The position numbers and the translations under genes are program-made. Positions 1-64,000 of a DNA stretch of 64,000 nt are shown piece after piece; the stretch's first letter is position 1; every line of letters begins with the position of its first letter. Under the pieces are notes generated by a model. The model ran no database searches and had not been told where the DNA came from. It saw only the letters and a list, made by a program, of their open reading frames with translations. The DNA comes from Eledone cirrhosa. Its lineage: Eukaryota. The stretch lies in assembly GCA_964016885.1 (NCBI GenBank), contig OZ024740.1, forward strand, positions 192,820,001-192,884,000. The letters are read 5' to 3'.

Positions 1-59
1 ACAAGTTATAATCGTATGATATAGATGATAACTGGAGTTTCTTACGTCACGACTTACTT

Positions 60-1975
60 CAGGCTACTGAAGAAACTTGTGGCTAGGGCAGAGCTCCAGC
101 CAGACAGAGGGTGACCTGGTGGTGGAGTAGCACGTAAGATAAAACCATTAAAGACAAGACACTAGCATGGAAGGCTTGGAAAAATGGTAGGTGAGGAGAC
201 CGATACTCAGCTGCTAAAAGAAAGGCTAGACGTCAGGTATACTTAGCACGCAGGGAAGCTGAGAGTATGAAGATTGCCAATGTTCTATGACGAGAAGATA
301 AGAGACGTGCGCTGTTGCGCATTGTAAGGCATTGTGTCAGTGTAAATTGTTGGAAATGATGCTGGTGCACTTAGTGTCACTGATACTCAGAAAAGGATGC
401 CTGGAAATATCACTATGAGAGACTGATGAATGTTGAGAACGAATGAGAGGGAGCGAAACTTCCCCCAGGAAACCCAACAAAGGGACCAGCTATTGAGATT
501 GACGACTATAGGGTCAAAGAGGCAATTTAGGAAATGAAAAGTGGTAAGGCCGCTGAATCGTCAGGGATAATTGCTGTGATCCTGAAGGCATCAGGAGAAA
601 TAGGAACTAAACTGGTTGCACGCATCAGCAATCAAGCTATATATGGCGGGGTCATACCCAAAGACTGGTGCAGTAGTATTCTTATAAATTGCTACAAAGG
701 TAAAGGGGATGCTCTGGAGAGGAGCAGTTATAGGGGCATAAAACTGATGGATCAGGTTATGAAAGTGGCAGAAAGAATATTAGTGCAACTAATTAGAGAA
801 AGGGTCGAATTAGATGAGATGTAGTTTGATTTTGTGATTGGGATAGGTACAGCAGATGTCCTTTTCTTAGTAAGACAACTACAAGAGAGGTTCTTAGAGA
901 AGAATTGGCCACTATCCTTAGCTTTTGTTGACCTAGAGAAGGCCTTTGATAGAGTATCTGTCATCTGGTGGTCCCTAAGGAAACTAGGTGTAGAGGAATG
1001 TCTTGTGAGGACAGTGCAAGCTATGTACAGAGGCGCAGTCAGTAAAGTGAGAGTAGGAACGGAGTTTAGTGGGGAACTCCAGATACAAGTATGAGTACAT
1101 CAGGGTTTGGTTCGCAACCCACTCTTATTCATTATAGTTCTTCAAGCCAGAACAGAGGAGTTTAAGACTGGCTGCCCATGGCAACTTCTGTATGCTGACG
1201 ATCTGGTACTTATAGCAGAATCAGTAGAGGAGCTAGCGAATAAATTATGGCTATGGAAACATTAGTTGGAATCAGGGAACTGGCCATCTTTGATATGTAG
1301 AAAAGGAGTTGGCATAAATTCGATAGAATGCAGTAAGTGCAGATTTTGTGTACACAAGAGATGTAGTGGGATAACAAGCGAAATAACAGGTATGGAAAAC
1401 TACATATGCAGTAGATGTTCAGAAAAATGTGACAGTAGAAATCACAGTAATAGAAACATTTTTCAAATGTAGGTAGGATCTATAGAAGTGGTTGATAGCT
1501 TCCACCAACTAAGTGATCAGATTAGCAAGGGAGGAGGGTGTTCCAAAGCCATAGTATCTCGAATAAGGACGAGTTGGCAGAAGTTTAGGTAGCTGCTTCC
1601 TCTAGACAAAGAAGGGTTTCTCCCTATGAATGAAAGGCCGATTATATGATGTCTGTGTGAGATGCATGATGCTGCATGCAAGTGGGACATGGACAGCAAC
1701 TGCAGAGGATATGCAACAGCTGTAGAAAAATGAAGCAAGCATGCTCCATTGAATGCATAGACGAGTTGGGAGAGAAACTGTGTATACGCTGTAGTGTGCG
1801 GGAGAGAAGACTCTGTTGGTACGGACTTGTGATGCACATGGAGGATGACCGCTGGGTAAAGAAATGCCAAGAAATCCAAGTAGAAGGAAGACACAGTAGA
1901 GGAAGACCGTAAAAACCATGGATGGAGGTGGTGAGAGCTGGTGATAAAACGGACTCACCCACATATAGAATGATA
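60..1975 (+). mobile_element. Degenerate RTE-clade non-LTR retrotransposon (RT, PHD finger, C-terminal region)
   Basis: Broken frames give YKGKGDALERSSYRGIKL, AFVDLEKAFDRV, LLYADD, a Cys/His cluster CSKC..VHKRC..CSRC and RRLCWYG..GRP; many stops and frameshifts. Confidence 0.92.
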
Positions 1976-1996
1976 TCATTTAATTTTTATAATGTA

Positions 1997-3187
1997 CTAG
2001 AATTAAAGCCCGGCGTTGCTCGGGGTCAGTAAGTTACCAGAGTTAGATTGCACCACCCATTTTATGGCAGCACTTTTTTGTCTGCCAGGCACTGGGTGAA
2101 TGAATTGCAGACCTGGACTGCCGAAGCAGGAGCTGCGCCAGCAGTGACAATTATAGTTTCGCCTATGGATATTATCTCTGTGCAAAGAAGTGTTGAAATT
2201 TATTGTTTCACAGTACTTGTGCAACACGCGCGTAGACGATGCCATCCGAACAACAGAGCTGCGATGGAGTTGTTCTGCATGGTTGTCTAATGTGTGTTTT
2301 GTGAATTTAATACAGTAGGGACTGGTGTGATATGTGGGAGAGTTAGCTGCTGTTTCTAGCAAGTTAATGACCTCATAGAGGATATGTGTTTTCTAAATTT
2401 AAGACAGTAGGGAGTGGTGTGATATGGGGGAGAGTTAGCTGCTATTTCTAGCAGGTTTAGTGACCTCATAGAGGATATGTTTTCTAAATTTAAGACATTA
2501 AGGAGTAGTGTGATATGGGGGAGAGTTATCTGCTGTTTCTAGCAGGTTTAGTGACCTCATAGAGGATATGTTTTCTAAATTTAAGACAGTAGGGAGTGGT
2601 GTGATATGGGGGAGAGTTAGCTGCTGTTTCTAGCAGGTTTAGTGACCCCATAGTGTATATTATTGTGTATAGTAAATAAACTGATACTTCTTTCTTCCAC
2701 GTTCGTTGAGAGGTTTTAAAAAAGATTTGTCGCTATTTTTGTTGTTGTTGAATAAATTTATCTGTTGCTTTTGAATAATTGTTGTTTCGTATGAAATGTA
2801 ATAAGTTCTCTTTGTCATTGAAGTAAATAAATATTTGACCGTTCCACACTCAAAAACAAACGTTTCTCTCTCTTTCCCTCTCACTCTCTCTTCGACGTTC
2901 CTAAACGAAGTTTGTAAGCATGTATGTAGTTTTATCGAAATTTAAGGGGAGTAAACAGTGGTAATCAGATTCTATTAGAGGGGTAAAGCGTCATGTATTT
3001 AGTTTTAACGATTATTTCCATAATTGTGAGTGAGTTTGAATGAACTAAATAGTCGTTGACCTAAGTTAGACAATTTACAACCTTCTTCCAGACGTTGAGT
3101 CGAATCGGTTTGAAATTGTGCAAATGTATTAACATGGAACATGCAAACACACAACAACAACAACAATCTGCCATTTATAGATAATGA
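1997..3187 (-). mobile_element. Non-autonomous Helitron
   Basis: Minus strand begins A|TCATTATCTATAAATGGCAG followed by a GTT/GT microsatellite and ends with hairpin CCCGAGCAACGCCGGG then CTAG|T; inserted between A and T with no TSD. Confidence 0.75.
2303..2653. repeat. Tandem repeat, about 4 x 91 bp, inside the Helitron
   Basis: Unit AAATTTAAGACAGTAGGGAGTGGTGTGATATGGGGGAGAGTTAGCTGC...GGATATGTTTTCT restarts at ~2303, 2395, 2486 and 2577. Confidence 0.95.
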
Positions 3188-3429
3188 TAAATAACATTTC
3201 CAAAAAATATATATGTGAAAACAAAACAGTGCAACCAAATTATTGCAGAAAAAAATGTGAAATTTTTTTTTTATTAATTATAGTGTATATATACTGTACA
3301 TATTACTTGTAGCATACAGTAATACTAATCGTTAATACAGAATGTTACAATTGAATTTAAATAATTATGTATAATAATTATGTATAATACTTAGAGTAGA
3401 GTACTAGTATACACATCCAGAGATGTTCA

Positions 3430-3562
3430 ATAATTGTTTCTACTTTTGGCACAAGGCCAGCATTTAAATCAGAGCATTACTGGTACTTTATTTTATCGAC
3501 CCCGTAAGGATGAAAGGCAAAGTTAACAATGGGGGGATTTGAACTCAGAACATAAAGGGCCA
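3430..3562 (-). mobile_element. tRNA-derived SINE family A, partial copy
   Basis: Reverse complement of shared core TTTGCCTTTCATCCTTACGGGGTCGATAAAATAAAGTACCAG and tail CCTTGTGCCAAAAGTAGAAACAATTA. Confidence 0.85.
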
Positions 3563-3831
3563 TGTTCAATAATGACCCTTGGTATTTCACACTTTATATA
3601 TATATATATCTGGGAGTGTGTGTATGTGTGTACATGTACATGTGTATATATAGATTTATATATATGTTTGCATACATGTTTTCAACTAGTACAAACATTA
3701 TTTGGTGACTCATTCTCCCGAGGGACTTTAGACTGAAGAACTGACCACTTATTGATCTTACAAATGTCTTTAACCCATTGATATAAAAAATATTTGGCCA
3801 GCAGCTCATGTGTATGTGTAAGTATATATAC

Positions 3832-3902
<71 letters not shown>
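3832..3902. repeat. (TA)n microsatellite
   Basis: Pure TA run. Confidence 0.95.
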
Positions 3903-3906
<4 letters not shown>

Positions 3907-4234
3907 CACATGTATGTCGATGTATGCATGCATGAATGAATACAGTAAGCTATAAATTTAGACAACCAGTGATTCCAACTGTTAGCAGTATCATATATTT
4001 TTGGTTTGTATTAATTCCCTTGGGAATTGTTTGACCAAATGCTTCGCTTATTTGCTTTTTTTTTTTTAATTTCTTTTTCTTTCTCTAAGACCTTTTTTTG
4101 CAAGATATTTTTTGAAAGCAAAGCATTGGCCCCTAAAATATTAGAGTGAGACCCTGCAATGCTACCGTCTGGCCCCTGGGGCACATTTGCCATTGTGCAA
4201 CCTGGCAACCTGGCCAGTCCGCCACTGTATATAA

Positions 4235-4274
<40 letters not shown>

Positions 4275-4871
4275 ATTTATATGTGCATACTTATGCACGG
4301 GCCTAAATCTTATAACACTACTTACATGTTCTACTCATTATCTACCTTTAATAACCTCTGTCATTTCTGTTTAATAATGTTATTTACATTATTCTCAAAC
4401 ACCGGAGCTGGAAATCATTCGGTTATTCTATATATAATATTAGTCTAATGATTTTTTCTTTTAATAGCAGAAATATGTTTTTTGTCTTTGCAAGAAATTG
4501 TTCTTCTCGCTGCACATAACAACGTAGTTATCCTCACATTTCCATTACCAGTGAACGTATTCACAAACGAATGTTTCGTCTTCCTCTTTTCCATCGGTTG
4601 TAACATTTTCGAAATATTTAATTCTGTGTCCACAGATTGATCTTTTTCAGTTTCAGAAGATCCCGTTAAAGGTGAAAGCAGCGATTCTTTGCTTAAACTT
4701 TAATCTGTTCTCATAATAAATATTTACTCTTCAAATATTTCTTGTATTTGTTCTGCATGCTCTTTTATCTGAAAATGTGTGTCGAAACAGATATTGTTAA
4801 ATTTTGGGAGCGTCATACTACAAATGAACAACACATGCATATTGGTTTTCCCTTTAATTTACTATCCTAAT

Positions 4872-5072
4872 GGGCAGTGGATTGGCAGTATAGTTAGTGC
4901 ATCAGAGACACAGCTTTGCAGCATAGAATTATGGCCCTTCAAATACTGCCGAGTTTGCATTGTCATACTTGTAGGGACGATATTATAAAGCACCAGTAAT
5001 GCGCTGGAGGATATTTAATTGACGTTTCCCTCCCGCCAAATTGCTGGCTTTCTGCCTATAGTAGAAATCATT
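4872..5072 (+). mobile_element. SINE family A, diverged copy
   Basis: Head GGGCAGTGGATTGGCAGTAT, decayed core and tail GTAGAAATCATT. Confidence 0.65.
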
Positions 5073-5340
5073 ATTATAATTTCCCAATCAATTAGTTTAG
5101 TAACAGGATAACTGTTTAGTTGAATAACTGATTGTTGAAGCTCTTTCATCACATATTCTGTGACTTCCTCAGTGACAACTTTTGTTGTTACTCTGTGACT
5201 CTACTTTGTTCTCTCTTCCACCATGTTACAAGCTGGTATATGTCACAGAAGGAGATCAGCAAATGTTGATGAAAGAGCTTTGACAATCAACAACTAACCA
5301 AAAATCTGGTTATTAAACTAACCAACTGGGAAATCATAAT
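5073..5340. repeat. Fold-back element with a minimal hammerhead-like motif in each arm
   Basis: Imperfect ~105 bp inverted arms; HHR-like motifs at 5133-5177 (-) and 5241-5285 (+). Confidence 0.8.
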
Positions 5341-5853
5341 ACTTAATTAAACCCAACATGTGCTTGTGTTTTTCCTTGACAGCATTACTCTCCCGAAGTA
5401 TTAGAACTTTGACATATTTGAGGGAGATTATAAGAAATGTTATGTGTTCATTCAAGTTTGCCTTTGAAAAGCATATGGCTAAGAATTTATTTTCATTTTA
5501 TTTGATTTGCATTGAGATTTAAGAAAATGTCATATATTTACCTTGAAGTAGTAATTTAAAAAAAGGAATTGGGTGTGTAAGTTATACATTGAAGCTGTTG
5601 CAATTTATCCTATTTGTATTGAAGTGGTGATTAAAGGGAGATCTGCTGATGAATTTTGGTCAATCCCACCACTTGGCAAAATTTAGATTTGTTTCGAGGT
5701 AATACATTTTTTGGAGGGAATTTTTCATTTGTTAATTTGACCAATACTTAACTGTAAAGGCATGAGAGAAGTTAAATATATATATATATATGTTATTGTG
5801 CTCTTTCTTTCTAGTTTCTTTCTGTCTTTGTTTATTTCCTTTCTCTGCTTTAG

Positions 5854-5897
5854 CCACACGGATAGACACTTTCTTTGGAGACAATCACAATAAACAG
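5854..5897 (+). CDS. Candidate coding exon of an unidentified gene (xTRIDTFFGDNHNKQ)
   Basis: Long polypyrimidine tract ending TTTCTCTGCTTTAG, open frame, donor CAG|GTAGGT. Confidence 0.4.
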
Positions 5898-6170
5898 GTA
5901 GGTCCGGATTTTGTTAAATCACTTTTCAAAACTGTTTGCATAGTTGTTCTTATTTATACATGTAAGTTTGTGTGTATATTATTTATTCTTAATTATATCT
6001 TGCATTCATATGTGTATATTATATTAGATTTATTTGTAAGCAAATAATGACATTAAGGATTATGTCTTTTATGCCACTTTTTATGTGACGTTTTGGTTAT
6101 TTTTTTAATGGCTTGGGTGTTTTCTTGATTATTATTGTTTTTGTTTTGGGTTTTCTGTTGCATTGCACAG

Positions 6171-6191
6171 ATTAGACTTCATGATGCATAG
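6171..6191 (+). CDS. Candidate terminal coding exon (IRLHDA*)
   Basis: T-rich acceptor ending TTGCACAG; phase 0 is compatible with the 5854-5897 exon. Confidence 0.3.
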   Translation: MRLHDA

Positions 6192-6860
6192 CATCACATC
6201 ATCAAGATGGATAGTTTGAAGATTTAAAGTTAAAAGAAAATGGGAGGAGGTGGAGCACAGTTTATTACATAATGGGTCATAGTCACTGCAGATAGTAATA
6301 GCTTTGGCTTTAATATATAACAGTTACATAATATGACATCTGCAACATGGTAATACATGTTTTCCCTATTTGGTGTTTGTTGTGATTCGGTTATGTATGT
6401 TGAGTAGAAAGATCTGTGGTCCGCATTTGATTTGTCGAATTTGATGGTTGTGTACAGTTTGTTTTGACATGAATAACACCGTGTAACAGAAAAAAAAATG
6501 TTTCTCTGTTCCTGGCTTGTAATCACTTTTTTTGTGTTGCTTAGGTCCCAAATAAATTTAAAAAAGTGCTATTAAACAGTTAAAAGTTGGGGTTTGTAAA
6601 AATTCTAAGCTATTCACTAGAATTATTTGTATGCTGGATTTTACGTTGTATGTAAGTTTAATTTGCTTATGTTAAATGATTTTTTTTATATATGTTTCAG
6701 GTTAAATTAAAATTATAAAATAAAGAGTAATAACTAAAGAAAATTATAAAAGTTCAATAAAGTATAAAATTGTTAAAAAGTGGATTAAAGAGATTTATTG
6801 ATACTGGATTTTCGCACCCTGAATAAAGGGTAAGTTGTGTTTTAAGCATTTGTCTCCAGG

Positions 6861-7970
6861 ATGAAGAAGTGGAATACGGTCAAGGAGGAAGTGCAGGTGA
6901 TATATCAGAGAAGTCAACACGAACCTTTATCAGGCTTTTACACTCTTAGGGATGGCCTCTGCTTCTGCCATGACGTGCCAGGACTGTTTGACGTTATCGG
7001 GGTGCCGTTTGTGCCAGAGGAGTGGTGGCTATTTATAGACAGCTACACCACAAGTTTGAAGGCTGTCCTCCTCCACAATGGAAGCAAGTTCCCGACACTG
7101 TCCCTAGCTCATTTAGTCTGCCTGAAGGAAGATTACTACACTGTGAAAGTCCTCTTAGAAGCTCTGCAATACAACCAGTACAATTGGGAAATCATTGGAG
7201 ACTTCAAGATGGTGGCTTTTCTGCTTGGACTCCAAGGAGGCTTTATCAAATTCCAATGCTTGCTCTGCCTTTGGGACAGCAGAGCCACCTCTGACCACTA
7301 CAAAAGAAACAACTGGGAGCAGCGAACAGAATTTGTAGTTGGGACCCAGAACGACATGTGGGAGCCACTGGTTGGTCCCAGGATTGTGCTCATGCTGCCA
7401 CTGCACATTAAGTTGGGGTTGATGAAGCAGTGTCTGAAGGCTCTCAACCAAGAATCAGCCGCTTTTAAGTACCTTCTTCAGTTCTTCCCCAAGTTATCTG
7501 AGGCCAAAATCAAAGGTGGAATTTTTGTTGGCCCTCAGATAAAGAAGGTGTTTGAGTCTACTGAGTTCTCCAATAAGCTCAATAGGATTGAGAGAACAGC
7601 ATGGAACTATTTCAAGGCTTCCTGGAAGCCCTTAACAGCATGGAACTGTTAAGGGCTTCCTAGGCAACTACAGAGCTGAAAACTACCAGCAACTGGTGCA
7701 GGATCTGATAAAAGCTTTTGGCACCTTGGGATGCTGGATGTCACTTAAACTCCATATACTGGACGCTCATCTGGAAAAGTTCAAGCACAATATGGGCGCC
7801 TACTCAGAAGAACAAGGCGAACGATTCCACCAAGATGTGAAAGAGATAGAGCGTAGGTACCAGGGCCACTACAATAAAAAAAATGATGAGGGACTATATC
7901 TGGGGGCTAGTGCGGGAATGCGACCTGGACTACAACCGCAAATCCAGGAAATCCAGTCATTTCTGATGTG
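6861..7970 (+). pseudogene. Chapaev-type transposase, N-terminally deleted and frameshifted
   Basis: LFIDS..SLKAVLLHNG, WEIIGDFKMVAFLLGLQGG, CLLCLWDSR, LPLHIKLGLMKQ, MSLKLHILDAH, SEEQGERFHQD; family assignment from recalled motifs. Confidence 0.82.
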
Positions 7971-8179
7971 TAGAGGTTGCTTTATAAGTGTTATTGGTTT
8001 TTACTTGTTTGCTTTTGATAAGCTTGTGTAATAAAATACATATATATTGTGTTAATTTAATTATAAGTACTGATAAATTTTTTTTAAATGTGTTTTTTCT
8101 TGAAAATTATGAAAATTTCGAAATTTTAAACTCCTGACCACAAACCCAAACTTCTGATTAAATAATAGTCTTTTTTTAT

Positions 8180-8369
8180 AATAATTGTTTCTACTTTTGG
8201 CACAAGGCCAACAATTACCCAGTGTGTTACTGGTACTTTATTTTATCGACCCCATAAGGATGAAAGGCAAAGTTAACTTCGGCGGGATTTAAACTCTGAA
8301 TGGAGAGGGATATAACTCTTTGCGTCAAAGCATGGCGTTCGACCCTCTACCGATACTGCCAATCCACCA
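8180..8369 (-). mobile_element. SINE family A nested in the Chapaev element
   Basis: Near-full copy in reverse orientation with ATAATAAT at both ends. Confidence 0.88.
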
Positions 8370-8516
8370 TAATAATGGGATATAACAAACCATGAAATGA
8401 CACTTAGAACCGGGGAACAAAAAATATTTTGCACGGTGTAATCAGTAGAGGTTGGCACTCAGTTCAGCAGATTTTCAGAATATTTGTGAACTGATTGAAA
8501 CAATAACAGTCATATT

Positions 8517-8558
<42 letters not shown>

Positions 8559-8767
8559 AATAACTTTAAGTCGTTTGGAAGCCTCGACAATGCAAATGGG
8601 TAAATCTCCGGGTAAATAGGTCCGGTGGTGGAGAGAGAGATGTAAGTGGGTGTACGTTGAGATGCGTGGTGTGTATAAGATGTGTGAGATGTGTAGAATG
8701 AAGAGTATAAAGGATAGAATAAAAATAACAACACAAGAGACAGTTACCTTCGGAGAGATTTAATAGT

Positions 8768-8803
8768 CCCTATATATTTCGGATTCACATCCATCAACTG
8801 GGG
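8768..8803 (-). ncRNA. Degenerate minimal type-I hammerhead ribozyme in the PLE 3' region
   Basis: Minus strand CCC-CAGTTGA-T-GGAT gtga ATCC-GAA-A TATA T-A-GGG; stem I CCC/GGG, stem II GGAT/ATCC, palindromic stem III; core differs from CUGAUGA at two positions. Confidence 0.6.
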
Positions 8804-9204
8804 TTTTTTTCAGGGGTGGGGGAAAAGGTTGTCTGTCGGACAGGTCCGGAATGCGTCCTTCGCTGTTTGTTGTTTTGAATATCTGAGGTATTCGGCAGAG
8901 CGCGCATGCGCGTGAAATGAGGTCGTTCGTACAGAGGTCAGCGGCCGAATGAGGGAGTGGGAAGGCGCTAGCTGTCAGTCCATTCTCTGCCTGTTTGTTA
9001 AATGTTACTGTGTGTGCGTGTGTTGTTGTCTCGCTTGAGTGTGTGTGTGTGTGTGCGTGTGTTATTGCCTTGTTCCTCTGTATTGGCAGTGTAGTATGTT
9101 CGTATGGTGGAATGCTACTGTGTGTGTGTGTGCGTGTGTGTGTGTAGTTGTCTCGTTTGCGTGTGTGTGTGCGTGTGTTGTGTGTTGTTGCATCGCTTGT
9201 TAAC

Positions 9205-11601
9205 TTAAACGAGCCATCTCATTTCGCTTCTCTCTGATCGGTTGTTTATTTGCGGTTGCAATCGTTGATAAAAAGCGCTTCCCTGATACGTAACGTGCCG
9301 ACGTTTCTTTCAGTCGCTAGAATTGTGACAATGGGCCTTCCGTCTTTGTTTCCGCATTTGTCTATGTGTTTCCGGAAAGACGAGGCCCTGGTTTTAGTGT
9401 GTTCCTTGATCCGGATGTGCAAAGGTCGAATTGTGCTACCTATGTAGTATTGGTTGCACCTGTCACATTCTATCTTATACACAACGTATGTGCGTAGGCA
9501 ACAGTTCGCATGGCGTATCGGGCAGTCTCTGAGGGAGCATGCGTCAGTAGATTTTCGGGTTTCTTGGAGAGGTATCTTCTCAGGGAGGGGCCCGAGTGGG
9601 CCAGGTGGATGTCGAGGCCCTCCCTCCGTATAGCCTTGCGGATAGCGTTGGTGGTTTTCTCGCCCAGGTGTGGCATTTTAAGGAAGCACTTGCCTTGGGT
9701 GCTTCTCTGTCTCTTGCGTCTCGTGTCTCCTATTCTGTCTGTGATCGAGGTAGGGTACCCGTTCGTCTCCAGCACCTCGAGGAATCGCTTGGTGTGAGGG
9801 ACACCACTCGCGGGATCGCTGCATCTGTTTTTGATTCGCGCGATCTCCTTCGTGATGTATCCTCTTTTGGCACTGTTAGGCAGGGCGGACTTGTAGTGAA
9901 CGAATAGGTCCCTGCAGACTGCCTTTCGGTAGAAGTTGCAGTGAAACCTTCCCTGTTCCGTGATGTTGATTCGGAAGTCGAGGAGGGCAAGTGACCCGTC
10001 TTCGTTGGGGTATTCAACACTGAAGTCAATGTTCACGTCCGTGTTGTTGAACGTCTCATAGATTCTGTTCGCCGTGTCTTGGGAAGATGTGAGGATGAGG
10101 ATATCGTCCACGTACCTTGAGAAAAAGGCTACGGCGTTGGGGTGGCAGGCGTTGAGTGCCTTGCGTTCGAGGTTGTGCATGTAAGAGATCGCTAGCACAC
10201 CTGATAGGCTTGATCCCATGGGCAATCCCGAGGTTTGTTGGTATATTTGGTCAAGGAATCCGAAGTAGGTGTTGTCGACGACGATGGATAGGAGTTGGTG
10301 GATGTCAGTAGTGGTGAGCCCGAAGCAGTGTAGGTCGGTGGATTGGACGCGTTCCATTAGTATATTGATGGCCGGGAGTGCCGGGACCGAGGTGTAGAGA
10401 GCGACTACATCAAGGCTGAAGGCATATCTGTTATTCCTTCTGGTGTTGGGATCCATATGATGCAGGCGCTTCAACACCTCCTCGGAGCTGTTAACGTGTC
10501 CCGGCAAGGTGTCTAAGATGGGTTTGAGTATTCTGGCAAGGAGCCATGAAATTTTGTAGAGTGGTCCCTCCACGCTCGATACGATGGTCCTGATTTTCAG
10601 GTCGGGTCCCTGTTTGTGTGTTTTCACGAGGTGGTAGAAGGCGGGTAGTCTGCTGTTCCTCGTGAGGAGGTTGTATCTCAGCTTCTTCGGGAGCTTCCGC
10701 CGGTCGCAGATGTTGGTCCAGGCGCCGTTGATGTGCTCTTCTATCTGCGCGGGAGTGATTCCCGTGACCTTGGAGTAGATGTTGTCATCGTCAAGGTGTT
10801 GGAGGGCTAGGGTGTTGTAGGCCTCTCTGCTGATAACGCAGAATTATTTTCCCTTGTCGGAGGGGAGATAGATGAGGTTCCTCGATTTTAAGTTGGAGAG
10901 AGTGGTGAGTTGAGATTTGGTGAGGTTATGTGTTGTGCGTGTGTGTGTTTGTGAAGTATATCCGAGATGGAGTGTTTTAGCCTGATGAGTTTAGTGTCGA
11001 GTTCGTGGTTGGTGGGTGGGGGATGGAGTGGATTGTCGGGGTGGTAAGTGGGGAACTTGGGGTGGGTTGCGTCGACGCTGTTATTTGCTGTGGCGCTGTT
11101 GATGGCGGTCACCCATTTAAGTTGGTAAGCGGCTCGACAAAAGTTGGCCTCGATGTTAAGTTTGAGTCTGTCGTCGAGACGTTGTGTGACGATGAACTTA
11201 GGTCCGAGGTGTAGGAGTTTCAGCTCGTCGCTCGTGAGAGTGCCGGTTAGGTCGGTGACCAGGTGCGTCGCATCGTTGAGGTATGGCTCGGTGTTGGTGG
11301 TTGCGGCGGTGGCGGTTGTTAAGTTGTTGTTTTCCACGTGGTTCTGGTCCGTCTGTTCGTTGGTGTCGATGTTCTCGTTGTGGCGTTTCGATAAGATCCA
11401 CTCATATTTTCGCTTGAGCCGTTTTTTCTCGTATTGGACTCTGGAGTGGTAGCACTGGTCGATTGCTTTAGTGATTTTCAGGAGCAAGTCTCCGGGTGCT
11501 ATTGGCAGTCGATGTGTCCACTCTGTGAGTGTCCGCTTATGGACGTGTAATTGGCGGTTGAGATGTCTGAGGATCCGTTTAATACACGTGCGATGTATGC
11601 G
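9205..11601 (-). pseudogene. PLE RT/GIY-YIG ORF of the left arm, disrupted
   Basis: ORF pieces 10888-11694, 9470-10627 and 9246-9482 joined by frameshifts and one stop. Confidence 0.9.
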
Positions 11602-11617
11602 ATGTATGCGATGTAAC

Positions 11618-13736
11618 CGCATACATCGCACGTGTATTAAACAGATCCCGAGACATCTCAACCGCCAATTACACGTCCATAAGCGGACATTCACAGAGCG
11701 GACACATCGACTGCCAATAGCACCCGGAGACTTGCTCCTGAAAATCAGTAAAGCAATCGACCAGTGCTACAACTCCAGAGTCCAATACGAGAAAAAACGG
11801 CTCAAGCGAAAATATGAGTGGATCTTATCGAAACGCCACAACGAGAACATCGACACTAACGAACAGACGGACCAGAACCACGTGGAAAACAACAACTTAA
11901 CAACCGCCACCGCCGCAACCACCAACACCGAGCCATACCTCAACGATGCGACGCACCTGGTCACCGACCTAACCGGCACTCTCACGAGCGACGAGTTGAA
12001 ACTCCTACACCTCGGACCCAAGTTTATCGTCTCACAAAGTCTCGACGACAGACTCAAACTCAACATCGAGGCCAACTTTTGTCGAGCCGCTTACCAACTT
12101 AAATGGGTGACCGCCATCAACAGCGCCACAGAAAATAACAGCGCCGACGCAACCCACCCCAAGTTCCCCACTTACCACCCCGACAACCCACTCCACCCCC
12201 CACCCACCAACCACGAACTCGACACTAAACTCATCAGGCTAAAACACTCCATCTCGGATATACTTCACAAACACACACACGCACAACACATAACCTCACC
12301 AAATATCAACTCATCACTCTCTCCAACCTATAATCGAAGAACCTCATCTATCTCCCCTCCGACAAGGGAAAAGAATTATGCGTCATCAGCAGAGAGGCCT
12401 ACAACACCCTAGCCCTCCAACACCTTGACGATGACGACCTCTATTCCAAGGTCACGAGAATCATTCCCGCGCAGATAGAAGAGCACATCAACTCCGCCTG
12501 GACCAACTTCTGCAACCGGCGGAAGCTCCCGAAGAAGCTGAGATACAACCTCCTCACGAGGAACAGCAGACTACCCGCCTTCTACCACCTCGTGAAAACA
12601 CACAAACAGGGACCCGACCTGAAAATCAGGCCCATCGTATCGAGCGTGGAGGGACAACTCTACAAAATTTCATGGCTCCTAGCCAGAATACTCAAACCCA
12701 TCTTAGACACCTTGCCGGGACACGTTAACAGCTCCGAGGAGGTGTTGAAGCGCCTGCATCAAATGGATCGCGACACCAGAAGGAATAACATATATGCCTT
12801 CAGCCTTGATGTGGTCGCTCTCTACACCTCGGTCCCGGCACTCCCGGCCGTCAATATACTAATGGAACGCGTCCAATCCACCGACCTACACTGCTTCGGG
12901 CTCACCACCACTGACATCCACCAACTCCTATCCATCGTCGTCGACAACACCTACTTCGGATTCCTTGACCAAACATACCAACAAACCTCGGGATTGCCCA
13001 TGGGATCAAGCCTATCAGGTGTGCTAGCGATCTCTTACATGGACAACCTCGAACGCAAGGCACTCAACGCCTGCCACCCCAACGCCGTAGCCTTTTTCTC
13101 AAGGTATGTGGACGATATCCTCATCCTCACATCTTCCCAAGACACGGCGAACAGAATCTAAGAGACGTTCAACAACACGGACGAGAACATTGACTTCAGT
13201 GTTGAACACCCCAACGAAGACGGGTCACTTGCCCTCCTCGACTTCCGAATCAACATCACGGAACAGGGAAGGTTCCACTGCAACTTCTACCGAAAGGCAG
13301 CCTGCAGGGACCTATTCGTTCACTACAAATCCGCCCTGCCTAAGAGTGCCAAAAGAGGATACATCACGAAGGAGATCGCGCGAATCAAAATCAGATGCAG
13401 CGATCCCGCGAGTGGTGTCACTCACACCAAGCGATTCCTCGAGGTGCTGGAAACGAACGGGTACCCTACCTCGATCACAGACAGAATAGGAGACACCAGA
13501 TGCAAGAGACAGAGAAGCACCCAAGGCAAGTGTTTCCTTAAAATGCCACACCTGGGCGAGAAAACCACCAACGCTATCCGCAAGGCTATACGGAGGGAGG
13601 GCCTCGACATCCACCTGGCCCACTCGGGCCCCTCCCTGCGAAGATGCCTCTCCAAGAAACCCGAAAAATCTACTGACGCATGCTCCCTCAGAGACTGCCC
13701 GATACGCCATGCGAACTGTTGCCTACGCACATACGT
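11618..13736 (+). mobile_element. Penelope-like element, right arm (inverted copy; ends at the start of GIY-YIG)
   Basis: Reverse complement of ~9485-11601 with scattered substitutions; ORF pieces 11471-12412, 12592-13161, 13444-13779; runs into an AC/AT microsatellite. Confidence 0.93.
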
Positions 13737-14365
13737 ATGCATACACACACACATATATGTATGTATATATGCATATTGAAATGCAAATATATGTACATAA
13801 AATACATAGATATATAGATACACACACACCATATAATTATATATATTTATTATGAGTTGTCATAGCGGGATAGTAACCATATTTGTGTTTCCTTTCATAT
13901 ATCAAGAAATATTAATATTAATATGCATGGATATATATGTATATCATCATTTAACCACCATTCTTCTTGCTATATATTAATATGAAGTCTTAACTGTCAT
14001 TTGGAATTTCCATGCCTGCATATTTGGTTACTTAATTCATTTTTAATTCTAAACCATTTTCAACATTACAGTTTTTCAACTCAAAATGAAAAGATGTTCA
14101 ATACAACTTTTGTTGTTAACATTTAACCTGCCCTCTTCTCAGTCAGGGAGAGAATATTTGCATAGAGTTTAAGAATTACCTTGTAAAAGCAGAAGTAACC
14201 ACTGCTTGCGTCATTTTCTCCTAGGCAAACTAAAACTGAATTAAATAGAATGAGTGAATGTAAAGAATGTATGCATTAAAATCAATATCACAATTGTTGA
14301 AAATGGAAATACTCAAATTAAAAGTCAAGCAGATTCTGAATCTGCAAAACATTCATTATTTTACT

Positions 14366-14552
14366 GTGGATTGACAGTATCGGTAGAGGGTCAGATACCA
14401 TGCTTTGATGCATAGAGTTATGGCCCTTGCCATACTGAGTTCAAATCCCGCCGATGTTAACTTTGCCTTTCATCCTTACGGGGTTGATAAAATAAAGTTC
14501 CAGTAATACACTGGGTAATTGCTGACCTTGTGCCAAAAGTTGAAACAATTAT
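14366..14552 (+). mobile_element. SINE family A
   Basis: A-box-like head, B box GAGTTCAAATCC, shared core and tail. Confidence 0.88.
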
Positions 14553-16107
14553 TTTACTGACACTTGAAGTAGAGAGTTGATTCTAAGAGAAGAATGATAT
14601 CCCAATTCCTTTACGACAATTCATTCATTAGCTCTCAATTTTGAATTCATATCGCAGCTCCATATTGACACATTTGTTTAGTAGCTGTAATATGTTGATG
14701 TTGAATGAATTAACAATATATCTTATGCTTTGTCAAAAAATTTATTATGTTAACTAATATATTCCACTTTTGATTTCATTCTTAAGATAATTTGAAATAT
14801 GTAGAAAACTTTACTTTCCTATTTATTCACCCTTTTAAATGTTGACTTCCTGAGCAACCCAACCAAAATCCCATGCTATATATAAGGCTATCCTTGTACT
14901 TCAGATAACTCTATTGTACATTCTGTTCTTAAAAGATTCATGACAAGCAATATTCTAGAAACTTCATATGAATCAGTAAACCTGAATATAGCCTACCACT
15001 GACAATGAATATAGCTTACCAACTAAACATAATACCAGAATATCTCATTGAACATCTCTTTTGAGAAAAGAGTAATGTTGAAGATCCAACAGCTATCATT
15101 GCTAAAACCTGCCAAATATTTTACATAGTTTGCCTTTGAATTTGGCAATCCCATATTGAGATTGACAACCTGTAAACAGAAACAAGTATATCTATATCTC
15201 TTTATCATAACCACATGAATTCTTTGCCAAAATATTTTGGATGAGCTTAGGTTTATTATTGCCTTTGACAAGTACTAGAGTTGTTTGAAAGGTGTAAATG
15301 ATCTAGATATCAAACATTCTTTCTATATCAAATTCAGCCTTTCCAAAGATTCTCGTATATGTATGCATATCTTCCTTCTATTTTGCAATATGAATTATAT
15401 AATGCATGAGTATATATGACAGGTTTCATGTAAAATGCTTTGATATAATACATAATTCAAAATATGAGTAATCAAATAGAAAGCTAAATTTAAATCCTTA
15501 TCAGCATCTAGCCAGCAAAACATGTAGCTAAGAAACATGATTACTTCCTGTGGTACAGCCCATCCTTGTTAAAACAGTTTCTAAATTTCAGTTGCATTGT
15601 TTAAGCTACACATCCTAATAATAATTAATATCATTTAAATACTTGAACATATTTATACTATTTCAATAAATTCAAAACCTTTAACCTGCATTCATCAACC
15701 AAAAACTACATCAACCTGAAAAAAAAACTTTCACTGAGATTGTTATATGCACCTCACTATCCCTTAAACTAAACAAAATTAAAGAACCCTGCAATGGTTT
15801 CATCATGTTCAAACTTGTTATTATTAGAGACAAATGGCAAAAACAAATATTAATCAAAGGAAAATTGTCACATTCTTTCATTTGCTCATTTTGTCTCTCT
15901 GCAGAACAAAATCTCAATAGATATTGCCTTGTGGTGCTAGCAAACAAAATTTCAAATGCATTACCTTGACGGATAGCTAGAGTGATGTACTGAAAAGTTA
16001 TTCTAGCTTGTGGGGTTCATCTTGTATGTGGCCAGTACTGTTCTAATTACAGTAAGTATGGTGTTGGTTTAGGAACACAGGATATGAGAAAGTTTCATTA
16101 TTATAGG

Positions 16108-16278
16108 TCCATTGGCAGTATTGATAGAGGGTCCAGCTTAGTTACGTCCCTTTACAATCTGAGTTCAAATCCTGCCGAGGTTAACTTTGCCTTTCATCCT
16201 TACGGGGTCGATAAAATAAAGTACCAATAATACACTGGGTAATTGCTGGCCTTGTGCCAAAAGTAGAAACAATTATTA
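16108..16278 (+). mobile_element. SINE family A with internal deletion
   Basis: Shared core and AAACAATTATTA tail. Confidence 0.88.
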
Positions 16279-17249
16279 TAGGTCCAATAATAAACCGATG
16301 AGGCAGTAGTGTGTATTTCAACTACCTGCTCTGCTGTATTTTAATGGCATCAATTCTCTATTGAAAGATGTTTTACAACTGTCATATAAGAAGCCATTTT
16401 TGGCTCTGTGGACTTTAATCAAAAACATTTTTAATGTTCACAAATTATTAATACCATTTCTAAATTACAACAAATTCTTTCTTTAATGATTTGTTGGATA
16501 TATAATGAAATCAGCATCAAGCTTTTCCCCACATATGTCATCATGAGAGATTTGTAATCTGAAGTGTCTATCTTGATGCAATAATGTAAAACCATGTGCT
16601 TTGTGAAGGAAGTGTGAAGACTTTTCCAACTGATGTCACCAAATAATTATGAAACTCCCTATCTTTGAAAGCAGAATCGTGCTTCTCAAGAGTTCCATTG
16701 ATAATATATTATTTGTTATGGTGACAATGACAATAAATAGTTGATGGAAATTTATTAAATACATGAAAATTAATATCCAAATTACTAATGTGAATAAGTG
16801 ACTATAACTTTAACTTTTCTATATGTTTTCAATAAATGCTGAGTGACAGAAATGGCAGAACAACAGAAATATATCTTAGTTTCCAACAATATTCTCAGAT
16901 AATAAGCTATGTTATAGGGGAGTACCTATAGATAACCAGTACAAACCAATCTTATCTGACATTCCTGTAGATGACATTTCTATATATAATAAAGAACTAT
17001 GTTAGGTTATATTGGAGTTTACCAATATATGTCCTGGTAAAGATTATAGAAGCTCAAGGCTAATCCATATCATTGGTCAATCAGTATATATATATATAAA
17101 TCCAAACATAAGCAAGATGCAGATCCCTGGCTTGACTTAGAGATCAGTAATCCCACTTGGTCTATGTAAGCCCATCCAACCATTGATAGCATGGACAACG
17201 GATGTTAAAATGACATAGAAGAACTTATATATATATATATATATATATA

Positions 17250-17417
17250 CCATATCTCCGGTCATTGAAGATGCTTCATCCTCAAGGACATACCCTAATC
17301 TTGACAACCAAAAGTTTGAAAAAAAATAATATACAACCTTCGGCCTCCAGGAAACATGATAGATTTTTTAGACTTATTGTAGGAAAAAAGTAGCGTTTTC
17401 GACGCCAGGAAATGCGG
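17250..17417. mobile_element. Tc1/mariner-superfamily (Tc2/pogo-like) MITE
   Basis: TA|CCATATCTCCGG..GAAGATGC and GCGTTTTCGACGCCAGGAAATGCGG|TA form decayed TIRs. Confidence 0.55.
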
Positions 17418-17479
17418 TATATATATATATATATATGCAGAGAGAGAGAGAGTTAGTTAGATAGATACATATAGATACA

Positions 17480-17646
17480 TGATGTCCTTCCCCTCAGTCT
17501 CCATCACGCCTATTTTGTTCATAAGTCATTGATCGACCCAAAGCTATGGAAGAAGAAACTTACCTAAGTTGCCACAAAGTAAGATTGAAAGTAAAACATT
17601 TTAGTCGTTGTGAAGAGAAATCATTTACTGCACAGCCAGGCCTGTG
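17480..17646 (-). mobile_element. Old tRNA-derived SINE head of a third family
   Basis: Minus strand starts CACAGGCCTGGCTGTGCAGTAA; resembles octopus SINE heads from memory; heavily diverged. Confidence 0.4.
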
Positions 17647-18726
17647 ACTATTATTAATTGTTCAGCAAACAATTTCCTATTTGCATTTTCCATATTTGAA
17701 AATATCTAGTTTACAACTTGAAACTGACTTGACCCTGTGTAACAAACAAATAAATAAATAAAGAGAAAAATTTTTAAAACATTTAAACGACAGAAAAATA
17801 AAATCATTATGAGTCATTCAAAAGGATTTGTAGCTTCCTTTTCATATTATTCGAAGAAAAATATTTTGGTAAAATAAACTTAAATAAAACAAATAATTCT
17901 ATATAATTAATATTTGCTATTTTTTTTACTTTCAAATGTTTAATATTAGAGATAAGTAACATTTTTGTCCAAGTTATCATAAATCATTTTTTGACAACCT
18001 GCTGTCTATTTTTTCTAACAGATAAAATATTTGCTTATTTCAACAGCAAAAATGCTTTTATTCCTTCCTTTGCAAAACTTTTTCCACATATTCGGAATCT
18101 ACTTTACTTGCAAAATATTTCGATTATATTTCAGAATAATTAAGCTAAATGTGGTGACCAACAATTCCGCCAATACTAACTTGGCACAAAATCTGACACA
18201 TTATATAGATATCTGCATATATGTATGCATGTGAGTAAGTGTGTGTGTGTATGAAAATTATTTTATCCGTGGCAGTTACTTGCAATGCAAATTTCACCTA
18301 ATGTCTGATCACAACCATACATACATACAACCATACACACATACATACATACATACATACATACAACCATACATTCAAACATACATGCATACAACTATAC
18401 AACTATACAAGCATACATACATACATTCAGTTGGGTTCATATTTTCACACATATGTAACATTATGTGTTTAAAAACTTTGAATAAAAGTAGTTAAAACTT
18501 ATTTTACATGTATATACAATATAAATTGCTTGTATCGAGAAGGGCATCCCATTAAAATGATGCCACCATGGATAAATAGACATAACGATAACGCTATGTT
18601 AGATATATACAGTGAAGAACACCATATACATACTTGTAAATACCATAGAATCAAATAAATGTAAACATCATAGCATATGCTTAACAAAACACTTGGTATG
18701 AAACTAAGTTCTATGATGATAATGGA

Positions 18727-18979
18727 CAGAACCATCTTTATCAAAGGGGAGGAGTCATGAGTGCCTTGGGAGCCCCTGTATTCAAACAGAGCCCCACTGT
18801 CTTCAAACGGGGCCCCTTCTACTCTCTCACTATCTCTCTCTCTCTTCCTGCTTAATTTGTATATATATACACACATTATTAGATACATTCATATATATAT
18901 GTATATATAGGGGTGTTATATGGAGGGCCCACCAAAAGTTAACTGAGCCAGACTGCCCCCAAGGTCTAAATCTAGTCTT
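18727..18979. mobile_element. Decayed hAT-like MITE
   Basis: GGGGCCCC motifs, right end GGTCTAAATCTAGTCTT, flanks ATAATGGA and ACAATGGA resemble an 8-bp TSD. Confidence 0.35.
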
Positions 18980-19700
18980 TACAATGGACAAAGTGATGAG
19001 TTTGAGATCATCTGTGTCAAGTGAGAAAAATATTGTCTTATATGTCCTTACATAAAGGTATGCTTTCAGAATCCATTAGTAACCTATAAGGAGTGAATAT
19101 CAACATTAACATCACTCCAATTGTTCTTTCTATGACCAATATTAAAATAGCTAGAATGAATATCAAGTTGATTCATTCTTCTAATGGTGGAGATATCATA
19201 GCTAACACAATAAAGGGTGTGCATAGATAAGGTGAAATTCAGTGCACCTACTGAAGGACTAGATCAGTAGGCATTCACCAGAGAATAAGAAACCTTGGGA
19301 GTGTATACAGTCAAAGAAAGATTGCTATGACAGAAACACTTGTCAATAAAGAAGATGTCATTTTAATCCTTATTCTAAAAACTATTTGCTATGTTTAGAA
19401 AACACTGATCATTTTGTTGGTTGCGGCTAGAGTAAAATTTATAAAAAAGAATTATTTTCAATCTGAATGTTGTCTCCGCATGTTCATTTAAAAGAAAATA
19501 AATTAGATTCATGAAATAGATTTGATTCATTTTTCTTTGTAAGTATCAAACAGTAAAAAACATGTTTTGTTAGGTCTACTTTATTCCTTGATATTTTTAG
19601 GCATTTTTATGTTTGTTTGAATGATCTTAGTGCATAACTGAATTTTCACTTAGGTAAAAGTGCTTTTCACATGGATTTGCTGTTCCTTAATATAAACATA

Positions 19701-20173
19701 TCGTAAATGCTGGCATACAAGTTGATCCGACGCTTAGGAAGACCCCAAAAATTCTGAGATGTAATTCAGGTTTAGGCCTATATTCACCAGATAAGACAAT
19801 CCCCTGCAAAAATAAGGCAGTACCATCTCCCCAGCCCTAGATGTGCTTGCCATTCTTTATTTGTACACTAAAATACTTCAGTTTCAAATGAGTCCTAAAT
19901 CACTGAGTAAACCAGCTGATCCTAACCTTAACACGCCTCTGGTAACATACCCTATGAGCTACAGCAAATCATTGATATTATTGTAATCTCTACGTTAAAT
20001 AGACTTAACAAACATGAGATTCAGTAAGAAATTATTGTGGTTAGGCAGGCAGTTTCACTGTTTACCCCTTAGTAGTAACGGTTCACATTTTATGTTTGGT
20101 GGACAAGTCGGCCCCTGGTTTTGAAGAGATATTTTTAGGCTCAATATGTCGACTTGTACACCAGGATATGCGG
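19701..20173. mobile_element. Tc2/pogo-like MITE
   Basis: TA|TCGTAAATGCTGGCATACAAGTTGA and TCGACTTGTACACCAGGATATGCGG|TA are imperfect TIRs. Confidence 0.6.
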
Positions 20174-20899
20174 TATTTGATGTGATGTAAATTACACACA
20201 AGCTTCATGAAGGCCATGCACTGGTCACAAATTTGCCTTGCTATATTTCCTTCATTTCTCTATAATCATAATTGTGTCATTATTGAATCCATTTATATCA
20301 AAATCTCATTGCTAGGACAATATTGTTATTGTGCTAATTCATTTGCAAAACTGAAAAGAAGATAGATCACAATTACAACACTGATTTATCGATTTCCATT
20401 TTTCTTATAAATGTTTAAGAAATTTCACAATTATATAGTTGTTTATAAATATCAAATATCACTATTCTATAACAACTGTTTATAAATGTTAAAGATTTAT
20501 TTCAAAGTATGTGACTTCATCTAAGTTACTTCACTATTTGTTTGAAAAGGCTTTAAAATGGATGCAATAAAATGAAAGTTTAAAAGTAGAAGAGAAATGT
20601 ATCTGATTATGTGGAGACTGGATTGAAAGTGTAAGAGACAGATTTATTTTTGGTCAAAGCAAAACGCTCCCAAAGTGAAGCTATTACGTGGAAATCAAAA
20701 CTGAACTAGTTCCAAATTTACAGAAAACAAACTATCTTCAGAAGAGTAAAAAGAAAAACCTTCCTAGCTTGGTTCAATGAGCTATTGCAGTAATATTAGC
20801 TGCATACTAAAGCAAGGAAATGTCTCTCTATAATTTAGAATCAAGATAAGGTGTTTCTCTTTGAAATAAGCAAGCAAGGAATTAAGATATTTGACTATG

Positions 20900-22150
20900 C
20901 AATGCTCTAAAATGACACCAAAAATGGTACTTAGATTGAAGTGCAGTTGAGATCGGAACTAACAGCTATAAGACATGGAAATTCAGGTTATAGTTTTATC
21001 AACATTGCATTTTACTGAGAGCCCTTACATCTATTTCAAGTTTATGAAATGCAGTTAAAGAGTGATGATGTTGGTAAAATAAATAAGCAAGTTTATAAAA
21101 GAAAATAACTCTGTCCATTATGCTGTGTAGTAACTACTTTTTCCATCACTTGTGAAGCAGTTTAACATAAGAAAAATCTACTGACACCTAATGGTAGAGT
21201 ATATCATGAACATAATTGTATTGATTGAGCCAATAGTGATTGATAATAGCAAGAAATTGGAATTTAATAAAACCTGTTGAAGTGTCAGAAATTAACATGG
21301 AAATGACATAGGTCATAGGCCCTCTGCCAAAATCATAGGCTGGACTGGTCTGTATATGGAACAAATATATGTCCCATGAGATTAGCAAAGCATGTGAGAT
21401 ACTGCAATAAAATATATTTACTAAATTGAAGAAATGGATTGTAAAACTAAACCAATATGCATGGGCAGAATAGAAAGCAGGCACGAAAAGCTATCAATTG
21501 TGGTTTTTGCAGTCGAAAATGGGGCAAGTTTGGTTGTGATATTTTGGGGGTGAGATGTACATCTTGCTTCCATCCATAGTACATATTAGAAGGCAAGGTA
21601 GCAGTGAGTCTGATAATTGTCATACGTACATCATTGAAGCAATATTCTGGTAGCATACAATGCTTCCTTTGCAGTATATGTCAAACAAGAAGACATCAGC
21701 ATCAAGGAAATAAGATGGCATATAACATGGTAAACAAGTTAAGACAAAGCTGTCCTTCTGAATAATACTGATGATTGGAATGTCCAGTGAATTTGGAGAA
21801 ATGGTGTATGTTCCAAAGTATTGCAATAAGGGAACAACTTTCTAATCTTATGGCTTCATCTGACTTGGCAATAAAAATCTTGATTACTGTGTTTATCATA
21901 TCTTATTTAAGTAATATAAAATGAGCACATTAAAGAAAAAAAACCTATATTATACTGGAATGAATGAGTTGTGTGAATCATGAGAAGGGCAATACAGTGT
22001 TTCAGGTTATGTGGCTAAATTCATGATGTCTTACAGGACTGGAATTGAACTTAGAAGGGTAGCAAAGCAGTGATTCATAAACTGTCAGGAGAAGCAGTGT
22101 ATGGTAGTGGAATGTAACAGATAGACCAAATCCACAGTGAATAGTAAAAC
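20900..22150 (+). mobile_element. Highly decayed RTE-like LINE remnant
   Basis: Residual similarity in order and wording to the RT C-terminal part of younger RTE copies. Confidence 0.35.
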
Positions 22151-23360
22151 AAAATAATGAAGTGTGCATTTAGCATATTTTGTGCATGAAGCTAAGAAAT
22201 AAATTTTAATTGAAATTCCAGCCCTAATGTTAAAAACAAAACATTTTGTATATCACTCTATGCAAAACGTAGATGGAGACAACTCCAATTTTTTAATTTA
22301 AATTAGTTTAATAAGGAGTCCAGTGTCTGATATTTAACAGTGTACCAACAATTCGATGCATGTTTTGATGTTACTGGATCTTGTTGGCAAAGTGAGGTCC
22401 AACAGTTACTGCAGATCTTTTAACGGTATTTGTGTGGATAACATGAGGGGAAAAGAACATGGAATTTCCCAGATAGGATAAATACTAATGGCCACATTGG
22501 GAGAAAAGATTGTGTAAATCCTTTTGATTGATGCTCTAATGACTCAGTCAATTCACCAACAATTTTCTGAGATTGGAAAAAAGATATGTTTAGAAGATTA
22601 CAAAATCTGTGTGATCTCCCATTGATATTTGATGAGAAGACTGTCTCACATTGCAAAATATACGTTTAAAAAATTGAGGCCACATTTTGTCTTATGCAGT
22701 CATAATTTACACATAGAAATCTCTTCTCCATGATGTAAACCTGTGTATGAGCTCTTTTGGCTACCTTCTTCTTATTGAATATGCTGTTCAAGAGAAAAGG
22801 AGCACTGATACAACTTTGTACCTCTCATCAAGAGCACACTACTGACAATGCAAAAAGCTGGAAGGTATACCACAAGGCCAATGCACTGACAATCCAGGTA
22901 GTTAATTAATTCATACTGAACATTATTTATTGATCATGCTCCCATCCCACCCCCCAATACATGTAAAAGAAAAGGTAACCTTCATTGCAATTTGAACTGA
23001 GGCCCACAACAGATACTGCAAAACTTTGTAACTGATGCTCTAATGACTCAGCCAATTCACCAACTAAAATGTGTATAAAATGTGTTGCCTATACACACAT
23101 ATGTATGCAAATATTTCATATCATATTTGATTTTCTGCGATAGTGTTCACCAAGTTAATTGATAGAAATGAAATGGTTAAGAAAAAATATTGAATATAGT
23201 AAATTATTCAGAGGCATATGCAATCACATATATGTTTGCATTCCAGCATGTTGAATACAAACAAATGACAGAAAGTAAAGCCAACTTAAGTGTAACAAAT
23301 TTTATAATAGACAATTACACATAACATGCTTTGCTATGTAAATTATTGTTCACTGCTTTA

Positions 23361-23402
<42 letters not shown>

Positions 23403-24289
23403 TATTGCTGTATTTTAAAAATAATTTTGATTATTTTAAATCTTTTTCTTGCTATATACCAATCAGCATCTAATTTTGCTTTAATCTATCAACATCTAAT
23501 ATATAATAACTTGGTACACCAGAACAAAACTAAAAATGCCTTGTTCCACTTGAACAGTTTTTAAACTCTATATTTTCTGACATGTGCATTAGATTATTAA
23601 AGTTATTAAAACTCTGTTCTGAGAGAGATTAGAAATATTACATGACACCTAAATGTTGTACTGTCACTGTATTTGCCTCAAGAGTTTACTACTTTTTACC
23701 ATTTTTCATTGCAATTATTACTTTTTTCTGACTATTACTATATGCAATACTTTTAATTTGGAATTGAATGGCTGTAATCTGTTGAAATATAACCAATCAA
23801 TAAATCAATAGAAAAAAGAAATAAAAACATTTTTTTGCAGAATATAAAGTGAAGTATAATATTTCTTTTATATTTCTTTTCGGAACTTCTGTTTTAAGAA
23901 TACAATTTCTAGTGAGTTATTAGAGATAATTGATCAAGATGAATAACCTATTTAGTGGAAGAAAGTCAACAGAAGAATATTACCGAATGTGGGAGTAATT
24001 AGCAAGTAAGAAGTTTGAAAGTAATAATAATGAAAAATAATAGATGAGATAATAATCAATTAAAGAATGAAAATAAAATAATAATTATAATAATTATGTA
24101 TAAGAATAGTTTAAAATGATTTACATTGTTTAACATCCTAAATCAATATTTTCAATCACTAATATTATCATTATCACTACTCATATCAATAATGAGAGGA
24201 AACTTGCTAGCTGTAGTAGTAAATGAGTAGGCTGGGGAGTATAGAAAGTATGCCACAGAACTTAAAAACCTTGAAGGAAATGACCAACA

Positions 24290-25050
24290 GAGGAAAACTG
24301 CCAACAAGCAAGTGAAAAACATCAGGCTGCTAATAAAAATGCATAGTCAAGAATAATTAGAAAACTAGCACTACCCCAAAGCAAGGAGACTTATGTAAAC
24401 TAGAAATTACTGATCAGTGGTTTAGGATTTCAGGAATAGATACAAAGATAGAATGGTTCATGCTAAAGACACAAGTAACTGTCAAGTTCAAGTCATAAAA
24501 AATTGTGGAAATCCAAATTGCAGGTTTTATGACCAATAAAATAAAACAATTATTCCAGGCTAGCTGGTATTGATGCCAAATGAGAATAATAACTGCCATG
24601 TTAATATAGGCAATAGCTGCACTGGAAGCTATGCAACCATTACAAAATATAAACAGCTATCAACATTTATGAACATCACTCAGAGGAAGTAGTACTTTGT
24701 GATTTCCCAGTGAGCACGGACTGGACTATTCAAGTAAAATAGTGCAGATATCATCACGAACAGGAATGATAAAAGCTGCAAATTAATTAATATGTATGTA
24801 TCAACAAATATAAACATATTGATAAAATATTTTTCCAAATTAATCAAATACAAAGATCTAAAGAGAGAGACTGAATTGATGTGGTACCTTATAATGCAAA
24901 CAGTAACACTCATTATAGGAGCCTTAAGTATGATAAGAGATGGTTATGGGAAATAGCTTAGCATTAATCGAGGTGAACCTTCTTTTCATGAAATACAAAA
25001 ACTAGCATCATCTAGCACAGCACACATAATATGAAAATTTCATCCATCCT
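24290..25050 (+). mobile_element. R4/Dong-like non-LTR retrotransposon remnant (restriction-like endonuclease end)
   Basis: Translates to LCDFPVSTDWTIQ..ADII..KLIKYKDLKRETELMW..IIGALSMI..EIQKLA..STAHII. Confidence 0.75.
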
Positions 25051-26224
25051 CAACACAGGTCCAAGTCATCTCATTCAATTTAAAATATTCATTAATAGCT
25101 TTCTTCCCAACTTGTTCTACAATTCATTTTTTGTGTTGTTCCCTCTGAAGAGTAATCCACTCACCTGTCTCCATCATTGTTTGTACTTCTGAAGATGATA
25201 TTGAGAAGAGTTAAAGCAGGGTATGAGCTTATGGGATAGCAATAAAGTGATGACAGACTTTTAAAAATGGCTTAAGTGCACGTCTGTCAACACTTTCGTT
25301 TCTATGGTGTCAGCACAACCTCCTATTCCCTTTCACTCTCTCTCTCTCTCTCATTCTCTGATACCGTATCCCTCTCTCCCAACAACAGCTTATCACTCCT
25401 CTTTTTCCCTCCTACATATGTGTGAAAAGTTATTGAGAGTGTATTAGATATTTCAACAATGCATTGATGTCATAATACCAAAGGTACATATATGATTAAG
25501 AAATATTCTTACCTGACAGCATAGCAATGGTGTTTAAATTCTCTAAAAGTTATTTGATGAAATTGCTATAAAGAAATCATAGGTTAAAAATGACAGCAGT
25601 GTAACATTTTATATTTCCTTTAAAGCTTCTTTATTTGTGTGCGTGTGTCAGAACATGACCCCATAAGCTTATTTTAATGAAATAAAATCAAATGACATAG
25701 AAAAGAGAGTAAATCTATAACAATGGTTCATTAAATTTTCAACATTGATGAAAATTCTTCCATGGGAGAGAATCATTGCTACGTATATCTGTATTGGAGA
25801 TTTTCTTTTGTGTAACAAATGATTCATGCAAAAATAGTAGGTGTAGTTGTAAGAATAAGATTCATGATACATGGTGAGTAACATAACAGTATTTGAGACA
25901 GAATGAAATGTCTTTTTAACTTGATGTATTTCAGTGAAACTCATATTTCAATCATTGTTAAAAGAAAACATTGATGCTATTTCTAATGTGTCTATTCCAG
26001 TAACAATGCAACTTATTTGTATAAAAATAGAATGTTTTAAACAATTTAGGATGCATATAGAGGGTATTTGTCATCGTTATGAGAGTGAAGGTGTGTGTGT
26101 ATAAACTTGTCTCATACAGTGTCTTTCTTTATTTCCTTTGTCCAGTCACTTCTCCTTGTCCTCCTCCTATTTCAATATTTTCTATATTTCATCTACCTGT
26201 CAACCACCTTGTTGATTCTCTCTA

Positions 26225-26230
<6 letters not shown>

Positions 26231-26308
<78 letters not shown>
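26231..26308. repeat. (TC)n microsatellite
   Basis: Pure TC run. Confidence 0.95.
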
Positions 26309-26312
<4 letters not shown>

Positions 26313-26384
26313 CACGGTGCACTGGTTTCTGTCCTCTGAGGTATTTTCGCCCGGCACTGATTCTGACAGCATTTAGCTGTTTCT

Positions 26385-26825
26385 TAGAGTGGAGAGACCC
26401 AAGAAAACCTAGGATGACTTGATAAAAGCTGACCTTGCTCAATTGCACCTCTCAAAACAAATGAGAAGAGACCTCTGGCGTTAAGCAGTAATACAGAAGA
26501 CCCGACTTCTCAAGGGTACAAGCTAAAGCTGAAGCATATAGACAGTATGCCCCCATCCCGCTCCCACTGTAAGTGGTCGTGTAGGTGTCACAACAAAAAT
26601 CGCCCAGGGCACACTGTAAAGTGTTCATGTAGGTGCCACAGTAAAAAAGCACCCAGTACTCACTATAAATGAGGTTGAAGTTAGGAAGGGCATCCAGCTG
26701 TAAAAATCTAGCCTAAATAATTTCTGTATGAGCAAGAGAGGACAACAGGACAACCCTTCTAACAACCCTTCTAGCCCATGCTAGCGTGGAAGAGTGGACG
26801 TAAAACAGTGATGATGATGATGATA
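26385..26825 (+). mobile_element. RTE LINE 3' end
   Basis: RPKKT.DDLIKADL, 3' UTR with GTTAGGAAGGGCATCCAGC and (GAT)n tail. Confidence 0.85.
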
Positions 26826-26844
26826 TATGTATATATATATATAT

Positions 26845-27705
26845 AATAAATTCATAAAGATATATATGTATATATTTAGACATAGTCACAGATACATATA
26901 TGAGTGTGGCTACCTTCCACAGTGTGGCTCAATGAAAAAATTAATTAAGCAAATAATCATTAATCAGAGCTATATAAAATTATAAGTTTGAAGAACAGTC
27001 AGAAAAAATATATCCAATTTTTCTTCTCCTTAGTCCGTAGAAATTAACCAGATAAATAATCATTTAAACGGAGCTAAGTTTAAAATGTAACTTCGAAGAA
27101 ATAACAGATAAATGACACAGACTATCCTCCACGAAGAACAGCCAGATAAAATTTACCCAGTCTTTCTTCTTAGCCCATAGAAATTAACTAGAAAAATAAT
27201 CAATTAAACAGAGTTAATTCTAAAATGCAAGTTTGAAGAAAAAATGTATATACACTTTACCAAAATTCTTCTCGTCCTGACTATCAATAGTTTCACTCAT
27301 ACATTGTAGATATGTCTAATCCTGGTATTATCCATGAGGTTTCGAGCTTATCAAGAGACACCCTCAGTTAGGACTAAAACTTCTACTGTGATCGCCACCA
27401 GAAATGAATTCAAAATGGTTAAGAATTATCACGTGGCTAGTGGAAGGTTCTGAATGTTAGGCTGGCTGGCAGGTAGGTTCATTGCTAGAAGGAGCAGTTA
27501 GTTACTGCCTAAGATTTACTCAACAGAACAGGAGTATAGAATAAATTCATAAGGATATATATGTATATATTTAGACATATCCACAGATATATATATATAT
27601 GAGTGTGGCTACCTTTTTTATTTAGTTAATTTCTATGGACTAAAGAGAAGGAAAATTGGATATATTTTTTTTCTGACTGTTCTTCAAACTTATAATTTTA
27701 TATAG
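26845..27705. repeat. Composite direct plus inverted repeat element with a hammerhead-like remnant
   Basis: 26845-26915 recurs directly at 27541-27615; 27620-27705 is an inverted copy of ~26970-27060; HHR-like motif on minus strand at 27332-27372. Confidence 0.6.
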
Positions 27706-27940
27706 ACACTTTATTTCACATTGCTCCAGTTTACTCAGCTGTAGAAATGAGATGATAGGGACTGGGGTCCATATCATTCCACTGCAAATTGGCCGTGGAG
27801 GTGCCATGGCAAAAAAGCACCCAGCACTCACTGTAAATGAGGTTGGTGTTAGGAAGGGCATCCAACTGTAGAAATCAAGCCAGAGTCAGTTCCCGTTCCA
27901 CCCTTGCAAGCAGAGAAAAACAGATGTAAAAATGAAATGA
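27706..27940 (+). mobile_element. CORE-type SINE (family B), 5'-truncated, with RTE tail
   Basis: ACACTTTATTTCACATTGCTCCAGTTTACTCAGCTGTAGAAATGAG then RTE-like 3' end. Confidence 0.85.
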
Positions 27941-28171
27941 ATATATATAGGTGAATTATTCGTACCATTCGAACATTGGATATTAGTTCTGACGCTTTCA
28001 TTTCTGAGTTCAAAACCTAAAACTGGAGTCAATTCTTCCTCTACAACTCTTTTTTGTTCTACAACTGTTATTTTGATTTAGGGAAGAGTCGAGTCCCACC
28101 AGGTTTTAAATAAATGCCCAAGACACAACCACATACAGCCCTCATAAAACTCCATCAGAAATTACAGGTCT

Positions 28172-28202
<31 letters not shown>

Positions 28203-28539
28203 AAGGTGTGTGTGTGTGTGTGTATCTTAATATGTGAGAGAGAGTACTTAATTTACCAATATTTAACTGCTAAGTCATGCTAAAAAGTTTACATTACATT
28301 ACATGGTATTAATCAATATGACTCATTTGTGATTATTTGATAGCTAGACAATATTATTAGTATTGATGACATCATTATCTTCATCGTCATTTAATATCAA
28401 CTTTCTTTGCTCACAAGTAATGAACATATTTATTACAAATATACAAATGAAAAATGTAAATTTTGTTTTATTCAAAACCCCACTTTTATTTTCTTCACTA
28501 TCAAAACCTGGCATATACTGTTGCTCTATAAATATTCAT

Positions 28540-28850
28540 TCTTGCAACTCCCCCACACCCTTCTGTTCACCAGGCCTCCACCCTGCAGGTAGCTGCGAAG
28601 TGCCACGCGTGTGCCACCTGTAATAGTAAGAAGAAAGGAAGGAAATGTTCTCTGAGAATTTTTATCACGCTTCTTCTGTTCAACATACTTGGTGGGCTTC
28701 AAAATCGCTGCACTAGTGGCACTGCCTGCACTGCTTAACCCCGCTGATGCCACATACAGACATGTAGGGTTGACAAAATGATGACCCAACCCTGCACAGC
28801 ATGGATGAGGTCTTCATTGCACTCTCGTGACTCAGGCAGTCATGGAGAGT
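28540..28850 (-). mobile_element. Possible decayed RTE C-terminal remnant
   Basis: GC-richer patch; mosaic frames resemble W..AAIFEA..EQKKR..GL.N.R.C; weak. Confidence 0.3.
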
Positions 28851-29764
28851 CATACTTATATTTTTGAAAACTGATAATTTTGTATAAAAGGCATCACATT
28901 GCTCTGTGTATCTAGTTTTAAAATAAGTATGCAATATCTATGTGTGTCATGTGATATTCAACCAGGTGAGAGAAAGAAGTAATATATATATGTTATGTAG
29001 ACAGGTGGGCAAATGTGTGTTTGAATGGAATGATATATGGACAGACAGATAATTATACAGGAAAACTAAGCTAAAAATAACACAAGTCATATATCTTGAT
29101 ATTAAAGTATTTCATATATTCTGGAACAAATATGTTTCTCATAAATCAGTACATAACTACTATATAGCATAAATTAATAAAATGTCCTCCAAGCTACATA
29201 ATTTGAAAAGAATATGGAAGCATATCTCTTACATTAAAAATATATTGTATTATGTATATATATATATACATATGTGTGTGCTTTCTATATCATACCTCAA
29301 TTTCAATATATATTCCTCAAGTTTTTTTATTTAGTTAGTCTGTAAAATTTCATATCAATTTATTGGATTTCTAAGATATGTATTATGTACCTAGTTACTA
29401 ATATCTATATACCTGGTTTGAGTATATACAATATATTTTTTATCTTAGGAAATATGTCATCAGTTGCTTTCAATTCAGTCGTTAGTCGCTATAATCTTAT
29501 AATAATTCAAATATGAGCCAAAGCTTCAAGATTATTGAATGTTATGATAGATACAGCTTATGGTATGTGGAAATAGATAAAATATTGAAATGAGTTTCAT
29601 GTAGATAAACCGATTTTTGTGCAATTGTGCACTAGAATATTATAGAAAGTTAACATTATGAAGAGTGAATGTTTATCGTTTTATTTATTTTTGTGTTTCA
29701 ATATCATTTAATTATAAAATTATAAAAATCTAAGAAGAATATGAAATATCTTGATTGAATTAGT

Positions 29765-31515
29765 CTAGATGAGATGTAGATTAGCTTTGTACTGGACTGA
29801 TGTACGAATAATGCCCCCTTCCACATGAGACGAATTCATGAAAAATACTTAGCTAAGAGTAAACTCTTCTAATTGGTATTCATTTATCTAGAGACAGTTT
29901 TTGACAGTGTGTTTCATTCCATAATTTGGGGGGCTCTCAAGAAAATAGAGGTGAATGAGTGCCTTGTAAGGGTGGTACAAGCCATTTACAGACGAGCTGC
30001 CAGCAAACTTTAAAATGTTTAGTTAAGTATTCAGCATGTGGGTTAGTGTCCACCATGCCTCTCTCCATAGCCCTCTTCTGTATTTTACAGTCGTTCAGAC
30101 AATAACAGAAAAAGGCTCATGGGAGCTCCTATATGCAAATGACTTATTTCTCATAGTTGAATCTGATGTGGAACTAGTGAAGAAATTCCTAACCTGGAAG
30201 CAAAAGGCCTCAAAATCAACTTAGCTAAGTCTATATTTCTAGTAAGGAAGAAATATTACAGGGCCGTGTGTCTGTCAGGAAAATGGTTATGGTAATAATA
30301 CAAAATAGAAGCTGGTAAAAATGCAATACAGTGTACAAAATATAAATTATCGTTACACAAGTTGTAGTTTGATCTTGAGCAGGCTTATAAAGAATGTAGG
30401 TTATGTATGTAGTAGATGCACATGAGCTATAAGCAGCAAACTCTCACAAGATACAGACTTTCAGGATGAAAGTCAGTTTGCTTGATACTGGTGTGAGAAC
30501 TGTGGTGCTCTATGAAAGTGAGATGAGCGTCTTGAATACAGAGAATCAGCAAAGGCTGGAAAGAAATTAGGCAAGCAACTATCATTGAATGTGTAACATT
30601 AGTGTCTATGAGAGACGAATATCAACAAACTGAGGAAAAGCTCAGCATAAGAGGTATTAGACACCTGGTACAAGAAAGTATACTACACTGATTTGGATAT
30701 ATGAAATGTATGAAGGATTATAGCAGCATGAAAAATGCAGAGAATTCAAAGTTAATGGAAACAGTAAAAGAGGTAGAACCAAGAAAACTCGGGACAATGG
30801 AATCAAAGTGGACCTCACATAGCTAAACATTTCAAAGGATATGACATGAACAAGTCATCTCATGAAACACCATACGTCAGAAGACTAACTATTTCACATG
30901 TTTGGAATGAAATTCTAGCATGGTGATTTAAATACTTGATTTTTCCTTCCCGTTCACATCCTTGATTCTGCCTTTCTTACTGAACCGATAACAATCCACT
31001 GCATTCCTAACCTGATCAACATCATCAAAATATCACACTCTCTTTAAGGCAATCCCTCTCTTTCACCCCTTCTCTTGCCAGCTTTCTGATACCCAGCGCT
31101 CTCGTCAATGCCTTGCCAACATGATCGAGGATGGCATAGTGAGCTGCTTAGTGTTGAAACATGGATTTACTGGTGCCACAATAAAATGCACTTAGCCCAC
31201 ACTCTAAAGTGATAGTACTGGTGCTATGAGTAAATGTACCCAAGCTTCTCTGTAAGGTGATATTGTTGGTGCCACAATAAAAGCATGTAGTCAACCCTTT
31301 TAGGTGATAATGCCAGTGCCACTATAAAATGCACCTGGTATATGCTGTAAAACAGTTGGTGTTAGGAAGGGCATCTAGCTATACAAACCATGGTAGAATG
31401 GAATAATGAGTGAGACATAGTTATCTGACCTGTCTAACTTCTGAACATGACAACCCATCTAACCCAGGTAAGCATAGAATATATACATAAAACATTAATG
31501 AAAATGATTATGATG
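29765..31515 (+). mobile_element. Old RTE LINE with 3' UTR repeats
   Basis: LDEM, WELLYANDL, GRTKKT remnants; GTTGGTGTTAGGAAGGGCATC and ATG-rich tail. Confidence 0.8.
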
Positions 31516-33129
31516 AATAAGCCAAAGAGGTGAAGCTTCCATTGAAATTACATGCAGAGGCTAAATATTAGTAGATTGTCAAAGAGATGCATTAGTAGAT
31601 TGTGAAAGAGATGCTTATTCTGCCAGGAGCTGATAATTTTCTAATTACATAAATTATGTTTGCTTAGTAAAACTAATAATCAGTTATTATCCACTCGTTT
31701 CACAGTCTATACCTATCCATTACATTTTCTTTTGTTATGTTTCTTTTCCAAATAGATTATTTGTCATTGGATAATTGTTAAAATATATGCCATTTATTAC
31801 TTAAGTGTAGAAATGAAGCTGGACCTAAGAAGCAAGCTAAGAACATCTCAACATTTTGTGATTAGAATATCAAAGTAAGAATATAAAACAAAATTGATCT
31901 GAAAATCATTGAGATGAAGTTGAGCTGAATATTTCCAGATGTCGAGTGACAAGAAGTTAATATAAAAGCTGAGAGACAGGTGAAAAGGACATAGAAAAAT
32001 AAAAAAGGAAATAAAATGAGGAAGATAGAGGGATGAATTGGATATATTTGGCAAAAATTGGAGACTGGGAACAAAAAGCCGAAGGCCCAACATCGGTCGG
32101 GATGACCAGCGATTTATCTTTAGGTTTTCTACCAGAGTTTCTCCTTTCATAATAAACTTTTAGATGACTATTGATTCTTATGATTTCCGCTGACTTTGAT
32201 GAGTATTGTTTTTCCTCTCGCACAACGTCAAAGACATCACCCACCTCACTAAGCTAGCTTGATGGAGTTGCCAGTTGAGTCGATGACAACCCAATTATGC
32301 AACATATTGCACTCGGTTACATGTTGCCAGTAGCGCTTGAGAGCGATCTGACATATATGCATACATACGTAGATACATGCATGCATACATACATACACCC
32401 ACCTGCACACACACACACACACACACACACATACATATATGCATAAATACATACATGCATGAATACATACATAGATACATACATGCATATCACCATCATC
32501 ATTTAACACCCAATTTTCCTGCTAGATGGGATTGGACAGGCTGTCAGCAGACCAGAATGATACTGAAAGTGGATCTACTGACCCCATGATGCCTCTGAAT
32601 GCATGTTTTCGTGATACCAGCACTAGGGAGGCTGAAGAGTAGGTTTACTAGGATTAGATGCCCTTTCTTTCACCATTCATCTTCTGGAGTGTACTCAGTG
32701 AGTTTATTATACAAATCACCAACACTAGGGAAGTAGTCATCTTATATGGATGACTGTGTGTGAGTGCATAGGTGTAGGTTAGTCACAGTAACCATTATAT
32801 TGACACTGTTTATGAAAATCATTGATGAAAATTCTTCCGGACTCCAATAAACAATATACTCTGCAATATTGTATTTGACTGAAAATTAGAGGTATACCTA
32901 GAACAAGGTGTAGATTCCCGACTGGAAGGGCATAAAGCATTAAAAACCTGCTTCAAAGGACTCATGAAACCTAAGCAATTATGGAAATATGGATGTAAAA
33001 TGACGAAAATCATCATCATACATATATATAAATATGTATATGTGAGTGTGTGTACAGGATCAGAAGGAGAGTTAACCACTGTTAAAAAGGTATTCAATAA
33101 ATTGTTTGAGTATAGGCATCTATATTCTG

Positions 33130-33245
33130 TATAGAAAAGACTCCTACATAACTAGAAATGTTTCGTTCATACAAAATCATCAGGAATGTCCTGATGATTT
33201 CATACAAATGAATCAGTTCTGTTCCTGTGAAAGTAATTTCTATAG
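33130..33245. repeat. Small fold-back with back-to-back hammerhead-like cores
   Basis: GTTTCG..TCATCAGGA-ATG-TCCTGATGA..GAATC; ~55 bp imperfect arms. Confidence 0.65.
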
Positions 33246-33311
33246 ATGGATCTTTCCTTTAATATATCCCCCCCCCCCCAACCCTATATTTTATCTATAT
33301 AGAATAGAAAA

Positions 33312-33503
33312 TAATTGTTTCTACTTTTGGCACAAGGCCAGCAATTATCCCAGTGCATTACTGGTACTTTATTTTATTGACTCCGTAAGGATGAAAGGCA
33401 AAGTTAACCTCGGCAGGATTTGAACTCAGATCATAAAGGGAGGTAACTCTATGCTTCAAAGCATGACGCCCAACCCTCTACCGATACTGCCAATGCACCG
33501 CCC
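33312..33503 (-). mobile_element. SINE family A, full length
   Basis: Head GGGCGGTGCATTGGCAGTATCGG, B box, core and tail. Confidence 0.9.
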
Positions 33504-33541
33504 CAATCTAGTAACATATAAACATAAGGTTTTATGTATTA

Positions 33542-35400
33542 TCTATATATATAAAACTGAGGATGTCTGTCTGTGTGTGTGTGAGTTCGAATCCCTAAAA
33601 ATCGAGAAGCACCCAACCGACTGTTTTCAAACTTCACACATGTAATACTTATCTGTCATGGAATGTTCAGAGCAAAATAAATTTCAAATTGTCTATGCCC
33701 TAGCGACCGCATTAGGCGATTTAGCGATCTCGCTCTATAATTCTTAGTCTTTCTCTTTTTAGATAGATACATACATATAACGTCGCGCCCTTATAATATA
33801 TGTATGTATGTCTGATGTCTGCATTACGTCACTTCCAACAATTCCCTCTCCGTCCAGAACGCACCCTTATAATATCTGTCTGTATGTCTGGCTGTCTGCT
33901 GCCTCCGGTTATTCGCCACCCATGCTCAAGACAAATCTCACACTCAATCCCCAAACAGTTGGTAGGTGCACACAACTTCTTTTAAGCCACAGTGTTGCTT
34001 AGTTACATACCACCAGACCCTTACTTCTTTGCCAGCCGTGGTTGTGGCAATACTAAGTCGGTTATATATTTCACACAACACTAAAAATGAAAGCCGGTAA
34101 CTATGTATTTGTCAGTCTCTTCTTCATACCGTGAGCAAAGAAAATCCAACATTTAGTGGAGTGAGTGAAATAAAGTCGACCCTTGCTGCGATTCAAACAT
34201 CAGGTTTGCAGGTTATATATTTCACACGACACTAAAAATTAAAGCCGGTAAAGAAAAACATCGCGTAATAGCTTCAGTTTGCTTACTTACATGCCCTTAC
34301 GAGAACAAAAGTTACTATTTTACCGCTTAGTAGAGAAGCACCGAACCGACTGTTTTCAAACTTTACACATGTAATACTTATGTTTCAGGGAGTGTTCTGA
34401 GCAAAAGAAATTTCAAATTTTCAATGCCCTAGAGACCGCATTAGGCGATTTAGCGATCTTTCTCTATAATTCTTAGTCTTTCTATTTTTAGATAGATACA
34501 TACATATAACGTCACGCCCTTATAATTGTTTCTACTTTAGGCACAAGGTCAGCAATTACCCAGTGCATTACTGGTACTTTATTTTATCGACCCCCGCTAG
34601 GATGAAAGGCAAAGTCAACCTCGGCGGGATTTGAACTCAGATCGTAAAGGGACTTAACTATGCTGGAAAGCATGGCGTCCGACCCTCTACCGATACTGCC
34701 AATCCACCGCGCCCTTATAATATATGTCTGTATGTCTGGCTGTATGCATTACGTCACTTTCTTGAGGATGTCTGTGTGTGTGTGTGTATGTGTGTCTGTG
34801 AGGTTGAATCCCTAAAACTCGAGAAGTACCCAACCGATGTTTTTCAAACTTTATATGTGTATTACGTATGTTTCAGGTAGTGTTATGCTCCTAAAAAATT
34901 AAACTTTTTTTTTTATCTCGTAGGTGAAAAACTGGTGAAAAACTGCAATTTTAAATATTTTAAAGGTTTTTTTGAGGCGTTACGTCAGAACGATTTCCTT
35001 GAAATTGTAACTATGTATTAGTCAGTCTCTTCTTCATACCGTAAGCAAAGAAAATCCAACTTTCTTATGGCCTAGGGCACGCATTAGGTGAAAAACTTCA
35101 TTTTTTCAGCTTCTTAGGGCTTTTTTGAGACGTTACGTCTATCCGATTTTCCCGAAATTTGAAGGCATATTATGCACATAACAAGAATTCATTTTCTTGA
35201 TCCCTTAGAACCCGCATTAGGTGAAAACTTGCATTTATCCTGTTTAATCGAGGAAAATCTTAAAGATTATCCAGCCATCACAGTATTCGGTTTATTTTCT
35301 TTACATATTGTCCAGGCATGCAGCTTTTCCACGATTAGGTCTGTTGGCGGCCCGCGTTCCGAAATACCTTATCCCGTGCAACGCAGGGTACCACTGCTAG
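33542..35400 (+). mobile_element. Non-autonomous Helitron with internal duplications
   Basis: A|TCTATATATATAAAACTGAGGATGTCTGTCTGTG start; 3' hairpin CCCGTGCAACGCAGGG then CTAG; 5' block repeated near 34334 and 34764. Confidence 0.82.
34523..34710 (-). mobile_element. Young SINE family A copy inside the Helitron
   Basis: Full length, with CGCCCTTATAAT duplicated on both sides. Confidence 0.92.
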
Positions 35401-35417
35401 GTATTTATATTATTGTG

Positions 35418-36055
35418 AGGGCAGTGTATTTGTAGTATTGGTAAGGCATTGGACAATATGTTTTGCAGCATATAGTTACCTCCATTTAGGTTCTGAATTC
35501 AAAACCTGCTAATCTGAGCTTTGCCTTTCATCCGTATGAGATTGATAAAATAAATTACCAGTAATGTATTGTGGCCGATTTAATTGACTTTACCCGCTCC
35601 CATAAATGTTGACCTTGTAGCTAAATTGGAAACTATTATAAACATTATTGTTATTAATATTTGTAGGGCGGTGAATTGGCAGTATCGGCAGAGGGTCGGA
35701 CATGCTTTACGATCTGAGTTCAAATCCCGTCGAGGTTAATTTGCCTTTCATCCTTACGAGGTCGATAAAATAAAGTACCAGTAATTACTGGCCTTGTGCC
35801 AAATGTAGAAACAATTATTTGTACCATAGCTGAGGGCGGTGGATTGGCAATATCGGTAGAGCGTTGGACGCCATGCTTTGCTGCATAGAGTTACGGCTCT
35901 TTATGATCTGAGTTCAAATCCTGCCAAGGTTAACTGTGCCTTTCATCGTTACGGGTTCGATAAAATAAAGTACCAGTCAGGCACTGGGGTCAATTTCATT
36001 GACTTTTCCCTCACCCCAAAATTCCTGGCCTTGTGCCTCTATAAGAAACACTTAT
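35418..36055 (+). mobile_element. Three consecutive SINE family A copies
   Basis: Heads GGGCAGTG/GGGCGGTG at ~35419, 35666 and 35834, each followed by the shared core. Confidence 0.88.
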
Positions 36056-36094
36056 TTGTACCATAGCGAATAACAGGATGCATCATTATAATCA

Positions 36095-36790
36095 TCATCA
36101 TCGTTATCGTTTAACATCCATTTTCATCGCTAACATGAATAGGACAGGCTGTCCTATTGAGAGAGACCAGGCTGTCCTGTTGGAGGACCAAGATTTTCTC
36201 CCACAGAACTAATTTTGGCTTGTTTTCTATGGCTGGATGCCCTTCGTAATGCCAACCATATTTACAGTGTGAGCTGGATGCTTTTTGATGTGACACCTAC
36301 CTGACCACTTTACATTGTGGACTCTGGCACTTTGTTTCATGGCTCCAGGATGAGCAGTTTATGGTGTGGGTTGGGGTCATAGGAGGGTGCGGGTAGGGAA
36401 GATGAATAGGGATGTGGTGAGATAGGTATAGGGAAGATGGGCCTTCTGTATTACTGCAGAATGCCAGAGATCACAGTCTTGAGAGGTGTAATTGTGCAAG
36501 GTCAACATTTATCACCCCATTGAAAGTATTCCAAGCCCTGCTCACTCCATGGCTTCCATCAACTCTGAGTGCTCTGCACCATTTTATACAGCATTCATCC
36601 TTCATACGCATCCTGTGTCCATACCAATGCAATCTGCTCTCCTACATATGAACCACCTTATACCTAATTTCGCTTGGAGTTCATTTATACTTTGCACATA
36701 TAGCACCCATATATATAGATATATCACTATTGCACATCGATCGAATTTGATTAAAAATTGTATATGGTATAGGTAATATTATAGATGTCA
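36095..36790 (-). mobile_element. RTE LINE 3' end, diverged
   Basis: (CAT)n tail, GGATGCCCTTCGTAATGCCAACC, and W.GHRMRMKDE on the minus strand. Confidence 0.75.
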
Positions 36791-38219
36791 ATAGGACTTT
36801 GAGGAGAAAATTGTTTGAACTTTCTTCCATTTTATGTATATCCTTCAAAAGATAAAGAATCCCAAACCAAAATAAATACTGTCAAGGATATGTGATACAT
36901 TTATTTGATATATTTAAATATACAATACAGACTATTGTAATTAAGCTTAGTCAAAGGGGGACATAGATATAAATAACATTATTCTCTCAGTTAACAAGAA
37001 TAATTTACAAAATTTCATTTGCGTTTTGATAATAACAACTTTCAAGTTTGACACCTTCATTCTGTACATGACAGTCAAACGTGTAGCTGAAGATGTTATT
37101 TTTATCCAAAATAGTTCATTTTTTCAATCTATTCTTATTTCATTTTTTCAGAAAATATGTTCCTAAACAGAATGGTGAGATATAAAAAACAGATGTCTCT
37201 AATTATTTGCCTCAGTTGTTTTGTGAATCAATGTGATGAGAACTTCCTTCTGCAGTGATGATAGTTTTTCAACATCCATGAACGTTGGAAAGATAAGCTT
37301 CAGTGATTTTGCAAAGATGTTCATGAAATAATGAAAAAAAATAAATAAATAAAATCAATATATAATAAAGCATCAGTTATTGCTGGTGCTATGCCTGTAT
37401 TTATGCACACTATTGATTCTTTTCAATTACGTTTATCTAAGTGGGTCATTAATGTTGCAATATGCCAAGTAGAAGAAAATCTCTGGACAGTTGATTTGTT
37501 TATTTGTGTGGCTTGATAGAGATAATTTATACTTGAAAATATTCTATCTGAGGTAGGTTATTAGCATACAAACTATATCCTTGTAGTTGTCCACTTTCAG
37601 ATTTTAGAGATAAAACCTCAAGTACATAACGGAATAAATCTTTAGAATCAGAATTTTCCTTTGAGCTAGCTACAGTGGTTTTCTTTTCATTTTGAGATCA
37701 TATCCATTTGATAAAATACTTAAAATTTGCTTCAATGCTCATTATTTACTTTGCATCTAAGATTTCAAATTTAATAGTATTTTTCTATTAAAATTAGTAT
37801 TAATTCTTTATCAGACAGTATGATAGTCAGTAATAGCCATTAATGAATTGTCGATGAATTACATTATGATTAGAAAATCAATTCCTTGCTATTAACTACA
37901 ACAAACTCAGAAACATTTAAAATAAACCTCTTTTTATAATGAATGATACAATATCAATTGTGTAACTAAGAAGGGAAAATTGCTATTAAATCTGAAATGC
38001 TTAACTAAAGAATGAGCTTGGAAGGAAACATCACACCAATCAGTGTATTTACATTTCTATTTATTTGTAAATAAGTATTTACAGACCTTTTCACAAAAAT
38101 ACTTTTAAAGTACAACCTTTAAAATCTTTGTTCTTCCCACCTGATTCATGAAACCAAAATCTATAAACACCCACCTAACTAGCAATAACACATATGTTGA
38201 AACAAGCTATCATGTTAGC

Positions 38220-38600
38220 CATTCTTCTTCTTCATCTTCTTTTTCTTCTTTACAGTGCCATGACATGTTTCCTCCTCCAGCTCCACCAGTCCATCATTAC
38301 CATCTAAATTTCCTTTGCTTCCAATCAGGTGTCATCTTCATGAACATCCTTCAAAATGGTGGTTTGTCTTCCAACTCGTGTGCACACATCTGGTTTCCAG
38401 AACAGAACTCTATCAGCAGATTAATGTGATGTTTCACATGTCAGGCTAAGGAAGCCACCTATGCCTTATAATGTCAGAAAGATGAAGGTGTAGCAAATAA
38501 ATCGATCTATTGTTCACTCCATTAGCCATTATAAGCATCAATTTGAGAGACATAAAAAAAGGTTTCCCCAAGGATACTTGAAATATCACATCATATTCTA
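38220..38600 (-). mobile_element. RTE-like LINE 3' end with (GAA)n tail
   Basis: Minus strand VLFWKPD..RVGR..EDDT..MMD..WRR followed by GAA repeats. Confidence 0.55.
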
Positions 38601-39206
38601 AACATATCATGTTCTATCAACAAGTGGCTGAAAAGTTTCCTGATTAACAAAATAATTTTTAGATGAAATTAGCATTTTTATGTGTTGGAGCATGTTTAGA
38701 TTTTGAAGTATGGCATTTTTTTTGTGTCAAAGTTATCAATACTCATAGTGTATTAAATGACATTTCATACAAAATTTGTTTATTGTTTCAATGAACATAT
38801 AATGCATACACATGATTAATTCATACATAATTAATTTTAATCTTATTTTTATATCAAACATTTGAGTAGGCAGACATATATTTAGTCAATATATATTATG
38901 CAAGTTTTTTCTTTTTTAAGTGTTGGGAATATGATTTCTTCTTGGCAGCTTAGTCAATATTAATGTGATATAACACCCAACAACAGTCAGCCATCAAGCT
39001 TTAAATAGCATAGCATTTGGTTCATGATTCCATTGCATAAATATCCTGATGGAATCATCCTTTTTACATTACAAGGAAAGATTGTCTAAAAATAGATTTA
39101 GATGAGAACGTAGAATGTGACATCTAACATTCTATTACTCCACAGGCCTCAAGGAGATTTGCAAATCCATATCTATATATATGGTGTTTATTATTATCCA
39201 GAAAGA

Positions 39207-39393
39207 GGGCACTGGATTCGCACTACTAATAGAACATTGAACAACATGATTTGTAGCTTATAGTTATGTCCCTTTACATTCTGAGTTTTAAGAGCTTCAA
39301 TAATATAAAGTACCAGTAATGTGGTGATATAATTAACCCCCACCCCCGCCCATAAAAATTGTTGACCTTGTGCCTAAATCAGAAACCATTATT
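39207..39393 (+). mobile_element. SINE family A, diverged
   Basis: AAAGTACCAGTAAT and GACCTTGTGCCTAAATCAGAAACCATTATT. Confidence 0.6.
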
Positions 39394-39699
39394 ACCCAGA
39401 AAGGTGTTGGATTTCAATCTGAAAAGCTTCATAAGTCCAGTACATTGACAGAGTGTTCAAATTCAATATTTTTTAAAGACGTCTCTTAACTCACATTTGT
39501 GAATTTGTTTATAATTGTTCTGAATTTATCTTTAATTGACTTTACTCATTGCTTTACCAGTTTTGATTTTCGTTTCAATGTTTCATTAAAAGTTTTATAT
39601 AGAGTACTGGTAGAAATAATTTGTTGAGCTAGACTAAAGTTAAGATGATATGTTGAGATTATTGGTCAGTCACAATTAATATGGCAATCCACGTTACCA

Positions 39700-40330
39700 T
39701 GTCTCACAGGCATAAAAAAACATTGCTGTGTATACCCTATAGTAGGCCAATAACTTGAATCCACAGAGATTCCGTTAATGAATATGGTAATAAAAAATAT
39801 CAAGGACTATATATTTTAGGTGTGTAAAGTGGACTATTGGAAAGCATAGCTTTCTGTGGTATGTGCTATGTTGTTTTTTGTTAAGTTTCAAATGAACAGG
39901 TGCCAATAAGATGCTACACAAGACAAGTGTGTGAAGAGTTTGTTGGAATATCAGAGTAAACTAAATACGTATGAAATGAAATGTTACTTTTGATAGCAAG
40001 TGCTCGTTGGTTTTGCCACCAATATATAACCAGTGATTCTTTTCTAAGACATTATAACCACATCCATAGTATCAGAGCAGTGATCTCTCAATTCAGAAAA
40101 GTAGAGGTTCAACCTGGAATGATTCTCTGGACATATTTAACAGGCAAAACCAACCAGTAGGAAAGCCAGGACTAGACCCCGAGCAAGATGGTTTGATAAC
40201 ATCCATGAGCTCAGTTGGTCTCGCTTGGGGATCCAGCCAGATTAATTGGAGACGACTGCTTCTGCCATGACCATGCTGAAAGAAATGTTTGAGAACTCCT
40301 ACCCAGCAACTCTCCCAGAAATAAGCGAGC
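39700..40330 (+). mobile_element. Decayed RTE LINE C-terminal remnant
   Basis: QAKPTSRKARTRPRARWFDNIHELSWSRLGI. Confidence 0.55.
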
Positions 40331-40854
40331 AAAGAAAAGGAAACCAAAAAGGTAGCAAGTGACTTGCAAATGTTCGTCAAGTGCATTACCTTCCCCTAGT
40401 GTTGAGGTGAGATGCTCTGCTTTCTCTTTAAATTGTAATAGTTCTCTGACAAGATCATTCAAATGTTTTGAAGTAAAGAACTTTGGAATAAAATTATCTC
40501 TGGATATATATTCAGGTACTGTTTAAGGTTCAGTAACTCAGCCAATGCACCCTTAAGATAAATTGCAGATAAATAGTTGTCATACTTCTTTTGGGTTAAA
40601 GAATTTTTATTTTTGTTACTATTATGTCAATGAAGGAAGGTCAGTAGCTTTAACAAATAATGAGAGCAATGGGGAAAAGTATTTCAAAACCAAAAACCTG
40701 GTTCAGATGTTTGAAACAGTGTGGAATCTATTAAAATAGCCAAGGGATGGTGGTGGTATTAGGTTGGACAGTGGGTTAACACTCTAACAATTCTGCCAAT
40801 CCACTGGAATGGAATAATAGCTTTGTTAAATGATGGATAATATAAAGGGTCAAC

Positions 40855-41135
40855 CCTGCATTTCATCCATCCCAAAATAATGAAAGATAAAGTTGACTTT
40901 GGCAGGATTAGAACTTAGTTGAGAAAGCCAGACCAAATACCACAAGGGATTTTATCCTGCACTCCAAACGTTCTGCCAATTTGCCATCAGGTAATTTGTA
41001 ATGTGTGAGCAGTGAATTGGCAGAATCATTAGAACATCAAATAGATTGTTTCGTGGTATTTGTTCTCGCTCTCTGTGCTGTGTGTTCAAACCCCAACAAA
41101 GTCAACTTTGCCTTTCATCCTTTTGAGGTCAATAA
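40855..41135. mobile_element. Two diverged family-A-related SINEs head-to-head
   Basis: Minus copy ~40855-40985 and plus copy ~41008-41135 with GTCAACTTTGCCTTTCATCC. Confidence 0.6.
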
Positions 41136-42047
41136 TGATCTAGTCCTATATTTGAGTCAATTTTTCCTATATATCTTTTTTTCATTTTTTCTCTCTCTTT
41201 CTCCAGAAGAAATCAACTGTATTCAAACCTTGGCAGTGCCAAATAAAATGTCCAATGGTGTCTCTATATCACAATCAGGGGTTAAAGGCCCATGCATACT
41301 TTGTAATGCAAGAGATAATGCAGGTGCCTTGCATATAATAGACACAGCAGGCCGGTGAAGATCTAGAGTAACAACACTCGCTATTTAGCCATAATAAAAT
41401 GAATTTTTAAACTCTTCTTCGGTATTGAGTACTATTTTCTCACACTTGTCAACTACATATGGTTATATATACCTATTAAAAACAACATCTATTAGTCTAT
41501 GTATCTACCTATATGTCTATATATCTGTCTGACTAGCTCTAACTATCTCTTTATATATATATATTTACCAATGTATCTATCTTCAGACAAAAACAACAAT
41601 AACAACATCAGAACATGAATCCCAATATCAGTTTAAAGAGAGATAGATACATAGGAAGAGCAAAGTCATCATATGTTAGTAGATATCATCATCATCACTG
41701 TTTTACATCCATTCTTCCTCGCTAGCATGGATGTTTGTAATGATTAAAGACAACAGCAGAAAAGCAAGAGCTGTTAAAAGGGAAGATGAACTCCTTTGAG
41801 TCAACAGTCTGGTTTAAATAGCCTAACCAAACAACGATTGGCCAAGTGTGATGAGTATGGCTACATCCCTGACATGACCAAAATCAAACAAAACCAGGTG
41901 GAGGTCAACCAGGGAGGGATTCCTCCAGCAGGAGTCAGGTATCCCAGGATGGGATTGAATTGGTATATATCAGCAAACATTTCCTGTTGTGTTTCAATAT
42001 CAGCAAAAACTACCTCTTTACACTTGGTCAAGTTTGTTATTCATCCA

Positions 42048-42263
42048 TTAATCATTTAGCATTTACATTACTCTATATATACTATCATATTTTCATGCTC
42101 AACGCTTTACCTCACATAATCTCGAATCTATGAGATTTTGATATTATTTATTCTGAGAACCATATCTGAACTTTCATGTGAGCAGCTGGTTATGGCCGGT
42201 CTGAACAGAAGAAGGTGAGAATATTCTGGCCTGATACAGCTAGTTTAAATGCTAAAGGGTTGA
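42048..42263. mobile_element. piggyBac-like MITE
   Basis: TTAA-TCATTTAGCATTTAC and GTTTAAATGCTAAAGGG-TTGA form decayed TIRs and TTAA TSD. Confidence 0.55.
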
Positions 42264-42507
42264 AAAAGTGCCAGACAATTATAATCAATTAAAAATATTG
42301 AAGGTTTTGTCCCAGTATCATCGAAAACTAAGATAAAAAACAAATAAAATCATGAAATAATATAATATATATTAGGGTAGTATATATTATGGATAATAGT
42401 ATATCACATGAATATACATTTCTTATAATCAATAAATGCAGGTGAAATCCTAGCTATCTCAGCAAATTTAACTTATATTAGAAACAACAATTTAAGGTTA
42501 GGAAGCT

Positions 42508-42775
42508 AAATAATTTAGTAAAACACTGACATAAACAACAAAGGGTACTGCAATATTGAGGTAAAAATAATACAGAAGGATAAGTTAGAAAACATAACTA
42601 AAAAGACAAAAAAAACTTTGAATTCTGGACACATTAGGAAGGTTAAAGCAATTGCTATCATTTGCCTTTAGATATGTTTTCTAACTTATCCTTCTGTATT
42701 ATTTTTTATATTTTCTTTACTTCAATATTTCAGTACCCTTTGTTGTTTATGTCAGTATATTTTACTAAATCATTT
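42508..42775. repeat. Fold-back element with ~100 bp inverted arms
   Basis: CTGACATAAACAACAAAGGGTACTG..AATAATACAGAAGGATAAGTTAGAAAACATA is mirrored at ~42673-42775. Confidence 0.85.
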
Positions 42776-43163
42776 CTAAAATTATTGGTTGGAATAAAAT
42801 TTAAAAAGTAACAAAAGTTTACCGATCTATCTATACAAATGTATGTGTATGTATGAAAAGAGAGGTGGAAGAGATATGTTGAATAACCTAACCATTCTCT
42901 GATGTTGGCAATTGCCAATAATATTCCATGATTTTTGAAATTTTGCCTGACTTCAATCGAAATAAGTTTTTGTTAATATTTTTCAGGTTTCTTTCTGCAT
43001 ATAGCATCTCATTGAAAGTTTTGGTCATATATTTTATTTTCATAGACTTAAAGAACCTATGTTTGTTAAATTGAAAACACAGAAATATCGATACACAAAT
43101 CCAAGTGTACACACACACATATGAATATATATATATATATATATGTTTATATATATATATACA

Positions 43164-43910
43164 CAGACTGGAGAGAAACGAAGCTTGCATGCTCCGCTGG
43201 ATGTGTAATAGTAATATACGTGAAAGGCAAAGTATAAACGAACTAAGGGAGAAATTAGAAATAAGAGGGATCAGATGTTGTTTACTCGAGAGAAGACTAC
43301 GTTGGTATGGTCACGTGATGCGCATGAAAGACGACAGCTGTATAAAAAAGTGCAGGGCAATAAAAATAGATAGTAGCCACGGAGTAGGCAGACCCAGAAA
43401 AACCTGGGACGACTTGATAAATTCCGACCTCACACACTTACACCTCTCCAAGACAATGTCACTGGACCGAGATCTTTGGCGCTACATAGTAATAGAGAAG
43501 ACCCGCCTTATCTAAGTGCAAAGTGAAACCTACTACATTCAGTAGGCACCTCTAACAAAATACACCCCCGTCCCACTACCCCCACCCCATCCACACCACC
43601 CCTTTCAATGTAAAGTTATGTTGGTACCACAGCATCCAGCCCGAAACAAATGAGGTTGTGTAGGTGTCACGACAAAAATAAACACACAGTCCATGCTGTA
43701 ATGTGGCCGTGTAGGTAACACGGTAAAACCTCCCAGTTCCACACTGTAAATGTGGTTGGTGTTAGGAAGGGCATCCAGCCGTAGAAAACCCGCCAGACAG
43801 TCCTATGCGAGCAAGACAACCACTCATGCCTCGAGTGGGAAAACTCCCGTCCAAACCCATGCGAGCGTGGAATATGGACGTTAAACGATGATGATGATGA
43901 TGATGATGAT
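43164..43910 (+). mobile_element. Young RTE LINE, heavily 5'-truncated
   Basis: RLERNEACMLRWMC..RRLRWYGHVMR..GRPRKTW; nearly identical to 47440-48178; (GAT)n tail inside (TA)n. Confidence 0.95.
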
Positions 43911-43913
43911 ATG

Positions 43914-43947
<34 letters not shown>

Positions 43948-44439
43948 CATATGCACACCCACACACATATATATGTGTGTGTGTGTGTGTGTGTTTGTGT
44001 GTGTGAATAGATATGATTATACATAATATAAAAGAGTGATGTTTGTTGGTTCCTTCATGCAACGAAAACTGACAATCAAAAAGTAAGTACAGCAATCGAA
44101 TAAAAGTATACCCAGGAAGGTTTATTGATACTAATTTTATAACATCAAATAAGAAGAAAAACATCCTGGGTATGCTAATTTAACTGACTGCTATTTCTCG
44201 CTGGTTGGGAATCAACCATAAGGGATTCTCTCTGCATGTCCATTGTCAGTGATGATTGTATTTTGCAATCTCCAATTGAAATTTTGCATCTCCAATTGAA
44301 ATGCTCGTTTACATACATTCACACAGACACACACATGCACATTCACGCATGCACATGCACATGCACACACACACGCACATTTATTTATAATTATCTATAT
44401 CTATATATAATTATCTATATTTATATAATTATCTATATC

Positions 44440-44920
44440 TCTATATAATATAAATAACTGGAATCATCTCCCAGAGGTCACTATTGCTGGAGGCAATCAT
44501 CAAGGAGAAAATGCATTTATTCCCAAGATTCCTGATAACCCTTTCTTCTACCGAGCTGCCATTCAAATTCTCAAAACTTCAGTTCCCAGTAAGAGTCAGT
44601 TTTGCTATGGCCATAAATAAAACTCAGTCTCAGACTTTCAAAGTTGTAGAATTGAATACAAGAGAATTGCTCTTTCCCCATGGACAATTATATGTAGGTT
44701 GTTCATGAGTGTGAACACAGCAAATTCCTCATATACTATGCACAAATGGTAAATCGAAGAATCTGGTGTATCTGGAAGATGTTTTATTGTGTCAGACACG
44801 CACACACCACAGTCTCTCCTCATACTGTAAACCAGACAACACATCCAATACAGTCCTTTTCTTTTGTAGCTGTTTCTCTTATCATCTGTTTACCTGGGTG
44901 AAGCTGGGTTTGTCAACTAG
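44440..44920 (+). mobile_element. Helitron deletion derivative retaining the PIF1-like helicase C-terminus
   Basis: LPFKFSKLQFPVRVSFAMAINKTQSQTF..HGQLYVGCS; TC start, hairpin CCTGGGTGAAGCTGGG then CTAG|T. Confidence 0.85.
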
Positions 44921-45959
44921 TAATCTATATATTACTAAAATTCTGTGATTGCTTGCTTGTTTGCTTGCTTAGCCGAAAGAGTGCATAATAGGAAAATACT
45001 TTGAATGGAAGTTGACCCTGAAATACAAATATTAATGGAATAAAACAAATTTCATGTGAATCGAAACACATGTTCCCGAGATATGGGGTTTTCTGGATAT
45101 CTTATAAATAGAGAGACAGAAGGATAGAGAGAAAGAGATAGCGGTTGTGAGAGAGTAGATTGAAAGAGAGACATAGAAGGAGGGAGAGGAGACAGAGAAG
45201 GAGAATGTATGAGAGAGAGCTGGTGGTGTTATTGTGTATATACATAAGTGAGTTTGTGTCTGTGTATATATATATGTGTGTGTGTGTGTCTATGAGCAGT
45301 GTATATAGATCACAGACACCCACATATATATATACACACCCACATACATATATATATATAAATGTATACAAACACACACACAGTTATATATATAAATACA
45401 CACACGTATATATATGGGCCTTCCAGTTTCATTTCACATTATATACATGTCTGTGTATATTTTAATTATTTAACAGTTATTTTTAAGTGAACTTGATTTT
45501 AAAAAAATATTTTGAAGTGATCATGTCCCAACGGGTCATATTTGGTGAAATATATTACTAAAATCTGTAATTGCTTGCATGCTTGTCTGTAATGTAATAC
45601 AGTCAAAAGGGCCATATGGGGAAAATACTTTGAAAGGAATTGACCCTGAAATGAGTATACAAATAGAAAAAAAACAAGTTTCGCATAAATCAAAGCATGT
45701 GTTCCTGAGATATGGGATTTTCTGTGTACCTTCATAAACAGAGAGAGAGAGAAGGATAGAGAGAAAGAGGTAGTGGTTGTGAGAGAGTATATTGAAAGAA
45801 AGGTATAGAGAGAGGGAGAAGAGACAGAAAAGGAGAATGGAAGAGAGAGAGAGAGAGAGCTGGTGGTGTTGTTGTGTGAGTGTGTGTGTATTTTTATGTG
45901 TGTGTGTCTATGACCAGTGTATATATATCACAGACACCCATTTATATATATATATATAT

Positions 45960-47791
45960 ATGTGTCAAAGAAAACAGTGATATTGTCGGGGAGAAGTGCG
46001 TCCTGAATGATGATGGTGTACTTGCCATCACTGACGCTGATAAGAAGGTAGCTTGGAAGTGTCACTACGAAAGGCTACTAAATGAGGAGAATAATTGGGA
46101 GAAAGACAGTCTCCTCCACATCGAACCAATAGAGGGACCAGCAGTGCAAGTTGAAGGTAGTATAATAAGTAAGGCGATCAAAGACATGAAGACGGGCAAG
46201 GCGGCCGGGCCTTCGGAAATAGTTGCCGAAATGCTGAAAGCATCGGGAACGGTTTGACACACTATGGTCACCCGGATAGTAAACCAAGTCATACAGAATG
46301 GGGTCGTTCCGAAGGACTGGTGCAGCAGCATCATCATTAACTGCTACAATGGTAAAGGTGATGCCCTAGATAGGGGAAACTATAGAGGCATTAAATTAAT
46401 TGACCAGGTCATGAAGGTCACAGAAAAAGTAATAGTGCAACTAATCAGAGAGCGAATTCATCTAGATGAAATGCAGTTCGGGTTTGTGTCAGGTAAAAGT
46501 ACAACAGACACTCTTTTCATTGTACGACAGCTACAGGAGAAGTACCTAGCTAAAAGTAAACCCCTATACTTAGCTTTTGTTGACTTGGAGAAAGCCTTTG
46601 ACAGAGTACCCCGCTCGATTATCTGGTGGGCCCTTAGAAAACTAGGTGTTGATGAATGGCTTGTGAGAGCTATACAAGCCATGTATAAAGAAACAGCCAT
46701 CAAGGTTAGAATTAACAACGAATGTAGTGAAGAGTTTAGCGTAAAAGTTGGTGTTCATCAGGGCTCCGTCCTTAGCCCCCTACTATTTATTATTGCCCTT
46801 CAGGCTATAACAGAGGAGTTCAAGACCGGCTGCCCATGGGAACTCCTATATGCAGATGATCTAACGCTCATAGCTGAATCAATGGCTGAATTAGAGAAGA
46901 AATTCCAAACATGGAAGCATGGCCTAGAATCAAAAGGCCTTAAAGTTAACTTGTTTAAGACTAAAGTTCTAGTTTGTAGGAAGGAAAATAGGGCACCGGT
47001 CCCATTTGGGAAATGGCCATGGTCAGGAGTAGGTAGAAACTCCATTTTATGTCCCAAATGCAAAGTATGGGTACATAAAAGATGTAGTGGGATCACAGGT
47101 AAACTATCTAAGAATATAGATTTTATATGTGGCCGGTGCTCTGGTGCAATAAGTAGCAGGAAGTGCCCACAGAATACTAACTCATTCCATTGCACAGATG
47201 GTTCTATAGAAATAGTGGACAGCTTCCGTTACCTGGGTGATAAAATCAGCAGTGGGGGAGGGTGCTCTGAAAGTACAGTAGCTAGGGTCAGAACAGGATG
47301 GAAAAAGTTCAGAGAGCTTATACCACTATTGGCCGCTAAAGGGTTCTCTCTAAAAATAAAGGCAGGCTGTATGATGCCTGCATACGAACAGCAATGTTAC
47401 ATGGCAGTGAGACCTGGCATTGTGTGCAGAGGATATACGCAGACTGGAGAGAAACGAAGCTTGCATGCTCCGCTGGATGTGTAATAGTAACATACGTGAA
47501 CGGCAAAGCATAAATGTACTAAGGGAGAAATTAGAAATAAGAGGGATCAGATGTTGTTTACTCGAGAGAAGACTACGTTGGTATGGTCACGTGATGCGCA
47601 TGAAAGACGACAGCTGTATCAAAAAGTGCAGGGCAATAAAAATAGATGGTAGCCACGGAGTAGGCAGACCCAGGAAAACCTGGGACGACTTGATAAATTC
47701 CGACCTCACACACTTACACCTCTCCAAGACAATGTCACTGGACCGAGAGCTTTGGCGCTACACAGTAATAGAGAAGACCCGCCTTACCTAA
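45960..47791 (+). pseudogene. RTE reverse transcriptase ORF with inserted PHD finger; one stop and frameshifts
   Basis: QFGF, FVDLEKAFDRVP, GVHQGSVLSPLLF, YADD, KTK, CPKC.VWVHKRC..CGRC, FRYLG. Confidence 0.93.
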
Positions 47792-48178
47792 GTACAAAGT
47801 GAAACCTACTACAGTCAGTAGGCACCTCTAACAAAATACACCCCGTCCCACCACCACCACCCCATCCACACCACACCTTCAATGTAAAGTTATGTTCGTG
47901 TCACAACATCCAGCCCGAAACAAATGAGGTCGTGTAGGTGTCACGACAAAAAAAACACACAGTCCACGCTGTAATGTGGCCATGTAGGCAACACGGTAAA
48001 AACCTCCCAGTTCCAGACTGTAAATGTGGTTGGTGTTAGGAAGGGCATCCAGCCGTAGAAAACCCGCCAGACAGTCCTATGCGAGCAAGACAACCACTCT
48101 TGCCTCAAGTGGGAAAACCCCCATCCAAACCCATGCAAGCGTGGAATATGGACGTTAAACGATGATGATGATGATGAT
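45960..48178 (+). mobile_element. Young RTE LINE, 5'-truncated (no APE domain)
   Basis: Long RT ORF, 3' UTR and (GAT)n tail; flanked by (TA)n. Confidence 0.96.
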
Positions 48179-48367
48179 ATATATATATATTTATATATAT
48201 ACACACACATAAATATACACATACATACACGTATATATCTGTGTATATTTTAATTATCTAAAAATCATTTTCAAGTGAACATGATTTTTTAAAATATTTT
48301 GAAGTGAACATGACCCAATGGGTCATGGGTGGTCTAGTTATATATATAATTTCTCTCTCAATATATA

Positions 48368-48840
48368 TCATCATCATCATTGCTTAACATCTATTTTCCA
48401 TACTATTGTCCTGGAGGCAAGTTGGGTCAGGTGATTGTGACTTGCTCCTACAGAACTATTTCTGGTGTGGTTTCTATGGCTGCATGCCCGTCCTAAAACA
48501 ACCACATTTAATGTGTGTGTTGGTTGCTTGTTGTAGTGACACTTACACAACCGCTTCATAGTGTTGGCTGGGTTCTTTTGAAGTGAAACCTATATTATGA
48601 CCTTACAGTGTGAGCTGGGTGCCTTTAGTCATGACACACACATGACCCATTCACAGTGTGGTCTAGTTGCTTTTTGTCATGACACATACAAGACCAATTT
48701 AGAGTGTGGGCTGAGGTGCTTTCTGTTATGACACCCACACAACCACTTTACAGTGTGGGCTGGATGCTTTTTCTCGTGATACTAAGATGACAAAATTTAC
48801 AGTGTAAGGGTGGTGTGATCAGATGTTGGGGTGTTAGAAA
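48368..48840 (-). mobile_element. RTE-type 3' UTR with ~40 bp tandem units
   Basis: Repeated ACCACTTTACAGTGTGGGCTGGGTGCTTT-like units at ~48540-48810 and (CAT)n tail. Confidence 0.75.
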
Positions 48841-48859
48841 GAGATATAGAAGAAGAATC

Positions 48860-49225
48860 AACCACAGTACAATTTTACTGGTACAATTTTACCGACCTCG
48901 AAAGGATGAATTCTGACCTAAGTAGGATTTGAAATCAGAGATTAGAGAGCCAGAATGAATACCACAAAGCACTCTATTTGACATTCTAATGGCTTTATCA
49001 ATTTGCTGTCATATATATATATACATATATATAGAGAGATGTATATCATTTTAGCATATATTGTGTACCAATCCTGGACTCCTGAAATCCCTCAGAAGTT
49101 AGCTTTGACTTTCATTAAAATGAGTTCAATAAAATGAAGTACCAGAATACACAAGGGTCGATTTAATCGACTTTCTTCTCTCCTCAAATTGTTGGCGGTG
49201 TGCCTAAATCAGAAACCATTATTAA
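48860..49225. mobile_element. Two diverged family-A-related SINE fragments
   Basis: Minus copy ~48860-49010 and plus copy ~49080-49225 with core remnants. Confidence 0.55.
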
Positions 49226-49427
49226 TGGCACAAGTCAACTAGTGTACAATTAATGCTTTTAATATATTTAAAGCTATTAAAGATAGAGTATGTAAAAGTA
49301 AAGCAAGATTTGTGAATCAATTTCTATAAGTATATATCTTTATGATACATATAGTTTTTTGTTAATATAAAATGGATCTTTGTAATTGTTTACATATTTG
49401 TATATTATATTTGTATATATATATATA

Positions 49428-50219
<792 letters not shown>

Positions 50220-51434
50220 TACATTTGTATATTTGCTAGTAAGGAAAGCAGACGTTAACATGAAAATGATCACGATGATGAATCAACAATTATAGGCATG
50301 TATGTATTGCATATATAGACACTCATACATACTAAGTAAAATCTGGCCAGTAAAGGACTTGTCTTATTTTCCACTCAAGATGAAGGATTATAGCACTTGA
50401 CCTACTTCAATCTATGTTACTCATTCTTGAGAATCCTGGATGATGATTCTTTCTAATATATTTCCTGACATTTATAATGCAGTTACTCTATATGTAATGA
50501 AACTCCCAAACAATTCCACATTTTCTAATTTGCAGCATATGTAATGGAAATCACAACATCAGAACTTACTCATAGAATACTATTCAATATTCTAATATAG
50601 AAGAAGCCTTCTTAATTTGATGTAGTAGTAGTTGTCATTGCATACATAGTTGTTGTTACAAAATATCCTTGCGAGGTAGAGAGAATATTTTACTGATCTC
50701 ATAAACTCGATAACAACAGCATCTTTTGATGTACATAAGGTGCATCTTGGAGAGATGACAAGAAGTCACAAAAACAATTATAGAGCTCAAATGTAGCAAG
50801 GTTGCTGGGGAAGACAACTCAGTTTCTTCATATTGCAATAAATGAAGAGATCATAACATTATTTCTTTATTACTCACTGGCTATATTACACTCTAACTAT
50901 ATAGTTCAATACAACTCAAAATATCCAAATTATTACAGTACATTTATTTATCTTTATGAAATTTGCCTTAAATATTTATGGAAGGATAATGTGGAACTAT
51001 CGTTTAGATTTCAGTGTATTGACAATTTCGTGTAGGATTCTAAAGATATGCAAATCAAGCATATTCAAAATCTAACAAATATCTTCATAAAAATGAGAGT
51101 AATTTTTACACAATGAAGTAGTGTAGTAAAAAGTAAGTTACTTGCACTCGGTCATGTAGAAATAGAATAGAGTGAAATAAATAAAGAGCATTTAGTAAAT
51201 GTCAAAGTTCTATGGAAAGAGAGCAGTTATGTAAAGGACTCATTGTAGTAGCAAAATATACAGACTAATTCTTCAGACAAATGTAAAATAAAATACTGTA
51301 GAAATCTCAGATTGTGTCCTCTGCAAACACCCAGTTCAAGATGCACAATATCTTAATGTATTAATGTGAAACTATTTTCTGATAGATCATTGAAAATAAA
51401 TCATTCAACGAAATACATTAACTTTTTCTTGTAG

Positions 51435-51545
51435 GCAAACCTGCAATATTAATGAGCCATATATTCACATAAATGATATAGAAAAGGACATTGAGGAATC
51501 AATAAACAGCCAACATATGAAATTTATACCTAATTTATTCTTCAG
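51435..51545 (+). CDS. Candidate internal coding exon (QTCNINEPYIHINDIEKDIEESINSQHMKFIPNLFF)
   Basis: Acceptor CTTTTTCTTGTAG, 111-nt phase 2-2 open frame in AT-rich DNA, donor CAG|GTAAAT. Confidence 0.45.
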
Positions 51546-52164
51546 GTAAATTCATTGATTCAAACATATTTTCTATCCAATTTCCCCTAACGAATAATAT
51601 TTCACAAAACTACTGAGATTTATTTTAAAGATTTTCCTTGATGCTGTGTACGATCTAATCTTGTTGAAAGAATCTATCATGCTTCTAAACTTAAATTTTG
51701 CAGAATATCGATAAGAAAGTTTGTAGATTACCCGGAGAGAAATAACGATGACACAACAGATCTTTGTGTAAACCATGGTAAATAGGAACAATATACAAAT
51801 AAGTATTTACCTGCTAGATATAACAATAAAATAACATTCTAATATCTTAAAAATGAAAAAGAAAATGTGTAATGCAGTTCTACACAAAATAAAGAAGATA
51901 AAAAAAGATCAGTGCATCTTTGGTTGTAAGTATGCTCAATCATAGACTATACAGAGATGAACTACATCAACAATAATGATGCAAGAATCAAAAGCATGAA
52001 GTGTTGTGGGTTGCAAAATTGTGTAGCAGTGTGAATCGAAATACTGATGCAGCAAAAGCATTCAGAAAGAAAATAGTGCTGTTACATTCACTAACATCAA
52101 TAAGAAAAGGGACAGATAAATATATTCTTCTGAAAATTTGTGGAATGTTGACAATCTGTTATAT

Positions 52165-52450
52165 AATAATAATGAAATAATTGTATACAGTGCTCAGGTG
52201 CACTACAACTCATCAAAGGTGCATGTATAGTGGATAGAATAATGTACAAATATCAGGAAAGTTAACAGTGTGTGAGTCATGAGATACATGTGTGTGTGTG
52301 AATGGAGGAGGATATCAGGTTTAGTGTTAACGAATTTCTTAAATGATGCTAACAACTGATGCAGGTAGTTTGTTCCATGCTTCAGTAACCCTGCGCATGA
52401 AAAAATGTTTCCAAAAGTATTAGATATTGAAGTTGACAGCTGTAGAGTCA
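52165..52450 (-). mobile_element. CR1-like LINE 3' end
   Basis: Minus strand mosaic resembling FF..RV.K.WNKLP..LASFKK; ends in an (ATT)n tail. Confidence 0.5.
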
Positions 52451-53238
52451 AAATTAAGATTAAACATATGAAGGAAAAAGTTAATCATGCTAAAAATAAT
52501 ATTCACTAAGAGTGAACATAACTGGGGATGTAGGGCTCTAGCTAGACATTCTTATAGACGAACACATAGTACACCCAATGAATGGTGTAGCAGTATCATT
52601 GTAAATTGTTACTTGAGCAATGCAGATGCTCTGGAAGGAGGTAACTACATACTATATCATTACTAGTCAAGTTATGAATGTAACACAAAGGATTTCAGTA
52701 AAACTGATCAGGAAAAGAAATAAGCTTATACACAATTCAGTTCAGGTTTGTGCCAGACTGGGGTAACACTGTTGCATACTTCCTAGTGAGCCCATAAGAG
52801 AAGTTCATAATTAAGTAATATTAGAAGCAATATCTAGTATTAATTATTCTGGAGAATACCTCAGAGAGAAGACCATGCTCGGTAATCCTGTGGTTACTAA
52901 AAAAATACTAGAAGTATGCCCATTGCTCGAGAATCATAAAGTGGTGCAATCAGTTAGGTGAATGTTGAAAATTAGTGAAGGATAACTGCCGGGTAAACAA
53001 TTTTAACTCCGGGTAAACAATTGCACAATGTGTGTCCATGTCTGTGTTTACATTTGGGAATGTTTATCTCACATAACTTAGCAGTTTGACAATAAAGTGA
53101 TCAATGACATTGGTAATAGACTTGAAAGTATTACATATATGTGTCGATATGATCAACTAAATCAAGGTAGTGCACTAGCATGGCCTCAGTATAATATCTG
53201 AAACTAGCAAAAGTGTATAAACAGTTTATGTATAAACA

Positions 53239-53269
<31 letters not shown>

Positions 53270-53271
<2 letters not shown>

Positions 53272-53471
53272 CGCCACAGTAAAAAAGCATCCAGTAATCA
53301 CTCTAAATTACATTGGTGTTAGGAATCGGCATCCAGCTGTAGAAATGAAGCCAAAATCAGTTCTGTATGAACAAGACATGGTCGCCTGACCTGGCATTGC
53401 CCACAACAGGACAACCCGTCTAGCATGGTAGAATGGACATAAAATGTTGATGATGTTGATGATGATGATGC
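53270..53471 (+). mobile_element. RTE/SINE-B 3' tail fragment
   Basis: TTGGTGTTAGGAATCGGCATCCAGCTGTAGAA and (GAT)n; inserted after (TA)n. Confidence 0.8.
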
Positions 53472-53977
53472 ACACACTCACAGAAACACACATATATATA
53501 TAGGGGTTTGTAATGGGTTTATGTATGTATATATTTGTCTTTGTGTATGTGGATGCGCATGTCTATATACACACACACACATATCCATGTGTAAAATCAA
53601 GGAAAATGATGATAATGAAGATGTACACTCATATACAAATATATGAATATTTGTGATAAATGTATATTTTTATATCAAATGATGTAACCTCTTATTACTT
53701 AAAATATCATGAATAATATCTTAAAACATCATTTTCATTTTAAACATCTCAGCAACATCTATCAAAGTATGAGGTATGACATATTTTGTCCTCTTTGGCA
53801 CTGGACTAAATAAAAAATTTCTGAAAAGTGTTTAAATGCTACAATATTGCCATTATGATATATTTGCGTGAGGTGAATCGGAGATCTACTATTTTGACAG
53901 GTTTTATTTATTTATTTTATTTTTTATCATTAATTCAATGTGTAAGGTGCAGACAAGAATATATTATTATTTGTCAG

Positions 53978-54041
53978 GAAATCCAATTTAGTTCCCTTAG
54001 AGAGAGCTTGGCAGTCAATCAGTCCAAAACTACTAGACTAG
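53978..54041 (+). CDS. Candidate terminal coding exon (KSNLVPLERAWQSISPKLLD*)
   Basis: Acceptor ATTATTTGTCAG; phase compatible with the 51435-51545 exon. Confidence 0.27.
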
Positions 54042-54482
54042 AATATCTAAGATATAGTCACATTTCAGAAAAGTACTTACCAAAATATATATCTTTATAA
54101 TTAATCAAGAAGAATGTAAGAGCAATGAACACTAATTCATAAGCACAAACTTAAGGCAGAAAGAATGTCTACTTCCTTTAACAATCAAACAGAATTTATC
54201 TATATCTTTACATTTTCTGAAGTCTAACAAGCGTTTTAACAATTAGGCGACATAAAAGTTCTTATTGTATATATAATATAAATAGTAAAAATATGTACAT
54301 ATATAATTATAAATATACACAGGCACAGACACACACATGCACATACACATCCTCATCATCATCATCCTCATTTTACGTCCACTTTTGCCTGCTTGCAAGG
54401 GTGGGATGGGTTCTATTCAGCATCTCTCCACTTCTCATGGTCCTTCGTGATATATGAGCCCAACACATATATATAAATATAT

Positions 54483-54693
54483 ATATGTCAGTTGCTGAAA
54501 TGTTCATAGGCTAAAAGTACAAAGGGTGGCCAAGGTACTCTCATGGAATGACCAAATGGAATATATTTTTGAACATAGTCTCTGGAAAGAAACAATGCAG
54601 TCATTAATAAGAGTTGAAATTTATATATGCAAGATTTCACAGCTGTAGTAACAATTTTTCATAGTCAGACTATGAAATTTTCAGCCGAACCTC
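54483..54693. mobile_element. mariner-like MITE remnant
   Basis: GTTGCTGAAATGTTCATAGGCT and AGACTATGAAATTTTCAGCCGAAC form imperfect TIRs. Confidence 0.55.
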
Positions 54694-54749
54694 TTATCTG
54701 ATTGAGAGTATGTGTGTGTATATACACACACACATATATATATATATGT

Positions 54750-54943
54750 ATAATTGTTTCTATTTTTTACACAAGCCCAGCAATTATCCCAGTGTATTAC
54801 TGGTGCTTTATTTTATTGACCCTGTAAGAATGAAAGGCAAATTTAAACTTGGTGGGATTTGAACTCAGGCCATAAAGGGGCGTATCTCTATGCTTGCAAA
54901 GCATGGCATCCCACCCTCTACTGATACTGCCAATCCACCACCC
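54750..54943 (-). mobile_element. SINE family A
   Basis: Full copy in reverse orientation. Confidence 0.9.
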
Positions 54944-54954
54944 TATATATATAT

Positions 54955-55226
54955 ATATAATAATACAAGGATGAATGGTTACTCCTTCATTACGTTTATT
55001 GGTTGGTGAGGTGTGTTTCACTATTGATAAGCTCAAGGTTCGATCTGGCCCGACTCTGGAATCAAAAGTTCATCGGACCATTGTAACAGAGGTCCAAAGA
55101 GCTTTTGATTCCAGAGTTGGGCCAGATCGATACAGATCAAACCTTGAGCTGATTAGTAGCAAAACGTACGTCGCCAACCAAAAAACATAAAGAAGGAGTA
55201 AACCATTCATCCTTGTATTATTATAT
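54955..55226. repeat. Fold-back element, palindromic over almost its whole length
   Basis: TAATACAAGGATGAATGGTT..GGACC / GGTCC..AACCATTCATCCTTGTATTA with an ~11 nt centre. Confidence 0.92.
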
Positions 55227-55227
55227 T

Positions 55228-55358
55228 ACCCTTTACAATCTGAGTTCAAATCCTGCCAAGGTTAACTTTGCCTTTCATCCTTACGGGGTCGATAAAATAA
55301 AGTATCAGTAATGCACTGGGTAATTGCTGGTCTTGTGCTTAAAGTAGAAACAATTATT
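55228..55358 (+). mobile_element. SINE family A, 5'-truncated
   Basis: B box, core and tail present. Confidence 0.88.
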
Positions 55359-55477
55359 ATATTACACTCTGTCTAGCTCTATACCTCGATACTGGCGTGA
55401 ACCTAAACATTGAGTACTCACCCAGGTGAACCTAGAGTAAATCTGAATTACACTCCCTGGATATATATATATATATA

Positions 55478-55752
55478 TGTGTTGTTTCCTTGAGCAAGAC
55501 ATTTTATTTCACATTGCTCCAGTTTACTCAGCTGTAGAAATGAGATGATAGGGACAGGGGTCCATATCATTCCACTGCAAAGTGGTCGTGTAGGTGCCAC
55601 GGCAAAAAAAGCACCCAGCACTCACTGTAAATGAGGTTGGTGTTAGGAAGGGCATCCAGCTGTAGAAATCAAGCCAGCATTAGTTCCCGTCCCACCCTTG
55701 CAAGCAGGGAAAAAGCGGACGTAAAATGAAATGATGATGATGATGATGATGA
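55478..55752 (+). mobile_element. CORE-type SINE (family B), head missing
   Basis: Near-identical to 49428-49695; sits inside (TA)n. Confidence 0.9.
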
Positions 55753-55770
55753 TATATATATATATATATA

Positions 55771-56020
55771 GTCAGCTCAAAAGTGACACAGAGGAGACTG
55801 AGGTTAGCTAGACATGCTCACCGACATCCAGAGTTGACATTGCACTCAGTGCTCCTGTGGGAGCCCCTACATGGACACACTGGAAGAGGAAGACCAAGGT
55901 TAACGTATGTTGATGCCCTAAGGACAGACACTGGTCTTTTGGAGACGCAGGACATGGCAGCGATGATGAGGGGCAGAGACCGCTGGAGAGAACTCGTCCA
56001 TGGATCTCTGGAATGTTAAC
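55771..56020 (+). mobile_element. RTE-like LINE 3' fragment of another family
   Basis: QRRLRLARHAHRHPE..LWEP.HG..GRGRPRLTYVD..RDRWR. Confidence 0.8.
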
Positions 56021-56069
56021 CGCCCTAGATAGATAGATATATATATACATGTTAGGGTTAGTGTTTTAA

Positions 56070-56800
56070 TTACTTGAATGGGGTTGATGTCAAAGTTGTA
56101 ATCCTTTATCACCTTCCACCAACCTTCATGGCAACCATGGTCAAAGGAGTTTTTGGGTTGATGTAATTATGTTATAGGTCAGATTGGTGCTGTAGGTGTT
56201 TCTCAATTAGCAGTCTGATGTTAAATATTTGCGTGGTTATACTTCTCGGGTCTGATTCCTGCCTGTTCTTCTGCTAGGATTTCTTATGCCTTTCCCTTAA
56301 GTCTGTTTAGGAGAACTGTTAACAGTACTTTGCTGGGGTGGCTAATAAGGTTGATAGTTCTGTAGTTCTGGCAGCTTTAAGTTTCCTTTTTGGGGAATTG
56401 ATGTCATCAGAGATTGTATCCACTCCTTTCGCCACCTCTATGCTTTCCCTATCTTCTGACAGGTAACTGTAAGTGCCTAGATAAGTTTTGGCCTTCCATG
56501 TTTTAGAAGCTCTGCTGGAATGTTATTGAATCTGGGGATATACCAACTTTGAGCATGTGCACCACCTCTTTAATTTCCTCCTGGATAATTGGAGTATCCT
56601 CAATTTCTTTGTTCTTATTGGTGGAATTATTGAGGATGTAGATGTCATGTCTGAGCTTGAAGTTATAAAGGTCTTGCAATACTCAGGTCAACTTTTGATG
56701 ACATCCTCCTAGTTTGTGATGAGCAAACCAGTTTTGTTTTCAATAGTGTGTTACTTTCTTTTAGAGGGTTTCACTGACAGTCTTGTTGTTGCCGTCTTGA
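56070..56800 (-). mobile_element. Decayed RTE (BovB-like) RT N-terminal part
   Basis: NLISHPSKVLLTVLLNRLK..EILAEEQAG on the minus strand. Confidence 0.7.
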
Positions 56801-56804
56801 TCAA

Positions 56805-57180
56805 GGTTTATCTGTGAGTCTCCTGCTGGTTGGTTTTTCCAGTAAAATTTGTGCAGCAATTCTTTGCAGAGACATTCTAAATACATACCCATCGTATCTG
56901 AGCTGTGATCTCTCAATTCAGATAAGTAGCATCTCTATTTGGAGTGACTTCCTGATCTCCAAGCTACACACTATCAAGTTATATTACCCTACAACCCTTT
57001 AGAGGAATCCAATTGTGACTACTTGTATTTAGCTTTTACACAAACCCTCCTTCTTCTGATGACTGAATGCTGCATCACCTCCTGTGATTCTTGGACTTAA
57101 GATAGCATCTCTGCTTTCCATCAAACTAGCTAAAGGACAGTGTAGTTTCCATACTTGATACAAGAGAACCAACCTAATAT
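56805..57180 (-). mobile_element. Decayed RTE C-terminal fragment
   Basis: IERSQLRYDGYVFRMS..QILLEKPTSRR..KP on the minus strand. Confidence 0.65.
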
Positions 57181-59579
57181 TTACACTGCAGCAGGTCTTT
57201 CAGAAATCGTAGGAGTATTGTTAAAGTTTTATGCTTTTCTCATAAACACCGAAAAGGCATACAGCCGCATTCTACCCGAACCTGTTTTGGGAAATTCTGC
57301 AGGAGTATTGTAACTCATTGAACATATGAATTATCATGTTAACATTGAAACTCACATGATAAACAAGATAATGATATATATGTTCATGAATGGAAGATTT
57401 CTGTCTACTACTCAATCAAGTTAATATAATTATATTGTTACTCCATAAATTTATTCTTCATATATCTTATCATTTAATGTTGCAGTTACTGGTTAGGTGC
57501 AGATAATTTGCAACTGAGGAGAACTATGGTCAAAGTCATTCAAGCTGTGACCAATTTAACTTTGTATTTTTTAGCTTAAGACATAATGATTAAGGACTAC
57601 ATTTTCCATATCTTTCCTATTTAAATACTGTCATATAATATTAGAGAGAGAGGGTGGAGGGAAAGAGAGAGAGTGAAGGAGTTGAAGTAGAAAGCTATGT
57701 GTAGGAATATATCTAAGAATGTATGCTATGATAAATGTAATATTATACATTAAAAATATATAAACAAATCTCTAATTATCTTAGAGTTTTGATGAATAAA
57801 ACAATAAATTTAACAGCTACATTTTTGTGATTCAAAACAATGGAAGGATTTTTAAAACTTGTGTTTAGCTATTTCTTAAAGGCTTTCTAACATAAGTGGA
57901 TGTCCATAGATTTTTGGTGAGGGTCAATTTAGTGGATTAAAACATGTATTAAATGGCACTTATCAAGACAAAAGTCAAATCAACCTCAGCAGAATATGAA
58001 CCTAAAATTGAAAGTGATGCACCTAAGAACTTAAATTTGTCACCAAATCGATAATGCCAATCTACCAACCAACAACATATCATACTTTAAGAATTAATGA
58101 AATAAAAATAATTAAGCATTTCATTTGCTGAATTTATATTCTTTGTTCTTCAAAATACTTTTTCTTTATTATCTTTGGCTGTATTTAACGTAAAACTGGA
58201 TTGTTTTTGTTCTTGCACCACAATGATTAATACATAAATGTAATAAAATGTTTTTAAATTGGATCAACATTATTTTTCTCTTGCTGATAAAACATTGATA
58301 TTCATTCTGCATTCTTTGAAAATTCAATTAATAATACAACAAACGATACCAAGAGATTTCTTTTGTTTTTCCAAAATAATGAACACAAACTAAATCACTA
58401 ATTGCTTCTAGAATTCCACATTCTACCCATAAGAAAATTAAGATTTCAAAGGAGAGAACTTAAGGTATTTTTATTTCCCATGAAAATCATCAAAATTCCC
58501 ATCATCATCATCATTTTTACATCCATTTTTTCCATGCTTCTGAAGGATAATGACAAATTAATCCATACAGAATAAAATATAGATTTTTTTTATTGAGTAA
58601 ATTTGGCAAATTTTAGAATGTATTGATGATGTAGGCATAAATGAACTGAAACTCTAGGATCATAAGTGATTTTTAAGTTTACTGACTTTTAACAGAAATT
58701 ATAGTCAATATGCTATGCATCTGTTGATGTCAAAAATAACTATTCATTAATTATTATTAAATATTTTTTCTATATATACTTCCTCTATCATAAAATGTTT
58801 GTCTGTTCAAAATTAAAATTAAAAATTAAAATTAAAATGTTGAAGGCAAGCAAATAATATTTTTTTTTTTTAAATTGTGATAAAATTTCACTATATATAC
58901 TTTTATCACAAGAACTCATTATTATTTACAAAATAATCTTGAAGTGGTTGGTCAAAGAGCTACATATAACAACTAAATCTCAATCAAATTGCCCCTCAAA
59001 ATATTATAAAGAAAAATGAGGTCGCATTGGTCACATTGTTATACAATGCCAAAAAACAAGATAGTATTTTTATGACAAACCAAAAATGAAAATTGACCAA
59101 AGGCATACCAACGATGACCACTAGTTATTCATAGCCTTTTATTACCCAGCATTTTTCATAGATGTTTAATAATTTCCTCTATAATATTATCTACACATAT
59201 GTTTATGCTGAAATTCAATTAATCTTTTATTCAGTACTGGAAAATCTTACATCTTTAAAAGCATCGTGTAAATATTGAAAACATGTAACTATATTGAAAA
59301 CAACGAAAGAAATTGCCTTATCCTTTTTGTAAATGCACATCCATCTTACAATACAATAACTCAAAAAAACTGATACCTGAACTATATATCTCATATATAT
59401 ATATCTTTCTTCATACTTCTTAATATATAGATATTCCTTTGAATGAAACAGTTCTAGTCATGTAGAAGCCATTTCTATTTTAAATTTGTTGTCTACACTC
59501 TACTAATGTATTGAATACATTACTTACTGTGGTTACCCCCTATTGAAACTGGGATTCACATTTTTATATATATATTTAT

Positions 59580-60175
59580 ATGATGGCTGCCCATTATCGA
59601 GTATGACCATTGCATGATATACCATTATTAATAATTATTAATTAATTCTATTGTGCAATGCCTGAGTGTGAAATTATTTTTATAGTGTGGAAAGACTGTG
59701 CAGTGAAGCAATCCCACTCTCTGAGCGACAGTAGCTATAACCTGAAAAGAAGAAAAGATCAACATCATCGGTAGCTACTGAGCCGCAGGTTTTATGTTGG
59801 AGTTATCCCAGTTTCCTCAGTTGCCTTCTCCTAGAAGAATGGCTTGATTAAGTCTAAGGGTCTTTCACTCCTAGTGGTTTAACTCTCCAATCGGGTATCC
59901 AGCCCAACAATTTCTATATCCCCGCACATATACATACACATGGACACATATGTACATGTGTATATACATTTTTACACATTTATTGGATGGCAGTTGACTC
60001 TTATGAGTTTGTCTGCCCTTTGTCAGGTTTTGTTTTTTTTTGTCCTGCAGGGTGTCCAAAATCACCCTCTTCACCAACTAAAATTGGTGGGGTTGCTGGT
60101 TTAGTCGCCAACAACCCAACCATGCAACAGGTTGTACTGGGTTACATATTACCAGTAGCTCACAAGAGTGACCCA
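59580..60175 (-). mobile_element. Two short GC-richer repeats resembling RTE UTR-derived non-autonomous elements
   Basis: Minus-strand motifs CTAGGAGAAGG..AAACC and GGTTGGG..GCAACCCC recalled from RTE 5' UTRs; uncertain. Confidence 0.35.
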
Positions 60176-60313
60176 ACATACATACTCACACACATATATA
60201 TATATATATATAAAAAGGATCGATCGACTTTCATCAAATCGGACTGAGGAAACAATTTTTCCATCAGTCTTTCCAGTTGCTAATACTATCTATCGGTCGC
60301 AACTCCAGGTAGA

Positions 60314-60388
60314 AGGAGCAACATGAAATAAAGTGTCTTGCTCAAGGACATAACGCATGGCCCGGTCCAAGAATCGAACTCACTACAT
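60314..60388 (-). mobile_element. CORE-type SINE fragment
   Basis: GAAATAAAGTGTCTTGCTCAAGGA..AGAATCGAACTC. Confidence 0.7.
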
Positions 60389-61330
60389 ATATATATATAT
60401 AATCTTCACAATTTTGTCATGCTGCATCCACTCCACTAACAATAATGTCATTTTTAATATTGGAAACTCCATATAAATAATAACTATTGGAAACAGTTTC
60501 TCCAAGTAAAAACATGTTTCAAGAAAATACAAAATGTTTAAGAGATATATAATATATGATTATCATGTAAACACCACATCTACATTTATTAACATAATTT
60601 ACTTAGAAAAGATAGTTTGAAGCTGAATCATTTTGCATAGGCAATTTTGCAATGTAACTTCTTATTTTTTAGCTTAAGACATAATGATTATACTTATACT
60701 TAAGATATTATTTAAATTGCTGGCAACAAAATGTAATCCATTAGCTGAAAATGGTTGAACAGGATATAATGACAGCCCCAAAATGTATCCTGCTGTATTA
60801 TCTTTAAAAAATTGATTGACATAACAGCATCGAACAATTAAATATTTAATGTGTATCGTATTTCATAAATACAGATTATATATATTTCCATATTAAATCA
60901 TGTATTATGCATGCATTTATGTGAATGTGTGAATGTATTTATGTATACATTTGTAATAGTTTTCTGTGTGTTGGTGTTAGAAAGGCCATATCACAAAGGA
61001 ATATGGATTTTAAATAGCAATGGCAGCTTCCTCTTGCTTTTAAAATTTAATATCTCAATGTCAGTTATTAAAATTCTATAAAATGTCATTTATTCAGTTC
61101 TTGTCAATGGGAATTATTTCAATATAAATGCATTCCAGATGTTTCTGGATAAAATGACATTCTAAAAGCCAGTGTATGTCTATTTAAGCCAGTAATTTAT
61201 ATGATTCTGAAAACCAATTATTAATATAAATAATAGCGTGGCATGCTGTTGCTTTAGATAGCAGGTTAGACAATGCATATAGAAATTTATAATCAGCATT
61301 CAATCAGGGCCTGTTAAATTAATATCAACC

Positions 61331-61380
<50 letters not shown>

Positions 61381-61554
61381 GGATTTAAATATTCAAAGAA
61401 ACAATGATCATGTAGAAAACAAAATCAATATGTTTTGTTTGACCGATTATTATTTAACGTAAATTCAATTTATTTTCTTGGGAATTGTCAGATAGCTTCA
61501 TTGCAACAAGATAAGCTAGCCAGCAGCCTTGCTATATACATATATATATATATA

Positions 61555-62362
61555 TGGGATGGAAGAAGTTCAGGGAGCTACTGCCACTGATAGCTGCAAA
61601 AGGCTTTTCCCTCAAAATTAAAGGCAGACTGTATGATGCGTGTATACGAACAGCAATGTTATATGGAACTGAAACCTGGGCGCTGTCTGTAGAAGACTTG
61701 TGCAGATTAGAAAGAAATGAAACCTGCATGCTCCAATGGATGTGTAATAGTAAAATATGCGAACGGCAAAGTATAAACAAATTGAGAGAGAGACTGAGCA
61801 TCAGGGGAATCAAACGGTCTGTGGAAGAGGTTATGTTGGTATGAACATGTGATGCGTATGAAGGATGATAGTTGCATAAAAAGGTGCAGAGCACTATAAG
61901 TCGATGGAAGCCACAGAGTGGGGAGACCCAAGAAGACTTCGGATGAGGTGATAAAGGCTGACCTTACCCAATTGCACCTCTCAAGAGCAATGACACATGA
62001 CCATGACCTCTGACGTCACACAGTAATACAGAAGACCCAACCCCCCACAGGAGGCTGAAGCATATAGACAATATGCCCCCACACCCTCCCACTGCAAAGT
62101 GGTCATGGAGGTGCCAAAACAAAAAAGCACCCAACCCACACTGTAAAGTGGACGTGTATGCGCCACAGAAAAAAGCATCCAGCACCCAGCACTGACTGTA
62201 AATGAGGTTGGTGTTAGGAAGAGCATCCAGCTGTAGAAATCAAGACAGAATCAGTTCCTGTAAGAGCAAGACAAGGTCAGCCGACTGGACACTGCCTACA
62301 ACAGGACAACCCGTCTAACCCATGCTAGCATGGAAGAACGGACGTAAAACGATGATGATGAT
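61555..62362 (+). mobile_element. RTE LINE, 5'-truncated
   Basis: GWKKFRELLPL..LYDACIRTAMLYGTETW; 3' UTR and (GAT)n; begins within (TA)n. Confidence 0.93.
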
Positions 62363-62404
62363 ATATGCAACTGGCCTGTCCTTTGTCATAATGGGACCAT
62401 CTAG

Positions 62405-62582
62405 TTCCACACAGTAAATGAGGTTGGTGTTAGGAAGAGCATCCAGCTTTAAGAAACGCAGCCAAATTTACAGTTCCATCTGAGCAAGTTATGGTGTGGC
62501 TAATTTGGTCAGACTTGTCTCATGACATAACACATCTAACCTATGCAAGCATGGAAAATGGATGTTAAACGGTGATGATGAT
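62405..62582 (+). mobile_element. Extra RTE-type 3' tail fragment
   Basis: GAGGTTGGTGTTAGGAAGAGCATCCAGC..GATGTTAAACGGTGATGATG. Confidence 0.75.
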
Positions 62583-63156
62583 ACAGAATAAATTCTCTAA
62601 CAGTAATAGAAAATATACAGTATAAAGGGATGATCTGTAGTAATAAAAAAAATATGCATCAGAGATTTTGTAGATTAGTTTATTGAGTTAATTTTCCATG
62701 GTGTTGTGAAATAATCTAACATTGTGAACACTTATCCTTCTTTGGAGTGACAGAGAATGAGTGCTGTCAATTATGCCACAATATTATAAACAGAATAGTA
62801 TCTTTAGTTTTATTACTTTCCAATGAAATATTAACTATAGCCTTATTATTTTCAAATATGATCTAGAATATTATGCAATGTAAATATAAATGCTTATAGA
62901 GGAAGTTATACATTAAAAAGTAATTAATTTATTTGGAGTAGTTGTTTTTCCAGTATCATGATTTCAGTTATCGCTTACTTGATTAAGGTGAAAATGGGAT
63001 ATCTTTAAGTAATGATTGTCTCAGTTCATCCTCATTTATTATATCATGTCTTAACTATATATAAACATGATATATCAGATATCATTTCAATTTGAGTTTT
63101 TGTTTTATATTTCCAGCCAGCTTGTAAAATATTAATCTGCTCTCCCAGCCCCCAAA

Positions 63157-63348
63157 TAATTGTTTCTTCTTTTGGCACAAGGCCAGCAATTATCCCAGTA
63201 TATTACTGGTACTTTATTTTATCGACCCCGTAGGGATGAAATGCAAAGTTAACCTCGGTGGAATTTGAACTCAGATCATAAAGGGCCGTAACTCTTTGCT
63301 GCAAAGCATGTCATCAGACCCTATACCGATACTGCCAATCCCAGCCCA
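63157..63348 (-). mobile_element. SINE family A
   Basis: Full copy in reverse orientation. Confidence 0.9.
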
Positions 63349-63553
63349 AAAATAATATGTGGTAATAAGGAATCAATTTGAAAGTATCAACCCTATTGTG
63401 AAAACAAATTTAAGATCCTAAATAGTTTTAAAGAATACAATACTACACAACACTATATGAATAATCAGTTTTAAAAAGAAAACAGTATTATATAAGAAAT
63501 GTGGTATGTCTGAAAGAATGTATTCAGCAAATACATTTTCTTCAGCATATAGA

Positions 63554-63740
63554 AATAATTGTTTCTACTTTAGGCACAAGGCCAGCAATTAACCAGTGCA
63601 TTACTGGTACTTTATTTTATCGACCGTGTAAGGATGAAAGGCAAAGTCAACCTCGGCGGGATTTGAACTCAGATCATAAAGGGACGTAACTATGCTGGAA
63701 AGCATGGCGTCCGACCCTCTACCGATACTGCCAATCCACA
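63554..63740 (-). mobile_element. SINE family A, young
   Basis: Nearly identical to 34523-34710. Confidence 0.9.
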
Positions 63741-64000
63741 AAATAATATTGTTAAATAAAGGAAAAATATGAGATGTTAAACTATAAAGATTTACATAAA
63801 TATTAAAACAATGAAAATAATAAACTATATCATTTTTTACTTGCTTTGGAAGCATATTATCGATATGATTTATAGAATATTCCTGTGTTGATTGCAATAT
63901 ACATAATCTGCATAGCTCAATAATAGAAACAAATCTAAAATATCCCAAGATTTCAACATTGTCTTTTACTACTACTAATCTAGCCATAAACAAATAAAAT

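Follow-up and report, generated by a model that had tools for sequence, protein, structure and literature searches.

An inverted pair from an abundant minimal-hammerhead repeat family in Eledone cirrhosa, probably old, Penelope-derived and now inert

Two hammerhead arms and their surroundings

The window analyzed here is a 64-kb stretch of the Eledone cirrhosa genome (64,000 nt; contig OZ024740.1, positions 192,820,001 to 192,884,000 of the forward strand), in which two minimal type I hammerhead motifs lie on opposite strands, the left copy at 5133..5177 on the minus strand and the right copy at 5241..5285 on the plus strand. Both had been written out in an earlier note on this DNA, and both strings are present letter for letter in the sequence. 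In the minus arm, the core CTGAGGA (5172-5166) is canonical and is followed by an extra A between positions 9 and 10.1 (at 5165), by stem II and its loop (5164-5148; 6 bp, the first of them G.U, and a 5-nt loop) and, downstream of stem II, by GAAA (5147-5144), GAGC (5143-5140), U16.1 (5139), and U17 (5138). Its stem I, with 5177-5173 as the 5' strand and 5137-5133 as the 3' strand, is broken: three of the five pairs form, the two that are lost being those adjacent to the core, with substitutions at 5136 and 5137. In the plus arm, stem I is complete (5241-5245 with 5281-5285, 5/5 pairs), stem II has 6 bp (5255-5270), GAAA is found at 5271-5274 and U17 at 5280, and the core (5246-5254) is damaged, U4 being replaced by A together with one further change or an extra base. 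Thus, the type I core (C3UGANGA9, G12AAA, and U16.1-H17, in type I order) is seen in the minus arm and in the majority sequence of the repeat family described below, and is lost from the plus arm through the change at U4; conversely, helices I and II are both paired beside the core in the plus arm and in the family majority (4-bp stem I, 6-bp stem II), but stem I is not in the minus arm.

The minus arm is unlikely to be a chance match: a descriptor scan of the 64 kb gave one match as good as this arm, and of 200 shuffled windows only 2 contained any such match. Matches as good as the plus arm occur in 46 of 200 shuffled windows, so that this arm, which taken alone is not beyond chance, is recognized only through its homology to the minus arm (35/44 aligned letters identical over the motif). 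The region was also compared with four of the six sequencing runs listed, aligned to 4700-5760 at 80% likeness; X1 and X2 come from one sample, and X4 and X5 are RAD reads from one other study. A contig of X1, which may be the source sample of the window itself, covers 4896-5174 without any difference, and the lesions of the minus arm are therefore not an assembly slip. Over the plus-arm core, there was no exact run piece among the pieces listed. No Rfam hammerhead match was obtained at E up to 5 (3000-8000) or at the gathering score (whole window), in a database that may not cover minimal motifs. Low-score matches to Rfam microRNA families were set aside, since they reflect hairpins and TA repeats.

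The earlier note was right about the damaged stem I of the minus arm and about the intact stem I and damaged core of the plus arm, but it confined the element to 5133-5285, and the inverted repeat is longer. It occupies approximately 4800-5177 and 5241-5400, and a SINE-like insertion breaks it up. Alignment of the arms extends for about 95 nt, with 72 of 93 aligned letters identical (77%). Their orientation, assigned from the sense strand of the hammerhead, is head-to-head, with 5'-truncated copies whose 3' ends point outward. Between them lies a spacer (5178..5240, minus strand), in which the 5' (upstream) part of the left copy takes up at least 5178-5218, other run records sharing letters of their own through 5193-5218; within it, no homology between the arms was detected (26/54 aligned letters). 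The left copy hence reaches further at its inner, 5' end than the right copy does. On the outer side, the first downstream flank of the left copy (5079..5132, minus strand) is identical at 36 of 48 aligned letters to 5286-5333, the beginning of the downstream flank of the right copy (5286..5400, plus strand), whose homology to the left copy fades near 5400.

The left copy is then interrupted by an old SINE-like repeat that is foreign to the element (4873..5078, plus strand) and has more than 10 other copies in the window, to eight of which it is 74-80% identical over aligned letters; no tRNA was found in the 64-kb window by ARAGORN. Beyond this insertion, the left copy resumes at 4800..4872 (minus strand), where 46 of 68 aligned letters match 5333-5400, a score reached by none of 2000 shuffles and none of 3744 window tiles, and joints in this part are seen in other run records. 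Because the SINE-like repeat splits the left copy and homology resumes on its far side, the inverted pair predates the insertion. The divergence of the SINE-like copy is close to that between the arms, which fits old neutral decay, and the motif itself is only slightly better kept between the arms (35/44) than are the flanks (36/48 and 46/68).

A possible outer (3') end of the left copy, at 4736..4813 (minus strand), overlaps a 45-50-bp stretch common to a far more abundant repeat, and its link to the hammerhead family is partly resolved. This stretch (4765-4813) is shared with a repeat whose abundance is about tenfold that of the hammerhead motif (bin 4772-4807 has an X1 depth of 174,940), and it has no other copy within the 64-kb window. 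Extension of the inverted repeat to 4606 and 5563 was rejected as not significant: 7 of 300 shuffles score as high in the outer alignment beyond about 4800 and 5400, where any one-sided 30-40-bp tail or target-site duplication would lie, and only 4800-4872/5333-5400 was accepted. Of note, a pyrimidine-rich tract that ends in AG has been retained at corresponding aligned positions of the two copies (4818-4835, minus strand; 5365-5383, plus strand), about 90 element-nt downstream of the hammerhead, and in the left copy it is followed by an ATG and a 30-codon frame. The tract and the frame may correspond to a 3' splice site and the start of an ORF in the parent element. When the frame downstream of the left copy was used as a protein query, with its two stops read as X, nothing was found among longer proteins, which is a weak test.

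Other mobile elements and repeats are present in the window. A coding Penelope-like element at 8700-13780 carries a reverse transcriptase (PF00078) and a GIY-YIG endonuclease (PF01541) and forms a young inverted pair of its own, in which the head-to-head copies share 97% identity across 2,118 nt; its 3' region is rich in microsatellites. Two decayed copies of a LINE-type reverse transcriptase with a PHD-like finger (355-1755 and 46006-47480) are 67-69% identical, and a tandem repeat of about 92 nt at 2290-2660 has four copies that are 88-91% identical. Broken transposase-like frames at 6846-8031 (plus strand) have no Pfam match; in the Atlas, the first of these frames groups with unnamed eukaryotic clusters (0.95-0.97), and its proximity to RAG1-type RNase H clusters (0.89) is no more than a lead.

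The repeat family in sequencing runs

The earlier note expected other genomic copies, and these are abundant. The summed contig depth of X1 reaches 11,106 at 5132-5167 and 5,836 at 5276-5311, while pieces identical to the locus have a depth of 6-13. This places the motif family at a depth about 1,000-fold, i.e., about three orders of magnitude, above single copy, although run depth cannot be read as copy number and loci close to a restriction site are over-represented among RAD reads. Depth falls away on both sides of the motif, to 214 at 5096-5131 and 29 at 5204-5239 around the left copy and, along the right copy, to 2,514 in the remainder of 5276-5347 and 28 at 5348-5383. The motif is thus better represented among run records than its adjacent flanks, in line with the reading of the earlier note, and this is expected if it was selected in the parent family.

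The records also speak to the lesions of the minus arm. Letters that restore stem I at 5136 and 5137, the same as those of the plus arm, are carried by 1320/1418 and 1382/1418 reads in X4, by 1190/1261 and 1237/1261 reads in X5, and by 36 and 42 contigs in X1 (94% and 97% of depth), that is, by 93-98% across run records. Within 5138-5176, which spans U17, loop III, stem II, and the core, no near-fixed other letter was found among the variant rows listed; a further 179 rows lie beyond that listing and may conceal mixed letters at the core or at position 17. Since nearly all records restore the stem I that is broken in the minus arm, the family motif is a complete minimal hammerhead, in sequence. 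At 5177, most records differ from the window (155/169 to 186/206 minus-strand reads), and the majority stem I is therefore 4 bp rather than 5 bp. A complete motif is the most likely ancestor of each arm, because the family majority combines the core and stem II of the minus arm with the stem I letters of the plus arm. This agrees with the proposal of the earlier note that the ancestral element had an intact hammerhead on each strand.

About 1,200 reads per RAD run pass upstream from the motif into shared sequence that is not inverted. Single contigs show plus-to-plus joints, from 5122 to 5287 and from 4809 to 5267, which may represent further inverted pairs whose inner ends lie elsewhere. Run depth and joints together describe a large dispersed family in which some copies form opposite-strand pairs. 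A pattern scan gave no stretch in viral contigs and, with the stricter pattern, none in metagenome contigs. A looser pattern gave 15 metagenome loci, which were discarded as chance matches: none of the 15 has at least 4 pairs in stem I together with at least 5 in stem II, and none has similar flanks.

Origin of the pair and rival explanations

We consider it likely that the locus is an old inverted pair from this abundant minimal-hammerhead repeat family, which is most probably derived from a Penelope-like element, and that it is now inert. The arms would be 5'-truncated fragments of the terminal repeat (pLTR) of such a retroelement, inserted together as an inverted pair in head-to-head orientation, with their downstream ends outward. 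In the active parent, cleavage of the element RNA by the complete minimal hammerhead would have required a dimer of two tandem motifs and would have been weak, judging from the behavior of its published counterparts (PMC4209133). After insertion, the SINE-like repeat would have entered the left copy and both copies would then have decayed, the left copy losing two stem I pairs and the right copy its core. In their present state, neither of the arms is expected to cleave by itself, and a read-through RNA over both arms is predicted to form one long hairpin in which the hammerhead fold is destroyed (-100 and -104 kcal/mol on the two strands, z about -10 to -11); in such an RNA, stem II is predicted to form with a probability below 0.001 on either strand.

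Inverted 5'-truncated copies are reported as typical of insertions of endonuclease-positive Penelope-like elements (Craig et al., 2021; PMC8557442), and the head-to-head pair at 8700-13780 shows such an inverted-pair insertion process in this genome. That element was nonetheless rejected as the parent of the arms: it has no DNA similarity to them and no minimal hammerhead in the descriptor scan, and tblastn with it found nothing at the arms. At 8893, on the strand opposite to the coding element, there is a core-like string with two mismatches, which does not fold as a hammerhead. An ORF with reverse transcriptase and GIY-YIG domains upstream of the motif is absent at this locus, as expected for 5'-truncated copies. 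Among the results against this explanation of the locus are that no reverse transcriptase or endonuclease linked to the hammerhead family was found, that loop III is not palindromic, and that both stems II are fully paired. As no coding partner was found, the case for Penelope parentage is built on motif and geometry.

The last of these results relates to the main suggestion of the earlier note, that the two arms complement each other to give one complete hammerhead. Complementation served well as a guide to the ancestral sequence, but it is not a special pattern, being common under neutral decay. In a neutral decay simulation (no indels, 8-16% substitution per copy), 17-24% of the pairs that kept one intact enzyme half showed complementary lesions. 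Both stems II stayed fully paired in 8-29% of simulated pairs, and their full pairing here is the one mild result against pure neutrality. Stem II does pair in both arms, with 6 bp each, but to read its difference in sequence as covariation depends on the alignment and on two sequences. Since the arms are on opposite strands, they cannot share a sense transcript, and folding predictions suggest that they are probably not a working pair.

Among the other explanations, the family could be a hammerhead-bearing non-autonomous retroelement, i.e., a non-LTR retrozyme or a SINE-like derivative, and not a terminal repeat belonging to a coding Penelope-like element, which we regard as unlikely. The high abundance and the lack of a coding partner found for the family both suit such an origin, and retrozymes are reported to be non-autonomous derivatives of Penelope-like elements (Li et al., 2026; 10.64898/2026.07.22.740005). 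Like the animal non-LTR retrozymes (Cervera and de la Pena, 2020; PMC7229834; 10.64898/2026.07.22.740005), the family has a type I hammerhead within a short, abundant, non-coding repeat. However, those retrozymes are described as head-to-tail tandem monomers with canonical type I motifs (PMC7229834), their hammerheads having a helix I of 6 bp and a helix II of 4 bp (PMC4209133), whereas the helices here are of the minimal Penelope type and the copies are inverted; no tandem copy, and no head-to-tail monomers with a canonical motif, were found within the 64-kb window.

A further reading, which we judge quite improbable, is that the locus is a DNA transposon of foldback or MITE type and the arms are its long terminal inverted repeats, the resemblance to a hammerhead being incidental. 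In its favor are a long inverted repeat around a short spacer and an outer part that overlaps a very abundant unclassified repeat. Against this, the hammerhead consensus is matched beyond chance (2/200 shuffles) and the motif is better represented among run records than its adjacent flanks; moreover, the reads that leave the motif upstream in both RAD runs enter shared, non-inverted sequence, the inner junctions vary between records, and the outer ends are unmatched.

It is also very unlikely that, whatever its origin, the locus has been retained because the host uses a long double-stranded RNA hairpin made from it, for instance as an editing substrate or a source of small RNAs, with the hammerhead irrelevant to its function. 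The fold predicted on both strands (see above) is strong, but any inverted repeat would fold alike. The differences between the arms comprise 6 that are wobble-compatible on the plus strand, 7 on the minus strand, and 8 transversions; with 6 versus 7 there is no strand bias, and a hairpin selected through strand-biased wobble pairing was rejected. In addition, arm divergence equals that of the neighboring SINE-like copy, and no host gene was identified around the locus.

Finally, a selected split hammerhead, in which divergent transcripts from the spacer would reassemble in trans through a non-palindromic helix III with tandem A.G pairs, the left arm giving the core and stem II (the enzyme half) and the right arm the cleavage site and stem I, is hardly credible: dimeric hammerhead geometry would permit it, and the left-enzyme/right-substrate complex is predicted to have 7 stem I pairs and -11.0 kcal/mol (versus -5.3 for left/left), but slipped pairing via the AGCU palindrome is predicted to be 4 kcal/mol more stable, lesions of this kind arise at the neutral frequency given above (17-24%), published dimers cleave weakly (PMC4209133), hundreds of other copies could serve equally well, and transcripts over both arms would fold back on themselves.

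Comparison with known minimal hammerheads

The derivation from a Penelope-like element can be set against the minimal hammerheads (min-HHRs) described for metazoan Penelope-like elements, in whose pseudo-LTRs they lie (Cervera and de la Pena, 2014; PMC4209133). These are defined there by a longer helix II (>4 bp), a helix I of 4-5 bp, and an unpaired base between positions 9 and 10.1, and all three features are found here. The family further shares with them the type I order, the CUGANGA core with one extra base at 9/10.1, the GAAA-N..N-UH segment, and AU-rich flanks. Abundant dispersed copies and opposite-strand pairs about 100 bp apart are likewise common to both, dual motifs on opposite strands about 100-700 bp apart having been ascribed in the same paper to truncated elements.

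Two details of the arms that could seem atypical fall within the published set. U17 had been singled out in the earlier note as usually a poor cleavage base, but by our count it occurs in 24 of the 56 rows of Fig. S3 of PMC4209133, all three mollusc rows included, and is no oddity among Penelope-type minimal hammerheads; the NUH/NHH rule is reported as confirmed in PMC3884650. In place of G10.1-C11.1, the minus arm has G.U and the plus arm A-U. As G.U at 10.1/11.1 is present in 8 of the same 56 rows, again by our count, it is by analogy a tolerated departure, and the Clonorchis sinensis (1) row carries both U17 and this G.U.

Loop III is where the family differs. The 15.2/16.2 pair (G-C) is present in both arms, and loop III is a 2-nt AG that is not palindromic in either of them, whereas in PMC4209133 loop III is described as palindromic where present. 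The helix III of a dimer would therefore contain tandem A.G pairs. In the same study, no cleavage was seen for the monomer assayed and weak cleavage for dimers and trimers. The non-palindromic loop could be used to test the need for a palindrome in the formation of min-HHR dimers. Beyond that, the locus adds one more abundant minimal-hammerhead family and leaves knowledge of Penelope-like elements unchanged. It would have greater import only if both lesions were conserved across species and the arms were to cleave in trans.

As to its taxonomic setting, the 56 rows of PMC4209133 comprise no cephalopod, the molluscs among them being Lottia (twice) and Crassostrea, and a search of the octopus and cephalopod hammerhead literature, which is a weak test, found no description of the family among the papers listed; the octopus repeat annotation of PMC13282606 may have a bearing on its novelty. 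In contrast to the elements of PMC4209133, no link to a coding element was found for the family here. With respect to the endonuclease-positive insertions of PMC8557442, both copies are here cut down to non-coding ends and a one-sided tail of 30-40 bp is not definable, but the arrangement is alike in its head-to-head copies, its outward 3' ends, and its unequal 5' ends. Inverted pairs of minimal hammerheads are already known from other animals (PMC4209133), and loop III is the small departure of the present pair from them.
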